This document shows, piece by piece, positions 1-64,000 of a stretch of DNA of 64,000 bases (within the stretch, counting starts at the first letter, position 1; each line of letters begins with the position of its first letter). The notes beneath the pieces were generated by a model that was given only the letters and a program-made list of their open reading frames with translations, ran no database searches and had not been told where the DNA came from. Source of the DNA: an uncultured Alphaproteobacteria bacterium (GTDB lineage: Bacteria > Pseudomonadota > Alphaproteobacteria > Rs-D84); contig CAMWON010000001.1 in the NCBI GenBank assembly GCA_947175875.1, positions 81,809 through 145,808 on the forward strand. The letters are read 5' to 3'. A program made the position numbers and the translations under genes.

Positions 1-1
1 G

Positions 2-910
2 CGCGGCTTTGACCAGATTTACGATTTTCTGGATAAAATCGCCGGGTTTGACCCGATGGCCGAAAATGACGCCCCCGCGGCGCAGACCGGCGCCGACGCG
101 CGCATAAAGATTGCGATACTGGGCCAGCCGAACGTCGGCAAATCTACATTGGTTAACCGCGTTCTGGGAACGCAGCGCCAGATTGTACGCGACGCCCCCG
201 GCATCACGCGCGACACGGTGAAAATTCCGGCGCGCTTTTACGGCCGCGACATTGTTTTGATGGATACAGCGGGTCTGCGCCGCAAGGCGGGCGTGACGGA
301 CGATGTCGAAACACTGTCGGCGTTAAAGTCTTTGGATGCGATTGAAAAATCCGACGTTGTGATTTTGGTTGTCGACGCCACCCGCAATATAGAAAACCAG
401 GCGCTGGGGATTGCGGCTCGCGTATTTAACGCGGGCAAGATTTTGTGCGTCGCACTGAACAAATGGGATTTGGTGCCGCCGGAATTGCGCGATGAAAAAC
501 TGTTGAAATTAAAGCACCAGTTCTCTAATTCTTTCCACCAGATTATAAAGCCGATGATATTGGCAATCTCGGCGGAAAGGGGCACCGGCGTCCAGAATAT
601 GTTCAAGCGCGTGTACCAGCAGTGGGATATTTCGGACACGGACGTCCCGACCAGCCTGTTGAACCGTATCGTGGAGCGCCTGGTGGAATCGCGCCAGCCG
701 CCGATGTCGCGTCTGAAGCGCCCGATGAAAATAAAGTTCGCGCGCCAGACGGGCCGTCATCCGATGAAAATAACGATAAACGTCGGCGGTGCGTCGGATA
801 TCCCGGAATCTTATACGCGTTATCTGCGCCGCGGAATTGCGACGGAACTGCACTGGGAACACTTGCCTGTTGTAATAGAATACCAAAAATCGGATAATCC
901 ATACGATTGA
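2..910 (+). CDS. der: GTPase Der (EngA), C-terminal portion: second GTPase domain plus KH-like domain; 5' end lies upstream of the window
   Basis: The translation has a G1 P-loop (GQPNVGKST), DTAG and NKWD motifs, and a basic C-terminal KH-like domain. The frame is open from position 2. Confidence 0.9.
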   Translation, partial: RGFDQIYDFLDKIAGFDPMAENDAPAAQTGADARIKIAILGQPNVGKSTLVNRVLGTQRQIVRDAPGITRDTVKIPARFYGRDIVLMDTAGLRRKAGVTDDVETLSALKSLDAIEKSDVVILVVDATRNIENQALGIAARVFNAGKILCVALNKWDLVPPELRDEKLLKLKHQFSNSFHQIIKPMILAISAERGTGVQNMFKRVYQQWDISDTDVPTSLLNRIVERLVESRQPPMSRLKRPMKIKFARQTGRHPMKITINVGGASDIPESYTRYLRRGIATELHWEHLPVVIEYQKSDNPYD

Positions 911-972
911 TAGGCCTGCTATCAATCTGTGGTTGTCGCGTGCAAATTGTGCTCTATCCGATGGCCGTGTGA

Positions 973-1005
973 AAAAAAAGGCGCGGGTTTATCCCGCGCC
1001 TTTTA
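973..1005. terminator. Bidirectional rho-independent terminator between der (+) and the convergent minus-strand gene
   Basis: A GC stem (AAGGCGCGGG / CCCGCGCCTT) is flanked by an A-run on one side and a T-run on the other. Confidence 0.6.
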
Positions 1006-1022
1006 ATTTGTGGTGTGGCGGA

Positions 1023-1697
1023 TTAAAAACCTTTCGGTTTTTCCATTTTCACCGTCGACACCTTTTTATTCAGCGCATCGATAACCTGGTCCGTGATGTC
1101 CAGATTTTCCGCAGACGCGCCCACGCGTGCAAAACGGCCGTCAATTACCATCGACAGGTTCTTTTTTGCAATCGTGCTTTCGATAATCGGGTCCAGATGA
1201 TTTGCCTGAACCTCGTTCAGCGCCTTTTGAAACGCCACGTCAATGCTCTGGGCGCGTTCCGTCAAATCCTGTTGCAGTTTCGCAACGCGGTTTTGATAAT
1301 CAACCACGCGGCGCTGCAGCGCGTCACGCGACAGAACGTCCTGGGATTTTTCGATTTCGGCCTTTTCTTTTTCCAGCGCCTTTTGGTCCCGTGTCAGTTC
1401 GTCACGCAGCTGTGTTTCATAGGCTTCTTTTTGTTTGCGCAAATTTTTCAGCGCGTTCGCATTTGCCTGAATCGCATCCATACGGATAACCGCAATGCGC
1501 AGGTTCGCACCGTTTGCCGCATCGGTTGTTATCGCCTCCATCGCGACGTCCAGATTGCCGGACTTTTTGCTGTTCAGCGCCGATACGGCAAATATTCCGA
1601 TAACGCCGACCGCAACAACCGCTGCGGCGACAATGCCGATTTTCTTATAGTTTCGTGCGGCGGGATTTACCGCAGCATTAGAGGTCTTGTTTGCCAT
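1023..1697 (-). CDS. OmpH/Skp-like periplasmic chaperone (N-terminal signal/anchor, long coiled-coil KEKAEIEKSQ region)
   Basis: 224 aa with an N-terminal hydrophobic segment and a Q/K/E-rich helical core typical of the Skp/OmpH family. An RBS (AAGGACGG) precedes the ATG at 1697. Confidence 0.5.
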   Translation of the reverse strand: MANKTSNAAVNPAARNYKKIGIVAAAVVAVGVIGIFAVSALNSKKSGNLDVAMEAITTDAANGANLRIAVIRMDAIQANANALKNLRKQKEAYETQLRDELTRDQKALEKEKAEIEKSQDVLSRDALQRRVVDYQNRVAKLQQDLTERAQSIDVAFQKALNEVQANHLDPIIESTIAKKNLSMVIDGRFARVGASAENLDITDQVIDALNKKVSTVKMEKPKGF

Positions 1698-1775
1698 GTT
1701 TTCCGTCCTTTGTTTTGTTGATGGGTTCAGTATAACAGTAAAAAAATAAAATGAAAAGGCGAATTTTACAGGATT

Positions 1776-2453
1776 TTAGCGTGCCGGCGCAATGCGGATT
1801 TCAATCCTGCGGTTTGTTAAACGGCCGATGTCATCCTGGGCGGCGATGGGGCGTGCCGACCCGCGCCCGACGATGAACATGCGCGCCGTTTTTACTTTTT
1901 TCTGGGCCAGAAACACCGCCGTGCGCATCGCCATGTCACCGGACAGGGCGGCCGCCGCGTTTGCGTCGCGCATCGCGTCGGTATATCCTGCAATTTCCAT
2001 AAACGTTGCGTCGTATTTGTTCAAAATCTTGGCGATTGTGTTCAGCGTGTCCGCACCGTCCGGCGATATCTCGGCAACGTCCAACTCCATTATGGCGTCG
2101 CGCACCAGTATCACGACGACGTCCGTTCCCGCGCGCTGGACCGATATGCCGGGCTTGCGCAGGGCGTCGTACAATGCAAATTCCAGATTGGCCATATAGG
2201 CAACCGCGGCGATATTGTCGTTTGTGATTTTATCGCCGTATGTCGCGGCGGCGGGCGTCTCAACCGCGTCACCCACCAGGCGCCCGCCCGCGCCCAAATA
2301 CACCGGGCGTTTTGCGACGCGTGCGGCGTCCGTCATGTCGGACATGCTGGCGCCATGCAGATATGTGCGCCATTCGGCCCGCGGCGGGCTGGTATATTGC
2401 GCGCATGATGTTGTGATAACGATTAAAAGCAGTATCGCCGCCAGTTTTTTCAT
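1776..2453 (-). CDS. OmpA-family lipoprotein (C-terminal OmpA/MotB peptidoglycan-binding domain)
   Basis: Lipoprotein signal (LLLIVITTSC). OmpA-C motifs are present: GYTDAMRDANAAAALSGDMAMRTAVFL...NRRIEIRI. Its start codon directly abuts the stop of the upstream pilin gene (TAAATG). Confidence 0.75.
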   Translation of the reverse strand: MKKLAAILLLIVITTSCAQYTSPPRAEWRTYLHGASMSDMTDAARVAKRPVYLGAGGRLVGDAVETPAAATYGDKITNDNIAAVAYMANLEFALYDALRKPGISVQRAGTDVVVILVRDAIMELDVAEISPDGADTLNTIAKILNKYDATFMEIAGYTDAMRDANAAAALSGDMAMRTAVFLAQKKVKTARMFIVGRGSARPIAAQDDIGRLTNRRIEIRIAPAR

Positions 2454-2913
2454 TTATTCCACTATAAAGGAAATCTCGTTTGTACGCGAGGAGAAACAGC
2501 TGTCCGCGGTCGTGTCCGCCGGCATGCCGTTGACGCGAATTTCATTTGCCCAGCCCGGGGCGGTGGTAATGAAATAATCACATTCGCCCGCCGACAGTTG
2601 CGTTAAATTTATAGAGAAAGTCTTGCCGTCCGCACCGGCCGTGACCGACCATGGACCACCCAATGGCGCGCGGTCCGATTTCAATGCGCCCGCCTTTATC
2701 AAATAATCGACCGAGACGCCGGAATAGTCGCCCCGCATCCCCAGCAGCAGGCGCGTGTCGCGGGCCAGCGCCTCCAGGTTTGCCGATGCGACCGCGCGCA
2801 TCTGGTTGCCGCGAATAACGTTGTACAGCGACACCGCGCTGACCGTCATTATTGCGCCGATTGCCATTATGCCGACTATTTCAATCAAAGAGCGTCCGGA
2901 TTCTTCCCGCATG
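2454..2913 (-). CDS. Type IV pilin-like / pseudopilin protein (153 aa) with a prepilin-type N-terminus
   Basis: The N-terminus MREESG|RSLIEIVGIMAIGAIMTVSAVSLYNVIRGNQ has a charged leader, then G, then E at mature position 5, followed by a long hydrophobic helix and Tyr24. An RBS (AAGGGGA) precedes the ATG at 2913. The ORF-track start further upstream would overlap dnaX and is unlikely. Confidence 0.65.
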
Positions 2914-2935
2914 GTGTTTGTCCCCTTGTGTTTGG

Positions 2936-4498
2936 TTATTTGGAAACGCCGACTATCTGTGCGTCCGCAAACAGGTTCATCGCGCTGGCGACCATCGGGT
3001 CCGCCTCCAGCTCTTCCTGTTTTTGTTCTGTTATCGTGTGGGCGTGCTGGGATTGCGCCGCGCGTTCCAGCCGCCATTCGTGCCCTGTTTTATCCGCCAG
3101 CCATGCCGCCAGGCGCGGTGCAAAATCCGCCTCGCCCTTGCGGTCGAAATATTTGATGCATCCGTCCGTAAAATCACAGACCTCAATATTGCTGCTGTAA
3201 TATGAATACAGCAGTATTTCGCGTGCCTCCTGCAACGCCGTCCCCAGTTCCGCGGCCGATGTAATCTGCAGCATCTTTTTTTGCGGCGCCCCATTTTGCG
3301 CGGGCGCCTGCGAGGGCGCACCGGTGGCGGCCGGCTTTTGTGCCGGGGCCGTGTTTTGCGCCTGTTTCATCAAATCTGAAATCGGCGGAATTTCCGCGAT
3401 ATGCATGCATCGCACGATTAGCATGTCAAAGCACTGTTTCTGATTCCCCGCCGCCTGCATTTCGGAAATGGATGCGACCAGAACCTGCCAAATTCGCGAC
3501 AGGGTGTTTAAACTGACCTTTGATATAATCTGCTGCATCTGTTCGCGCATGTCCGCGGTATATGGCGAGTTCACGCATTCCCCCGCGTGCAGCGCCGGAT
3601 GCATGCGCGTGGCCCAGTGTGTCCATTCCATCATGTCACCCAGCAGCATCGCCAAATCCGCGCCGTTTGTATAAATCTGGTCCGCACGTTCCAATGCGGC
3701 GGCCACGTCCCCGCTCAGCAGTGTTTTCATAAAATCGACAACCACGCCGCGGTCCGCGCGCTTTAACATGGCCAGAACCGCCGCCTCGTCGACATTGCCG
3801 CCTGTTTGCGCGATCGCCTGGTCCAGCAAGGACAGACCGTCGCGGACCGAGCCGTCGGCGGCGCGCGCCAGCAGTTCGTTTGCGGCGTCGTCCAGTGTCA
3901 CGCCCTCTTGCGCCGCAATCCATGCAAAATGTTTTTTTAATGTTTCGACCGGCACGCGAACCAAATCAAAACGCTGGCAGCGGGATAGAATGGTGACGGG
4001 CACCTTGCGAATTTCGGTGGTCGCCAGAATAAAGATTACGTGTGCCGGCGGCTCTTCCAGTGTTTTCAGCAGCGCGTTAAACGCCGACGTTGACAGCATG
4101 TGGACTTCGTCGATTATATAAACCTTGTACCGGCCGTTCGTCGGGCGATATTGCGCGGCGTCCAGAATGTCGCGCATATTGTCGACACCCGTGTGTGACG
4201 CGGCGTCGATTTCCAGAACGTCTATATGCTGGCCCGCGGCGATTGCGCGACAGTTTTCGCACACCCCGCACGGTGTCGCGGTGGCCTTGTCCCCCGACAG
4301 GCAGTTCAGCGCCTTTGCGAGAATACGCGCGGTACTGGTCTTGCCCGTTCCGCGAATGCCGGTAAATATGTATGCATGCGCAATGCGGCCCGTGTTAATC
4401 GCGGTGGTAAGCGTTTTTACCAGCACGTCCTGGCCGATTAAAGATTGAAAATCCTGGCTGCGGTATTTGCGTGCCAAAACGGTATAATTCGTATCCAT
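2936..4498 (-). CDS. dnaX: DNA polymerase III subunits gamma/tau
   Basis: The AAA+ clamp-loader motifs are present (GTGKTSTARILAKALNC, Zn-binding Cys cluster, DEVHMLS, SRC). The start is MDTNYTVLARKYR. Confidence 0.93.
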   Translation of the reverse strand: MDTNYTVLARKYRSQDFQSLIGQDVLVKTLTTAINTGRIAHAYIFTGIRGTGKTSTARILAKALNCLSGDKATATPCGVCENCRAIAAGQHIDVLEIDAASHTGVDNMRDILDAAQYRPTNGRYKVYIIDEVHMLSTSAFNALLKTLEEPPAHVIFILATTEIRKVPVTILSRCQRFDLVRVPVETLKKHFAWIAAQEGVTLDDAANELLARAADGSVRDGLSLLDQAIAQTGGNVDEAAVLAMLKRADRGVVVDFMKTLLSGDVAAALERADQIYTNGADLAMLLGDMMEWTHWATRMHPALHAGECVNSPYTADMREQMQQIISKVSLNTLSRIWQVLVASISEMQAAGNQKQCFDMLIVRCMHIAEIPPISDLMKQAQNTAPAQKPAATGAPSQAPAQNGAPQKKMLQITSAAELGTALQEAREILLYSYYSSNIEVCDFTDGCIKYFDRKGEADFAPRLAAWLADKTGHEWRLERAAQSQHAHTITEQKQEELEADPMVASAMNLFADAQIVGVSK

Positions 4499-4573
4499 GC
4501 AATTCTTCCTTTGGGAAAAAGCATAGCACGCACACGCCAAATTTCAACAATTAAAAAGAGTGAATTGTCGTCG

Positions 4574-4870
4574 TTATTTCAGATTTGAAATAAAATCCGG
4601 GAAAGAGTTTTCCTCGTCCGCGTCTTCTTCGGTCTCTTCCGTTGCCGGTGCGGCCGCCGCCTTTTCGGACGGTGTGCGTGTGGAATCGATTTTACCCTGT
4701 TCCGCGGCGACGATACGGCCGTAGTGTTCGGCGGTTTGCATCAGACGTTCGCGCTCGATTTCATCTGCTGTCTGGCGCGCCTGGTCCATGTACTGTTTGC
4801 GCTTTTGACGCCATTTGTGACAACGCTGAATCATCAGTCCGACCGAGGATTGGTTTTTTTTGTTTTGCAT
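4574..4870 (-). CDS. Hypothetical small protein with a basic N-half and an acidic C-terminal tail; lies upstream of and co-oriented with dnaX
   Basis: 98-aa ORF with no recognised motif. Its position suggests co-transcription with dnaX. Confidence 0.4.
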   Translation of the reverse strand: MQNKKNQSSVGLMIQRCHKWRQKRKQYMDQARQTADEIERERLMQTAEHYGRIVAAEQGKIDSTRTPSEKAAAAPATEETEEDADEENSFPDFISNLK

Positions 4871-4986
4871 CTAATTTTTCTTTATTATCAGGAAATACTT
4901 TTTTCTCTTCTGTGCCGCCTGCGATTTTTATTTGTTTACTTCCCGCGGCGACTGTCCGTGGCATAGATTAAAGCATCTGAAAACTG

Positions 4987-5016
4987 ATTGCAATATTTTT
5001 TTTCTGTTGCTATCCT
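4987..5016 (+). promoter_or_regulatory. Putative sigma70-type promoter for the pilin-like triad (TTGCAA-17-TATCCT)
   Basis: The hexamers and 17-nt spacing were read directly. It is followed by an RBS (AGGAGGGA) and a TTG start at 5042. Confidence 0.3.
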
Positions 5017-5041
5017 GACACTTATGTAGGAGGGACGAATT

Positions 5042-6397
5042 TTGTCCAGGCAAAGCGGAAATTTTTTATTACAGGCCCTGCTGGCATTGTCCCTGATTTT
5101 TGCGTTCATACCATTTTTGGCAGAGCGTCTGGCGGCGCGCGAAACAGACGCCCAGATGTATTCCGCCACGCGCCAGGTTGATGTTGCGGTGACCGCCGCG
5201 CGCATATTCATCCGTGAAAATGCGTCCAATATCGGATATGACCGGACGGTTGTCGCCGGCGCTGATTTCGGTGATTTGCTGGAACCGTACGGCCTGCCGC
5301 TGGGGTTTGTGCCGCGCACGGCCCTGGGCCAGGATATCAGCCTGATTATCAACAAGACCCCGCAGGAGGTGACGGCGTATCTTGAACTGTCGGGCGGAAA
5401 TCTGTCCGCGGTGCGTGCGGCGGAACTGGCGCGTCGCATCGGGTTCTATGCGACGCCGGTCGGTTCTGTTATAAATGTCGGCATCGCCCTGGACGAGGGG
5501 TTTTCCGACGTCGTTCGCCGCAATGAAAATAATCTGGAGGCGGGCGCCTTTTTAACCGACCTGGACATGGGCGGGTTTGTGTTTGACAATGCCGGCGCCG
5601 CAATTGCGCGAACCGGCACGTTTAATACGGCGATGATGAATACTTTGTCCGTCTCGGGAACGGAAAACGGCCGCAAGGTCCGCAACAAGATAGAGAATTT
5701 GTCCGCCACGCGCGCGGTGTTCCAAAGCAAAAGCGGCGAGGCCGCACTGTCGCTGGTTCGCGGAACGTTAACCGCGGACAGTGTCGATGCGCGAACCGTC
5801 GCGCGGTTTGGCGATGCGGGGAATTTCACTGCGGACACCGCGTCCGTGTACGAGTTTTCCATGACGGCGGGCCGTACGGGATTTTCGGGCCCGGGCGCCT
5901 GGAACGTCCGCGGCAACGTCGTGTCCGACAGAATAAATTTCAGTGTGGAGCGCCTGGACGTGTCGTCGTATATAAATGTCGCCCGCGGCCAGGACGTTTA
6001 TATAAATCCCGATGATTTGGAATACAGCGCGCGCAGCGGAATAGAAACCGACACCTTAATCGCATCCAATGTCACGATGCGCGACCAGACGTCCGACGCG
6101 TTGTCGTCTGGCGGGAACGGTGCGGTTGTTATTGACGTCCGCCCGGCCGGAACGTCTTATCTGCCGGACGCATATGTTAACAATGTCGACAACGCCGCGT
6201 TCGAGATTATCGCGGCCCCCGACGACGCGGACGGCAAGACAGTTGACTGCAAGGCGGTCGTGTCACAGCTTGACGGTTCTTATAATCAGCGCAGCCTGTC
6301 GCAGTACATAATATGCCAGTATGTGTATTGGCAGCGGCTGGAAATGCGAATGAACATAATACAGTGTCTAAAGGAAGGCCGCGGTGACTGCATTTAA
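5042..6397 (+). CDS. Large pilin-like protein 1 (451 aa), class III-signal-like N-terminus with Q at mature position 5 (GspK/PilX-like in lacking E5); TTG start
   Basis: N-terminus MSRQSG|NFLLQALLALSLIFAFIPFLAE. The body is Gly/Ala/Thr/Asp-rich. A strong RBS precedes the start. It overlaps the next gene by 14 nt. Confidence 0.55.
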   Translation: MSRQSGNFLLQALLALSLIFAFIPFLAERLAARETDAQMYSATRQVDVAVTAARIFIRENASNIGYDRTVVAGADFGDLLEPYGLPLGFVPRTALGQDISLIINKTPQEVTAYLELSGGNLSAVRAAELARRIGFYATPVGSVINVGIALDEGFSDVVRRNENNLEAGAFLTDLDMGGFVFDNAGAAIARTGTFNTAMMNTLSVSGTENGRKVRNKIENLSATRAVFQSKSGEAALSLVRGTLTADSVDARTVARFGDAGNFTADTASVYEFSMTAGRTGFSGPGAWNVRGNVVSDRINFSVERLDVSSYINVARGQDVYINPDDLEYSARSGIETDTLIASNVTMRDQTSDALSSGGNGAVVIDVRPAGTSYLPDAYVNNVDNAAFEIIAAPDDADGKTVDCKAVVSQLDGSYNQRSLSQYIICQYVYWQRLEMRMNIIQCLKEGRGDCI

Positions 6398-7601
6398 CAA
6401 AGGCGTTTTTGCAGAAGGGTCGCGTGGCGCCGGTTTAACGGAGGCGTTGCTGGCGATGGCGATTGTCGGCATCGCGGCGCCGTTTGTTTACAGCCAGGTT
6501 GCGGCCACCACGCGCAGTGCGGCCGACATTCGGACCGCGTCGCGGATTATCGATATGCGCGGGCCGGCATTGAATTATGTCCGTATGAATGGCGACGCGT
6601 GGCCGGACACGGCCCAGATACGTTTGACGCCCGAAGATTTGGCGCGGATTGCGGACGGCGCCACCGCCGGATTCATAGACAAATATACAGTGTCCGGCGC
6701 CGGTGTTACCGACATATATCTGGCGTTTGATTTGGGGACGGACCGTGTGCGCACGGCGTCCATTGCGCGCAATATCGGAATAGATGCCGCGGTTGTCGGC
6801 GACGACGGTATCGCATACGGTGCGTCGTGGGCCGTAACCGCGCCGGATTTCATGCCGGGCGATTTGATATACAGAATATCTCGTGATGTCACGGGCGAGG
6901 ATACGGCAAAATATTTGCATCGCGGAACATCGGGCGAAGACGGCCTGAATGTCATGCAGCGCGATTTGAACATGGGCGGCCACAACGTCTATGACATCGG
7001 CGGTGTTGTTGCAAAATCCGCCAAGATAAACGGTGCGACCGCCATGTTCGTCGAAACACAAAGTGTTGCGGCCGACGCGGCGTATTTTTCATCGGGCGCC
7101 AATATAGACGGCGGCGTGGCGTCATTGGGCGCGTTGCGCGTGACCGGCGACGTGACGGGCTTTCGCAATATTGTGGCGACGACGCTCAACGGTGCCGGAT
7201 ACACCACGTCGGGTCGTGTGATTACAGACCGCGCAACGGTCACAAATTCGGTCAATGTCGCACGCGATTTGACGCTGAAATCGGACACCACCCGCACAAT
7301 CAGCGGTTTTGACGGCATCACGGCCAGTACTGTTGCGACGCCGTTCATATCCGCGGACGAAATAATTTTTTATGATAATTTTGGACTGACTCTGTCGGGG
7401 GAGCTGTTAATGTCAACGACGGCGCCGCTGAAAATCGGTTCGTGGACATTCCCATCGACAACGCCGCCAAAGTTTTCAAGATTGACACTGTCGCGCGCCG
7501 AATATCCGGCCGCGGTTCGAAAAACGGAATTTGCACCGATAATGCGGCGCGGATGGATGGACGGGCTTATTGAAAATGAAACTGCGCAGAACAATTTTTA
7601 A
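6384..7601 (+). CDS. Large pilin-like protein 2 (405 aa), prepilin-type N-terminus with E5; GTG start after RBS AAGGAAGG
   Basis: N-terminus ...SRG|AGLTEALLAMAIVGIAAPFVYSQ has G-x4-E, a hydrophobic helix and a conserved P-F. It overlaps both flanking genes. Confidence 0.6.
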   Translation: MTAFNKGVFAEGSRGAGLTEALLAMAIVGIAAPFVYSQVAATTRSAADIRTASRIIDMRGPALNYVRMNGDAWPDTAQIRLTPEDLARIADGATAGFIDKYTVSGAGVTDIYLAFDLGTDRVRTASIARNIGIDAAVVGDDGIAYGASWAVTAPDFMPGDLIYRISRDVTGEDTAKYLHRGTSGEDGLNVMQRDLNMGGHNVYDIGGVVAKSAKINGATAMFVETQSVAADAAYFSSGANIDGGVASLGALRVTGDVTGFRNIVATTLNGAGYTTSGRVITDRATVTNSVNVARDLTLKSDTTRTISGFDGITASTVATPFISADEIIFYDNFGLTLSGELLMSTTAPLKIGSWTFPSTTPPKFSRLTLSRAEYPAAVRKTEFAPIMRRGWMDGLIENETAQNNF

Positions 7602-8886
7602 CGGGCCGTCTGAATGTGGCGGCATGCTGGTTGAATTGATGCTCAGCGTTGCGCTGGCCATGATTGTGATACCTTTTGTTTTCAGATATCATCAGCGCGC
7701 TGTCCGTCGTGCCGAAAATATTGCCGTTTCCCGCCAGATGGAGGGGGTGCAAAGCGCGCTGGAACGTTACATTATGGCGCATCGCGATGAATTGCTGGCG
7801 CCGGTTGGTAAAAATATAACACGTGTTGCGCTGGCGGATTTGGTGCCGTTCGGCGTGTCCGAGGATTTGGTCTCCGCCGCCGGTGACAAGTATCAGCTGC
7901 GCGTGCTAAAGGCCGCCGATTTCAACAGCCAGGCGACCCTGCAGGGTGTGGTCGTATTGAATGACGGCGACATCAGTCCGTTGCGCACGCGCGAGATAGT
8001 GAACATCGCCGGCGACCGCGCGGGTTTTCTGGATTCTGGGCGTGCATACGGTGCGTTCGGCACGTGGAACAGTGCGGCACTGGATTTGGGTCTGGGTGAC
8101 GGGGGCGGAATTGTGGAAACGACGTCCGCCCTGCGCGACAATGCAAAATATTTGTGGCGCGTGCCGTCCACGGATGCGTCCGATGCGACGATGCTGTCGG
8201 CGCTGTCGCTGGGCGGGCACGATATCGCGTCGGCGTCTTTCTTTAACAGCCGCAGCGCCCGCTTTGACGAATTGCTGTCCGTGGGTGAAATCGCCGCCGG
8301 CAACATAATTTTTCAAAACAGAACCTCGATTGATAAAAAGTTGAACGCCGTTTCGTCAACCGTGTCGGGCGCGCTGTCATCGGACTCTAAAAATATGGAC
8401 GTCGCAGGTAAGTTTTCATTGGCCGATTTGGGAAAGTTTTCGGGCTTTTCCGTGTCGGACCTGTACGTGACAAACATGACGCTATCCGGTATCAGCGTCA
8501 GTGACACCGGCGATGTCGCATTGCTTAAAATAAACCAGGCGCTGGACATGACGTCGGGTCGTATCGACGCAATGTTTGTGACGGTGGGGTTTGCGGGGTC
8601 CATAACGCCGCGCCTTGTCGTGCGCAATCGTATCGAAGATTCGATAAATTCGTCTTATTACTGGGATGCGTCGCGCGGTGTGGCGAATTTTTCAGACGTA
8701 TCCTTTGCGGAATTGTCGCGTATGGCGCCGCTGGCCCTGGCGCGCGAGGGGCGGGGCACCACGGCCGCGCAAATATTCGGCGCGGTTGCGGCAAACAAGA
8801 ATGCGACGGCGTCCGATTACATGAATGCGATAACGAAAATCCAGGAAGAGGTTCGTAAAAAATATCGCGCCTTGAATTTGCAATGA
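7576..8886 (+). CDS. Large pilin-like protein 3 (~436 aa), prepilin-type N-terminus with E5
   Basis: N-terminus MKLRRTIFNGPSECG|GMLVELMLSVALAMIVIPFVF closely resembles the G|FTLIELMIV consensus. An alternative TTG start lies at 7570. Confidence 0.65.
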   Translation: MKLRRTIFNGPSECGGMLVELMLSVALAMIVIPFVFRYHQRAVRRAENIAVSRQMEGVQSALERYIMAHRDELLAPVGKNITRVALADLVPFGVSEDLVSAAGDKYQLRVLKAADFNSQATLQGVVVLNDGDISPLRTREIVNIAGDRAGFLDSGRAYGAFGTWNSAALDLGLGDGGGIVETTSALRDNAKYLWRVPSTDASDATMLSALSLGGHDIASASFFNSRSARFDELLSVGEIAAGNIIFQNRTSIDKKLNAVSSTVSGALSSDSKNMDVAGKFSLADLGKFSGFSVSDLYVTNMTLSGISVSDTGDVALLKINQALDMTSGRIDAMFVTVGFAGSITPRLVVRNRIEDSINSSYYWDASRGVANFSDVSFAELSRMAPLALAREGRGTTAAQIFGAVAANKNATASDYMNAITKIQEEVRKKYRALNLQ

Positions 8887-8907
8887 TATGTGGTATAAGG
8901 TAAAAAT

Positions 8908-9420
8908 ATGAAAGCGGTTTGTGATTTTTGCAAGACGGAATACAGCACCCCCGCAGGGGTGCGCGGCCGTGTGCGCTGTGCGGTGTGCGGGTACGAATGG
9001 ATTATATCCCCGGCGGCGCGGCGCGGCGCATGGCTGACGTTTATTGCGGCGGCGACGGCCGCCTTGGCCGCAATAGTGTTTTCAATCGCGGTAATCACCC
9101 GGCACCAGGTCCAGACCGCGGCCGCATCCCGTCCGTTGGTTGCGACGGTCACGGATATTCATTCCGTTATTGATGCGGCGGGCGTTTCTCACTTTGTGGT
9201 ATCGGGCCGCGTTACGAACCAGTCGGCCGAGATATACGGTGTTCCCGATTTGATAATTGTATCTCGTGATGAAAACGGAAACGAGGTTTCGCGTCAAAAG
9301 TTCATGCCGTCGGCAACATTGCTGGATTCCGGCGCCTCGGTTGAATTTTCGCATACCCTGTCCGCTGCGTCGGACGGCGTGAAAAAGATAACCCTGGAAT
9401 TAAAAGACCAAACGGATTGA
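8908..9420 (+). CDS. ZitP-like protein: N-terminal MJ0042-type zinc ribbon (CxxC...CxxC), one TM helix, C-terminal DUF3426-like periplasmic domain
   Basis: The sequence runs CDFCKTEY...RVRCAVCGYEW, then the TM segment WLTFIAAATAALAAIVFSIAVI, then a beta-rich C-terminal domain. This architecture equals Caulobacter ZitP / DUF3426-family proteins. Confidence 0.7.
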   Translation: MKAVCDFCKTEYSTPAGVRGRVRCAVCGYEWIISPAARRGAWLTFIAAATAALAAIVFSIAVITRHQVQTAAASRPLVATVTDIHSVIDAAGVSHFVVSGRVTNQSAEIYGVPDLIIVSRDENGNEVSRQKFMPSATLLDSGASVEFSHTLSAASDGVKKITLELKDQTD

Positions 9421-9422
9421 AA

Positions 9423-9893
9423 ATGAAAAAGATAATATCCTCGTTTGTTTTGTGTGCCGCAATATGCGCCGGTGCGCACGGGGCGGCGACAACGGCGCCC
9501 GCGCCGCGCGTCAGCATTTTTTCCACCAGCACCGACTGGGAGGCTGTAACGGGCCTGTCGCTGCATGAATATCGCGGCAAGTTCAAATATTCCGACAACA
9601 ACAAACTGGTCGGCCGCGGTCTTGTCTTGTATTATCTGGACGGTTTTCCGTGCTATGGCCTGGGCGAAGGGGTTCGCGTATGGCTGGGGCCGCGCGGTGC
9701 CCACGACGGCGAATTGCGCGTTGCATGCGTGCATGCCCCGACCGAGATACGGTTTGCCTGGCGCAATGCGGCCCGTGACGCGGACCAGGCCGCGACCGAA
9801 GGGATTTTGACGTGTCCCGTGACCGGCGACCGTGAATTTACAATTGATTTGTCCCGCTGTACGCGTGGACCTGATTGGGACAGTTACAAATAA
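9423..9893 (+). CDS. Hypothetical secreted protein (signal peptide, 4 Cys)
   Basis: Starts MKKIISSFVLCAAICAGAHGAATTAPAP. Its ATG overlaps the upstream TGA. No recognised domain. Confidence 0.5.
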   Translation: MKKIISSFVLCAAICAGAHGAATTAPAPRVSIFSTSTDWEAVTGLSLHEYRGKFKYSDNNKLVGRGLVLYYLDGFPCYGLGEGVRVWLGPRGAHDGELRVACVHAPTEIRFAWRNAARDADQAATEGILTCPVTGDREFTIDLSRCTRGPDWDSYK

Positions 9894-10858
9894 TGACACA
9901 GTTGCGAGAGTTTATTGTTGATGAATCCGGTGCCGGCGTTCGCCTGGACAAGTTTTTGGCGACCCAAATGCCGGAGTTTTCACGCGCCCAGATTCAGGGC
10001 TTTTCGGCGTGTATCGGCGGCCGCCCGGCCAAGGGGGCGACGCGCCTGCGCGCCGGCGACGCGGTGTCGGTTGAAATTGCGGACGATGACCGCCCCGGCG
10101 ACATTGCGGCCGATAATATATCGCGCGACTTTGACCTGGACATTTTGTTCGAAGACGACGACATCATCGTCGTGAACAAGCCGCGCGGGGTTGTAATGTA
10201 CCCGTCGGCGGGAAACAAGACCGGAACACTGGTTCAGAATATTTTGGCGCACACGCATTTGTCCGCGCTGGGCGGGGCGACGCGTCCCGGCGTTGTTCAC
10301 CGCCTGGACAAGGATACCAGCGGCGTCATGGTGTTCGCAAAATCCGACGCGGCGTTTCGCGGATTGGTTCAGATATTTTCGACGCATGATTTGACGCGCA
10401 AATATGTCGCGTTCGTATGGGGAATTCCGAACTGGACCGGTGCCGACATAACGGGAAATATCGCGCGCTCGTCCCGCAACCGCCAAAAAATGAGCATGGT
10501 AAAAACCGGCGGCCGTCCGGCCCAGACAATTGTGAACGTGATGGATGTCTGGACGCGCGTCGGCGTTTCGGCGTTTCGCTGTACTTTGATGACGGGCCGC
10601 ACGCACCAGATACGCGTCCACCTGTCGGCGCATGGATTCCCGGTCTTGTGCGACCCGGTCTATGGCCGCGGCTCTGCAAGGCTGGGCAGTGTTCGAAACC
10701 CCGAATTGCTGGACTTTATAAAAACGCACAACGGCCAGATGCTGCATGCCGAGGTGTTGGAGTTCACGCACCCCGTCACAGGCGCCGCCATGCATTTCCG
10801 TGCGCCGTTGCCCGACGACATGAGTGAGCTGCGTTGCATACTTGACGATACTGAATAA
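9893..10858 (+). CDS. rluD: RluA/RluD-family 23S rRNA pseudouridine synthase
   Basis: S4-like N-terminal domain plus catalytic motifs (HRLDKDTSGVMVFAK, THQIRVHL). The ATG overlaps the upstream TAA (TAATG). Confidence 0.85.
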   Translation: MTQLREFIVDESGAGVRLDKFLATQMPEFSRAQIQGFSACIGGRPAKGATRLRAGDAVSVEIADDDRPGDIAADNISRDFDLDILFEDDDIIVVNKPRGVVMYPSAGNKTGTLVQNILAHTHLSALGGATRPGVVHRLDKDTSGVMVFAKSDAAFRGLVQIFSTHDLTRKYVAFVWGIPNWTGADITGNIARSSRNRQKMSMVKTGGRPAQTIVNVMDVWTRVGVSAFRCTLMTGRTHQIRVHLSAHGFPVLCDPVYGRGSARLGSVRNPELLDFIKTHNGQMLHAEVLEFTHPVTGAAMHFRAPLPDDMSELRCILDDTE

Positions 10859-10885
10859 AACCGCCGCTCCGTGTGATTATTTTAT

Positions 10886-10913
10886 TTGTCTGAAATTCTT
10901 TTTATGATATAAT
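10886..10913 (+). promoter_or_regulatory. Putative promoter (TTGTCT-16-TATAAT) for the giant Cys-rich protein gene
   Basis: The hexamers were read in the AT-rich intergenic stretch. An RBS (GGAG) precedes the ATG at 10940. Confidence 0.35.
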
Positions 10914-10939
10914 AAAATATAAAAGATGGAGCGAGCAGA

Positions 10940-13900
10940 ATGAGTCTCTTTAAAAAATCAATTGGTTTTCTGGCTGTTTTGACGGCATTTCCGGCGTCAT
11001 ATGCATTGACGGCACGTCCCAGTGTCATCGGCACCGCGTCGGCGCGTATGCCCACAATGACGGCGCTGATTACAAATACCGGCACGTCCGGCACGGGTTC
11101 CACCACAACATCGACGTTGCTGGCCAATGCCGAATGCATTGACGCATACACGTCTTGTATGAAGGGTGGCGACGCCTGTGGTTCTGATTTTGAAGAGTGC
11201 ACGAACAAGGTTCTGTTCCACGGCAAAATGCCTCAGTGTTTGTCCACTTTGGCCCAGTGCAGCACGGCCGGCGTGACCAGCCTGTTCGGTACCGGCACGG
11301 TAACGGCGCTGTCCACCGTTGCGACCAAGAACAGCTATGGCGAGGTGACGGATTACACATACCCCACAGACGGCAGTGTTCTGGGACAATTGATTATCGG
11401 TGCGGCGATATCGAACAAATATGACACATCCACCTGTGTAAAGCGCTATACGTCTTGCTTAAAGAAAGACAGTGTCTGCGGCAATGATTTTGAACTTTGC
11501 ACAACCGACAAAGAATTTAGAAAACAGCGCGTATTCTGCGATTCCACTTTGGCCCGTTGCCAGTCAGAGGGCCTGATAGAACTGTTCGGCTCCGCCAACA
11601 CTTCGACCACGCCCAACGCGACCAGCCGCATTGGCGAAATGATTGCCGAAGGCGCGGCATTGGCGGCTGTAAACGCGGTATCCACCTGCTACAAGGTTGT
11701 GGACCAGTGTATCTTGAACGCATGTGCGGCGAATCCGTACAAGTGCTTTGAAAACAGCACGAACACCACCGTAAATTTGGTTGAGGCCATCAACACCGGC
11801 GTCGCCACGGCGGAAAACACGGCCGCATCCACAATTGCGAACGTTACATCCGGCATGGATATCGTAACGAAATCCAACGTCGCGTCTTATATCAAGAACA
11901 GCTGTCTGGATACAATCGGATCCAACAAATACTGCTATGCCACGTTTATCGGCAACGGCCAGATGCCGACCGCGTCCCAGCTGAAGGACGAAGACAACCA
12001 GGAAGAAATCTATGACGAGGCGTATTCCGCCCGCATGAGCAGCGCCATGAAGGCCAAGATTTCCGACTTGGTCGATCAGTTTGACACCAAGGCAAAGCAA
12101 AAGTGCACCGAAACAATCAAGACATGCGTAATGCGCGTCTGCGGTTCCGGTTCTGGCGCGGCCTGCTATTCCCAGGTGTTCGGCAATCGTGACAAGTCCA
12201 TTAACAACAGCGTTACATATCCGGAACTGCAGACCGGCTGTGCGGCGGTTGTCAACACCGATGCGTATTGTAAGTATGCCGCGGCAAATCCGAATACAAC
12301 CGGCGGTTATACATATTCTTATATAAACAACGATGCGTTCAGCATTCTGTTCCCGGAATATGAATCCGGCGGCAACGACCCGATTGGCGTTATCTCTGCG
12401 TTGAACGCGACGCTGGCCAACAGCTACAGCGATGCGGCCATCGCCACGATGAAGCGCCAGTGCCAGGCGGTCGCAACCAGTTGCGTAAAATCCATGTGCG
12501 GCGCGGATTATCAGAACTGCTATCGCAACCGTACGGACGTTTATTCTTCTTTGACCAACACCGGCGATTCGTCGTTCGATAAAAGCATGAACAAGGTTGG
12601 CGGCGTTCTGGATTACACAATCGTTTTGGGCCTGTGCCTGGATACGGTTAAGAACGCGTCTGTCTGCGAAGAACATCTGGCGATTGAACGCAACAAATTG
12701 AAAATTGCAAACAACAGCAGTGCGTCCGTATGGGGCGGTGCGAACAGCACGCGCGAAGGCTGGATTGACGCCGGCTCTGCCACGGCCGTGACAGCGACCA
12801 GCGAACAGGTTGCGGCCACCGACGAAAACGGCAATGCGCTGTGCACAACCAAGGGCGGCGGCGACCAGGGCGTATGCTACAGCGTTGATGCCTCCGGCAA
12901 TATTTATGACCAGCCTGTATACATCTCATATACGACATATGTTGAATCACAGGCGGCGTCGACCCTGTTCAAGGATTTGATTTACGACCTTGAGAAAGAG
13001 GCCCAGGCGAAATATAACGCGAAATTGACGAAACAGCAGAACATGTGCATGTCGTCCAACCAGGGTGGCGTTATGGGCAATCGTGAAATGGGCAGCACGT
13101 TCCTGTGGGTAAAGCTGAAATCCAACACGGTGCCAAAGGCATACCCGGTATCGGGTTTAAAGCCGTCGCAGTTCACGGCCAGCAACGACCTGTACGGTTC
13201 ATTCTGCCGTGTCCGCGTAACACTGCAGTCCGATGACAAAAAGATTCAGGACGTTATCGCCAAGGGTACCGATTGGGCCACGGCATATTTCGCGGCGGGT
13301 GATACGTTTACCTGCGGCTCCTGGATTCCGGAAAAAGCCCTGACGCAGTTGGCGGATGCAGTGGCGGCGGATGCCCGCGCGGACGAGGCCCGTGGCAACG
13401 GCAGAACCAAGGCTTGGATGGCTGTTCTGGGAACTGTCGCCGGTGGTGCATTGGGTGGTGTCGCAACCAACAAGATGCAGGACGGCGCATTCTTGGGCGG
13501 ACTTCTGGGAACCACTGGCAGCACTAAAAGTAGTGATGTGGCGGAACAATTGGGTGTGTGTGCTGGTGCTGCACGTGGCTATCAAGATGCAAAATCTGTT
13601 GATGACAAGGCCTCTTATTTGGCTCGTGCATCACGTGCGGTTAAACAACTGCAAGGTGCTGACAAAAATAAATTCGCAACGGATAACATTTCTAGCAAAT
13701 GTGCCAGAGCCACAGATGCAAGAAGTTGTTTAAGTGATTTGTTGTATGCGGCCAGCGTTGCCCATCGGGACTATGCTGATCTTGCTGATAAAACAGTAAC
13801 TGCCGTATCTGGCACTGCACGGGCTACAGAAAAGTCCACAACAGTAAAGAGTTCCGGTCAAGTTTTGACTGCAGATAGCTTGAGAGCACAGGTTCCTCAG

Positions 13901-14515
13901 TATACAAGACATGAATTGGCCGGCGTATCATGCGAATTCAATTGTGATGCAGTTGTTTCTGGCAAATATACTGGTACCAATACAGCGGTCTGCGGAAGTG
14001 TCACACAAAAATCTTGGGTGCCTACAACCGGAAAGTATTGCATGACAGAATCTAATGGTGGAATTCAAAAAGATGCAGATGTACGTTATATTGAATATAC
14101 TTATACTGTATATTACACCGATAATGATGCTGTTGCGTATAATCAAACATTAACAAATAGTGCATCTCAGGTCACTCAACATTCTAATGATGTAGAAACA
14201 GCGCGTAAAAAAGCGAATAGTGCGATGGCTGATTTGGAACAAGCGTGTGATTTAAGCGCACTGAATTCCGACCAGGCTAAGAAAGACGCACAAAAGCGTT
14301 CCATCACAACGGCCGTCGGTGCGGGTGTTGGTGCGATTGCGGGCGGTGTGCTGGCCTATCAGGCGACCAAGAGCATCCAGGATTCCAAACTGGACAGCGT
14401 TGAAAAAGCCGCCTATGACGAATGGATGAACGAAGTCGGTAATCATATCCGTTGCTTTGTCGGTGGCGACGAGGTCGGTATGTACGGCGATATCATCAGC
14501 ACGTCGATGGAGTAA
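10940..14515 (+). CDS. Giant (1191 aa) secreted/membrane-anchored Cys-rich repeat protein of unknown function
   Basis: It has a signal peptide and duplicated CxxYTSC[ML]K...C G[SN]DFE[EL]CT...LFG modules plus further C-x5-C-x3-C motifs. Two glycine-zipper TM-like segments are present (TVAGGALGGVA..., GAGVGAIAGGVLA). A low-GC block lies at 13500-14230. Confidence 0.7.
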   Translation: MSLFKKSIGFLAVLTAFPASYALTARPSVIGTASARMPTMTALITNTGTSGTGSTTTSTLLANAECIDAYTSCMKGGDACGSDFEECTNKVLFHGKMPQCLSTLAQCSTAGVTSLFGTGTVTALSTVATKNSYGEVTDYTYPTDGSVLGQLIIGAAISNKYDTSTCVKRYTSCLKKDSVCGNDFELCTTDKEFRKQRVFCDSTLARCQSEGLIELFGSANTSTTPNATSRIGEMIAEGAALAAVNAVSTCYKVVDQCILNACAANPYKCFENSTNTTVNLVEAINTGVATAENTAASTIANVTSGMDIVTKSNVASYIKNSCLDTIGSNKYCYATFIGNGQMPTASQLKDEDNQEEIYDEAYSARMSSAMKAKISDLVDQFDTKAKQKCTETIKTCVMRVCGSGSGAACYSQVFGNRDKSINNSVTYPELQTGCAAVVNTDAYCKYAAANPNTTGGYTYSYINNDAFSILFPEYESGGNDPIGVISALNATLANSYSDAAIATMKRQCQAVATSCVKSMCGADYQNCYRNRTDVYSSLTNTGDSSFDKSMNKVGGVLDYTIVLGLCLDTVKNASVCEEHLAIERNKLKIANNSSASVWGGANSTREGWIDAGSATAVTATSEQVAATDENGNALCTTKGGGDQGVCYSVDASGNIYDQPVYISYTTYVESQAASTLFKDLIYDLEKEAQAKYNAKLTKQQNMCMSSNQGGVMGNREMGSTFLWVKLKSNTVPKAYPVSGLKPSQFTASNDLYGSFCRVRVTLQSDDKKIQDVIAKGTDWATAYFAAGDTFTCGSWIPEKALTQLADAVAADARADEARGNGRTKAWMAVLGTVAGGALGGVATNKMQDGAFLGGLLGTTGSTKSSDVAEQLGVCAGAARGYQDAKSVDDKASYLARASRAVKQLQGADKNKFATDNISSKCARATDARSCLSDLLYAASVAHRDYADLADKTVTAVSGTARATEKSTTVKSSGQVLTADSLRAQVPQYTRHELAGVSCEFNCDAVVSGKYTGTNTAVCGSVTQKSWVPTTGKYCMTESNGGIQKDADVRYIEYTYTVYYTDNDAVAYNQTLTNSASQVTQHSNDVETARKKANSAMADLEQACDLSALNSDQAKKDAQKRSITTAVGAGVGAIAGGVLAYQATKSIQDSKLDSVEKAAYDEWMNEVGNHIRCFVGGDEVGMYGDIISTSME

Positions 14516-14531
14516 ATCTCAAGAAACCAAA

Positions 14532-14558
14532 AGCGCCCCTAAATGGGGCGTTTTTATT
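14532..14558 (+). terminator. Rho-independent terminator (GCGCCCC-taaat-GGGGCG + T-run)
   Basis: Hairpin plus TTTTTATTT directly after the stop at 14515. Confidence 0.7.
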
Positions 14559-14580
14559 TGACCGGATTACATACAACTTT

Positions 14581-14615
14581 CATTGCAAAGGAGCAACGCG
14601 ACCGCAGCAATCCAG
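14581..14615. repeat. Degenerate copy of the CATTGC...GCAATCCAG hairpin repeat
   Basis: CATTGCAAAGGAGCAACGCGACCGCAGCAATCCAG shares both arms and the 3' end with the repeats at 14694 and 24679. Confidence 0.4.
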
Positions 14616-14693
14616 AGTAAAGCGGTAATGTTCATTATTTTACTGGACCGCCACGCTCCGCTCGCGGTGACAACGATTCTTGTACCCGTTGTC

Positions 14694-14724
14694 ATTGCGA
14701 GCCCGCAGGGCGTGGCAATCCAGA
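14694..14724. repeat. Hairpin repeat TTGTCATTGCGAGCCC-gca-GGGCGTGGCAATCCAG
   Basis: The 17-nt stretch TTGTCATTGCGAGCCC is identical to the copy at 24676. The inner stem is GCCC/GGGC. Confidence 0.5.
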
Positions 14725-14735
14725 CGTAATATATG

Positions 14736-15017
14736 TTATCTTGTCACCGTACGCAGAGCCTGCATTGCGACGCCAGTATATTTCAATTGATTTCGTGCGT
14801 CATAATATGCACCGTATGCGTCTATAAATGCGTTGGCGGTTGACTTTGGGCCGCTGGGCCATATCGCGTATCCCGTCGCCAGTTCTATTAACAGGCGCGT
14901 GCCACCCAACGGCCGCCATTCCAGCGGCAGATTGATTAAGTCGTCATATCCGTGACGCATCGCCACGCGACGGCACTCTGCGATAAGAGATTCCAGTTCC
15001 CGGTTGCTTATTTTCAT
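14736..15017 (-). CDS. Hypothetical small protein; 3' end of rlmN overlaps its start
   Basis: Likely start is MKISNRELESLIAECRR... No recognised motif; could be spurious. Confidence 0.3.
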   Translation of the reverse strand: MKISNRELESLIAECRRVAMRHGYDDLINLPLEWRPLGGTRLLIELATGYAIWPSGPKSTANAFIDAYGAYYDARNQLKYTGVAMQALRTVTR

Positions 15018-16123
15018 TTGTTGTTTTTCTTTGCGTTGTTCAGTCGCAGCTGGCCGCATGCGCTGCCGATGTCCGTGCCGCGTTCGCGACGAATGCGCGT
15101 GTGGATGCCATGCTGGATAAGTGTGTCTTGGAAACGATGAACCGCGTTGCCCGATGGCGATGCGAAATCACGCTCGTCCACCGCGTTCCAGGGTATTAAA
15201 TTTACCATGCAATTTTTGCCATGCAATAGCGTTGCCAATTTTTCCGCATACTCTTCCGTCGCGTTGTATAATTCCGTCTCTCCGTCCGAATTTTTGCGCC
15301 CCAGCAGTATGTATTCAATCATCAACTGGCGGTTGTGCAGATTTGTAAAATCATCGGCCGCGGCCAGAACCTCGCCCAGTTTGTATTTATTGTTAATAGG
15401 CATGATTTGACCGCGCAGTTCGTCCGTCGGCGCGTGCAGCGATATCGCCAGGTTAATCGGCCGCCCCCATTCAATAAGGCGGCGAATGCCCGGTACAATT
15501 CCGCATGTGGAAACCGTAATCCGGCGCCACCCGATGCCTAAATCTTTGTTTGCGCGCTCTATAAAATCAATAACGTTTTCCGTGTTCTGCAACGGTTCGC
15601 CCGTGCCCATGATAACAATGTGCGACACATCGCCGTTGTTTGCATCGCCGTTTGGCCGAACGTTTGTTTTATCGGCACGGTTGCGACGCAGTTCCCATTG
15701 TGCCACCAAAACCTGGGCGAATATTTCATTCGCCGTTAAATTGCGTTTCAGCCCCAGCAGCGTGCTGGCACAGAATCTGCACCCCATGGCGCATCCGGCC
15801 TGAGAGCTCACACATACACTGTTTCCGTATGTTGTCCGCATCAGCACGCATTCAATCTGCTCGCCATCCTGCATTTCCAATAAAAATTTGGTCGTTTCGC
15901 CGTCGCCGGAATCCAGGCGCCGCACAATCTTGCACGGCAATGTCTGGGCCGCGTCGTCCAAATCGCGCCGCAGGTTTTCCGGCAGATTTTTCATCGACGC
16001 AAAATCCGGTGCCCCGCGCCCCAGCCATTCGCGAATTTGGGCCGCACGAAATTTGGGCAGGCCGCGTGCCGTCACAAATTCGGCCAGTTCGGCGTCTGTA
16101 AAATTGAATAAAACGGGTTTCAT
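15014..16123 (-). CDS. rlmN: 23S rRNA (adenine2503-C2)/tRNA methyltransferase RlmN (radical SAM)
   Basis: CxxxCxxC is present (CAMGCRFCAS). The rest matches the RlmN/Cfr family. Confidence 0.92.
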   Translation of the reverse strand: MKPVLFNFTDAELAEFVTARGLPKFRAAQIREWLGRGAPDFASMKNLPENLRRDLDDAAQTLPCKIVRRLDSGDGETTKFLLEMQDGEQIECVLMRTTYGNSVCVSSQAGCAMGCRFCASTLLGLKRNLTANEIFAQVLVAQWELRRNRADKTNVRPNGDANNGDVSHIVIMGTGEPLQNTENVIDFIERANKDLGIGWRRITVSTCGIVPGIRRLIEWGRPINLAISLHAPTDELRGQIMPINNKYKLGEVLAAADDFTNLHNRQLMIEYILLGRKNSDGETELYNATEEYAEKLATLLHGKNCMVNLIPWNAVDERDFASPSGNAVHRFQDTLIQHGIHTRIRRERGTDIGSACGQLRLNNAKKNNK

Positions 16124-16944
16124 AATTTGTACCTGTCGTCATTGATGACAATAACCGCCTTGCGGCGCAGCTGCTTTAACTGCTGGTCGGCGATAAACAT
16201 GGCCTGCTTGAACATGGCGTTTTGTTTGATAATCTTGTCCAGGTCGCCGTATTCTTTTGTTTTTTTCGTCTCGCACACCAACAGGACGGAGTTATCCGCA
16301 CGCGGCGACCATGTTAATTTTGGCAGGCCGGCAACGCGGCTGCGTATGTCGGCGGATAATTCATATTGCATCGCGGTGAATTTCTGGGGGGCGCCGCCCA
16401 ACTTTTCCGCCATTTCCATCGCCGCGTCACAGCTTTTCGGTTTTGTTAATTTTTTTGCGATATCTTCCGGAATGTCTATTAAACGTACAATCGTCATTTC
16501 AATCGGCAGGCCGTGCTCGCGCGCCAGTGCCGTGCGCTCGGCCGCGATATCTTCGTCGTTTGCGGATATAGTCGGCAGTATTGTGCGCGCCACAACAATC
16601 TGCCATGCGATTTCCGCGCGCGCCGCGTTCATTGCCATTTCGCGTTCCGACGCACTCAGGTCGCCCAGATTCATGCGCTTTAATTCTTTCTTTATTTCAT
16701 CGTCCGACGGAACGGCGTTGAAATTCTTCGCATAGTTTAACTTTATGTTGTCGTCAATAATGCTCTGCAGTGCGACGCGTCGGTTGTCTGTTGCGGTGTT
16801 GCCCTGGCGCGCCATTAACTTTACGCGTGCGGTAATGTCGGTGTCCGTAATCGGCTCGCCCCCGACCGACGCGACGACAGTGGCTGCATTTGCGCCCGTC
16901 GCGGCCGCAATCAGCATCAATACTGCACATATTTTTTTCAACAT
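16120..16944 (-). CDS. SurA N-terminal-domain-like periplasmic chaperone (no parvulin domain)
   Basis: Signal peptide MLKKICAVLMLIAAATGANAA. Helical chaperone-domain-like sequence. Its position between lptD and rlmN matches the conserved lptD-surA context. Translationally coupled to rlmN. Confidence 0.6.
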   Translation of the reverse strand: MLKKICAVLMLIAAATGANAATVVASVGGEPITDTDITARVKLMARQGNTATDNRRVALQSIIDDNIKLNYAKNFNAVPSDDEIKKELKRMNLGDLSASEREMAMNAARAEIAWQIVVARTILPTISANDEDIAAERTALAREHGLPIEMTIVRLIDIPEDIAKKLTKPKSCDAAMEMAEKLGGAPQKFTAMQYELSADIRSRVAGLPKLTWSPRADNSVLLVCETKKTKEYGDLDKIIKQNAMFKQAMFIADQQLKQLRRKAVIVINDDRYKL

Positions 16945-16978
16945 TTTGTCCTCTCTTCTTTCCTTGTCTTTTTTGTCT

Positions 16979-18997
16979 TTAATATTGCTGGCCGTCAACG
17001 CTCATACCGATTCTGAACTGATATGTCGTTGTTCCCACATAGTCGTCTTTGATGGAGTTGTCGCGACGGTACTGCAAAGACATGTAATAACATGGGTGGG
17101 TATAGAAAATACCGCCTGTATGACTGTGGAATTCGCCTTCGGTAAAATTATAAATACCGTTCCATTGCAGGGCCCAGCGCTGTGACAGTTTTATTCCTGC
17201 GCCGACTGTCGCCTCGTTTATGTCATCCCCCTGTGTCTGGGCGTCTATAAAGCGCTGTGACCATATGTGGCCCAGTGAGATGTAGTTGGCGCTGGTACCG
17301 ATGCGGCCCGTCGTTTCAATATGGCGCAGCGAGAAATCCTCGCGGTCAACGCGAAAACGCGACGCCATGTCGAACCATTTCATGTTGTTGTATCCGATGC
17401 GGCCGACATAATCCGATGCACCGTTATGAAATCCGCTGTTGGGGTCGGTGTCTGCGCGGTCTTTGAAATCATACGTCTGGCCCAGAAATATCTCAAATGT
17501 ATTTCCGCTGATGTTGTTAAACGCGGCCCAGCGAACACCATAGTCGGCAAAAGTGCCGTTCTCCCACAGGTCCAGTCCGGCAAAGCGCTTGTCTGCGAAC
17601 AGTGTCGCGTCTGATAAAAACGCGCCGGCCGAGTCGTTGTTCAGCGCAAACTGGTCGCGCGACGTGTGTGCCATCGCGGTTATGCGCGCGCGGGGCTCTA
17701 TAACCTGGGACCAAGTGGCGTCCGGCCGATACAGCGGCAGGCCCCATTCCAGATATCCGCTGGGCAGGAATCTGTTTTTCAATCCCGTAAACGTTTCGCC
17801 GGTCACCATGTCCGCATGGTCGAAATTATATACGTCGTATCGCGCGGCCAAACTGGCGGTGATTCTATTGCCGCCCCACAGTGTCCATGGCGATGTTATG
17901 CGCGCATCGCCGATTACGCGCTGTGACGCAGTGCCAGAACCGGATATCCCCAGTACGTCGGCGCCGAATGTCATGTACGTTTCCTCGTATATCGGGGCGG
18001 TCTGCCATACGCCGCGAATGTTGGGCAGTATGTCGCCCGACGGCGTTGAATAGCGTCCGCCGCCACTGCTGCGCAGTTCCTGGAACACATGCGCGTCGGC
18101 GACGACATATCCCGACTGGCCGAACAGTTCCAGGCGCGCGCCGGAATCCAGATACGGCTGGGAATTATAAAATCCGTATTTCTGCAGATATGTTTTGTCG
18201 GACGTACGTTCCAGGAAAATGCTTGCGCGTGCGTATTCGCCCAGCTGAATTACATCGTCGTTGAAAATATGCCAGCGGTTTTCACCGTCCTTGTTTCGTG
18301 TGAACGAACCGCGCGTGCGATACTGCGAATGTTCCGCATTTAAGCGGTGTTCGGCCTTAAACAGCGGGTTTTCCTGGGTCAGGTATGCCAGTGTAACCGT
18401 CATGTCCTGGTATTCCGACAGATAAACATAGAACGGTATGTTTATCATCGTTCCCATTTTGTTGGTCGATTCAAAGTCGGGCATTAAAAATCCGGTCTTG
18501 TGCTTTATGCCCGGGTCCGGCATTTCAAATATCGGAAACCAGAACGCCGGCACGCCGTACACCCAGAAGACGGGATTGTAAAATCGCAGCATTCGCGTCG
18601 CCATATTGTGGCGCACGGTTGTGGCCGATATCGTCCATGCGTCGCCGTATGAATCGCATCCGTCGCATGCGGTAAATGTCGCGTCGCGCGCAATCGTCAA
18701 ATCACCTTCGCGCGTCACGCTTTCCGCATCTACATACACATGCTGGCCCAGCCATATTTTTATGTCGTCGCCGGCCAGTGCGGATCCGTCCTTGGAAATA
18801 TAGCTGTCGCGCAGGGTCATGCGCTGGCCCGACTGATTTATTATTTCTGTTTTGCCGGACGTCTGAATGGATTCTGATTTTATGTCGTATTCGATTTTGT
18901 CCGCGATGATTGTCTTTGGCTGGTCCAAATCAACCGATGCCGCGCGTGCCGCGCTGCATACAATGCCGGATAAAATCATTATACATGCGCGTTTCAT
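16979..18997 (-). CDS. lptD: LPS-assembly protein LptD (OstA/Imp)
   Basis: 672 aa with a signal peptide, an N-terminal OstA-like region and a long aromatic-rich beta-barrel C-terminus. Confidence 0.9.
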   Translation of the reverse strand: MKRACIMILSGIVCSAARAASVDLDQPKTIIADKIEYDIKSESIQTSGKTEIINQSGQRMTLRDSYISKDGSALAGDDIKIWLGQHVYVDAESVTREGDLTIARDATFTACDGCDSYGDAWTISATTVRHNMATRMLRFYNPVFWVYGVPAFWFPIFEMPDPGIKHKTGFLMPDFESTNKMGTMINIPFYVYLSEYQDMTVTLAYLTQENPLFKAEHRLNAEHSQYRTRGSFTRNKDGENRWHIFNDDVIQLGEYARASIFLERTSDKTYLQKYGFYNSQPYLDSGARLELFGQSGYVVADAHVFQELRSSGGGRYSTPSGDILPNIRGVWQTAPIYEETYMTFGADVLGISGSGTASQRVIGDARITSPWTLWGGNRITASLAARYDVYNFDHADMVTGETFTGLKNRFLPSGYLEWGLPLYRPDATWSQVIEPRARITAMAHTSRDQFALNNDSAGAFLSDATLFADKRFAGLDLWENGTFADYGVRWAAFNNISGNTFEIFLGQTYDFKDRADTDPNSGFHNGASDYVGRIGYNNMKWFDMASRFRVDREDFSLRHIETTGRIGTSANYISLGHIWSQRFIDAQTQGDDINEATVGAGIKLSQRWALQWNGIYNFTEGEFHSHTGGIFYTHPCYYMSLQYRRDNSIKDDYVGTTTYQFRIGMSVDGQQY

Positions 18998-20052
18998 TTT
19001 TTATACAGTGCAAATAAAATCCCCGCCAGCGTCGCCAATATAACCGCACCCAACGCAATAAACTGCGTTATGGACGAAACCATGTTTGATGCGGACATAA
19101 ATGTCGCCATTACAACCGCCATTGCGGCCACGGCAATCGCCGGCGCAAAGCTGGCACGGCGCCGCAATAATGAAGAGCGCAACAATATCACTGCGCACAG
19201 CGCCGCCAACACCAGGTTCATTGTCGGTCCGTACAGGCGCGAACACAGTTCCGACAGCACCGCCTTGTGCTGCTTCGGGCTGGGGGCCTCACGCAGGTCG
19301 CGGAAAAGTTCGCGCGTCGGTATGCGGCGCACGCGAAAGCTGCTGCTCATTCCCTTGTCTGCGACATTTAAATCCATGTCAAAGCTTTCAAACGTGCCGA
19401 TGGTTGTTGTACTGCCCGACGCCATCAGCGAACCGTTCGTCATAATAATCGACAGCCCGCGCAGTGTTGACACCAGCTTGCCCTTTTCGGCAAAGATTGT
19501 TATCTGGTTGTCCTCGTCGCGCGTATCCGACAGCATTACCTGTGACAAATCGTGACCGGATACCTTGTCCACGTATACGACCAGGCCGCCCGACATTTCT
19601 GTGAACGCCGCCTCTTGCAGTTTCATGTGTGCCAGACCATAGCGCAGGTTCCACTGGGTGTCGTAAAAGTTTCCCTGGGACGCGGGCACAATCCACAGGT
19701 TTAACGCAAAGTGCACCACGGTTAAAATCGTCGCCATAATCAATGCCGGCCGCGCCAGTTGCCCCGGCGACAGGGTTGACGCCGCCATAACAGTGATTTC
19801 ATTGTCTGAAATCATCTTGTTATATACCGATATCACGGCGATAAATGTCACGAACGGAATAATAATGGAAACGATAAAAGGCACCATTAACATGGTCAGG
19901 CCCAAAAAGTTCGTCAACTGTATCCCGTAATTTAGCAGAAATTTCATCATCGACATAATCTGCACCATCCAGGCCAGCCCAGTCAGAACCAGCAGCAGCA
20001 TAATGAATATCATCGCCAGCTGGCGCAAAAAATATCGGTTTATAATCTTCAT
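18994..20052 (-). CDS. lptG: LPS export ABC permease, LptF/LptG family (probably LptG given adjacency to lptD)
   Basis: N-terminus MKIINRYFLRQ with six TM segments, matching the YjgP/YjgQ family. ATGA overlap with the lptD start. Confidence 0.8.
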   Translation of the reverse strand: MKIINRYFLRQLAMIFIMLLLVLTGLAWMVQIMSMMKFLLNYGIQLTNFLGLTMLMVPFIVSIIIPFVTFIAVISVYNKMISDNEITVMAASTLSPGQLARPALIMATILTVVHFALNLWIVPASQGNFYDTQWNLRYGLAHMKLQEAAFTEMSGGLVVYVDKVSGHDLSQVMLSDTRDEDNQITIFAEKGKLVSTLRGLSIIMTNGSLMASGSTTTIGTFESFDMDLNVADKGMSSSFRVRRIPTRELFRDLREAPSPKQHKAVLSELCSRLYGPTMNLVLAALCAVILLRSSLLRRRASFAPAIAVAAMAVVMATFMSASNMVSSITQFIALGAVILATLAGILFALYKK

Positions 20053-20216
20053 CACGCCCAGTATAAAGCGCAAAAAGAAACGCGTCAAATTTTTCTTGCG
20101 TTTTCTCGATTCGGGCTCCATAATACAAATGTTCTTAAAAGTTTTTTAAGGGCGGGGTTGAAAAACCCCGCTCTTATCGTAAGAAGGCATCATAAAACAA
20201 CATAAGGAGAAAACGA

Positions 20217-21755
20217 ATGTCTTTTGTTTCAATGCCGCGCCAGGATTTGCTGTTGGCTATCGACTCGTTGGCCCAGGAAAAGCTGATTGACCGCGAGATA
20301 GTCATTGAGTCGCTGGAGGCTGCGATTGCCAAAATTGCCAAGCACAAGTATGGCGAGGAGTTTAATATCGTTGCAAACATTGACCGCAAAAACGGCGCTA
20401 TTTATGTAAAGCGCCTGTTTGACGTTATTGAATCCCCGGACGCGGCGGGCGAAGATTATGATGCCGGCACCATGCTGACGGTTGCCCAGGCGAAAAAGTA
20501 CGCCAAGAATCCGCATGTCGGCGACGTGGTCGAGGACCCCCTGCCGGAGCCGGAATTCGGTCGCATGGCGTTCCAGACGGCCAAGCAGATTATGACCGCG
20601 CGCGTTCGCGACGCAGAAAAGGGCCGCCAGTATGAAGAATTCAAAGACAATATCGGCGACATTGTGTCGGGTGTTGTAAAGCGTATTGAATTCGGCAACG
20701 TATTCGTTGACATCAACGGCAAGGCCGAGGGCTATATCAAAGGCACGGAACTGATTCCGGGCGAACGCCTGGCGGTGGGTGACCGCGTGCGCGCATTGAT
20801 TATGGACGTTGCGCGTTCAAATACCGGCCCCCAGATTTTCCTGACCCGTACACATCCGATGTTCATGGAAAAACTGTTCGTGCAGGAGGTTCCGGAAATC
20901 TATGAAGGTGTTATCAAAATCAAATCTGTTTCCCGTGCGCCGGGCTCTCATGCCAAGATTGCGGTCGAGACCCAGGACCCGTCCATCGACGCGGTTGGTA
21001 TGACGGTCGGTATCAAGGGTACCCGCATTCAGCCGGTTATCAACGAATGCCACGGCGAAAAGATTGACGTTATCCTGTATTCCGAAGACCCGGCGGTATT
21101 CATCGTCAACGCGATGCAGCCGGCCAAGGTGGCAAAGATTATCGTTGATGAAGACACGCGTACGGCCGCCGTTGTCGTGACAGAGGACCAGCAGTCGCTG
21201 GCAATCGGTCGCCGCGGCCAGAATGTTCGTCTGGCATCCCAGTTAACGGGCTGGAACATCGATGTTATGAACGAGGCCGAAGAACAGGAACGCCGTGCCA
21301 AGGAATTCAAGGAAAAGACGGAACTGTTTATAAAGGGCCTGGACGTTGATGAAATGATTGCGCACCTGTTGATTACCGAAGGTTTCCGCACAATCGAAGA
21401 AATTGCGTTCGTTGACCTTGCAGAGCTGGAATCGATAGAAGGCTTTAATGCGGAACTGGCCACAGAACTGCAGACTCGCGCCAAGTCGTACCTGGACAAG
21501 ATTGAACAGGATTATTTGGATGCCGGTCACAAAATCGGCATGTCTGACGACCTGTTGACGTTTGACTTTATCAAGCGTCCGATAATCATGAAACTGGGTG
21601 AAAACGGCATTAAGTCTTTGGCGGATTTGGCGGACCTGGCGTCCGACGAATTGGTCGAGATTTTGGGCGAAGACATGATGAGCCCGAGGCTGGCCGCCCG
21701 CGTTATCATGAAGGCGCGCGAGGTCGCATATGATATCAAGCAGGACGAAGAATAA
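20217..21755 (+). CDS. nusA: Transcription termination/antitermination factor NusA
   Basis: NusA N-terminal domain, S1 domain, two KH domains (IGRRGQNVRLASQLTGW) and C-terminal acidic repeats. RBS is AAGGAGAAAACGAATG. Confidence 0.95.
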   Translation: MSFVSMPRQDLLLAIDSLAQEKLIDREIVIESLEAAIAKIAKHKYGEEFNIVANIDRKNGAIYVKRLFDVIESPDAAGEDYDAGTMLTVAQAKKYAKNPHVGDVVEDPLPEPEFGRMAFQTAKQIMTARVRDAEKGRQYEEFKDNIGDIVSGVVKRIEFGNVFVDINGKAEGYIKGTELIPGERLAVGDRVRALIMDVARSNTGPQIFLTRTHPMFMEKLFVQEVPEIYEGVIKIKSVSRAPGSHAKIAVETQDPSIDAVGMTVGIKGTRIQPVINECHGEKIDVILYSEDPAVFIVNAMQPAKVAKIIVDEDTRTAAVVVTEDQQSLAIGRRGQNVRLASQLTGWNIDVMNEAEEQERRAKEFKEKTELFIKGLDVDEMIAHLLITEGFRTIEEIAFVDLAELESIEGFNAELATELQTRAKSYLDKIEQDYLDAGHKIGMSDDLLTFDFIKRPIIMKLGENGIKSLADLADLASDELVEILGEDMMSPRLAARVIMKAREVAYDIKQDEE

Positions 21756-21816
21756 AGACTGTATGAAACAAACGCGGGCGCGTCCCGCCACGACAACAAA
21801 ACGAGGATAAGTTTAT

Positions 21817-24201
21817 ATGGCAACATTAACACTTGGAAAATCTGTGACAATAGACCAGGTCGCAAGCAAAAAGGGCGATGCCGTTTTTGTAGAGCGCCGT
21901 CGTCGGGTCGTGGCGCCGGGCACGCGTGAGCTGCGCGAAGAGCCGAACAAACCCGCGCCCGCCCGCAATGCGGCCGACGAGAAACTGCGCGCAGTGCTGG
22001 AGGCCGCCCGCGCCCGCGAAGAAGAGCGTCGTGCCCGCGAAGCCGCCGAGGCGGCGGCGGCCGCCGCCCGCGCCGCCGAGATAGAGCGTGAAACGCGCGA
22101 GTACGAGCAGGTAAAGGAACAGCTGGCCGCGCGCGAAAACGCCGCTGCGGAAACAGAGGAAAAGCCGGCCCCGGAAAAGCCAAAGGCCGCCGCACCGCAA
22201 AAGACGTTCAGCAATCCGGCCCCGCGCCAAAATCGCGGCAGTGATGACGAAGACACACGTCCCGGCAATCGCAACGCGCACAACAAATCCAAAGATTTCA
22301 AAAAGGGCGGCAAGATTTCACTGAATGACATTGTCATGGGTGACGATGATGATGAAATCGCATTGCGCGGTGCAAATCGCCGTCGGTCCGAGGCGTCGCT
22401 GAAACGTTTCCGCGAAAAGGCGCGCGCCATGTTCACCGCCCCGCAAAAGGTTTCGCACGAGGTTGTGTTGGGCGACACCATCACGGTCAAAGATTTGGCC
22501 GCGGCAATGGCGGAAAAGGTCGGCAACGTTGTTAAAAAGTTAATGGAAATGGGCATGATGGCATCCCAGAATCAGTCCATTGATGCGGATACTGCGGAGC
22601 TGGTTGCGGCTGAATTCGGCGCGACGGTAAAACGCGTTGATGTAAAGCCGTATGCGGATATTCTGGAACGCGGCCCGAACCCGGAAAAATTAACGCCGCG
22701 TGCGCCGGTTGTAACCGTTGTGGGTCACGTTGACCATGGCAAGACATCGCTGTTGGACGCGTTCCGCAATGCGAACGTCGCCGCGCGCGAGGCCGGCGGC
22801 ATAACCCAGCACGTTTCCGCGTACGAGGTTAAATCGAAATCCGGCCCGATGATAACGTTTTTGGATACCCCGGGTCACGAAACCTTTACAGCCATGCGCG
22901 CACGTGGTGCCCAGCTGGCGGATATCGTTGTCTTGGTTGTTGCGGCCAATGATTCCATCATGCCCCAGACGATTGAGGCGATTAACCACATTCGTGCGGC
23001 CAAGGTTCCGTTCATCGTCGCAATCAACAAAATTGATTTGCCGGAGGCGAACCCGACCCGTGTCAAGACAGACCTGCTTCAGCAAGAGGTTCAGGTCGAA
23101 GAAATGGGCGGCGATATTCAGTGCGTTGAAATATCCGCCACCAAGAAGATAGGTCTGGACAAATTGGAAGACGCCATTTTGTTACAGGCGGAAATGATGG
23201 ACCTAAAGGCGGACGCCGACATGCCGGCCGTGGCATATGTGGTAGAGGCAAAAATGGAAAAGGGCCTGGGCTCTGTCGCAACGGTTTTGATGCGCCAGGG
23301 TACGCTGAAAATCGGCGACGTGTTTGTGGTCGGCGAAACATTCGGTCGCGTGCGCGGTCTGATTAATTCGTCGGGTGAACGTGTCAAATCCGTAAAGCCG
23401 GGCCAGCCGGTCGTGGTATTGGGTCTGGACGCGGTTCCGAACGCGGGTGACGAACTGCGTGTCATGGAAACGGATGCCCAGGCGCGCGAGGTCGCAGCCT
23501 ATCGTATCCAAAAGGCCAAGGACAAGGCGAACGCAATCAAGCGCTCGTCGTTGGAGGAATTGTTCGCCAAACGTGACGAGAACAAGAAATTGACACTGCC
23601 GGTTATCCTGCGTGCCGACGTTCAGGGTTCTGTTGAGGCTATTTCCGACATGTTAAAGGAAATCAATACGGACAAGGCGGCGGTTGAATTAATGTCGGCC
23701 GGTGTCGGCCAGATTACAGAGGGCGACATCCGTCTGGCCACGGCGTCCGGTGCGGTCATCATCGCGTTTAACGTTCGTGCCGATGCGGCGGTTCGCGACA
23801 TGGCGCGCAGCGGTAATGTCGATATCCGCTATCACAGCGTCGTTTACCGCATCACGGACGAGATAAAGGAAATCCTGTCGGGTAAATTGGCCCCCGAACG
23901 CCGCGAAAACTTTATCGGATACGCCGATGTTATCGCACTGTTCACGGTGGGCAAGGGCACGCGTGTGGCCGGCTGCCGCATGTCCGAGGGTGTGATAAAG
24001 AAAGACGCGTTCGTACGCCTGCTGCGCAACAATGTCGTTATCTATGACGGCAAGATTGGCGAGCTGCGTCGTGAAAAGAACGAGGTAAAGGAAGTGTCCG
24101 GCGGCGTAGAATTCGGTATGTCGTTTGACAAGTACAATGATTTGAAAGAGGGCGACCGCGTCGAATGTTATGAGGTCGAAGAGGTTCGCGCCAAATTGTA
24201 A
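21817..24201 (+). CDS. infB: Translation initiation factor IF-2
   Basis: GTPase motifs [18 protein letters not shown] and NKID, plus conserved C-terminal domains. Confidence 0.95.
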
Positions 24202-24214
24202 AATCAAAAAGCAA

Positions 24215-24238
24215 AACGCCCCACCGGGGCGTTTTTTA
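24215..24238 (+). terminator. Rho-independent terminator after infB (CGCCCCaccGGGGCG + T-run)
   Basis: Read directly from the sequence. Confidence 0.7.
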
Positions 24239-24437
24239 TTGGTTGTATTTTCCTATGGAATTTAGCGGGAAAATGGGATATAGTCCCTATTGTAATAAGG
24301 AGACTTATTATGCAGGACTAGCAATCCTGCTAGGTAGCCGCCTGTATGTGCGAGAAACATACCAGCTCTGTTAAGGGGCTGGATGGTGATGAATAATCAA
24401 TAAATCACTTGCAAGCTACTGTGCAATTGCTAGCTCC

Positions 24438-24478
24438 AGCCCCGCTAAGTCTTTTTCAGCGGGCTTTATATTTTTTTA
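24438..24478 (+). terminator. Hairpin (AGCCCCGCT...AGCGGGCT) plus T-run ending an unannotated ~200-nt transcribed or structured segment
   Basis: Imperfect stem followed by TTATATTTTTTT. Confidence 0.4.
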
Positions 24479-24481
24479 CGG

Positions 24482-24509
24482 TTGATTTTTACGGCCGTGG
24501 GAATATAAT
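24482..24509 (+). promoter_or_regulatory. Putative promoter TTGATT-16-TATAAT upstream of the structured leader of the HTH gene
   Basis: Hexamers read directly. A long leader lies between here and the ATG at 24743. Confidence 0.35.
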
Positions 24510-24678
24510 AAATGCATAATTCGTAACCCCTTGTTACGGTGCGAGGCTTAGAAACCTCACCAATAGTGCGCCTGAAACAGGCGCAGGCGCAAACTTCAAC
24601 CCCTATGGTTGGAGGCCGGGATATATTTGAATAACCGGGCAATACTATTGGATTGTTTCTAACCTCCAACCACCTTGT

Positions 24679-24713
24679 CATTGCGAGCCCCCAGCGGGGC
24701 GCGGCAATCTCAG
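24679..24713. repeat. Hairpin repeat TTGTCATTGCGAGCCCC-agc-GGGGCGCGGCAATCTCAG (third copy)
   Basis: Same flanks as 14694-14724. The inner stem has compensatory changes (GCCCC/GGGGC). Confidence 0.5.
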
Positions 24714-24742
24714 TGGTTTTTTGTTTAACAAACGGGGGGATT

Positions 24743-24979
24743 ATGACACCTGCAAGCCTATGGCGTGCGATTGATAAAATCGCCGAGCAAAACGGAAAAA
24801 GCCCGTGTGGGCTGGCCCGTATTTCAAAACTAAATCAAACAACATTTAACCCCAGCAAACGGGTGTATCCCGATGGGCGCATGCGCTGGCCTAAATTGGA
24901 AACAATTGACAAGGTATGCCGGGCAACAAATACATCAATGCTTAAATTTATGTATATTGTTGCGGAGTGCGAAAAATAA
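24743..24979 (+). CDS. Small helix-turn-helix (XRE/Cro-C1-like) DNA-binding protein
   Basis: MTPASLWRAIDKIAEQNGKSPCGLARISKLNQTTF... resembles the HTH domain of phage-repressor/S24-family regulators, but no peptidase domain is present. RBS GGGGGG. Confidence 0.55.
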   Translation: MTPASLWRAIDKIAEQNGKSPCGLARISKLNQTTFNPSKRVYPDGRMRWPKLETIDKVCRATNTSMLKFMYIVAECEK

Positions 24980-24980
24980 A

Positions 24981-25009
24981 AAATCCCGCCAAACGGCGGG
25001 GATTTTTAT
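24981..25009. terminator. Bidirectional terminator (CCCGCCaaacGGCGGG) between the HTH gene and fabZ
   Basis: Hairpin flanked by an A-run and a T-run. Confidence 0.6.
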
Positions 25010-25449
25010 TCGGATTTTTCTTTGACGTCCATCATGGCGCTGAACGTTGCCTCGGCCACTTTTTTACCGGCAACCATTGCGATGCCGTGGAATTTGAACA
25101 TGCGCATTTTGGACTGAATCAATTCCACATGCAGTTCCAGCGTATCGCCCGGATGCACCATGTGCGAGAATTTGATTTTCTCCATCGTGGTAAAGTACCC
25201 CAATGCGTTCCCGTCCGTGAATCCCAATTTGTTCAGCGCGATAAAGCACGCCGTCTGGGCCAGTGCCTCTATCTGCAGTACGCCCGGCATAATCGGCTTG
25301 CCCGGGAAATGACCCGCGCACCAGAATTCGTCGTCGCGCACATACTTGATGCCGACACCGCTGTTGTCGTTGTATTCACGTATCTCATCGACCAGGCGCA
25401 TATGTCCGCGATGAGGAATAACCTTTTCTATTTCTTTGGGCCCTAACAT
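25006..25449 (-). CDS. fabZ: 3-hydroxyacyl-ACP dehydratase FabZ
   Basis: Hot-dog fold motifs (LPHRYPFLLVD-like HRGHMRLVDEI, GHFPGKPIMPGVL). Confidence 0.93.
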   Translation of the reverse strand: MLGPKEIEKVIPHRGHMRLVDEIREYNDNSGVGIKYVRDDEFWCAGHFPGKPIMPGVLQIEALAQTACFIALNKLGFTDGNALGYFTTMEKIKFSHMVHPGDTLELHVELIQSKMRMFKFHGIAMVAGKKVAEATFSAMMDVKEKSE

Positions 25450-25469
25450 GGTTGCCTCTCCTTTTCTTT

Positions 25470-26522
25470 TTATTTTGTTGTTTTTGCCATGCGGCGCAAA
25501 ATGGCGTAATGCCGCATGAACTCGGTCCCCGGACCGGCCGGATAACCCATATACCGCTGTCCGTCCGGGATATTGCGGAATACACCGGACTGCGCACCAA
25601 CCTCTGCGTCATTTCCGATATGCACCCCATTTGCAATTCCAACATGCCCGCCCAGCAGCGCCCGGTCGCCAATAACCGTGCCGCCGGCGATTCCAACGCC
25701 CGATGCCAAAAAGCATTCCGCGCCGATAACGACACCGTGCGCAATCTGGCACAGGTTGTCAATCTTTGTCCCGTCGCCCACGCGCGTATCCGTCATTGCG
25801 CCGCGGTCAATGCATGTGTTCGCACCGACCGACACGCGGTCGCCCAAAACAACGCGGCCCGTGTGCGGGATAAATACGTTGTGCCCGTCCTGGCGGGTGT
25901 ATCCAAAACCGTCTTTGCCGATAACGGCGCCGGCGTTGATTACGCAATCCGCGCCGATTGTGGCGTTTTCAATGTGCGCGCCCGTCTGCACGATTGTGCC
26001 GCGCCCGATTGTGACGTTCGGCCCAATGTATGCACCGGGATATATTTTTACGTCCGGCTCTATCACTGCGCCGCGTTCAATTGTTGCGAACTGGGCCACG
26101 TAAACGGTTTTCTTTTTGCGAAAGAACACCGTGCGGTCGATAACCGCGCGGCGGTCGATGCCGTAACGCGGCTTTTCCTTATAAATTTCGCCCAGGATTT
26201 TTACAATGTTTCCGCGTGGGCTGTCCGTTATCAACAGTGTCGCCCCCTGTGGCGCGTGTTTCGCCATCTCGGGCTGCACCAAAATAACGGATGCGCGGGT
26301 GTTTTCCAGCACCTCTATCGGCAGAATTTTAAACGCCGCACTGTTTTGCTCGGTCGAATAAAACGCCAGCTGGCCCGGTTTTGCATCGGCAATCGGCGCC
26401 ACGCCATTAACCGGCGTCGCGGCGTCCCCGCGCAGTTCCAATCCAAATTTTTCGGCGATTTCGCCAGCGGTCGTTTTCGTGGCCTGACCGCGGCCGACTA
26501 AAGACATAATTATTCTAAACAT
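25470..26522 (-). CDS. lpxD: UDP-3-O-(3-hydroxyacyl)glucosamine N-acyltransferase LpxD
   Basis: Long array of left-handed beta-helix hexapeptide repeats plus a LpxD N-terminal domain. The start is taken at [10 protein letters not shown]. Confidence 0.9.
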
Positions 26523-26572
26523 GCGGTGATTATATCCGCAAAAAAAGAAAATAAAAGAAAATTCGTGCACAC

Positions 26573-26935
26573 CTATCGCTTGCGGGAATTTTGGGCGATA
26601 ATGCTGGACACCTGGGCCAGTGACATTGCCGACATCCGCTCAACCGTGCGCAGGCAGCCGTCTGTGGCCGAAATCTCTATCAGGCCTTCGAACATTTGAG
26701 GAATATTACGCTCCATCCGGGCCATGTGCCGCTGCTGGGCGATGGTGACAACATGCATTTTTGATACGGTGTTGCATGCCGCATCATGCAGAATGCGCAC
26801 CGCGCTGAATCGGCGGCTGGAAACACCAATCTGTTCACAGTATTTGTCCAGTGCCCGGCAAAACGACAGGTACAGCATGCTGGACGCGCTTGCAGTGTCT
26901 TTTTTATCCAAAATTTTCGGTGCTGTTTTTTTCAT
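26573..26935 (-). CDS. Hypothetical protein (120 aa) upstream of lpxD, where Skp/OmpH usually sits; no signal peptide seen
   Basis: ORF only; no recognised motif. Confidence 0.35.
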
Positions 26936-27042
26936 CAGACCCCGAAAATATCACAGCCGGGTCGTTTGTCAACCCGTTTGTTGGAAATTTTAACTTTTCC
27001 GATACGTTTTTTTATGGTAAAATTTAACGAAAGCGAGAGAAA

Positions 27043-28944
27043 ATGAAATCTTTTACACACATTTTGTTGGTGGCACTGATGCTGGGGCCGTGTGGCGCCG
27101 CGTTTGCAGCCGCACCGTTGTCAGGTACGTTGGGCAGTAATTTAACCGCCTATAATCCGAACGGCGGGGTAATGAACAATAATGAGTGGAACTCCATGAT
27201 GAACAGTCGCAGTGGGTCCGGCGCGGCCGCCACGGCGGACTTTGGAAATTGTAATTCGGTTATTCTGCGGTGTGCATCACCAAAATGTGCAAACGGCGGA
27301 TGCACGTCGATTGATGTTGCGATGCCGATTGTTGCGGGTTGCGTTGCGTCAAACGCTGCATGCAAACAGTATGGCGATGAATTGACCCAGTATATCGCGG
27401 CCCAGCTGGTTGCAAATTCAACGGCAAAAACAAACGCACAGATGGCGGCGGCGCAAAATGCCGCGGCCGAACAAAGCGCCATGCAAATGCAACAGATGCA
27501 GGCCCAGATGCAGCAGATGCAGGCGGACATGGCCGCACAGAATGCCCAGCAGATTGCGCAGTTGCAGTCTGCACTGGAAGAACAACAGCGCGCGACCGAG
27601 GCCGCCCGTGCCGAAGCGGCGGCCGCCGCCACCGCGGCGTCAAACGCCGCCCAGTCGTCTGCCACGGTTACCGCGCCGGTTTCCGCCGCCACCACCACGG
27701 CATCGTCCGGCGCCACCCCCACAACGGTTATGGAGGGGTTGTCCGAGGCGCAGCGTATCGCCGCCAATGCCGGCGTATCCGCCGATATATTGGCCCGCGA
27801 ACAGGTCGCCGGCCAGATTATGACGTCGCTGGAACGGGCCCAGGTCAATTTGAACAAGGCCAAGGCGGCGATGCAGAACGCATTTTCGTATGCCGGGTGC
27901 ACAACATCGGGCGACAACTGTGTCGGACCAAAGCGCGTGTCTGTTTTCCGCCAAAAGGCGATGGAGTTTTTCGAACCGTATGACGCGGTTCTGGACGAAT
28001 TGTATGACGCACTGGTTACGGCCCAGTCCGTCGGTGTTGATATTACCGATATTTACATGATGTTAAACGGCAGCTGTAACGTCTGGGGCGAGTATCTGTG
28101 TAATGGCGGTACGGTGTTGGATAATTCTGGTGCCGGAAATACGGAAAAAGTTTGTAAAACAACGACTGATGCAACAGGCAAAGAAACCACAACATGTGAA
28201 ACGGTCACGAAAAGTTCCACGCAGTCCGGCGGGAACATGGTTTGGGCTAAATATGATAAAGACAGCTGCCCGGTTAATGGCGGACAATCGAAAAAGTATG
28301 GTTGGTCGCGCGGTTTAAACAAGGAGTGTTATCAAGACACAACCATCCCGCCCGAAGATTCAACGGCCTGTACACTTAACCGTACACTGACGGATATGGA
28401 TTATGTTCAGCGCAATTTCCTGTTTGCCGAAGCGGGCGATATAGACGAACACGTTCGTATCGGATGCGCGTCGTCTGCGCTGGAAAACAGCAAGTTCTTC
28501 CGCAACCGCAAAAAGGGCTCCAGCATTGATATTGAGACACTGGAACGCATCGTTTCCCAGGATGCGCCGGCAATGTTCGGTTCCAACCGATTTGGCGCCT
28601 CAAGCGACCCGGCGATTGACGGTCCGAAATACTGTGCGGTCAATGCCACCAGCTATATGGATTTGCAAAAGGCGGCATCGCTGAAAAAACTGCCCGCGCG
28701 CGTCTGCGTCAGTGACAAGTCGCTGGCCGCAAATCTGTCGGCGAACGGATTGCTGTCCATGTCCGATATCGATGCGATGATAAAGGCGGGCGGAAACAGC
28801 AACAGCTCCGGCGTGACGGGTAATACGGACCCGAAATATTCGGACAAGGAAACTTGCAATAAATGGCAGGGCGAATGGAGTAATGGCGCCTGCAAGTGCG
28901 ACGGCAAAAAACAATGGTGGAACGGTGTTTGTGTTTTCAGATAA
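27043..28944 (+). CDS. Secreted Cys-rich protein (633 aa) with a Met/Gln-rich coiled-coil segment
   Basis: Signal peptide MKSFTHILLVALMLGPCGAAFA. An N-terminal Cys cluster (CNSVILRCASPKCANGGC) is followed by MQMQQMQAQMQQMQADMAAQNAQQIAQLQ and then Ala/Thr-rich and Cys-rich C-terminal domains. Confidence 0.65.
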   Translation: MKSFTHILLVALMLGPCGAAFAAAPLSGTLGSNLTAYNPNGGVMNNNEWNSMMNSRSGSGAAATADFGNCNSVILRCASPKCANGGCTSIDVAMPIVAGCVASNAACKQYGDELTQYIAAQLVANSTAKTNAQMAAAQNAAAEQSAMQMQQMQAQMQQMQADMAAQNAQQIAQLQSALEEQQRATEAARAEAAAAATAASNAAQSSATVTAPVSAATTTASSGATPTTVMEGLSEAQRIAANAGVSADILAREQVAGQIMTSLERAQVNLNKAKAAMQNAFSYAGCTTSGDNCVGPKRVSVFRQKAMEFFEPYDAVLDELYDALVTAQSVGVDITDIYMMLNGSCNVWGEYLCNGGTVLDNSGAGNTEKVCKTTTDATGKETTTCETVTKSSTQSGGNMVWAKYDKDSCPVNGGQSKKYGWSRGLNKECYQDTTIPPEDSTACTLNRTLTDMDYVQRNFLFAEAGDIDEHVRIGCASSALENSKFFRNRKKGSSIDIETLERIVSQDAPAMFGSNRFGASSDPAIDGPKYCAVNATSYMDLQKAASLKKLPARVCVSDKSLAANLSANGLLSMSDIDAMIKAGGNSNSSGVTGNTDPKYSDKETCNKWQGEWSNGACKCDGKKQWWNGVCVFR

Positions 28945-29779
28945 ATCAGAAACGAGGATAAGAAAATTACGCATCGCGCGCATTTTGACGGCGTCGCTGG
29001 TCTGTGCCGTGTTGACCGGGCCGGCACTGGCCGACGATGGCTGCGAGAACGAGTCCAATGACCGTATCGCACCGGAATTGGCATTGTGCAGTGTTCATGC
29101 ATATAACATCGGCATATCCACAAACCCGGCCGGCGCAGACAAGCAGCTGATGAAGGAAATCGTCGCGCTGAAAACCACCATTATCACCCAGCAGATGAAT
29201 AAACAATACGAATACATGGATGCCATGATTCGCCGCTTTAAGACCCAGCTGGAAAAAGCGGTTCTGACGACCAAGCTCCAGGCGGCCGGTGCCGCGCCGA
29301 CCAATACTGGGGGCTCTTCATCGTCCGGCGGGTCTTCTTATGGCGGCTCCGGCGGGAGTGGTGGCGGCCGCGCCAACAACGGCCTGGCCAATGCCGAAGA
29401 CTGTATGAACTCATATACGAATTATTCGGATACGTATCAGTGTCTGTTGCGCAATGTCGCAAAAATATCGTCTGCGGTGACATCGGGCGATTTGGGAATG
29501 GCGCGTCGCCAACTGGCCACCGATTTGACAACATTGGGCAGTTATAACCGTTTGGCCATAAGCTGTGGCCAGAATCAACAGAATTGCAGCGTGAACGTGC
29601 CGTGTCAGAACGCATTGTCGGAAAAAGATGCCAATGGTAAAAATACAACATGTGCAACCGCCAAAAGCAGTGGCGGCCGTCGTGACGATATCACCGCGTG
29701 TATCGGCCAGATGCGCGCATGTATTGTTGCAAATAACGAGGCTTTGTCGAATAATTCGAACCAGCAGTCACGCCCGTAA
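28925..29779 (+). CDS. Secreted protein with a Gly/Ser-rich linker and a Cys-rich C-terminus; start uncertain (GTG 28925/28931 or TTG 28985)
   Basis: Signal-like ...RKLRIARILTASLVCAVLTGPALA then DDGCENE. GGSSSSGGSSYGGSGGSGGG linker. 11 Cys in total. Confidence 0.5.
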   Translation: MFVFSDKSETRIRKLRIARILTASLVCAVLTGPALADDGCENESNDRIAPELALCSVHAYNIGISTNPAGADKQLMKEIVALKTTIITQQMNKQYEYMDAMIRRFKTQLEKAVLTTKLQAAGAAPTNTGGSSSSGGSSYGGSGGSGGGRANNGLANAEDCMNSYTNYSDTYQCLLRNVAKISSAVTSGDLGMARRQLATDLTTLGSYNRLAISCGQNQQNCSVNVPCQNALSEKDANGKNTTCATAKSSGGRRDDITACIGQMRACIVANNEALSNNSNQQSRP

Positions 29780-29832
29780 AAAATTCTGGACAAGCGGAAA
29801 AAAATACTTTAATATATGCTCCGCACGGTTTC

Positions 29833-29909
29833 GGATGTTTAGCTCAGTTGATTAGAGCATCTCGTTTACACCGAGAGGGTCGGGGGTTTGAGTCCCTCAA
29901 CATCCACCA
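29833..29909 (+). tRNA. tRNA-Val (anticodon TAC)
   Basis: Cloverleaf with acceptor stem GGATGTT/AACATCC, anticodon loop TTTACAC, T-arm GGGGGTTTGAGTCCCTC and an encoded CCA. Confidence 0.9.
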
Positions 29910-29916
29910 AAAATAC

Positions 29917-29940
29917 AACGCCCATTACGGGCGTTTTATT
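29917..29940 (+). terminator. Terminator after tRNA-Val (GCCCattacGGGC + T-run)
   Basis: Read directly. Confidence 0.6.
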
Positions 29941-30016
29941 TTTGATAATTTTTCCCTTTGATTTTCATTCGTATTGTATATAGTTGTGCGGCTTTAACAA
30001 AAAATGGACATGGAAA

Positions 30017-30280
30017 ATGAAAGAAAAGACAAAACAGGATATCAAGGAATGGTTTCAATTATTGGGCTTGGCCGCGGCCGGTGGGATAGTCGTGTTTCAC
30101 GTGAACTCCTTTTTTAAACCGTCTACCGCCAACAAGGACGCCGCCACACACGGCATAGAGCGTATTATTGAAAAGGCCGACACCATCGTTCCGCGCGACA
30201 GCATAACGGCAATGAACCGTATGCGCGCCGCCCAGGAAGTGTTTTTTGACAGTATGCGCCACAATCTGCCGACGCGTTAA
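30017..30280 (+). CDS. Small single-TM membrane protein, hypothetical
   Basis: MKEKTKQDIKEWFQLLGLAAAGGIVVF... lies in an AT-rich stretch after the tRNA. Confidence 0.35.
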   Translation: MKEKTKQDIKEWFQLLGLAAAGGIVVFHVNSFFKPSTANKDAATHGIERIIEKADTIVPRDSITAMNRMRAAQEVFFDSMRHNLPTR

Positions 30281-30355
30281 TAAGGCAAAATATAATTTTG
30301 TTTTTATAAAAAATATTGTAAAATATTTTTCGTGTTAAGAGTTTAAGGAGAAAAC

Positions 30356-31003
30356 ATGAAACAAATTGCTATTTTTGTCGCGGCGGCGGCTGTTCTGGCC
30401 GGGTGCACGACTGTGAACCCCTATACGGGCCAGTCCCAGACGTCCAAGGCCGTATGGGGCACCGCAATTGGTACCGCGGCCGGTGCGGCGACAGGTGCGC
30501 TGGTATCCAAAAATCATGGCGCGGGTGCGATTGTGGGCGGTCTGGCCGGTGCGGCTGTTGGTGGCGGCGTCGGATATTATCTGGACGTTCAAGAGGCGGA
30601 ACTTCGCCAAGAATTGGCATCGACCGGTGTTGGGGTTGAGCGTACCAATGACAGCATTCGTTTGATTATGCCGGGCAATATCACGTTTAAGACCGATTCT
30701 TCGGATATCAACGCCAATTTCTATGCGACGTTGAATTCCGTGGCCAAGGTTTTAAAGAAATACAGCAATTCAACCGTAATGGTTTCCGGCTACACCGACA
30801 GCACGGGCAGCATGGAATACAACCAGAACTTGTCGCGCAGTCGTGCGTCGGCGGTCGCCGCATACCTGCAGGGCCAGGGTGTCGCTGCCAACCGGTTTGA
30901 AATTTTGGGCATGGGCCCGTCAAACCCGATTGCGTCGAACGACACGGCCGCGGGTCGCGCCCAGAACCGTCGCGTGGAAATCAAGATTATTCCGAACAAA
31001 TAA
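30356..31003 (+). CDS. OmpA-family lipoprotein (glycine-zipper N-region plus OmpA C-terminal domain)
   Basis: Lipobox LAGCTT. Gly-zipper GTAIGTAAGAATGALV...GGLAGAAVGGGVGYY. OmpA-C motifs (SGYTDSTGSMEYNQNLSRSRASAVAAYL...NRRVEIKI). Confidence 0.8.
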   Translation: MKQIAIFVAAAAVLAGCTTVNPYTGQSQTSKAVWGTAIGTAAGAATGALVSKNHGAGAIVGGLAGAAVGGGVGYYLDVQEAELRQELASTGVGVERTNDSIRLIMPGNITFKTDSSDINANFYATLNSVAKVLKKYSNSTVMVSGYTDSTGSMEYNQNLSRSRASAVAAYLQGQGVAANRFEILGMGPSNPIASNDTAAGRAQNRRVEIKIIPNK

Positions 31004-31021
31004 TCTTTGCGCTTGCAAAAA

Positions 31022-31049
31022 AACAGCCGCCCTATGGCGGTTGTTTTTT
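31022..31049 (+). terminator. Terminator (AACAGCCGCC-ctat-GGCGGTTGTT + T-run)
   Basis: Read directly. Confidence 0.6.
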
Positions 31050-31111
31050 AGCCATGATAAAATCCCCCACAAATCTCTTTCAGCTTTTTGGTGCCGCAGG
31101 GATTGATAATA

Positions 31112-31951
31112 TTATGCCGCGAATTTAAGAAGCCGGTCGTCGTTTGCAATAACGGCATATCGATTGCGAATAAATATGCGGCGATATAAAGGCCGGCCGT
31201 TTAGTATCACCCCTGTTTTTGTCGTTGTAAAATCTTTGTCCATCCCCAGTACTTCAAATTTATCGGAATCGTAATCCAGCAAAAATGTAACGGGCACCCC
31301 CATTATTCCTGTATAGTCCGTCGGTATTTCTTTTATCTTGTTAACATTTATCGCATCGGCGTTATCGTATTTTGGATAATGTGCTTCATGCCCGTAATAT
31401 CGGCTGTGCGGCGCGCGGGCATTCTTTTTGCGATTTGTCGCCAGATTTGTGAACCAGCATATGTTGCCAAACTTTTTTAAGCGCCCGTCGGGATGTATAA
31501 ATACTCTGGGATACGTGCAGCCGGTGCGCACCTTGTTGGCGCGTATCAAAGAAAATGTCTGTTCGTATGCGACGGCGTTCATGTTTCCGATAATCAAAAA
31601 ACGTTTGTCATGCGCGGCCAGCAGGTCCATAAATTCCCGAAACAAGGAAAAAGGCGGATTTGTGACGATGACGTCCGCCCGTTTCAGCAATTCAACCGAT
31701 GCCGCACTGCGAAAGTCATCCCCGCCCCGGCCGCCGCTGAACCACACGTCACGGATTTTGCCGGCGGCCTTTAATTCCATAAAGTATTTCACAAACGCAC
31801 TGTCCGCGGTGTCACAGTTGCAATAAATGGTCTTATTAAAAAAATGCGACAGGTAATTGTCGCATTCTTTCCGTACATCCTCGTAACGCGTATAAAATTC
31901 GTCATTTTTGACCGCGCGGGCCCGGTGCAAGTTTGCGCTTTTTGCTGACAT
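31112..31951 (-). CDS. Orphan N6-adenine DNA methyltransferase of the EcoRI-methylase-like family
   Basis: N-terminal KNDEFYTRYEDV motif and catalytic IVTNPPFS (D/N-PP-F) motif. GC is lower than neighbouring genes. No adjacent restriction endonuclease. Confidence 0.65.
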   Translation of the reverse strand: MSAKSANLHRARAVKNDEFYTRYEDVRKECDNYLSHFFNKTIYCNCDTADSAFVKYFMELKAAGKIRDVWFSGGRGGDDFRSAASVELLKRADVIVTNPPFSLFREFMDLLAAHDKRFLIIGNMNAVAYEQTFSLIRANKVRTGCTYPRVFIHPDGRLKKFGNICWFTNLATNRKKNARAPHSRYYGHEAHYPKYDNADAINVNKIKEIPTDYTGIMGVPVTFLLDYDSDKFEVLGMDKDFTTTKTGVILNGRPLYRRIFIRNRYAVIANDDRLLKFAA

Positions 31952-32103
31952 GGTGCCTCTCTCCTGTTTAAATAAAAAAAAAGCCCCGCAAATGCGGGGA
32001 AATAAAAAACGGACAGATTTACCTGTCCGCGGATATGAATACTATATCAAAAATCGCCCCAAAAAGCAATAGAAAACGCCCCGACCGGGGCGTTTATGCA
32101 TTT

Positions 32104-33450
32104 TTACGGGCACTGGGCCAGCTGGTTTAACACATTTTGTACGTCTGTGTTAATGGATACCGTTATCTCGCGCTGCAGGCCGTCTATATATGTATAGTCG
32201 AATTTAGACTCGGCAAATTCCGGTGCGGCCGCATATGCGTCGCGGAACGGGGCCAGCATCGCCGTAAACCACTGGCGCCCACGGCACAGACATCCGTTTC
32301 GAACGTCCGCCGCAACGGCTGCGGTGGCGGTGTTGGGGTATTTTGCGTCAAATTCCGCATCCGTCATCATCAGACAGCGGTTGCCCAGACCGTAAAAGTT
32401 CGCGTCATCGGCCAGGAATTTGTAAACCAGGCCGTCGGATGCGCCGGCTTTCTTTAAAGAATACGCCATTCCGTCGGTACAACATGCCTGGGCGCTGCGC
32501 ATCAGCATCTTGTATCTGTCCAGCAGCGGTGCCGCCGTCGGGTCGGTCGCGGTAATGTTTTTGTTGCATTTCGCTTTTGCGATAAACGCATCCAGCAATT
32601 CCGGGCGCAGTTTATTGCTGCGCGGGGCGACTGTTTCGCGAACCATGGGCTTGCGCCGCCATATTTCACATTCCGTTTCAGAATCAAACGGGCATCCGTC
32701 GCCGCCAAAGGCAATCGCGATTACGTTTGTCATATCCTGGGCCACATATTGGGGCTTTGGCGCCGGCATGTTCATGTTGTTCACGACCAGCGTGTCCGTC
32801 CACAGGTTCTCGGCCGGCTTTTGCGGGGCCAATAATTCTTCAACGCGCGCGCGCGTGGTGGCCGCATCGGCCATGTTTTGATTATACAGCTCTATCGCAT
32901 CCACTGATTCGGTTGCCACCGCCGGTGCGGTGCCGTATTGTGCAAAGACCGATTCGGCCGGACTGTCAATCTCGCGCAGGTAAATTTCCGGCGCCGGTTC
33001 CAGATACCAGTCGCTGAAATCCTTTTTCTTGTAATTTACAATCGAATCGTCCCAAATCGGCACGCCGTCGCGCCAATCGACCGTTTTGTCGTATCCGCGG
33101 GCCTTGTAATTGCCGTTTGTCCCGTCATACAGGGCGGGGCGGGTGTCTTCCGGCACCGGCTTTATGCTTAATGTCTTTATATTACGCATCGGCACCGCGC
33201 CTGCATATATATATTGCGGTCGTGGCGCGTATGCCGGCGCCGACGGTACGGTGTTCATAACCGGGGCCGCAGGCTGGACGGCCGTAACAGTCGTCGTTTC
33301 CTCTATCACGCCCAGAACCGTCGGCTCTGCCGCAACCGGTGCAATATCACAACCGGCGCCGACACATTCCGAGCCGTGCGCCATCGCCACCGGACACATC
33401 AGCGCCAGGGACGTCAAAATAACAAGTCTTCCTTTCATAATACGAATCAT
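32104..33450 (-). CDS. Secreted hypothetical protein (~445 aa, 14 Cys)
   Basis: Signal peptide M(IRIM)KGRLVILTSLALMCPVAMA. The ORF-track start at 33585 has no SD and runs through a repeat-rich leader, so the downstream start is preferred. Confidence 0.5.
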   Translation of the reverse strand: MIRIMKGRLVILTSLALMCPVAMAHGSECVGAGCDIAPVAAEPTVLGVIEETTTVTAVQPAAPVMNTVPSAPAYAPRPQYIYAGAVPMRNIKTLSIKPVPEDTRPALYDGTNGNYKARGYDKTVDWRDGVPIWDDSIVNYKKKDFSDWYLEPAPEIYLREIDSPAESVFAQYGTAPAVATESVDAIELYNQNMADAATTRARVEELLAPQKPAENLWTDTLVVNNMNMPAPKPQYVAQDMTNVIAIAFGGDGCPFDSETECEIWRRKPMVRETVAPRSNKLRPELLDAFIAKAKCNKNITATDPTAAPLLDRYKMLMRSAQACCTDGMAYSLKKAGASDGLVYKFLADDANFYGLGNRCLMMTDAEFDAKYPNTATAAVAADVRNGCLCRGRQWFTAMLAPFRDAYAAAPEFAESKFDYTYIDGLQREITVSINTDVQNVLNQLAQCP

Positions 33451-33709
33451 ATCACAAAAAAGGGCCTTTTTAAAACATAAAAATGCCAAAAAGACGAATC
33501 GAATGACCGAATCAGGTATATTTGGGGTTCTTATATGCCTCCTCTGAATCGGTTTTTTCGCCGAATCCGAATCAATTTTTGCCAAAAAAAGCCCCCGGCC
33601 AAAAAAAAATTAAAAAAAATCATCAGGTAAAAAATCCCGGATTTCCGGCGATTTTTCCTAAAAAATGGGCCGGCCCAAAATTTTTTTGAAATTATTTTTG
33701 AAATTGCGC

Positions 33710-33738
33710 TTGACTTTTCCCAAGTTTGACCGCATACT
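33710..33738 (+). promoter_or_regulatory. Candidate rRNA operon promoter (TTGACT-17-CATACT) with an upstream A/T-rich UP-like element (33681-33705)
   Basis: Read directly about 320 nt upstream of the 16S 5' end. A palindromic terminator-like TGGGCCGGCCCA + T-run lies just upstream. Confidence 0.4.
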
Positions 33739-34059
33739 GTGCGGGCTCTCAAGTTGAGATGAAACGAAAAAAGAAATCTCAACCTCTAGGAAATTCGGCG
33801 GTTCGCAGGTAATTCTGAAAGAAATCGCAACATTGTGAATAAAAGCAGCTCATCAAAAATTCAAGAAGGGATGTGCAGACAGTTGAATTTGGAAATATCC
33901 AAACTTTGACTAAGTCAAATGTGCATATCCTAGACAGGTAGTAGGTTTACATATTAAACCTCGTTAAAAACTTGTCTTGCGAATAATTATATGTAAAGAC
34001 GAACTGATATTAAATGTCAGTGTTGTTTATGCACAGGACTTAAACCACAAGTTTTTTAG

Positions 34060-35560
<1,501 letters not shown>

Positions 35561-35645
35561 ATAGAGAATACCGTTTCCACGAAAACGGTCAAATCCAAAG
35601 CGACTGTCTGAACATCTCTTTTTGAAAATGGGTAAAATTCTGCTG

Positions 35646-35722
35646 GGTCAGTAGTTCAGTTGGTTAGAATGCCGCTCTGATACAGCGGAGGTCGAAGATT
35701 CGAGTTCTTCCTGACCCACCAC
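35646..35722 (+). tRNA. tRNA-Ile (anticodon GAT) in the 16S-23S spacer
   Basis: GGGTCAG...CTGACCC acceptor stem, anticodon loop CTGATAC, encoded CCA. Confidence 0.9.
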
Positions 35723-36021
35723 TTAAATTGATGAGGTTGGAATCAAAAACAAGTGTTTGTTTTTGATTCCAGATGTTCTGATGAATATCTTCGGAATCTG
35801 CTTTTATTAGCAATCATTGTAAATCGGTTTTTAATGTCGTAAATCAAACTTTATGGAAACATGACTTTTGATTTATTGAACATCGTAATCTCAAAAATCT
35901 TTCTAAATAGAGTAATCACGAAAGTGATAATTCAATTAGAGAAGCAAGAATCAACTTAAATGCTTAAAAAACTCATTAAGTTCTTTTGATTGTGTTTGAA
36001 GACTTTCTCTTCAAGCATAAG

Positions 36022-38775
<2,754 letters not shown>

Positions 38776-38849
38776 TCGTTTGACTTATGTCAGACGATTG
38801 CTTGAAGAGAACGTTGACATTGATTCTTGAATCATGTATTATGATGTTC

Positions 38850-38975
38850 GCTGGATTTATTCTGGTGATTATTGAGCGGGAGCCACCCTCTGTTCCATTC
38901 CGAACCAGACAGGGAAACCCCGTATCGCCGATGGTACTTTGGCTTAAGCCACGGAAGAGTAGGTCGTCGCCAGAG
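38850..38975 (+). rRNA. rrf: 5S ribosomal RNA (approximate ends)
   Basis: Conserved CCGAAC...GCCGATGGTAC...GAGAGTAGGTCGTCGCCAG core. Confidence 0.8.
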
Positions 38976-39007
38976 TAAATCCAGTTTCCGATATTAAAAA
39001 CCGATTC

Positions 39008-39033
39008 CACCGCCCATTGGGCGGTTTTTTTTA
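39008..39033 (+). terminator. rRNA operon terminator (CCGCCCattGGGCGG + T8)
   Basis: Read directly. Confidence 0.7.
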
Positions 39034-39078
39034 TTGCTTTTTTTATATCAGAGGATTAAGCTAAAACAAGTTTATTGG

Positions 39079-40158
39079 GAGATATTTATGACGAAAGTAA
39101 TAGCAATGTTTAATCAAAAGGGTGGTGTGGCGAAAACCACGAATACGTTTCAGTTGGGTTGGAAGTTGGCCCGGTTAGGTAAACGTGTTTTATTGGTTGA
39201 TGCTGATCCGCAATGTAATTTAACTGGTCTTGCCTTGGGCATCGGTGATTATGATACCCTGTTCGGATTTTACGACAGTAAAAGAAATAATGATATATTT
39301 TCTGCTTTAGCTCCTGTCTTTAACATGAGTGATATAGAAGGGAATGATATCAGGTCTTATGAAACAACACAGATAATCAAAAATGATAATTTACGTTTGT
39401 TGGCGGGACATGTAAAATTAGCTGAATTTGATATGCAAGTCGCAACGGCGATAACAAGTAGCGCGGGTTTGCCGGTTTTACGTGCGTTGATTGGGGCTTT
39501 TAATAAATTGATTCGCGGAGCTGCGGAAAGAATGGGGGCAGATATTGTGATAATTGATATGAGCCCCAGCATTTCTGCTACAAATATGTGCTTGTTTATG
39601 GGGGCGGATTATTTCATTGTTCCAACTTCTCCTGACTTTTATTGTTATCAAGCAATAGATTCTTTGAGTGAAGTTTTTCCGAAGTGGTCGAAAACGATGT
39701 CAGAATTTAAAAATAATGGAGCGTTACCAAGAGCAAATCCGAAAATGCTTGGTGTGATTTCTTCAAATTATCGTGTTTATACTACCGATAAAAACGCGGA
39801 ACAAAAAACAATGGCGGCAGCATATAAAAAGTGGGACGAAAAGATACGCAATATAATTTTAGCTAAATTGGTTCCGGTGCTTGCTAAAGAGTCAATGATA
39901 ATAGATGAAGCTATTTTCCGTAAGGCCGTGAATTATGATACACCTTATAATTTAGCAAATATACAGGATGTCAATACATTGATAGCAAAATCGCAAGAGT
40001 TATCTAAGCCGGTTTATGAAATTGTTGAAAAAGAATACGGAACCGGAGCGCAGTGGTCGCATATGCAAAAAGGTAAAGAGGTTGGTGCAAAAATAGTTGT
40101 GGAGGAGGTTGACAAGGTATACACAAATATGGCTCAGGCTATTTTAGCTATGATATAA
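39079..40158 (+). CDS. ParA/MinD-family P-loop ATPase (360 aa, extended) in an AT-rich island
   Basis: Deviant Walker A MFNQKGGVAKTT, LLVDADPQ and IIDMSPS motifs. About 38% GC versus about 55% in flanks. Confidence 0.75.
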   Translation, partial: EIFMTKVIAMFNQKGGVAKTTNTFQLGWKLARLGKRVLLVDADPQCNLTGLALGIGDYDTLFGFYDSKRNNDIFSALAPVFNMSDIEGNDIRSYETTQIIKNDNLRLLAGHVKLAEFDMQVATAITSSAGLPVLRALIGAFNKLIRGAAERMGADIVIIDMSPSISATNMCLFMGADYFIVPTSPDFYCYQAIDSLSEVFPKWSKTMSEFKNNGALPRANPKMLGVISSNYRVYTTDKNAEQKTMAAAYKKWDEKIRNIILAKLVPVLAKESMIIDEAIFRKAVNYDTPYNLANIQDVNTLIAKSQELSKPVYEIVEKEYGTGAQWSHMQKGKEVGAKIVVEEVDKVYTNMAQAILAMI

Positions 40159-40349
40159 AGACCTTCGTCCAGTACCAGCCTCAATGGGGCGGGTTTTACA
40201 GTTAAATATTCGCTTAAGAAATGCCCGGGCGTATATCATTGCCGCGTAAATAATACGGTGGATTATGACAAGGCCGTAAAGCGCTTTAACCGCTGCCGTG
40301 GCATATTAAAGCGTCGCGAGACCATAAGCCGAACGCGGGGGAAATAATC

Positions 40350-40589
40350 GTGCCGGATATAATCACAAATATAGATATGCTGCATACCACCCCCATGGGA
40401 ATGATGCGGATACGTCGTAATCTTGGCATAGGTGTCCACAACGTGGTTGAATATTGCCGTGCGCGCATACTGTCGCCGGAATCCGCAATAGAACGCCGTG
40501 GTAAAAATTGGTATATATTGTTGCCTGATTGCGCGATTACGGTTAATGCGTCGTCTTACACAATCATTACGGCGCACAAAGTCCGCTGA
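40350..40589 (+). CDS. DUF3781-like small protein
   Basis: IDMLHTTPMGMMRIRRNLGI...RRGKNWYILLPDCAITVNASSYTIITAHKV matches the DUF3781 signature from memory. GTG start with RBS GGGGGA. Confidence 0.5.
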   Translation: MPDIITNIDMLHTTPMGMMRIRRNLGIGVHNVVEYCRARILSPESAIERRGKNWYILLPDCAITVNASSYTIITAHKVR

Positions 40590-40669
40590 CCAATTATTTT
40601 ATTGCAATCTATGTAATCTGTAATACACTTTGGGGCCAGAGAGGGAATGCAACAAAAGGGTAAGTTGTT

Positions 40670-41080
40670 ATGAAAAAGATATTCCTTGTCTCTGTTCTTT
40701 CCATTTTTTGTGCGGGCGTCGCGTTGGCGTCGGATATGCTGCCGGCGGGCGGTTATTATGAAACCGAAAGCGCCGATTGCGACATGAACGCAATGCGGGC
40801 CGAATTGGACCGTGCCACGGCTGCGCGTCGTGCGGTAATCACGGTTGTGCGCTGCACGCCGCGTGCGGCGGACCGGGATATGGCGCTGGACGCGTCCTAT
40901 GACGCGGAATATGCGACGTTTGATGATGGTTGCATGGATTGCGCCGCCCCGATAGAGCGCGTGATAGACCGCCGCGTATATGTTGAAGAAACGGTTCTGC
41001 AGTATCGTCCGGTTCTGCGCTATGTCCCGGCTGGAACATATTCGCGCACACGCCGTGTATGCAACGAATGCGATATGTAA
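40670..41080 (+). CDS. Secreted hypothetical protein (136 aa, 6 Cys incl. C-terminal CNECDM)
   Basis: Signal peptide MKKIFLVSVLSIFCAGVALA. RBS-like AAGGGTAAG. Confidence 0.5.
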   Translation: MKKIFLVSVLSIFCAGVALASDMLPAGGYYETESADCDMNAMRAELDRATAARRAVITVVRCTPRAADRDMALDASYDAEYATFDDGCMDCAAPIERVIDRRVYVEETVLQYRPVLRYVPAGTYSRTRRVCNECDM

Positions 41081-41191
41081 AATAGTCTTGCACAACCGGC
41101 GCAAAAGCGCTAAACTTTGCATATAAACATATGCCTAAAAAAAACCACCGATAAAAACGGTGGTTTTTAATTTATAAAAAATCCCAGACTT

Positions 41192-41773
41192 ATGCATTTT
41201 TTTATTCCCCCTATTATGCCTAAGGAAAACGGTCCTTTTTTTGCGGCGCTATTTACTGCGGGCGGTGTAAATGGTGAAGATTTATCTTGTGCCGATTGCT
41301 ACAAGTGTGTTCAGTATGCCGGGTCGAGTTGTGTAAGATGTGTGTATGATTCGAACTATTGTGAAGTTTTGGAGTTCCCAGATGAGGAATGTCAGGGGGG
41401 GGCACAGTGGGACAGCATACAGCGCAAATGCGTCTGCCCTGATACTATTGCGGCGGTTTGTTTCAACCCGTGGGAGTTTTTTGATTCTTCCGACAGTGTA
41501 TGCGGCTGCGCCGGTGTGGCGTGTATATCCGGCAAATATCCTGTGGCGGCCAATACTTGCGCCGATTGTCCGTCGCCGGATTTCACATTGTCGTCCTGCA
41601 GTGTTCAAAGCAGCGTTGGTTATGCAACGGATACGGAAATGCTTATTGGCGGATATAACGGCTGTTATATCCCCGGTGGCTGTGCGGGCAAAGACGATAC
41701 CGGTACGTTCGAACTGATTGCGGATTGTAAGTACAGTACGGCACTGGAAGCCGTAGAGGACGTGGATTACTAA
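41192..41773 (+). CDS. Cys-rich hypothetical protein (193 aa, 20 Cys)
   Basis: CADCYKCVQYAGSSCVRCVYDSNYCEV...CVCPD...CGCAGVACISG...CADCPSPD pattern. The N-terminal signal is weak. Confidence 0.45.
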   Translation: MHFFIPPIMPKENGPFFAALFTAGGVNGEDLSCADCYKCVQYAGSSCVRCVYDSNYCEVLEFPDEECQGGAQWDSIQRKCVCPDTIAAVCFNPWEFFDSSDSVCGCAGVACISGKYPVAANTCADCPSPDFTLSSCSVQSSVGYATDTEMLIGGYNGCYIPGGCAGKDDTGTFELIADCKYSTALEAVEDVDY

Positions 41774-42279
41774 ATCTGAACGCCCATAAAGTATTTTGCG
41801 GCGACACCGATTATAAAAGATGCCGTCGCCACACCGGCACATATCAGCAGCATTTCCGCAAAGCGTTTCATAAACGGCCGGTGTGACACGCGCCCGATGG
41901 CACAGTTGAATCCGAATATTATCAGCACCGCAATTACCCCCATCATGCCCAGCGCCCAAAATCTGTCGGGGATTACGGCAAACGGGAACAGCAGGGCCGC
42001 ACTGGTCCCGACATACATAATTCCGGTGTACAGTGCCGCATTCAGCGCCCGTGGGTTTTCGTCCGCGCGCTGGGCCTGGTAATTGGCGGCGGCCATGGAC
42101 AGGCTGGCCGCGACGGCGGCGATTGCGCCCGTCATGATGATTATCTTTCGGTCCGCGATTGCAAACGTCAGGCCCGCGATAATTCCGCTTAATTCCACCA
42201 GTGCGTCATGCATCCCCAGCACCAGCGCCCCCGTATATTCAAAATGCCTTTTATTCTTCATATCCATTGATTTTACCAT
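41770..42279 (-). CDS. VIT1/CCC1-family membrane protein (putative Fe/Mn transporter)
   Basis: LVLGMHDALVELSGIIAGL motif plus several TM helices. Confidence 0.7.
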   Translation of the reverse strand: MVKSMDMKNKRHFEYTGALVLGMHDALVELSGIIAGLTFAIADRKIIIMTGAIAAVAASLSMAAANYQAQRADENPRALNAALYTGIMYVGTSAALLFPFAVIPDRFWALGMMGVIAVLIIFGFNCAIGRVSHRPFMKRFAEMLLICAGVATASFIIGVAAKYFMGVQI

Positions 42280-42337
42280 GCCGCGTTTTTGCGTGCCCCA
42301 AGATTGATATCCTGGCCGATTATGGTATGATTACGGT

Positions 42338-42874
42338 ATGCGTATGGCAAGAAAGGATTTTGTCGGCGACCCGATGACAGTGGCGCGGCGATTGGTCGGC
42401 GCATATCTGTGCCGCCGTATGGCGGATGGCACGGTTGTCCGCGCGCTTATATCGGAACTGGAACTCTACACCCAGGCCGAGCGCGGATGTCACGCGTATA
42501 ACGGATGTACCGCGCGAAATGATGCGATGTTTATGCCTGGCGGTCACGCGTATGTATATTTGTGTTATGGCCTGCATAATATGCTAAATATCGTTGTGGG
42601 TGATGCCGATTATGCCGCGGCCGTCTTAATTCGTGCATTGGAAATGCCCGGATGCGCGGGGCCGGGGCGATTAACAAAAACGCTGGGGATTACGCGCGCG
42701 GATAACAAGATGGATTTATGTTCGCCGGATTGCGCCATGTGGTTGGAGCCGCGTGCGGCTTGCCCGAAAATTGTCTGCGGGCCGCGTATCGGGATAGATT
42801 ATGCCGGGCCGGACGCGGCGTTGCCGTGGCGCCTGGGCCTGGCGGACAGTCCGCATCTCAGTCGGCCCTTTTAA
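42338..42874 (+). CDS. mpg: DNA-3-methyladenine glycosylase (Mpg/AAG family)
   Basis: ARRLVGAYL...ELELYTQAERGCHAYNGCTARNDAMFMPGGHAYVYLCYGLHNMLNIV matches the MPG-family core. Confidence 0.85.
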   Translation: MRMARKDFVGDPMTVARRLVGAYLCRRMADGTVVRALISELELYTQAERGCHAYNGCTARNDAMFMPGGHAYVYLCYGLHNMLNIVVGDADYAAAVLIRALEMPGCAGPGRLTKTLGITRADNKMDLCSPDCAMWLEPRAACPKIVCGPRIGIDYAGPDAALPWRLGLADSPHLSRPF

Positions 42875-43443
42875 TTGATTTCAACCGCACCCCGTCGGGC
42901 GACGGTTATTTTGTCGCCGTCCAATATTGCAACAGTGCTGGGGCGGCCGCCCATTTTTTCATATGCGTTGTCTATAACAATTATGTCGGGAAACGTCGCG
43001 CGAATTTCATCGGCCGTTTTCAGCGGTTCCATCCCCGATATGTTTGCCGACGAAGTCGCCAGACAATGCCCGTCAATAACGGCGCACAAATCCTGAAACG
43101 GTTTGTATGCCGGCACGCGCACGCCGCCGAATACGAATGTGTCCGCGCCCGCCACCGGCACCCCCAGTGTTAATGCGCCCGGCCAGTACTGCGCCGCCAA
43201 TTCAAACGCGGCCGCCGGATATCCGTTCATATACGGTCTGATGTGTGCCGCGCTGTCCGACATGATAATCAAATGCTTTTCATGCGGGCGCCGCTTTATC
43301 TCGAACAGTGCGTCCGCCCCGCGCCGCGTCGGCAGCGCCCCCAGCCCCCACACCGTGTCCGTCGGGAATGCGATGACGCCACCCGCCTTTAAGTGCGCGT
43401 TCAGTCGCTTGATAAAATCCAAATCGTTCAAATCTGTGTTCAT
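42871..43443 (-). CDS. tsaC: L-threonylcarbamoyladenylate synthase (TsaC/YrdC family)
   Basis: YrdC-domain motifs (GGVIAFPTDTVWGLG, ...SSANISG). Confidence 0.85.
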   Translation of the reverse strand: MNTDLNDLDFIKRLNAHLKAGGVIAFPTDTVWGLGALPTRRGADALFEIKRRPHEKHLIIMSDSAAHIRPYMNGYPAAAFELAAQYWPGALTLGVPVAGADTFVFGGVRVPAYKPFQDLCAVIDGHCLATSSANISGMEPLKTADEIRATFPDIIVIDNAYEKMGGRPSTVAILDGDKITVARRGAVEIN

Positions 43444-43447
43444 GTGA

Positions 43448-44005
43448 TTAAAAGCTGTAGCTTGCGGACAGACCTGTAAAATTAAACCCGCGGTTTATTT
43501 CCGTGAAATCGCCGTTAGAGAAATGCAGCGTAAAAAATTCGGCGCGCCAGTTGTCGGATATGTTTTTTCCGATAAAGAACTTTTCCCCGAACACCAGGCG
43601 GCTGGCGACATATCTGTCGTGTGAATCGCGCATATACGGCCCGATGCCGCCGCCGATATAAAATCCGCGCCACGATATTGGCGCCACGTCCCATGATATC
43701 CCGACGCCCAGGAATGACAGCCCGCGTGATGAATTGTAGCCGAAGTTTTGCACCACATTGAAATTCTGGCGCGCCGGCAGACGGAACAGAGTCATCGGCT
43801 GGCTGTACTGGGCCATTATCATGGTCTGGGGCATTATGTCCCATTCAAACGGATTGACCAGCTTAAACAGGCTGCCCGGACCGGTCCCCTGGCCGACGTA
43901 CATTGTAACGGAATTTTGGTGCGATGCACCGAACATCGGGTTCATGCCGGCATTTGCCGTCACTGGAATCGCACAGGCGATAAACATACACGTAATTTTC
44001 TTCAT
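43448..44005 (-). CDS. Outer-membrane acyloxyacyl hydrolase, PagL-like (lipid A deacylase family), putative
   Basis: Signal peptide, an aromatic-rich beta-barrel-like sequence, and a C-terminal HFSNG motif resembling the PagL catalytic His/Ser region. Confidence 0.45.
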   Translation of the reverse strand: MKKITCMFIACAIPVTANAGMNPMFGASHQNSVTMYVGQGTGPGSLFKLVNPFEWDIMPQTMIMAQYSQPMTLFRLPARQNFNVVQNFGYNSSRGLSFLGVGISWDVAPISWRGFYIGGGIGPYMRDSHDRYVASRLVFGEKFFIGKNISDNWRAEFFTLHFSNGDFTEINRGFNFTGLSASYSF

Positions 44006-44214
44006 ACCCCGATTATACAACATTGCAATCGATGTATCAAATAAAGTTGACATTATAAGGATTTTTTCCTTTTTGCAGTATCGCGCACGCGGGTTTTCTT
44101 ATTTACAGAGCTGTCTGAAAATGTTATAATTGCTACAAACAGACGAGGAGGCGCGGTCTCCTACGTCCTGAAAACAGTAGGTTTCCGGGCTTTCCCGGAT
44201 ACAGGGAGTTATTT

Positions 44215-46302
44215 ATGAAAAACCGTAATTTCGGGGATGTTTTCAAAAATGTGGTCGGCACAATGTTTTTGCTGGCCGGCGCCGGGTTTGTTTGTTCGAC
44301 CCTGTTGTCGATGCGCGCCGTGTTCGCAGATCCGATTGCACCGACGGCGGGTGTCGCCACGGGGCAGGTATCGTCGCAGCGCGGTGCAACCGCGCGCACA
44401 TCCGGCCGCACCGCCTCGTCGCGTACAAACGCATCCACGGTTGCACGCACAACATCGGCGCCGGCCGCCGCGCGCAGCGTGACCGGCCGTCCGGTTGTCG
44501 CATCGCGCACCACTGCCGCCGCCACGCCGTCTGCAACAACGCAATCGCGCAGTGTGACGTCCCGCACGACCACGTCGGGTCGTAATACCGCATCGCGTAC
44601 CGGAAACGCATCGCGCAGTGTTGTTGCCCGCACCGCCACAAACAGCAACGCCCGCGTCTCTTTGACCGGCAGTGCAATCCGCGGCAGCAAGGCCAACACC
44701 ACATCGACCGCGTACACATATCTGACCAATAAGCTATACACCGGCAACTATTCGAATATTATCGACCCGACGACCGGTCTTATCTCGGCCGATGCATATA
44801 ACAACTGTCTGGAATCGTACTACACCTGCATGGACGAAATCTGCACGGCGCGTAACGCGGCACAGCGCAGATGCGCCTGCGCCGGCCGTGTAAAGGCATT
44901 TGCAGAGGCGGAAACGGCGCTGGAATCCGCGAACGAGGAATTGATTAAAGTATCGGGCGAGCTGGCATTGCTGATTGCGACCAAGGGCAAGGATGTTAGT
45001 CAGGCGTTCCAGTTGACCGATGCGGAAAAAGTTATGAACTGTGTTTCTTGGCGTGATGCAAGTAAGAACGGTACTGCCTCTGAGACGGATTTTGGCGATT
45101 GGTGCGCGGCGCACGGAATTTACGACAATTCCTGCAGCAACAAAAGCGCCCCGTCATATTGTAAGTCAACCGGAAACACGTTTGACTTTGATATCGCGGA
45201 TTTGGACGGCACGGGCAGTGATATTTTGGCCTCGCTTCAGTCTTGGGCCAATGCAAAGGAACAGACGCTGACCATCATTACAAATGATGATGATAATCTG
45301 TTTGATTCGGCTTTGAACCTGTCGGGTGTTGTAAACGGTCTGACCGGAATCACGGGTTCTTTGGCGTCCAGTGACAATTTGAAAGATTCCTTGGCCGAAA
45401 CATGGGGCTATGAATTGTTCGAATACGCGCACAACAACGTCTGCAACCGCGTTTTGGACTCCTGCTTTAACGGTATTTACGAGGCGTGCGGCACACCGCC
45501 GTCCACAGGACGCAAGTGCAGCAACGGCGCCGCCCAGTGCCCGTATAACTATAACAGCATGGTATCCGTTTCCAACACCGGTACATATGAATTGAACTTT
45601 GTCACCGGCAACAGCGGCTATACGTCTTCGAATTCCGCAACGTGTTTCGGATACACGTCGTCTTCCGGCGATCCGTACTCCAACCTGCGCGGACCGGTTG
45701 CCGATGCTCGTCGCAGTATTCTGCAGAAATATGCGCTGGATGCGAACGCCGATTGCGACGCATACGGCGAACAGCTGCGTGCGACCGCCCAGAACATCGG
45801 CTATCAGAAAGTCGCCGCGCAACAGGCACTGCAGAAAAAGCGTCTGGAATTCGCCCAGGAAGAGGTTACCACAATTGCCTCCGAATATCGCAGCGCAATC
45901 AGCAATTTCAACGAATGCTTGGCGGAACTGTATGACTGCTATACGACCCAGGAAACATCCAACAAGTCCTGGAGCACCAGCCGCATAAAGACATACTGCA
46001 GCCAGGTGTCGAATGCGCCGCATTGCTATGAACAGATGATTTGCAGCAGCCCGAACAGCACGCTGCAGGCCGTCATCAACAAAGACGACGATGCGACCAA
46101 GGTTTGTGAAAATACGACCGAGTACAAGACGAACACCTGCCGCAATATCATAACGATTGCCGAAATCTTAAGCGGCTCGTACGCCAGTGGCGCGGTCGAA
46201 GGTTCGGCGGTTCAATTGCGCGAGGCCTGCCTGCAAAAGAACGGTATTGAAGGCGTGCGTGATTGGAAAAAGTCCACCACGGATGAAAATGAGGGCTGGT
46301 AA
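44215..46302 (+). CDS. Secreted protein (695 aa) with an N-terminal Arg/Ser/Thr-rich degenerate tandem-repeat tract and a Cys-rich C-terminal region
   Basis: Signal peptide. Repeats run (S/T)R(T/S)... x ~12. Cys clusters include C-x3-YYTCMDEIC and C-x5-C-x3-C-x3-C, resembling the 10940 protein. Confidence 0.65.
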   Translation: MKNRNFGDVFKNVVGTMFLLAGAGFVCSTLLSMRAVFADPIAPTAGVATGQVSSQRGATARTSGRTASSRTNASTVARTTSAPAAARSVTGRPVVASRTTAAATPSATTQSRSVTSRTTTSGRNTASRTGNASRSVVARTATNSNARVSLTGSAIRGSKANTTSTAYTYLTNKLYTGNYSNIIDPTTGLISADAYNNCLESYYTCMDEICTARNAAQRRCACAGRVKAFAEAETALESANEELIKVSGELALLIATKGKDVSQAFQLTDAEKVMNCVSWRDASKNGTASETDFGDWCAAHGIYDNSCSNKSAPSYCKSTGNTFDFDIADLDGTGSDILASLQSWANAKEQTLTIITNDDDNLFDSALNLSGVVNGLTGITGSLASSDNLKDSLAETWGYELFEYAHNNVCNRVLDSCFNGIYEACGTPPSTGRKCSNGAAQCPYNYNSMVSVSNTGTYELNFVTGNSGYTSSNSATCFGYTSSSGDPYSNLRGPVADARRSILQKYALDANADCDAYGEQLRATAQNIGYQKVAAQQALQKKRLEFAQEEVTTIASEYRSAISNFNECLAELYDCYTTQETSNKSWSTSRIKTYCSQVSNAPHCYEQMICSSPNSTLQAVINKDDDATKVCENTTEYKTNTCRNIITIAEILSGSYASGAVEGSAVQLREACLQKNGIEGVRDWKKSTTDENEGW

Positions 46303-46332
46303 ACCCGACCGAATATCCGTAAAAATTAAAAA

Positions 46333-46357
46333 ATCCCCCCAATCGGGGGATTTTTTA
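46333..46357 (+). terminator. Terminator (TCCCCCCaatcGGGGGA + T-run)
   Basis: Read directly. Confidence 0.7.
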
Positions 46358-46490
46358 TGGCAAAAATGCATGTTTTGCATAAAATTTTATGCAAAACGCT
46401 TGACTTGGGCGCAAAATAGGATAATATTTGCATAAACTTTTAGGCGTACGCATATGCGTATAAACAAAAATAACAAAAAAGAGAAAGAAT

Positions 46491-46790
46491 ATGAGCGATT
46501 TTGCAATCTTTCAGACCGGTGGCAAACAGTACCGTGTAAAGGCGGGCGACATTATCAAGGTTGAAAAACTGAATGCCGAAGGCAAGGTGGAGTTTGACCA
46601 GGTATTGATGTCCGGTGATAAAATCGGTGCGCCGTTTATTGACGGGGCAAAGGTTGTTGCCGAAGTTGTTGAACAGAAACGCGCGGATAAAATCTTGGTG
46701 TTCAAGAAAAAGCGTCGTCAGAACTATCGTCGCACGGCGGGACATCGTCAGTTTATCACGGTTTTGAAAATCACAGAAATCAAAGGCTAA
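46491..46790 (+). CDS. rplU: 50S ribosomal protein L21
   Basis: [20 protein letters not shown]... is the canonical L21 sequence. Confidence 0.93.
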
Positions 46791-46822
46791 TTTCTGCATA
46801 AGAAATTAAAGGAGCTAAAACT

Positions 46823-47089
46823 ATGGCACATAAGAAAGCAGGTTCGGCATCTTCGAACGGACGCGATTCAGCGGGACGTCGTTTGGGCGTTAAAAAAGGC
46901 GGCGGCAGCCGTGTTATCCCGGGCAACATCATTATTCGTCAGCGCGGCACGGCCGTGCATCCGGGCAAGAATGTCGGTATGGGCAAAGACCACACGCTGT
47001 TTGCGAAAATTGCCGGTATCGTAACATTCAAAAAGGGCAACGGCGACCGCAAGACGGTACACGTTGTTCCGGAAGAAGAAGCGAAATAA
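46823..47089 (+). CDS. rpmA: 50S ribosomal protein L27
   Basis: [25 protein letters not shown]...HPG is the canonical L27 sequence. Confidence 0.95.
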
Positions 47090-47097
47090 CGCAAAAC

Positions 47098-47126
47098 ACA
47101 ATCCCGCCAATCGGCGGGATTTTTTA
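47098..47126 (+). terminator. Terminator (ATCCCGCCaatcGGCGGGAT + T-run)
   Basis: Read directly. Confidence 0.7.
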
Positions 47127-47193
47127 TTTATATCATCCGATGTGCATAACAGAACTTGCAAACAGGAAATATTTGTCTTAGAATTTCCGCATC

Positions 47194-49257
47194 ATGAAAT
47201 TCAAAAAATTTTTACGCATTCTGTTAAACATAATATTCTGGTGCTTTACCGCGGCGGTTGCGGCATTGGCTGCGCTGGTGCTGATATACGGGCATGATTT
47301 GCCGGACTATAAAAAGTTGGCGACATACGCACCGCCCGTGGCGACGCGCCTGTATGCGTCCGACGGGTCTTTGTTAATCGAGTACGCCGAAGAACGCCGT
47401 GTGTTCATTGATTTTGCAGATATGCCGCCGCAATTGGTAAACGCGTTCATTGCGGCCGAAGACCAGAACTTTTGGACGCATCCCGGCATCGACATGCAGG
47501 GCATAATCCGCGCGGTTGCAAACAATACGCTGGGGGTGCTGGGGTTCCATGCGAATTTTTCGGGCGCATCCACAATCACACAGCAGGTGGCCAAAAATTT
47601 CTTTTTGACGTCGGAACGCACCCTGTCGCGCAAAATAAAAGAGGCGATACTAGCCCTGCGGCTGGAGCGTACTTTTTCCAAGCAGCATATAATGACGCTG
47701 TATTTGAATCAGATATTTTTGGGCGCGCGCGCATATGGTGTTGGTTCGGCGGCGCTGATGTATTTTAACAAGCCGGTCGCGGAATTGTCGTTGGCCGAAT
47801 GCGCGTTTCTGGCCTCGCTGCCAAAGGCGCCGAATAACCGCGACCGTGCGGTCGAACGTCGCAATTATGTTCTGCGCCGTATGGTGGAAGAGGGGTATAT
47901 CACCAAAGACCAAGCGGCCGAGGCCGCGGCCGAAGAGCTGAATATCAACAGCGGCTTTACCGCCCAGATGGAGCCGGAGTTCCAGTATTTCGCCGAAGAC
48001 GTCCGTCGCCAGCTGTTGGGGACAATCGGCCGCGAGCAGCTGTATAACGAGGGGCTGTACATCAAAACGACAATCGTACCTGAATATCAGCGCGCGGCGT
48101 CGGCGGCGTTGAACAAGGCGCTGGATACATATAACAACGGCCGCGGCGGCAAGGAAAAGCTGCAGGGGGCGATTATTGTCATGAATCCGCACACGGGACG
48201 CGTTCTGGCCATGGCCGGCGGGCGCAGCTTTGCGGAAAGCTCTTTCAATCGCGTAACCCAGGCGTATCGCCAGGTGGGCTCCACAATAAAGCCGTTCGTG
48301 TATCTGGCGGCGCTGGAGCGCGGCATGTCGCCAGAGGCATTGTTGCTGGACGCGCCGATTGTAGGTGTTCGTGAAAACAACATGATTTGGAAGCCAGAAA
48401 ATTATGACAAGAAATTTTTGGGCGACGTGCCGTTGCGTCTGGCGCTGGAAACATCGCGCAACGTGCCGGCGGTGCGTCTGGTTGAACAAATCGGCGTTCG
48501 TGACGCCATTGACGCCGCCCAGCGTTTTGGTGTGTATCCGGCCGATATGAAGAATATGAACCTGTCTTTGGCACTGGGGTCGGGCGAAACGACATTGGCG
48601 CGTCTGGTCACGGGATATGCGGCGTTTATAAACGGCGGCCGCGCAATAGAGCCAAAGTTTGTCGATTATATAGAAGACAGATACGGCCGCCTGGTCGGTG
48701 GCACTGCACCGGAAATGGTGGAATGGTCCGAAGATTTGTTGCCGCCGGCCGCGGACGATGCCGGTGACGCATTGTCCGATCCGCAGAGTCTGTATCAGAT
48801 AGTCTCCATCCTGCAGGGTGCGGTGGAACGCGGCACGGGCAAGCAGGCGCGTGTTGCCGGCCATACCATCGCGGGCAAGACCGGAACAACAAACGATGTA
48901 AAGGACGTATGGTTTGTCGGATTCTCCAAAAATTTAATTACGGGCGTTTATCTGGGCTATGACACGCCGCGCCCGCTGGGGCGTGGCGCCGGCAGCCATA
49001 TGGCCGCCCTGGCGTTTGCGGACTTTATGACAGTCGCACTTGCCCCGGAAAAGAATCAACCGTTTGCGGTGCCCGACGGATTAACGTTTATGCGTGTTAA
49101 CCGGCGCAGCGGCGCGTCCGCCGCGTCCGACCCCGACGGCGTGATTATAACCGAGGCGTTCAAGCCCGGCCAGCGTCCCAACCCCGCGCCGCGCCGCGCC
49201 GCATCCGGTGACGGCCAGGCGCCGGCCGCATCGGCGGTTGTCGGTGGTGTATTTTAA
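47194..49257 (+). CDS. mrcA: Class A penicillin-binding protein (PBP1A-type transglycosylase/transpeptidase)
   Basis: N-terminal TM, GT51 motifs (EDQNFWTHPGID, GASTITQQ, RKIKEA) and transpeptidase motifs (SxxK region, KTGTT). Confidence 0.88.
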   Translation: MKFKKFLRILLNIIFWCFTAAVAALAALVLIYGHDLPDYKKLATYAPPVATRLYASDGSLLIEYAEERRVFIDFADMPPQLVNAFIAAEDQNFWTHPGIDMQGIIRAVANNTLGVLGFHANFSGASTITQQVAKNFFLTSERTLSRKIKEAILALRLERTFSKQHIMTLYLNQIFLGARAYGVGSAALMYFNKPVAELSLAECAFLASLPKAPNNRDRAVERRNYVLRRMVEEGYITKDQAAEAAAEELNINSGFTAQMEPEFQYFAEDVRRQLLGTIGREQLYNEGLYIKTTIVPEYQRAASAALNKALDTYNNGRGGKEKLQGAIIVMNPHTGRVLAMAGGRSFAESSFNRVTQAYRQVGSTIKPFVYLAALERGMSPEALLLDAPIVGVRENNMIWKPENYDKKFLGDVPLRLALETSRNVPAVRLVEQIGVRDAIDAAQRFGVYPADMKNMNLSLALGSGETTLARLVTGYAAFINGGRAIEPKFVDYIEDRYGRLVGGTAPEMVEWSEDLLPPAADDAGDALSDPQSLYQIVSILQGAVERGTGKQARVAGHTIAGKTGTTNDVKDVWFVGFSKNLITGVYLGYDTPRPLGRGAGSHMAALAFADFMTVALAPEKNQPFAVPDGLTFMRVNRRSGASAASDPDGVIITEAFKPGQRPNPAPRRAASGDGQAPAASAVVGGVF

Positions 49258-49311
49258 TTTCGAATCGCTTTTCTTTGTGGTATAATTGCCCCCGTACGGG
49301 GGCGATTTGAT

Positions 49312-49617
49312 ATGAAAAAAGTATTTTTATTTTCTGTTATTTGTGCATCGTTGGCCGCCTGTGACGGCGAAAAAAAATCCGACGTTATTGTTCAGCAGTG
49401 CGGTGATTATACCGTTGAAATAACATTGGATGATACGGGCGACAAAATAAACGCCGTTCTTAACGGTGATGCGGTTGAACTGGCAAATGTTGTCGCGGCG
49501 TCCGGGGCGAAATTCGACGGTGTTTTAAACGATACCGCCGTCACTTTGTGGAACAAGGGCGAAATGTGGACGATGATTTTAGACGGCGACATGATTGTTG
49601 AATGCGTCGCTAAATAA
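49312..49617 (+). CDS. mliC: MliC-family lipoprotein (membrane-bound inhibitor of C-type lysozyme), putative
   Basis: Lipobox LAAC, two Cys, and the ...AASGAKFDG...LWNKGEMWTMILDGDMIVEC pattern typical of MliC/PliC (SGxxY, KGDEA). Confidence 0.6.
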   Translation: MKKVFLFSVICASLAACDGEKKSDVIVQQCGDYTVEITLDDTGDKINAVLNGDAVELANVVAASGAKFDGVLNDTAVTLWNKGEMWTMILDGDMIVECVAK

Positions 49618-49672
49618 GATTTATTTTCCTTAAATTGTATGATAAAATGGTCGGCATAAGAAGGAGATTTTT

Positions 49673-50761
49673 ATGCTGACCGATTTTTTTCTGTCCCGTG
49701 GAGTGTATTTTTTTGCCAGTGGCTGGACGCAGTTTGCCGCCGCGTTCGGACTGGCTTTTTTGATAATGTTCCTGTTTGGGCGTCCGTTTGTGGCGGCCAT
49801 GCGCGCCTGGCAGAAAAAGGGTCAGCCGATAAGTGAAAACGTTCCCGAATCCCATCGCAAGAAAGCGGGCACGCCGACAATGGGCGGTCTGCTGGTCTTG
49901 ATTGCGATATTGGCGGCGTCGCTGCTGTTTATGCCGCTGCGCAGCAGTGTTGCATGGATTGCGCTGGCCTCTCTTGTCATGTTCGGGGCAATCGGTTTTG
50001 CGGACGATTATAAAAAGGTCGCCAGCCAGTCGAAAAAGGCCTCGAACGGTCTGTCGCCGGCAATGCGCCTGGGGCTGGAAGGGTTGTGTGTCATCGTTTT
50101 GGCGTATTTGATTAACCGTACGATGCCGCCATATATTCCGGCCTATTCATTGGCGATTGGCGCGGGGATTATATTGCCGCTGGGGCTGTTGTACTATGTG
50201 TTTGCGTATTTTGTAATATGCGGTTCGGCCAATGCAACGAATATTACGGACGGCCTGGACGGAATGCTGGCGAAACTGTATATGCCGGTGCTGGTCGTGC
50301 TGGTTGTGGCGCTTTATGGCGCGACGCGCATCGGATTTATGGATACGGTTATGTTTTTACCCTCCGCATCCGGTCTGTATGCGGTTTTGGGCGCGGCTTT
50401 TGGCGCGGTGCTGGGATTCCTGTGGTATAATTCCAAGCCTGCCTCCATCTTCATGGGCGACGTCGGGTCGTTGGCGCTGGGCGGATTTATGGGTACGGTT
50501 GCGATGCTGTTGAAATCGGAAATCATTATGGGCGTTGCCGCCGGAATGATGGTTTTGATTTTGCTGTCGTCGTTTATCCAGACAATGTTCTTTAAAATCA
50601 CACGCCGTGCCACGGGAACGGGCCGCCGAATTTTTCTGCGTGCGCCGCTGCATCATCATTTTGAAGAACTCGGCTGGTCCGAAACCAAAATTGTGGAGCG
50701 TTTCTTTATCGTCTCCATACTGTTTTCGGGACTGGCGCTGGTGCTGTTGAAATTTGCATAA
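49673..50761 (+). CDS. mraY: Phospho-N-acetylmuramoyl-pentapeptide transferase
   Basis: MraY motifs (KKAGTPTMGG, NATNITDGLDG) and 10 TM helices. Confidence 0.95.
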   Translation: MLTDFFLSRGVYFFASGWTQFAAAFGLAFLIMFLFGRPFVAAMRAWQKKGQPISENVPESHRKKAGTPTMGGLLVLIAILAASLLFMPLRSSVAWIALASLVMFGAIGFADDYKKVASQSKKASNGLSPAMRLGLEGLCVIVLAYLINRTMPPYIPAYSLAIGAGIILPLGLLYYVFAYFVICGSANATNITDGLDGMLAKLYMPVLVVLVVALYGATRIGFMDTVMFLPSASGLYAVLGAAFGAVLGFLWYNSKPASIFMGDVGSLALGGFMGTVAMLLKSEIIMGVAAGMMVLILLSSFIQTMFFKITRRATGTGRRIFLRAPLHHHFEELGWSETKIVERFFIVSILFSGLALVLLKFA

Positions 50762-50764
50762 GGA

Positions 50765-51919
50765 ATGCGGGCGCCCGGAATGTTTAAGCGAAGCGAAGAA
50801 AGCAAGTTAACCAGTTGGTATTTTGAGATTGACCGCCGCCTGCTTGGGTGCGTGCTGTTGCTGGTGTTTATCGGGATGCTGTTTGTTGTCTCGGCCGGTT
50901 CCGTGTCGGCCGAGCGTATCGGCCAGCCGTGGCATTATTTCATGCTTAAAATGATGCCTTTCTATATCATCGGCCTGATTACGTTGTTCGCGGCCAGCAT
51001 GCTTAATAAAAAATGGGTACTGCGCATCAGTGTGCTGAACGTTGCGGCGGGACTTGCGCTGTTGCCGCTGACGGTTGTAATGCCCCATGTGATTAAGGGG
51101 TCAAAGCGTTTCGTGTCTTTGATGGGCTTTAACGTTATGCCGGCCGATATTATGAAGCCCGGATTTATTATTCTAACGGCGTGGTTCTTGGCGCGCATGT
51201 CTGAAAAGTTTGGCGCGGGCATGTTCACAAATCGCGATGCATGGCGTCCCACCTGGCTAAGCTGGTGGACATATCTGGCGGTATTTGTGCCGTCGTTGCT
51301 TATTATCTTTTCGCACCCGGACGTTGGTACGGCGATGCTGTATCTGGCCGTGCTGGGGGCGATGCTGTTTATCGCGGGACTGCCGTGGAAACTGTTTGCA
51401 GGGGTTATCGCGCTTATTCCGCTGGGGATAACGGCCGCGTTCTTTACAATGGGCCACGTTCATCGTCGAATCATGACGCTTATTACCGGCGACGGTGACA
51501 ATTATCAGGTGACCCAGTCGGTCCAGTCGATTCAGCACGGTGGCCTGCTGGGCAGTGGCGACGACGCGTTTGTTAAGCAGTCTTTGCCCGACGCGCACAC
51601 GGACTTTATATTTGCGGCCATCGCCGAAGACGTGGGCGCCATAATCGCGTGCGGATTGCTGTGCCTGCTGCTGTATGTTTTGAAAAGATTGACCACCGAT
51701 GCGATTGATGCGCGCGACCCGTTTGTGTTCTATGCGACCGGCGGCGCGGCGGCGTTGTTCGGCACCCAGGTTTGTATCAACTTGATGACCACATTGCATT
51801 TGTTCGCGCCAAAGGGAATGACTCTGCCGTTTATTTCATACGGCGGCAGCTCGTTTGTTGCGTTCTGCCTGCTGTTCGGAATGATTCTGGCGGTTGTGCG
51901 CGAAGACAAATGGAAATAA
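50765..51919 (+). CDS. ftsW: SEDS-family peptidoglycan polymerase FtsW
   Basis: FtsW/RodA motifs (TDFIFAAIAEDVGAI..., PKGMTLPFISYGGSS). Located between mraY and murG. Confidence 0.88.
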   Translation: MRAPGMFKRSEESKLTSWYFEIDRRLLGCVLLLVFIGMLFVVSAGSVSAERIGQPWHYFMLKMMPFYIIGLITLFAASMLNKKWVLRISVLNVAAGLALLPLTVVMPHVIKGSKRFVSLMGFNVMPADIMKPGFIILTAWFLARMSEKFGAGMFTNRDAWRPTWLSWWTYLAVFVPSLLIIFSHPDVGTAMLYLAVLGAMLFIAGLPWKLFAGVIALIPLGITAAFFTMGHVHRRIMTLITGDGDNYQVTQSVQSIQHGGLLGSGDDAFVKQSLPDAHTDFIFAAIAEDVGAIIACGLLCLLLYVLKRLTTDAIDARDPFVFYATGGAAALFGTQVCINLMTTLHLFAPKGMTLPFISYGGSSFVAFCLLFGMILAVVREDKWK

Positions 51920-51934
51920 TACGGGGGAAGAAAT

Positions 51935-52981
51935 ATGAAAATATGGATTGCGACAGGCGGTACCGGCGGACACGTGTTTCCGGCGTTAAGCGTGGCGGAG
52001 GCCTTGGCCGCCGCAGGGCACAAGATAACGATTTCATGTGACGGACGCGTTCGCGAAATGGTTTCGCGGGGCGCGCCGGCCGGCGCGCGCCGCGTTCACA
52101 TATGGGCCTCTGGCGTCGGTGCAAAAAGCAAACTGCGCCAGATGTATGCGCTGGGCAAGATTGGTGTGTCCGCGTCGGCGTTGGCGTTGCGCTTCATGTT
52201 TTCGCGGCCCGACCGTGTTGTTGCATTCGGCGGATATGCGTCCGTTCCGGCTGTGTTTGCCGCGCATCTGTGGCGCGTGCCGACATACCTGCATGAACAA
52301 AACGCCGCAATCGGCCGCGCGAACAAGTTTGCCATGCGCTGGGTCAAAACATTGATGACCAGTTTCCCCAGCGTTGCCGGAATCCCCGCTGGCACGTCTG
52401 CGCACGTGATATACACAGGCTTGCCGGTGCGCCGTGAATTTTTGGATGCGTCAAATTCCCCGTTGACGCACGGGGGGCGGATTCTGGTGACGGGCGGCTC
52501 GCTGGGGGCGCAGATTTTGGATGATGTTGTTCCCGGTGCGATTGCCGCGATGAAGAACAAGAAAATATTCGTCACGCACCAGACGCGTCCGGAAAATGTC
52601 GCGCGTCTGCAAAAATTTTATGCGGACAATAAAATCCGTGCCAACGTTTTGTCGTTTGTTCACGATATGGCGTCGCGCATAATCGATGCGGACCTAATCA
52701 TCGGTCGCAGCGGCGCCAGCACGGTTGTCGAATTACAGACGGTCGGCCGTCCGGCGATATTGGTCCCGCTTGGCATAAACCCGGACCAGGCGGCAAACGC
52801 CGCGGCGTTCGCGAAAAACGGCGGCGGATTCGCCGTGGAGCAGTCAAAGTTCACAGCGCGCTGGTTGACGGCAACATTGAACGAGCTGTTTGACAATCCG
52901 TCGCGTCTGGACAAAATGGCGGCCAAGGCATTTGTACCCAACGATGCCGTCGATAATATTGTCTCCGCGATATTAAAATAA
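51935..52981 (+). CDS. murG: UDP-GlcNAc:lipid I N-acetylglucosaminyltransferase MurG
   Basis: GGTGGHVFPAL G-loop and C-terminal GASTVVE motif. Confidence 0.93.
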   Translation: MKIWIATGGTGGHVFPALSVAEALAAAGHKITISCDGRVREMVSRGAPAGARRVHIWASGVGAKSKLRQMYALGKIGVSASALALRFMFSRPDRVVAFGGYASVPAVFAAHLWRVPTYLHEQNAAIGRANKFAMRWVKTLMTSFPSVAGIPAGTSAHVIYTGLPVRREFLDASNSPLTHGGRILVTGGSLGAQILDDVVPGAIAAMKNKKIFVTHQTRPENVARLQKFYADNKIRANVLSFVHDMASRIIDADLIIGRSGASTVVELQTVGRPAILVPLGINPDQAANAAAFAKNGGGFAVEQSKFTARWLTATLNELFDNPSRLDKMAAKAFVPNDAVDNIVSAILK

Positions 52982-53051
52982 TATGAAACGCATTTTTCTG
53001 CTTGCTTGCGATTCGTCATTTGTTCTATGATGCAATTGGAAGGAAAGGAAT

Positions 53052-54389
53052 ATGCGGCGAATTACAGTTTCTGTTTTGTCGATTTTCATTGCATTGCCGG
53101 CATTGGGGGGATCGCGTCTGCCTGTTGTTAACATCGGGGCGGCGGGTGTTTCCGCACGTGCCGCATTCGGCGAGGATGTGGGCCCAAAAACGGCCAAGGT
53201 GACCGCCGCGCGGTCGGAAAATACGCCGGCTGTCACGGTTGCGCCTGCACCGAAAAAGACGGTTGTTGCACGCAATGCAAAGAAAGCGGCCCCTGTGAAA
53301 CAGGCGGCGGCACCCTCGGTTGATAGCGGCCAGAAAATTGCCGCGTCCGATGTTTTGGTCCCGCACCGCCCCAGTTCCGATTTGTGGGCAAAAACGGACA
53401 GCCCGCTGCGCATGCCGACAAAAGATGAAATTTCTGTCGTGCGCGCCGATTATGATTTGCCCGAAGAAAGTTTGGATGCCGCCCCGCGTCGCGCCATGAT
53501 TGCAAGTGCGGATACGCCCGCGCCGCGTACGGGCGCCCTGGACGCAGAGATAGAGCGTCTGGTTGAACTGCAGCGCCGTGCGGATGCGTCGGTCGCCGCG
53601 CCAAAGGTTGCATCGCGCGCCGCATCGTCGTCGCGTGTTATTGCGGCGCCCATTGCGGATGAGGTTCCGGAAAAGACCGCGGCTGTTAAATCGCGTCCGG
53701 CCCCGTCGCCGGTTGTCGCGGACGATGCGGACACGCGTGTTGCAACGCGCCGCATGGTTGTCCCGATGCAGGACGACGTGATTGTGCGTGCGGTTGAAAA
53801 GACCGCATCGCCACGCATTGCGGCGGTGCGCGACGACATGGCGTCTTTGTCGCCGTCCGAACTGCGCAAGGCGTTCCGTAAAACATATTTGTCGGAAAAC
53901 AAGCATTTATCCACATATCAGATTGACGACCGCTTTGATGTCGCCAGCGACATGACATCATCAATAGAAGGATTTACCGCAAAGCGCGATTTGTCCGAGT
54001 CCGGCGGTGTTCGCCCCTTGGAAATCAAGATAAAGTTCCGCGGTGACGATTCGGCCCTGTCGCGTGACAATTATAATCTGTTGACGGAATATGCCGGCAT
54101 CGTGGTCAGCAATCCAAAGCGCGCGATTCAGGTATCCATCCCCCAGCGTGCAACAACAAACATGACCGACCGCAAACTGGCGGCGCGCCGTCTGGCGATT
54201 GTGGAACAGGTTCTGCGTGATACCGGCGTGTCCGAGCAGCGTATCATGCCCGTATTGTCCCAGCGTGACGAAGAAGGATTTGTTCTGCGCATTATCTCCA
54301 GCGACCAGTACGAAACATTAAGCAAGCAAAAGCGCGACATGTTCGGCGACACAATCGACAAGAAAACGTACACCAGCATGTCTTGGTAA
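53052..54389 (+). CDS. Secreted Ala/Pro-rich protein with a degenerate C-terminal OmpA-like (peptidoglycan-binding) domain, putative
   Basis: Signal peptide. The C-terminus is ...FRGDDSALSRDNYNLLTEYAGIVVSNPKRAIQVSIPQ...DRKLAARRLAIVEQVLRDTGVSEQRI (OmpA-C-like pattern lacking the GHTD motif). Confidence 0.4.
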   Translation: MRRITVSVLSIFIALPALGGSRLPVVNIGAAGVSARAAFGEDVGPKTAKVTAARSENTPAVTVAPAPKKTVVARNAKKAAPVKQAAAPSVDSGQKIAASDVLVPHRPSSDLWAKTDSPLRMPTKDEISVVRADYDLPEESLDAAPRRAMIASADTPAPRTGALDAEIERLVELQRRADASVAAPKVASRAASSSRVIAAPIADEVPEKTAAVKSRPAPSPVVADDADTRVATRRMVVPMQDDVIVRAVEKTASPRIAAVRDDMASLSPSELRKAFRKTYLSENKHLSTYQIDDRFDVASDMTSSIEGFTAKRDLSESGGVRPLEIKIKFRGDDSALSRDNYNLLTEYAGIVVSNPKRAIQVSIPQRATTNMTDRKLAARRLAIVEQVLRDTGVSEQRIMPVLSQRDEEGFVLRIISSDQYETLSKQKRDMFGDTIDKKTYTSMSW

Positions 54390-55111
54390 TTATGATTGCC
54401 CGCGGCGTAGAAAAGATTGTTGAATTTTTATTTCCTCCGGCGTGTCCAGTATGTGGCGCGCCGGTGTCTTTACACGGTGAATTGTGCGCCGATTGTTTCG
54501 GATGTTTTGAATGGATAGATTCACCAAAGTGCTCGCGTTGCGGTTATCCGATGGTGTTTGCCGCCGACGGCACAGCCACATGCCCGGCGTGCGCGCGTGA
54601 TGAATTCGGTCTGGAATGGCTGCGCAGTGCGTGCCGCTATGACGAAATGTCGCGCAGTGTAATGCTGCCGTTTAAACACGGGGGACGGATAAAGTATGCA
54701 CGTTTTATGGCGCGTGCAATGATATGGTCGCTGCGCGACGTGCCGGCGGATTGTGATATTGTAATGCCGGTGCCGTTGGCGCGTCCGCGTCTGATTCACA
54801 GAACATACAACCAGGCGACGCTGCTGGCACGGCCCATTGCGCATGCGATGAACGTGCCGCTGGACGTTGACAGTGTGCGTCGCCGTCATCGTCCCGACAT
54901 GGGGCACATGACCCCGCGCCAGCGAAAAGAAAACATACGCGGCGTGTTCACGGTTGTGCGTCCGGACCGCGTGCGGGGACGTAAAATATTGCTGGTTGAC
55001 GACGTATATACGAGTGGTGCTACATTGTCGGAACTGCGCCGCGTATTGCTGCGTGCCGGGGCAAAATCGGTATGCGGGGTCACGTTCTGCCGCGTTGTCC
55101 GTACGGTATAG
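54383..55111 (+). CDS. comF: ComF-family protein (double zinc ribbon plus phosphoribosyltransferase domain)
   Basis: CPVCGAP...CADC...CSRCGYP...CPAC ribbons, then PRTase motif ILLVDDVYTSGAT. Confidence 0.8.
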   Translation: MVIMIARGVEKIVEFLFPPACPVCGAPVSLHGELCADCFGCFEWIDSPKCSRCGYPMVFAADGTATCPACARDEFGLEWLRSACRYDEMSRSVMLPFKHGGRIKYARFMARAMIWSLRDVPADCDIVMPVPLARPRLIHRTYNQATLLARPIAHAMNVPLDVDSVRRRHRPDMGHMTPRQRKENIRGVFTVVRPDRVRGRKILLVDDVYTSGATLSELRRVLLRAGAKSVCGVTFCRVVRTV

Positions 55112-55176
55112 TCGCCGCTTGAATTTTGAATTTATTCTGATACGATTAAAAAGTTTAATTTTTACAGGGGAATGAT

Positions 55177-55698
55177 ATGAAAAAAGTGTTTATGTTGGCG
55201 GTCGCGCTGATGTGTGCGGTGCGCCTTGGAAATGCGGCGCCTTTGACGGGCCTGTACCAGACGATTGATGACAAGACGGGCCAGCCGAAATCGGTTGTCG
55301 CGCTGTATGAATACACCGACGGCGATGATACGGAATTGGCGGGGCGCATTGTCGCATTATACGGCGTCGACGGCAAAATATCCGAGACCATTGCGGCCCC
55401 GGTAAAGGTTGCGGATAAAATCAAGGGCGCGCCGAAATTCGTCGGCCTGGACATAATATGGGGCATGGAATGGGACGCGGATGACAACCGTTACGAAGAC
55501 GGCAAGATTATGGACCCGACATCGGGCAAGGTTTATTCGTCCGTCATCTGGTCCGATGCGCCGGGTGCGTTGAACGTGCGCGGAAAAATCGGCCCGATTG
55601 GCCGCACCCAGAAATGGCGCGCATTATCCGCATCGGACACGCCGTCTGCACTGAAAGATATTGATACGTCGAAATGGACACCGAATACAGGGAAATAA
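55177..55698 (+). CDS. DUF2147-family periplasmic protein
   Basis: Signal peptide. ...LTGLYQTIDDKTGQPKSVV...IMDPTSGKVYSS...LNVRGKIGPIGRTQKWRA matches the DUF2147 signature (GRTQTW). Confidence 0.65.
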   Translation: MKKVFMLAVALMCAVRLGNAAPLTGLYQTIDDKTGQPKSVVALYEYTDGDDTELAGRIVALYGVDGKISETIAAPVKVADKIKGAPKFVGLDIIWGMEWDADDNRYEDGKIMDPTSGKVYSSVIWSDAPGALNVRGKIGPIGRTQKWRALSASDTPSALKDIDTSKWTPNTGK

Positions 55699-55701
55699 GA
55701 A

Positions 55702-58107
55702 ATGAACATAGAACTCGGAAAAAACATTAACGCGCGCGAAATTGAAACCCGTATACAGGCGTTCTGGGATTCAAACGCATTTTGGGAAAATGATGTAAAA
55801 TCGGATAAACCCGCATTTTGCATAATGATGCCCCCGCCGAACGTGACAGGTAATCTGCACATGGGGCACGCATTGGACAATGTTTTGACCGATATTGTAT
55901 GCCGGTACAAGCGCATGGCGGGTTACGACGTATTGTGGCAGCCGGGGACGGACCATGCCTCCATCGCGATGCAGCTGATGGTGGAGCGTGATTTGTCAAA
56001 GCGCGGTATAAATCCGCGCGCGTTGACCAAGCCGGAATTGCTGGACGCCGCATGGGCGTACAAGGCGGACAAGGGCGGCCAGATTGTGGGCCAGCTGCAT
56101 ACGCTGGGCACGACACCCGCCTGGAGCCGTCAGCGTTTCACGATGGACGAAGGGCTGTCGCGCGCGGTTATAAAAATGTTTGTTAAAATGTACCGCGAGG
56201 GCCTGATATACAAGGCGCGCCGCCTGGTCAACTGGTGCCCGAAACAGCAGACCTCCATCTCTGACCTGGAGGTTGATGTCCGTGATGAAAAGGGCGAGTT
56301 TTATTACTTTAAGTATCCGTTAAAGGACGGCGGATTCATAGAGATTGCAACAACGCGTCCCGAAACCCTGTTCGGCGACCAGGCGATTGCCATTCATCCG
56401 GAAAACGAGAAATTGAAACACTTGATTGGCAAAACGGCGATTATACCGCTGACCGATATCGAGATTCCGGTTATCGCCGATGTTCATGCCGACCCGGAAA
56501 AGGGTACCGGTGCGGTGAAAATCACGCCCGCCCACGACAAGGACGACTGGGAGGTGGGGCTGCGCCATAATTTGACGCCGGTATGTGTTTTGACGGGCGA
56601 CGCAAAGATGCTGGATATAGATGTGGTGCCGGAAAAGTATCGCGGCATGGACCGATTTGCGGCGCGCGCGGAAATTATCAAGGATATCGAGGCGGCTGGT
56701 CTGTTGATAAAAATTGACGACAAGGTTATTCCGACGCCCTATTCGGAACGCGGAAACGTCGTTGTCGAATACATGGTCCGCGACGAATGGTTTGTTGATG
56801 CGAAAAAGTTGGCCGCCCCTGCGATAAAGGCAGTGGAGGAGGGCAAGATTAAATTCATGCCGGAACACCGTTACAATCTGTTCATGTCGTGGATGAAAGA
56901 TATTCATGAATGGTCCATCTCGCGCCAGTTGTGGTGGGGCCACCAGATTCCGGCATGGTATGACGAAGATGGCAATATCTATGTCGCCGAAAGCGAAGAA
57001 GAGGCCACGGCCCAGTCCGGCGGCAAGAAATTGACGCGCGACACGTCGTGCCTGGATACATGGTTCTCGTCCGGTATGTGGCCGTTCTCGACATTGGGCT
57101 GGCCGGAAAAGACGCCGGAATTGGAAAAATATTATCCGACGGATTTATTGTACACCGGTCCGGACATCATATTCTTCTGGGTTGCGCGCATGGTAATGCT
57201 GGGGATTTATATCATGGGCGACGTTCCGTTCAGAACGGTTAATCTGCACGGTCTGGTCCGCGATGCTAAGGGCCAGAAAATGTCCAAGACCAAGGGTAAC
57301 GGTACGGACCCGCTGGACACGGTTGAAAAGTTCGGTGCGGACGCGCTGCGCTATTGGATTGCGACGGCCCCGATTGGCACCGACATTCGTTACAGTGATG
57401 ACGAGGTAAAGCGCGGCAGCAAATTGCTGACGAAACTGTGGAACGCGTCGAAATATGTTCTGATGAATTTGACGGATTTCGAACCCGCGACCGCCGCGCC
57501 GGTGCCGGTCGCCGAGCGCTTTATCGAAGACCGCTGGGTCTTGCATGAATTAAACAAGGCCATTGCGGACACGCGCCGTCATCTGGACAAATACGACAAC
57601 TATAATTCACGCGCGGCGATTGACACGTTCTTTTACGACGTCTTCTGCGACCAGTATCTGGAATATATCAAAGACCGTTTCTGGTCGCCGGAAAATTACG
57701 GCCCGGCGTCAAAGCTGTCGGCCCAGTGGACGTTGTTTGAGGTATTGCGTGCCATCATCGGTCTGTATGCGCCGTTTATCCCGTTTGTAACCGAAGAACT
57801 GTGGCAGAAAATATATCGCCCGACCGAGGGTGGCGAAACCCTGCATTTGACCGCGTATCCGACGGAGGATGCCGCGCGTGATACGGACGTCTCAAAAATG
57901 CAAATCGCCCAAGATGTTATCAAGGCTGTTCGCGCCCTGCGTACCGAGCGCAAGGTTGGCAACGGTGCCAAGCTGGAACGCTTGACAATTCCGGCCGCAA
58001 CGCCGTCCGAATTGTTCGGCGTGATAAAGTCCGGCGCGCGCGCGATTGATATTGCAGCCATCGGTGACGTGGTTGACTTTGTTGTTGCTCAGAACACACA
58101 GGGGTAA
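55702..58107 (+). CDS. valS: Valine--tRNA ligase (bacterial type, short form lacking the C-terminal coiled coil)
   Basis: PPPNVTGNLHMGHA (HIGH) and KMSKTKGN (KMSKS) motifs. The editing domain is present. Confidence 0.92.
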   Translation: MNIELGKNINAREIETRIQAFWDSNAFWENDVKSDKPAFCIMMPPPNVTGNLHMGHALDNVLTDIVCRYKRMAGYDVLWQPGTDHASIAMQLMVERDLSKRGINPRALTKPELLDAAWAYKADKGGQIVGQLHTLGTTPAWSRQRFTMDEGLSRAVIKMFVKMYREGLIYKARRLVNWCPKQQTSISDLEVDVRDEKGEFYYFKYPLKDGGFIEIATTRPETLFGDQAIAIHPENEKLKHLIGKTAIIPLTDIEIPVIADVHADPEKGTGAVKITPAHDKDDWEVGLRHNLTPVCVLTGDAKMLDIDVVPEKYRGMDRFAARAEIIKDIEAAGLLIKIDDKVIPTPYSERGNVVVEYMVRDEWFVDAKKLAAPAIKAVEEGKIKFMPEHRYNLFMSWMKDIHEWSISRQLWWGHQIPAWYDEDGNIYVAESEEEATAQSGGKKLTRDTSCLDTWFSSGMWPFSTLGWPEKTPELEKYYPTDLLYTGPDIIFFWVARMVMLGIYIMGDVPFRTVNLHGLVRDAKGQKMSKTKGNGTDPLDTVEKFGADALRYWIATAPIGTDIRYSDDEVKRGSKLLTKLWNASKYVLMNLTDFEPATAAPVPVAERFIEDRWVLHELNKAIADTRRHLDKYDNYNSRAAIDTFFYDVFCDQYLEYIKDRFWSPENYGPASKLSAQWTLFEVLRAIIGLYAPFIPFVTEELWQKIYRPTEGGETLHLTAYPTEDAARDTDVSKMQIAQDVIKAVRALRTERKVGNGAKLERLTIPAATPSELFGVIKSGARAIDIAAIGDVVDFVVAQNTQG

Positions 58108-58112
58108 TTCTA

Positions 58113-58843
58113 TGGAGCAGAAACTGGTTGAAAAGCGCATCCTGCAGGCATATCAGTGCGACCGTTACGGCAACGTGCGGCCATTGATATTAATGAACGA
58201 GCTGCAGGGTTGCGCCGACCGGCATGCCGAGATGCTGGGTTGTGGCCGCACATATCTGCTGGAAAATAATCTGGCGTGGGTTGTGACGCATTATCTGGTG
58301 GATATTATCGAGCTCCCGCGCGAGAACGAAGAGCTGACATTTACCACATGGCCGTCATGCCAGGATGCATTGCGCGCCACGCGTGATTTTGAGGTTCGCG
58401 GCGCCGACGGCCGTTTGATGGTGCGTGCCACCTCACAATGGATTTTGATTGATATGTCGACGCGTCGTCCGCTGCGCCTGGAAGAGCATTTGCCCGAATG
58501 GCCGATATGCACGTCGCGTGCATGGGATCGCACGTTTGAAAAATTTGCGGATTTCGCCCCGCGCAAGACGCATGTGATGAAGTGTCGTTTTGACGATATC
58601 GACGTGAACCAGCATATAAACAATGCGGTCTATGCCGTATGGGCGACGGAAAGCGTTGGGTATGAATACCGCAACCAGCATGCATTGCGTCGGTTGGAGT
58701 TAAACTTTAAAAAAGAAATAAAACCCGACACCCCGGAGATTATGGTTGACGTTATTATCGAAGGCGACATGTCGTATCATAAAATCCGTACGGGTGACGT
58801 AGAGCATGCATCGGTAATCTGCACCTGGATGCCGAATGAATAA
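58113..58843 (+). CDS. Acyl-ACP thioesterase family protein
   Basis: Double hot-dog fold with a conserved DxNxHINNAVY motif. Confidence 0.75.
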
Positions 58844-58870
58844 AAAAATTCGGAATGGATTTACGGAATA

Positions 58871-58899
58871 AAAAAATCGCCCGACCGGGCGATTTTTTA
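58871..58899. terminator. Bidirectional terminator (TCGCCCGaccGGGCGA) between the thioesterase gene and rpmH
   Basis: Hairpin with flanking A-run and T-run. Overlaps the rpmH stop. Confidence 0.65.
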
Positions 58900-59049
58900 G
58901 TTTGCCGCCGAAACGGCCAAACGTTTGCGACCTGCGGCGCGGCGGCTGTTCAATACAGCGCGGCCACCCTTTGTCGCCATTCTTGCGCGGAAACCATGCG
59001 TGCGTACGCGACGGGTTTTCGACGGTTGATAAGTACGTTTTGTTGCCAT
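58897..59049 (-). CDS. rpmH: 50S ribosomal protein L34 (not in the supplied ORF track because it is under 60 aa)
   Basis: The minus-strand translation [50 protein letters not shown] is canonical L34. Confidence 0.9.
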
Positions 59050-59104
59050 AACTAAATCCTTTTGCGTGCGTATTTAACCACAGGTTTTTACAAAATGCAA
59101 CCAT

Positions 59105-59200
59105 TTATTTAGATTTTATCAGCCCCAGCTTTTTAAAACCTTCCAGCATCAGATAGTATGCGAACAGGGCGGCAAACAGGCGCCAGAATGGTAAAAACAT
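59105..59200 (-). CDS. Putative 31-aa hydrophobic peptide (MFLPFWRLFAALFAYYLMLEGFKKLGLIKSK)
   Basis: Short ORF found by hand. It lies 10 nt downstream of the preceding small ORF, with an RBS-like TAAGGAT. Confidence 0.2.
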   Translation of the reverse strand: MFLPFWRLFAALFAYYLMLEGFKKLGLIKSK

Positions 59201-59210
59201 GGTTGTATCC

Positions 59211-59396
59211 TTATTTTTGTTTCGATTTTGTGCGCTCTATCGCCATCTTGGTTGCTTTGTGTATGTCGATTATGCGGTTTATCATCCACAGGGATGTAAG
59301 CAGGTTCGCGCGCAATCCCTTGCAGTTGCGGAATTGAATCAACATGTGGCGAAATTCATCGCGGATTTCCAGTAATGCATTGTCCAGCTGTGTCAT
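59211..59396 (-). CDS. Hypothetical 61-aa protein upstream of rpmH
   Basis: ORF only; no recognised motif. Confidence 0.3.
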   Translation of the reverse strand: MTQLDNALLEIRDEFRHMLIQFRNCKGLRANLLTSLWMINRIIDIHKATKMAIERTKSKQK

Positions 59397-59533
59397 GATT
59401 GAATCCTTTGTTGTCTTTATGTGTAATATACCACAAACGATAAATTTGTCAACTTTAAATTTCGGGTTTATGTCTTGACCGAAAGCCTAAATTTTTGCTA
59501 TTGTTTGCATGTAAAATAAGGGGAAAAGTAAGT

Positions 59534-62260
59534 ATGTCTGAAATTATAAACGAAAGCGCCGAGATTAAGGTTCCACAGTCTTCTTTGGAACATGAAATGC
59601 GGACCAGCTTTCTGGACTATGCGATGTCGGTTATCGTTGACCGCGCGCTGCCGGATGTTCGCGACGGGTGCAAGCCTGTACACCGCAGAATTCTGTATGT
59701 TATGAACGATGTTGCCCCGGCGACCAAGCCTACGGTAAAATCTGCGCGTATCGTCGGTGACGTTATGGGTAAATATCACCCTCATGGTGACAGCTCTATT
59801 TACGAGGCGATGGCCCGCATGGCCCAGGATTTTTCCATGGGTGAAATGCTGGTCCAGGGCCAGGGTAACTTTGGTTCGCGCGACGGCGACAAACCCGCCG
59901 CCATGCGTTATACTGAGGCACGCTTGTCAAAACTGGGCGCGTCATTGATGGACGACATGGAAAAAGACACGGTTGACTGGATGCCGAACTTTGACGGCTC
60001 GTTACAGGAACCGGTCGTATTGCCCACAAAATTCCCAAACTTTTTGGTCAATGGTGGCAGTGGTATCGCCGTTGGTATGGCGACAAACGTTCCGACCTAT
60101 AATTTGGGCGAGGTTTGCAACGGTATCCTGGCCATTCTGGACAACCGTGAAATTTCCGATGATGAACTGTTCGGTATCATACCCGGTCCCGATTTCCCCA
60201 CGGGTGCCGTTATCATGGGGCGCGCCGGTGCGTACAAGGCGCACACCACGGGCCGCGGTTCCATTATCGTTCGTGCAAAAACGCATATGGAGGAATTTCG
60301 CGACCACCAGGCCATAATCGTTGACGAGATTCCGTACCAGGTCAACAAGGCCCAGATGATTATCAAAATCGCGGAGCTGATAAAAGACAAGCGCATCGAG
60401 GGTATTTCCGAAATCCGCGATGAATCGTCAAAAGAGGGGCTGCGCATCGTTATTGAATTAAAGCGCGACGCGATTGCCGACGTTGTTTTGAACCATTTGT
60501 TCCAGTATACGGAAATGCAGACGAATTTCCCTGTGAACATGATGGCGCTGAACCGTGGGCGTCCGATGCTGTTCAATATTCGTGGCGTTCTGGATGCCTT
60601 TATCGAATTCCGTGGCGAGGTTATACGCCGCCGCACAATATTTGATTTGAACAAGGCGCGCGCCCGTGCACATACGTTGCTGGGGCTGTCCGTGGCGGTC
60701 GGAAATCTGGACGAGGTTATTGAGTTAATCAAATCATCCCCGAATCCGGAGGCGGCGCGCACCGCGCTGGTATCGCGCGGCTGGCGGGCGTCGGATATCG
60801 AAACGTATATTCAGTTGATTGACGATCCGAACACCGAATATGAAAACGGAATGTTTCATATGTCAGAAGACCAGGCGCGCGCAATTTTGGAATTGCAGCT
60901 GCATCGCTTAACCGGACTGGAGCGTGACAAGATTCACGAAGATCTGGTGTCATTGGGTGGGCAGATAAAAGACCTGTTGGAAATATTGGGCAGCGCCGCG
61001 CGCATCATGCAGATTATCCGCGATGAAACGACAATGGTTCGCGACAACTGGGCGTCGCCCCGTCGCACCGAAATATCGGACGCGGAAATCGACATTGATA
61101 TAGAGGATTTGATTGCCCGCGAAGACATGGTTATAACCGTGACAAATACCGGCTATATCAAGCGTGTTGCGCTGGATACATATCGTGCGCAAAAGCGCGG
61201 CGGCAAGGGCCGCAACGCCATGGCGACAAAAGAGGACGATTATGTCGTTCAGGTGTTTGTCGCGAACACGCACACGCCGTTGCTGTTCTTCAGCTCCAAG
61301 GGCATCTGCTATAAATTAAAAACATACAAACTGCCAGAGGCGGCGGCCGCGGCCAAGGGACGTCCGCTGGTCAATCTGTTGCCGCTTGCGGCGGGTGAAA
61401 CGATTACGGCGATACTGCCGGTATCCGACGAAGATGTCGAACGTGTTCGCGCATCCGGCAAGGAACATTTCTTGATGTTCGCAACCGCATCGGGCACTGT
61501 GCGCCGCAACCGCATGTCTGATTTCGATTCCATCCGTGCGAACGGCAAGATTGCAATGAAACTGGACGAAGGCGACAGCCTGATATCCGTTCTGCCATGC
61601 AGCGAGGACCAGGATGTGTTCTTATCCACATACCGCGGCCGCTGCATCCGGTTCCCGGTCACCGAAATCCGTATATTTGCGGGCCGCAACTCAACGGGTG
61701 TGCGCGGAATAACGCTGGCGTCCGACGACCGCATTATCGGTATGGCGATGCTGACACAGGGCGAGGCTGATGCCGCCGTTCGCGCCGCATACATAAAGCA
61801 GTCGCGTGCCGCACGTCGCGCCGCCACCGGAATAGAGGAAGAGGCCGACGCCGAAGAAGAGGCGACGACACTGGTATTGGATGATGCCAAGATGCAGGAA
61901 ATGGCCGCCGCGGAAGAATTTATTTTGACCATATCCGAAAACGGCTTTGGAAAACGCACCAGCAGCTATGAATACCGTACGACGCATCGCGGTGGAAACG
62001 GTTTTGCAAACATCAAACTGGGCGGGAAAAATACCGCGGTTGCAGGCTCGTTCCCGGTTGCAGATGATCATGACATAATCATGGTGACAAACGGCGGTAA
62101 AATCATCCGCACGCCGGTGCGTGATGTTCGCATCGCGGGTCGCGCGACGGCGGGTGTAACATTGCTGCGTACGGCGGAAAATGAAAAGGTGGTCTCTGCC
62201 ATCTCCATCGAAAAAGATGACAGCGCCGAAGAAGAAGCCGTAATGGAAACTGACGAATAA
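59534..62260 (+). CDS. gyrA: DNA gyrase subunit A
   Basis: N-terminus [14 protein letters not shown]..., active-site region [10 protein letters not shown], six C-terminal beta-pinwheel repeats and an acidic tail. Start chosen at MSEII. Confidence 0.95.
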
Positions 62261-62271
62261 GCGGGGCCGGC

Positions 62272-62649
62272 ATGGATAATAACGAGTATTTTGCATCAAT
62301 AAACGAGGTGTCAAAACGCCTGTCTGTGCCGGCGCATACCCTGCGCTATTGGGAAAAGCAGTTCCCGGTAATAATCCGCCCGACAACAGGTTCCGGCGGT
62401 CGGCGTTATTATCGCGCGGAAACGGTTCAGCGTTTGGAGGCAATCAAAGATTTGCTGTATAACCGCGGCATGACGATTGCGGGTGTCAAAAAAATGATTC
62501 GCGACGGCGCGCTGACCGACACGGCGGCGATATCTGTTGCGGTGCCCGCGCCCGCACCCCAGGCGGCGCCGGCCGGCATTTCGTCCGCCGATGTCGATGT
62601 GGTTCTGTCGTTGTTGCAGACCGCGCGCGATATGCTGGACGACAAATAA
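62272..62649 (+). CDS. MerR-family transcriptional regulator
   Basis: The N-terminal HTH YFASINEVSKRLSVPAHTLRYWEKQF matches the MerR signature. Confidence 0.8.
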   Translation: MDNNEYFASINEVSKRLSVPAHTLRYWEKQFPVIIRPTTGSGGRRYYRAETVQRLEAIKDLLYNRGMTIAGVKKMIRDGALTDTAAISVAVPAPAPQAAPAGISSADVDVVLSLLQTARDMLDDK

Positions 62650-62680
62650 AAAACGCCCCGTCGGGGCGGTTTTTATTTTT
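62650..62680. terminator. Bidirectional terminator (CGCCCCGtcGGGGCG + T-run)
   Basis: Read directly. Overlaps the stop of the convergent lipoprotein gene. Confidence 0.65.
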
Positions 62681-63494
62681 GGCGCATGCGCGCGGCCAGT
62701 GCGTTGCGCTGTTCGCGCAGTGTGTTTCGCTCTGCCGTTAAAGAATCGATGCGGTGTTTAATGCGCGGGGCAAAGTGTGCCTCTATGCTCGTATAAATGC
62801 TGTCGTTGACCCTGCAAAAATGTTCAAAATTTTTTATTTCCTGCTCATTCTTGTCAAATTCAATTTTGCTTTGGTGGCGTTTGAGTTTGCGTGCGATATC
62901 CTGGCGTGCAATTGACTCAATTGACTCTTCATATTGACGGCAGTAACGGTCCAGACGCGGATTGTTAAAGCGAATATAGCCGAGTTCATTTATGATATGA
63001 AACGGTGGCTCAAACAAAGAGTAGTCCAAATCAAAGCTTACATTATACAAATCCTGCAGTGTTCCGCGACCGGAGATAATGTTATTGGCTGCTTCTTCGT
63101 TCCATTTGTAATGGAAGTCGCGCAGCTGGTCCTTAAGCTGTTTCAAATCGGCTTTTGACAAAAATGCGCTCAGCGGATATGCCTGTGCCACCTTTTTTTT
63201 GTCGATGTTTATAATACTGTCGCTTAGTGCCGCATTGCGTAAGCGCAGACTGTCTATCCGCGGGGCGTCTTGATTTATCACGTCTTGCAGCGCCTGCAGC
63301 ATTCTATTGCGTGCAACGGAATCTGTGGCCTCGTTTTTTATTTGCGTGCTGTCTATCTGGGCCTCGATACGCTCAATTTCCTTGTCCATTTTATTCAGGC
63401 GCTCTTTCGGCGATGTGCATGCATTCGCCATCATCGCGATAAAGGCAACCAATGCCGTATGTTTTGCGTGTACTGCCAGATTGTTGAGTTTCAT
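62673..63494 (-). CDS. Hypothetical lipoprotein (coiled-coil rich) in a lower-GC segment
   Basis: Lipobox ...IAMMANAC. Lys/Glu-rich helical sequence. No recognised domain. Confidence 0.5.
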   Translation of the reverse strand: MKLNNLAVHAKHTALVAFIAMMANACTSPKERLNKMDKEIERIEAQIDSTQIKNEATDSVARNRMLQALQDVINQDAPRIDSLRLRNAALSDSIINIDKKKVAQAYPLSAFLSKADLKQLKDQLRDFHYKWNEEAANNIISGRGTLQDLYNVSFDLDYSLFEPPFHIINELGYIRFNNPRLDRYCRQYEESIESIARQDIARKLKRHQSKIEFDKNEQEIKNFEHFCRVNDSIYTSIEAHFAPRIKHRIDSLTAERNTLREQRNALAARMRQK

Positions 63495-63630
63495 TGTTGT
63501 TCTGCTCCTCTATGCCCTTTTTGTAATTTGTAATAAGTTTTATACTATATTAGTACAAAAATGCCGTCTGTCAAGTAGTGTGTTAACTTTTTCTTGCGGA
63601 TTTTGTTTAGATAATTTATCTTGCCATATT

Positions 63631-64000
63631 ATGGGGCAAAAATCTATAAGACGTTTTTTTACCAATATCGTTTGCGGTTTTGTATACAGCAAGGATGGCC
63701 GCAAAAAACTGCGGGTGGTTTTAAATTCGCCCGTGTTGGAATATGTTCGCTTTATCCGCGCCGATACCGGATTGCGCATGCCGCGTCTGCGTTTTTTTGT
63801 GGGATACCAGGCGCGCAGCCTTTTGATTGGCGTCAATAACCGCTGGATTTACAAGTTTCCGTTGCGCCGCGACAATTATCGTGAATTGGCCTTGCGGGAA
63901 CAGCGGATAATTCGTGCCCTGGCGCCGATTTCATCAATTCCTATTCCCGATGTTCGTCTGATAGAGTACAAGGGCATGCTGGTCCGCAAATACGATTTTG
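63631..64000 (+). CDS. Partial CDS (runs off the window end), possibly a phosphotransferase/kinase-like (APH-fold) protein
   Basis: Frame 1 is open from the ATG at 63631 to the window end (MGQKSIRRFFTNIVCGFVYSKDG...LIEYKGMLVRKYDF). It is not in the ORF track because it has no stop. The function call is weak. Confidence 0.3.
   Translation, partial: MGQKSIRRFFTNIVCGFVYSKDGRKKLRVVLNSPVLEYVRFIRADTGLRMPRLRFFVGYQARSLLIGVNNRWIYKFPLRRDNYRELALREQRIIRALAPISSIPIPDVRLIEYKGMLVRKYDF

Follow-up and report, generated by a model that had tools for sequence, protein, structure and literature searches.

A horizontally acquired, partnerless ParA/MinD-fold ATPase gene kept behind an rRNA operon: a candidate stand-alone exclusion or defence factor

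Introduction

Anantharaman et al. 2013 (PMC3710099) predicted that gene dyads of a ParA/Soj-like ATPase and a HEPN protein (MAE_18760 / RiboL-PSP) are toxin-antitoxin systems. A ParA-like ATPase is also part of RemAIN in the Salmonella prophage Gifsy-1. As described in PMC13043305 and PMC9879122, RemA (STM14_3218) is the ParA-like ATPase, RemI is an immunity protein, and RemN is a HEPN anticodon nuclease; the proven anti-phage role is a feature of RemAIN and not of the gene studied here. ParI is an orphan ParA encoded on a genomic island of Pseudomonas putida KT2440. It reportedly interferes with IncP-7 partition (Miyakoshi et al. 2012) and would thus act on another replicon and not in its own segregation.

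The annotations "ParA family protein" and "AAA family ATPase" are commonly taken to mark partition genes, as in the ParABS systems (Soj; plasmid ParA, ParF, and SopA). In lambdoid phages, the repressor operon holds a slot for lysogen-expressed genes, and the rexAB, sieB, and BstA genes of this slot exclude other phages. The ATPases described here form a distinct and widespread branch.

The window analyzed in this study is a stretch of 64,000 nucleotides (64 kb) from an uncultured Alphaproteobacteria bacterium (GenBank assembly GCA_947175875.1, contig CAMWON010000001.1). It carries a horizontally acquired single-gene cassette for a partnerless ParA/MinD-fold ATPase. Its fixation downstream of the terminator of an rRNA (rrn) operon dates far back, and purifying selection has acted on the gene since.

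Results and discussion

The window protein belongs to the ParA/MinD ATPase superfamily

The ATPase gene (39088-40158, + strand) encodes 356 amino acids. Its true start is the ATG at 39088 behind a GGGAG ribosome-binding site, not the TTG of the open reading frame listed from 39034, and the NCBI annotation gives the same 356-aa product. The protein was matched by Pfam AAA_31 (E 2.7e-30, 106 bits, cut-off 27) and by Pfam CbiA (E 1.6e-15, 57.6 bits, cut-off 25.4). The PHROG family phrog_164 was matched over the full length (residues 2-354, E 1.5e-44); its label, ParA-like partition protein of phages, is an annotation with no tested function. The motifs are Walker A KGGVAKTT, DADPQCN, and the Walker B aspartate D157. 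The signature lysine K11 as well as K16, T17/T18, D38, D40, and D157 are present and are invariant or nearly so in the clade; judged from the sequence, the catalytic residues (Lys11, Lys16, Asp38/Asp40, and Asp157) are intact. The glycine preceding the P-loop lysine is replaced by Ala in the window ATPase and by Ser in most relatives, and the ATPase activity might be altered or weakened by this change.

The AlphaFold2 (AF2) model of the ATPase (pLDDT 87) shows a Soj/3PG5-like fold and matches the structures of Soj, ParA, McdA, and MinD with E values of 1e-12 to 1e-8. The window protein is a member of the ParA/MinD (SIMIBI) P-loop ATPase superfamily. It shares its SIMIBI fold with the ParABS ATPases, together with the signature lysine and the aspartates of Walker A' and B. 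It departs from them in that ParB and parS are lacking, Ala or Ser stands in place of the Walker A glycine, and the protein is about 100 aa longer. The extra length had been pointed out in the first-pass annotation and is confirmed by the solved Soj chains, which have 243-264 aa; no separate extra domain that would account for it is evident in the AlphaFold model. The scores against partition models also differ from those of ParABS ATPases: 64.1 bits were reached for ParA_partition (NCBIfam, cut-off 180 bits), 56.7 for RepA (cut-off 348), and 31.8 for SopA (cut-off 725). The best solved sequence relative is PDB 3PG5 (E 8e-19, residues 3-207), not Soj. By the score for ParA_partition and this best relative, the protein is not a chromosomal Soj/ParA. 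PDB 3PG5 is DIP2308 of Corynebacterium diphtheriae, a structural-genomics target of similar length (361 aa), which shares only about 20% identity with the window ATPase in the structural alignment.

The gene has been kept behind the rRNA operon in three gut lineages

The rRNA operon was located with Rfam and consists of the 16S rRNA (34059-35560), tRNA-Ile (35645-35721), the 23S rRNA (36023-38772), and the 5S rRNA (38861-38975, + strand; RF00001, 73.7 bits). The 5S rRNA is the last rrn gene and forms the upstream edge of the slot. An intrinsic rrn terminator on the + strand (39009-39035) was found by terminator scan; its stem of 7 bp, six of them G-C pairs, closes a 3-nt loop and is followed by a T-run. 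It is followed by a short, AT-rich leader (39036-39087, + strand), in which the ribosome-binding site occupies 39077-39081. The ATG lies 53 nt past the terminator T-run, so that the ParA-like gene does follow the 5S terminator directly, as first read. No site in the leader (39036-39087) passed the promoter scan, and the sole sigma-70-like candidate, read by eye, is a weak TTGCTT-17-TAAGCT. Clearer -35/-10 pairs of their own were seen by eye upstream of relatives of the ATPase.

The 5S-ParA junction is also present in loci L004, L005, L193, and L270, and a terminator hairpin of the same kind is kept in L004, L193, and L270. The junction is common to three related gut lineages, with ParA identities of 100%, 84%, and 67%. 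Across the lineages, dN is 0.13-0.26, indicating purifying selection on the ATPase; dN alone is reported, without a dN/dS ratio, because dS is saturated. The junction in three lineages and the saturated synonymous sites speak against a recent landing. According to the first-pass annotation, a position conserved in all related genomes together with clustering of the ATPase with Soj/ParA would have spoken against an acquired island; the position was found to be conserved in related genomes, and the ATPase does not cluster with Soj. Close ATPase homologues are located at other sites in L002 and L271.

Proximity to rRNA or tRNA genes had been put forward as a common landing pad for mobile DNA. This does not hold as a general rule for the close clade, defined by at least 50% identity to the window ATPase. 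Among the 27 close-clade loci that were checked for tRNA or rRNA genes upstream, such proximity was seen in the window's own lineage and otherwise only once, in Pantoea, where a tRNA-Ser gene lies just upstream.

A single AT-rich gene makes up most of the block and is followed by variable cargo

The ATPase gene has 38.1% GC and a GC3 of 0.34. The other 38 open reading frames of at least 150 aa in the window have a mean GC content of 54.3% (sd 3.0) and a GC3 of 0.63, which gives the ATPase gene z values of -5.4 (GC) and -5.8 (GC3) and makes it the outlier of the 64-kb window. The foreign composition noticed at first is thus upheld for this gene. The island of about 38% GC was only partly confirmed: the value fits the ATPase gene, while the part with DUF3781 (40159-40600) has 47.5% GC and the whole of 39034-40600 has 40.3%, and the AT-rich block is essentially one gene. 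The gene exceeds its flanks in AT content, by a mean of 12.5 points, in all 37 clade loci that have at least 50% identity. An AT-rich, foreign-looking composition is a trait of this ATPase family.

A spacer of 49% GC (40159-40349) comes after the ATPase gene; no terminator or repeat was recognised in it, and it holds no conserved small open reading frame. The DUF3781 gene (40350-40589, + strand) encodes 79 aa from a GTG, and the NCBI annotation differs in its start (70 aa from 40377). It had been noticed as a small DUF3781-type gene and is a genuine one: profile PF12636 was matched at positions 1-72 of 72 (E 2.6e-29, 101 bits, cut-off 27), and the family motifs HTT, RNL, GKNWY, and TVN..S.TIIT are present. 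Its relatives at 55-69% identity include named Ruminococcus and Butyrivibrio proteins, and its wider relatives are proteins of gut Firmicutes. In one Firmicutes-type locus, a DUF3781 gene overlaps a CYTH gene. DUF3781 was also considered as a mini-HEPN protein and rejected; its RNLGIGVH fits R-x6-H, yet other members of the family do not keep this His.

Two Cys-rich open reading frames with no family match lie further downstream on the + strand. The first (40670-41080) encodes 136 aa with an N-terminus that looks like a signal peptide by eye, and the second (41192-41773) encodes 193 aa from 41192, with 134 aa from 41369 in the NCBI annotation. The DUF3781 gene and the two Cys-rich open reading frames were found beside ATPase relatives in none of the 263 other loci, which were fetched via relatives of the ATPase. 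In an L004-type genome, the cargo behind the ATPase differs and includes a restriction-modification (R-M) system. The DUF3781 gene and the two Cys-rich open reading frames are unrelated, variable cargo of one slot. The absence of co-occurrence in these loci, the difference in GC content, and the gut Firmicutes relatives of DUF3781 speak against the suggested two-gene module of ATPase and DUF3781. In annotation, no function should be given to DUF3781 by association with the ATPase gene.

No partition partner accompanies the ATPase

No parB gene lies beside the ATPase gene, whose neighbours are the 5S rRNA and DUF3781. There are no tandem repeats in 38700-40990, and no centromere-like repeats near the gene, only short AT-rich repeats at chance level. 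The earlier statement that the ATPase has neither a parB partner nor centromere-like repeats in view therefore stands. A hidden ParB/ParG-like partner was also looked for, but the clade has no open reading frame of 25-120 aa in common. Among neighbours of at least 60 aa, none is conserved across the clade except the upstream phage CI and Cro regulators. No integrase, insertion sequence, or transposase was found among the ten flanking open reading frames scanned, which agrees with the first reading within this range. The proposed search for direct repeats flanking 39034-40600 returned only short AT-rich ones at chance level. One of these, 12 nt long with copies at 39026 and 40594, was considered as a pair of element ends or att sites and was rejected for this reason.

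A decaying plasmid partition remnant (parA without parB), or a ParA-DUF3781 module, would explain a ParA-superfamily protein of foreign composition, and weak plasmid relatives do exist, with 36-42% identity at best. This explanation is largely refuted and is regarded as very improbable. The open reading frame is intact and under purifying selection, its scores are well under the partition-family cut-offs, no ParB, centromere repeat, or conserved small DNA-binding open reading frame is present, and DUF3781 is not linked to the ATPase in any of the other loci. The plasmid origin suggested at first also disagrees with the full-length relatives, which are mainly prophage or chromosomal genes in moron or immunity slots. 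The window ATPase gene is no evidence of an integrated plasmid.

Relatives occupy prophage slots for genes expressed in the lysogen

The ATPase family is very widespread, with the Walker A sequence KGGV(S/A)KTT as its hallmark. It was found in the genomes of more than 589 species from many bacterial phyla, and also in some genomes of archaea and of candidate phyla. Partnerless copies are more than 50% identical across phyla.

A relative of the ATPase lies downstream of a CI-type repressor gene and in the same orientation in 31 loci, including close-clade members (L105-L109). In P22-like phages it directly follows the CI repressor, and Salmonella phage ST160 has it between c2 and gene 24. In E. 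coli IHE3034, the one E. coli genome inspected, the gene (product WP_000167381.1) is directly behind an XRE-family repressor. Other copies are located between tail genes and an integrase (L007, L010, and L011), within a phage genome (L012), and, in a Morganella prophage, between tail fibres and a PARIS-like pair with an integrase. In temperate phages, relatives occupy slots for genes expressed in the lysogen. The suspected link to mobile elements is thus borne out by relatives that are carried on them. The place that relatives take between cI/c2 and N/gene 24, right after the repressor gene, is also the slot of rexAB, sieB, and BstA. There is no sequence relationship to these genes, and the window copy has lost the prophage setting.

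The family was also compared with ParI, the orphan ParA of Pseudomonas putida. Both are described as orphan ParA-family ATPases on acquired DNA; ParI belongs to a genomic island and the window family to phage morons. A factor of this kind would disrupt the ParABS systems of incoming low-copy plasmids or phage-plasmids and destabilise them; this is a narrower form of the exclusion idea. The reported ParI precedent, the ParA fold, and the conserved dimer signature lysine are consistent with it. We consider it unlikely: the protein scores far under the cut-offs of the plasmid ParA models, and the placement in CI operons of integrated prophages favours phage-phage over plasmid conflict.

Some relatives are found in other surroundings. 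In five loci (L100-L104), the gene has a BcrAD_BadFG-family gene on one side and an amidohydrolase gene on the other, with no mobile genes near, and in L002 it follows rpoC among core genes, again with no mobile genes nearby. Such copies could belong to a host cargo-positioning ATPase like McdA, MipZ, or PpfA, domesticated to place a cellular structure. The stable retention of the gene, with purifying selection, at the same place of the chromosome in three lineages and the resemblance of the AF2 model to the McdA and Soj structures would suit this role as well. It is nevertheless quite improbable. No conserved cargo or adaptor gene is nearby, the gene is persistently AT-rich against every host examined, and the family moves on phages and is patchily distributed, with a relative in 109 of 5426 complete E. 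coli genomes.

A sister clade is paired with HEPN genes

In a neighbor-joining (NJ) tree, the window ATPase falls into a clade that is sister to HEPN-linked ATPases. A HEPN_RiboL-PSP gene is at position +1 in 69 of the 109 sequences of the sister clade. The partnerless clade comprises 67 sequences; not one has a HEPN neighbour, and no other conserved partner was found there. The P-loop KGGVSKTT is present in 64 of the 67 partnerless sequences and in 63 of the 69 HEPN-partnered ATPases. The window ATPase and the ATPases of the ParA-HEPN dyads apparently belong to the same family; KGGVSKTT and DADPQCN recur in the sister clade, and partnerless and HEPN-partnered ATPases are 30-43% identical over nearly their full length. 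Unlike the dyads, the window gene and its clade do not have the defining second component, the HEPN gene.

RemAIN, which is credited to Sargen & Helaine 2024, is a precedent for a ParA-like ATPase in a conflict system. As described, RemAIN shares with the window family a ParA-like ATPase without ParB and, for relatives of the window gene, the slot in the immunity region of a prophage. Unlike the window protein, which stands alone, RemA is described there as the product of an 840-bp gene (about 279 aa) that works with two further proteins. In other relatives of the window ATPase, the +1 position is taken by a PIN, RelA/SpoT, or PRTase gene, and fusions to Ulp1/RickCE-type proteases or to a Schlafen domain also occur. 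The branch thus resembles an ATPase core around which conflict systems vary, and one large clade within it has lost, or never had, the effector.

The partnerless ATPase could also be an orphan regulator or antitoxin that neutralises the toxins of ParA-toxin dyads located elsewhere in the genome or on invaders. It would then be an anti-addiction or immunity gene, and the paired ATPases are predicted to restrain a HEPN/PIN-like toxin. The ParA/Soj-like ATPase of the HEPN dyad has been predicted to be the antitoxin (Anantharaman et al. 2013, PMC3710099), the two clades are sisters with a common P-loop, and the identity of the partnerless copies across phyla would fit a conserved target. Nevertheless, this role appears unlikely. 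Neither a HEPN partner or cluster-2 homologue (searched with the partner HMM) nor any other partner was found in the whole 64-kb window, and in RemAIN the immunity protein named is the separate RemI and not the ATPase. Cross-neutralisation is doubtful because partnerless and partnered ATPases are only 30-43% identical.

A proposed role in stand-alone exclusion or defence

The probable role of the ATPase lies in conflicts with phages or plasmids and not in DNA partition, as argued from analogy with the relatives above. The acquired, partnerless phage-type ATPase is most likely a stand-alone exclusion or defence factor, a reading derived from gene context and analogy and held with about even confidence. 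A role in exclusion or defence is proposed because relatives occupy lysogen-expressed slots and sister clades pair the ATPase with toxins. By analogy with ParA proteins, the ATPase would form an ATP-dependent dimer. It may bind DNA or a foreign protein, so that replication, partition, or positioning would be disturbed, and it could act in this way alone against incoming phages or plasmids. Host DNA segregation would not be its task.

A more specific claim is tentative. The KGGVSKTT partnerless ATPase may be a previously unrecognised single-gene immunity factor that acts without a nuclease effector against superinfecting phages or plasmids. Prophages would express the ATPase from the repressor operon, and some bacteria would have domesticated the gene, here beside the rrn operon. 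Foreign DNA or a partition or replication protein could, for example, be trapped or mis-positioned in an ATP-dependent manner. If the partnerless clade does serve defence or exclusion, this would be a mechanistically new, nuclease-free type that is testable in E. coli and Salmonella prophages.

Several points speak against a defence role. The absence of a recognisable effector domain is unusual for a defence protein. There is no prophage in the genome, the ATPase gene has no clear promoter, and no defence or R-M gene is directly adjacent within the stretch inspected. The exchange of the P-loop glycine for Ala/Ser might also weaken the ATPase activity. The long vertical retention would fit a housekeeping role too. 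PADLOC has no model for the ATPase and returned only weak PDC-M28B matches, limited to residues 4-45 around the P-loop. A literature search on prophage ParA-like exclusion and ParA-like anti-phage defence returned nothing relevant, and a search on HEPN with ParA-like proteins returned general papers and nothing specific to the partnerless clade. As a minor observation from the partnered relatives, a previously unannotated HEPN open reading frame was found behind Orf317 of the Pf1 prophage (pair at L015:5079-6552).

The ATPase gene and its setting

The complete rrn operon ends with the 5S rRNA at 38861-38975 (Rfam), and a 7-bp G+C-rich hairpin followed by a T-run was found by terminator scan at 39009-39035. 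The ATPase gene starts at ATG 39088, with a GGGAG site 5' of the start, and ends at 40158; its 356-aa product is the same as the NCBI call. Its GC content is 38.1% and its GC3 is 0.34. The 38 other window ORFs of at least 150 aa, used as the composition reference set, have a mean GC of 54.3% (sd 3.0), which places the ATPase gene at z = -5.4 for GC and -5.8 for GC3. The compositional break that the first-pass annotation described as an AT-rich island at 39034-40600 is real, but the anomaly is confined to the ATPase gene, as 40159-40600, including the DUF3781 gene, has 47.5% GC. From the terminator to the ATPase start codon, no sigma-70-like site passed the promoter scan. The relatives have clearer promoters of their own upstream, read by eye, and often their own terminator.

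Further features were noted around the rrn operon. The 16S-23S spacer carries tRNA-Ile(GAT) alone (35645-35721), with no tRNA-Ala detected in this spacer. The 23S-5S spacer holds a near-consensus sigma-70 promoter-like site at 38814-38842 (+), TTGACA-17-TATTAT with 11/12 positions, the top match of the scanned region. Just upstream of the operon, an EcoRI-type adenine methyltransferase gene of 47% GC (31112-31951 (-); Pfam E 4e-71, three matched stretches) adjoins a 493-aa ORF without a family match (32104-33585 (-)). The two may be a restriction-modification pair, or the methylase may be an orphan.

Fold and motifs of the ATPase

The ATPase matched Pfam AAA_31 (E 2.7e-30) and also CbiA, and its AF2 model (pLDDT 87, pTM 0.89) shows the ParA/Soj/MinD fold, which bears out the initial assignment as a ParA/MinD-type ATPase. 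No separate extra domain explaining the extra ~100 residues was seen in the model. Among solved structures, the nearest in sequence is DIP2308 (PDB 3PG5, E 8e-19), which is uncharacterised, and phrog_164 was matched with E 1.5e-44. Foldseek with the model matched Soj, ParA, McdA and MinD (E 1e-12 to 1e-8); the ATPase scored far under every cut-off of the RepA, SopA, MinD and BcsQ models. The reading as a domesticated positioning ATPase is considered very unlikely. The NCBIfam ParA_partition model gave 64 bits for a cut-off of 180. Judged by profile score, the protein is not a partition-type ParA.

No parB adjoins the gene and no repeat array lies near it, as was first read from the sequence, and a scan of ten flanking ORFs turned up neither integrase nor IS. 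The gene also falls outside ParABS, and its reading as a plasmid remnant is largely refuted. ParI, an orphan ParA encoded on a genomic island of Pseudomonas putida KT2440, is reported to interfere with the partition of IncP-7 plasmids (Miyakoshi et al. 2012). A ParI-like incompatibility factor would share the orphan state of the window gene, and we regard this reading as quite unlikely.

The hallmark of the family is a Walker A motif of KGGVSKTT instead of KGGVGKTT. It is present in 64 of the 67 sequences of the partnerless clade, the tree clade that includes the window protein, and in 63/69 HEPN-partnered relatives; the motif of the window protein itself is KGGVAKTT. The DADPQCN motif is conserved as well. 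In the clade, the signature lysine, the P-loop lysine and both the Walker A' and the Walker B aspartates show little or no variation.

Distribution and prophage locations of the family

Alpha-, Beta- and Gammaproteobacteria, as well as Chryseobacterium, have full-length homologues above 50% identity. With one genome scanned per species, at least 589 relatives were confirmed in many bacterial phyla, candidate-phyla and archaeal genomes included. When 1.84 billion cluster representatives were searched with the ATPase, 112 clusters were found at E <=1e-30 and 1226 at E <=1e-10. In E. coli, a 358-aa 'ParA family protein' is present in 109 of 5426 complete genomes. The tblastn match in Haemophilus influenzae 51P10H1 (L062:8001-9006) has 11 stop codons in one frame, and this copy may be frameshifted or a pseudogene.

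The first-pass annotation asked in what setting the relatives sit; full-length relatives were found mostly in prophages and at chromosomal sites, and toxin-linked neighbours occur in sister or distant relatives. In a prophage locus (63% identity) the ATPase gene is flanked by tail genes and an integrase gene, and in a phage genome (61% identity) it adjoins a HigB-like toxin gene and terminase genes. The Morganella prophage (53% identity) carries tail fibres, the ATPase, and then a PARIS-like AAA_15/DUF4435 pair and an integrase. In the Salmonella phages ST160 and SE1 the relative is orf23, in the order c2, DUF3024, ParA-like, gene 24. In a Helicobacter prophage three small genes separate it from the integrase gene, ~1.4 kb away, and in the Pf1 prophage it is close to the att site. 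Neighbour genes were clustered over 264 loci (the window and 263 others); a co-oriented CI-type repressor, divergent from the Cro and CII genes, lies just upstream of the ATPase in 31 of all clustered loci, including L105-L109 of the close clade (>=50% identity). In IHE3034, the sole E. coli genome inspected, the relative lies directly behind an XRE-family repressor, in a prophage with its integrase gene intD beside a tRNA-Arg gene. These positions are classic slots of accessory genes expressed in the lysogen.

Chromosomal sites, composition and selection

The site after the 5S rRNA is shared by related genomes, and homologues also sit at other chromosomal sites. The Hadza-gut contig L004, with 96.9% (16S) and 97.3% (23S) identity to the window, has the ATPase gene directly after the 5S. 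Its proteins are 67% (ATPase), 75% (Sua5) and 45% (VIT1) identical to those of the window. L193 has the same arrangement, and the contig L270 (ATPase 84% identical) opens on the 3' end of the same 5S, followed by its terminator. In the Rickettsiales MAG L002 (73% identity) the gene directly follows rpoB-rpoC, and in L271 (74%) it is also at a site other than 5S. Behind the ATPase of L004 (7105-10942), DUF3781 is absent; an IceA-family endonuclease, a D12-class adenine methylase, an HTH gene and two unknowns are found there, all at 35-44% GC. The interval from the rrn operon to Sua5 looks like a slot for variable cargo. Elsewhere, the ATPase gene of a common environmental species (53% identity) is a lone insert flanked by BcrAD_BadFG-family and amidohydrolase genes, and in Pantoea it lies ~570 nt downstream of tRNA-Ser.

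In all 37 close-clade loci, the AT content of the ATPase gene is above that of its flanks (mean difference 12.5 points), and the same holds for 91-100% of more distant relatives. AT-richness is therefore a trait of the family rather than evidence that the gene reached the window recently. Synonymous sites are saturated even in the comparison with the 84%-identical relative, and dN is 0.13-0.26, which indicates an old divergence under purifying selection.

Partner genes

A HEPN_RiboL-PSP protein (~200 aa, RRNKIAHEAD-type motif) is encoded at +1 on the same strand in 74 loci, and every ATPase of these loci is 30-43% identical to the window protein. A HEPN neighbour was found in 0/43 loci at >=50% identity and in 0/6 loci at 44-50%. 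In the NJ tree (no support values), the window protein belongs to the 67-sequence partnerless clade, with a HEPN neighbour in 0/67, and the sister clade of 109 sequences has one in 69/109. In the Pf1 prophage (L015, GenBank AY324828), one of the 74 loci, an unannotated 175-aa HEPN_RiboL-PSP ORF (6025-6552 (+), E 2.4e-9) lies directly behind Orf317, annotated as 'Soj-like regulatory protein', so a ParA-HEPN pair is present close to the att site of this filamentous prophage.

The +1 genes of more distant relatives encode a PIN domain protein, a RelA/SpoT-like protein and a PRTase. A second +1 partner family of ~225 aa, without a Pfam match, was found in 6 loci of distant relatives (L070:9082-9753, L074:9068-9736, L079:1489-2199, L082:9041-9760, L084:2771-3448 and L091:9065-9745). 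Its motifs, FIDILGFS and FSDSI among others, recall by eye a putative nucleotidyl-cyclase-like metal site. Four relatives of about 640-670 aa (P0328, P0341, P0357, P0373) are fused to a C-terminal Ulp1/RickCE-type cysteine protease, and P0362 (731 aa) to an N-terminal Schlafen AlbA_2 and HATPase_c_4 module. These fusions are further effector-like associations of the family.

In the partnerless clade, the upstream phage regulators CI and Cro are the only recurrent neighbours. Neither a conserved downstream partner of >=60 aa nor a conserved small ORF of 25-120 aa was found across this clade, and homologues of the HEPN or the ~225-aa partner family are absent from the 64-kb window.

Proposed function

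The window gene is a foreign, intact, selected and partnerless member of a phage-borne ParA-like family linked to conflict systems. The ATPase would dimerise in an ATP-dependent manner and would act stand-alone in exclusion or defence. This role is suggested by the lysogen-expressed slots of the relatives, the toxin-linked sister clades and the precedent of RemAIN; the explanation as a whole, the role included, is given about an even chance. RemAIN, a system with a ParA-like ATPase in the Gifsy-1 immunity region, provides the experimental precedent (PMC13043305, PMC9879122). The ParA-HEPN dyad goes back to work of 2013 that predicted the ATPase to be its antitoxin (PMC3710099). That prediction favours an orphan antitoxin or immunity gene, which we consider unlikely for the window gene. 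Because it has no HEPN partner, the window gene lies outside both the dyad and RemAIN, and is most aptly described as a variant of the conflict-system ParA-like ATPases that lacks a partner. As far as our literature searches show, the partnerless clade is common yet uncharacterised, and it may plausibly represent a new exclusion mechanism without an effector.

DUF3781 and other cargo

The DUF3781 gene proposed downstream was confirmed at 40350-40589 by a full-profile match (E 2.6e-29). It is followed by two Cys-rich ORFs without a family match, at 40670-41080 and 41192-41773. Neither DUF3781 nor these ORFs were present in any of the other 263 loci, and the suggested two-gene module of ParA and DUF3781 is not sustained. 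DUF3781 is cargo separate from the ATPase; the local finding is explained and the two-gene reading is removed. Among the relatives of DUF3781 (55-69% identity) are gut Firmicutes proteins, such as those of Ruminococcus and Butyrivibrio. An R-x6-H stretch of DUF3781 was considered as a HEPN-like motif and rejected, as it is not conserved in the DUF3781 family. In all four places shown for the gut Firmicutes-type contigs L265-L268 (3445-4246), the last 11 nt of a CYTH-domain gene are shared with the DUF3781 gene, which hints at a functional link. The N-terminus of the ORF at 40670-41080 resembles a signal peptide, and a tandem repeat with an 18-nt unit in ~2 copies lies inside this ORF at 40992-41027.
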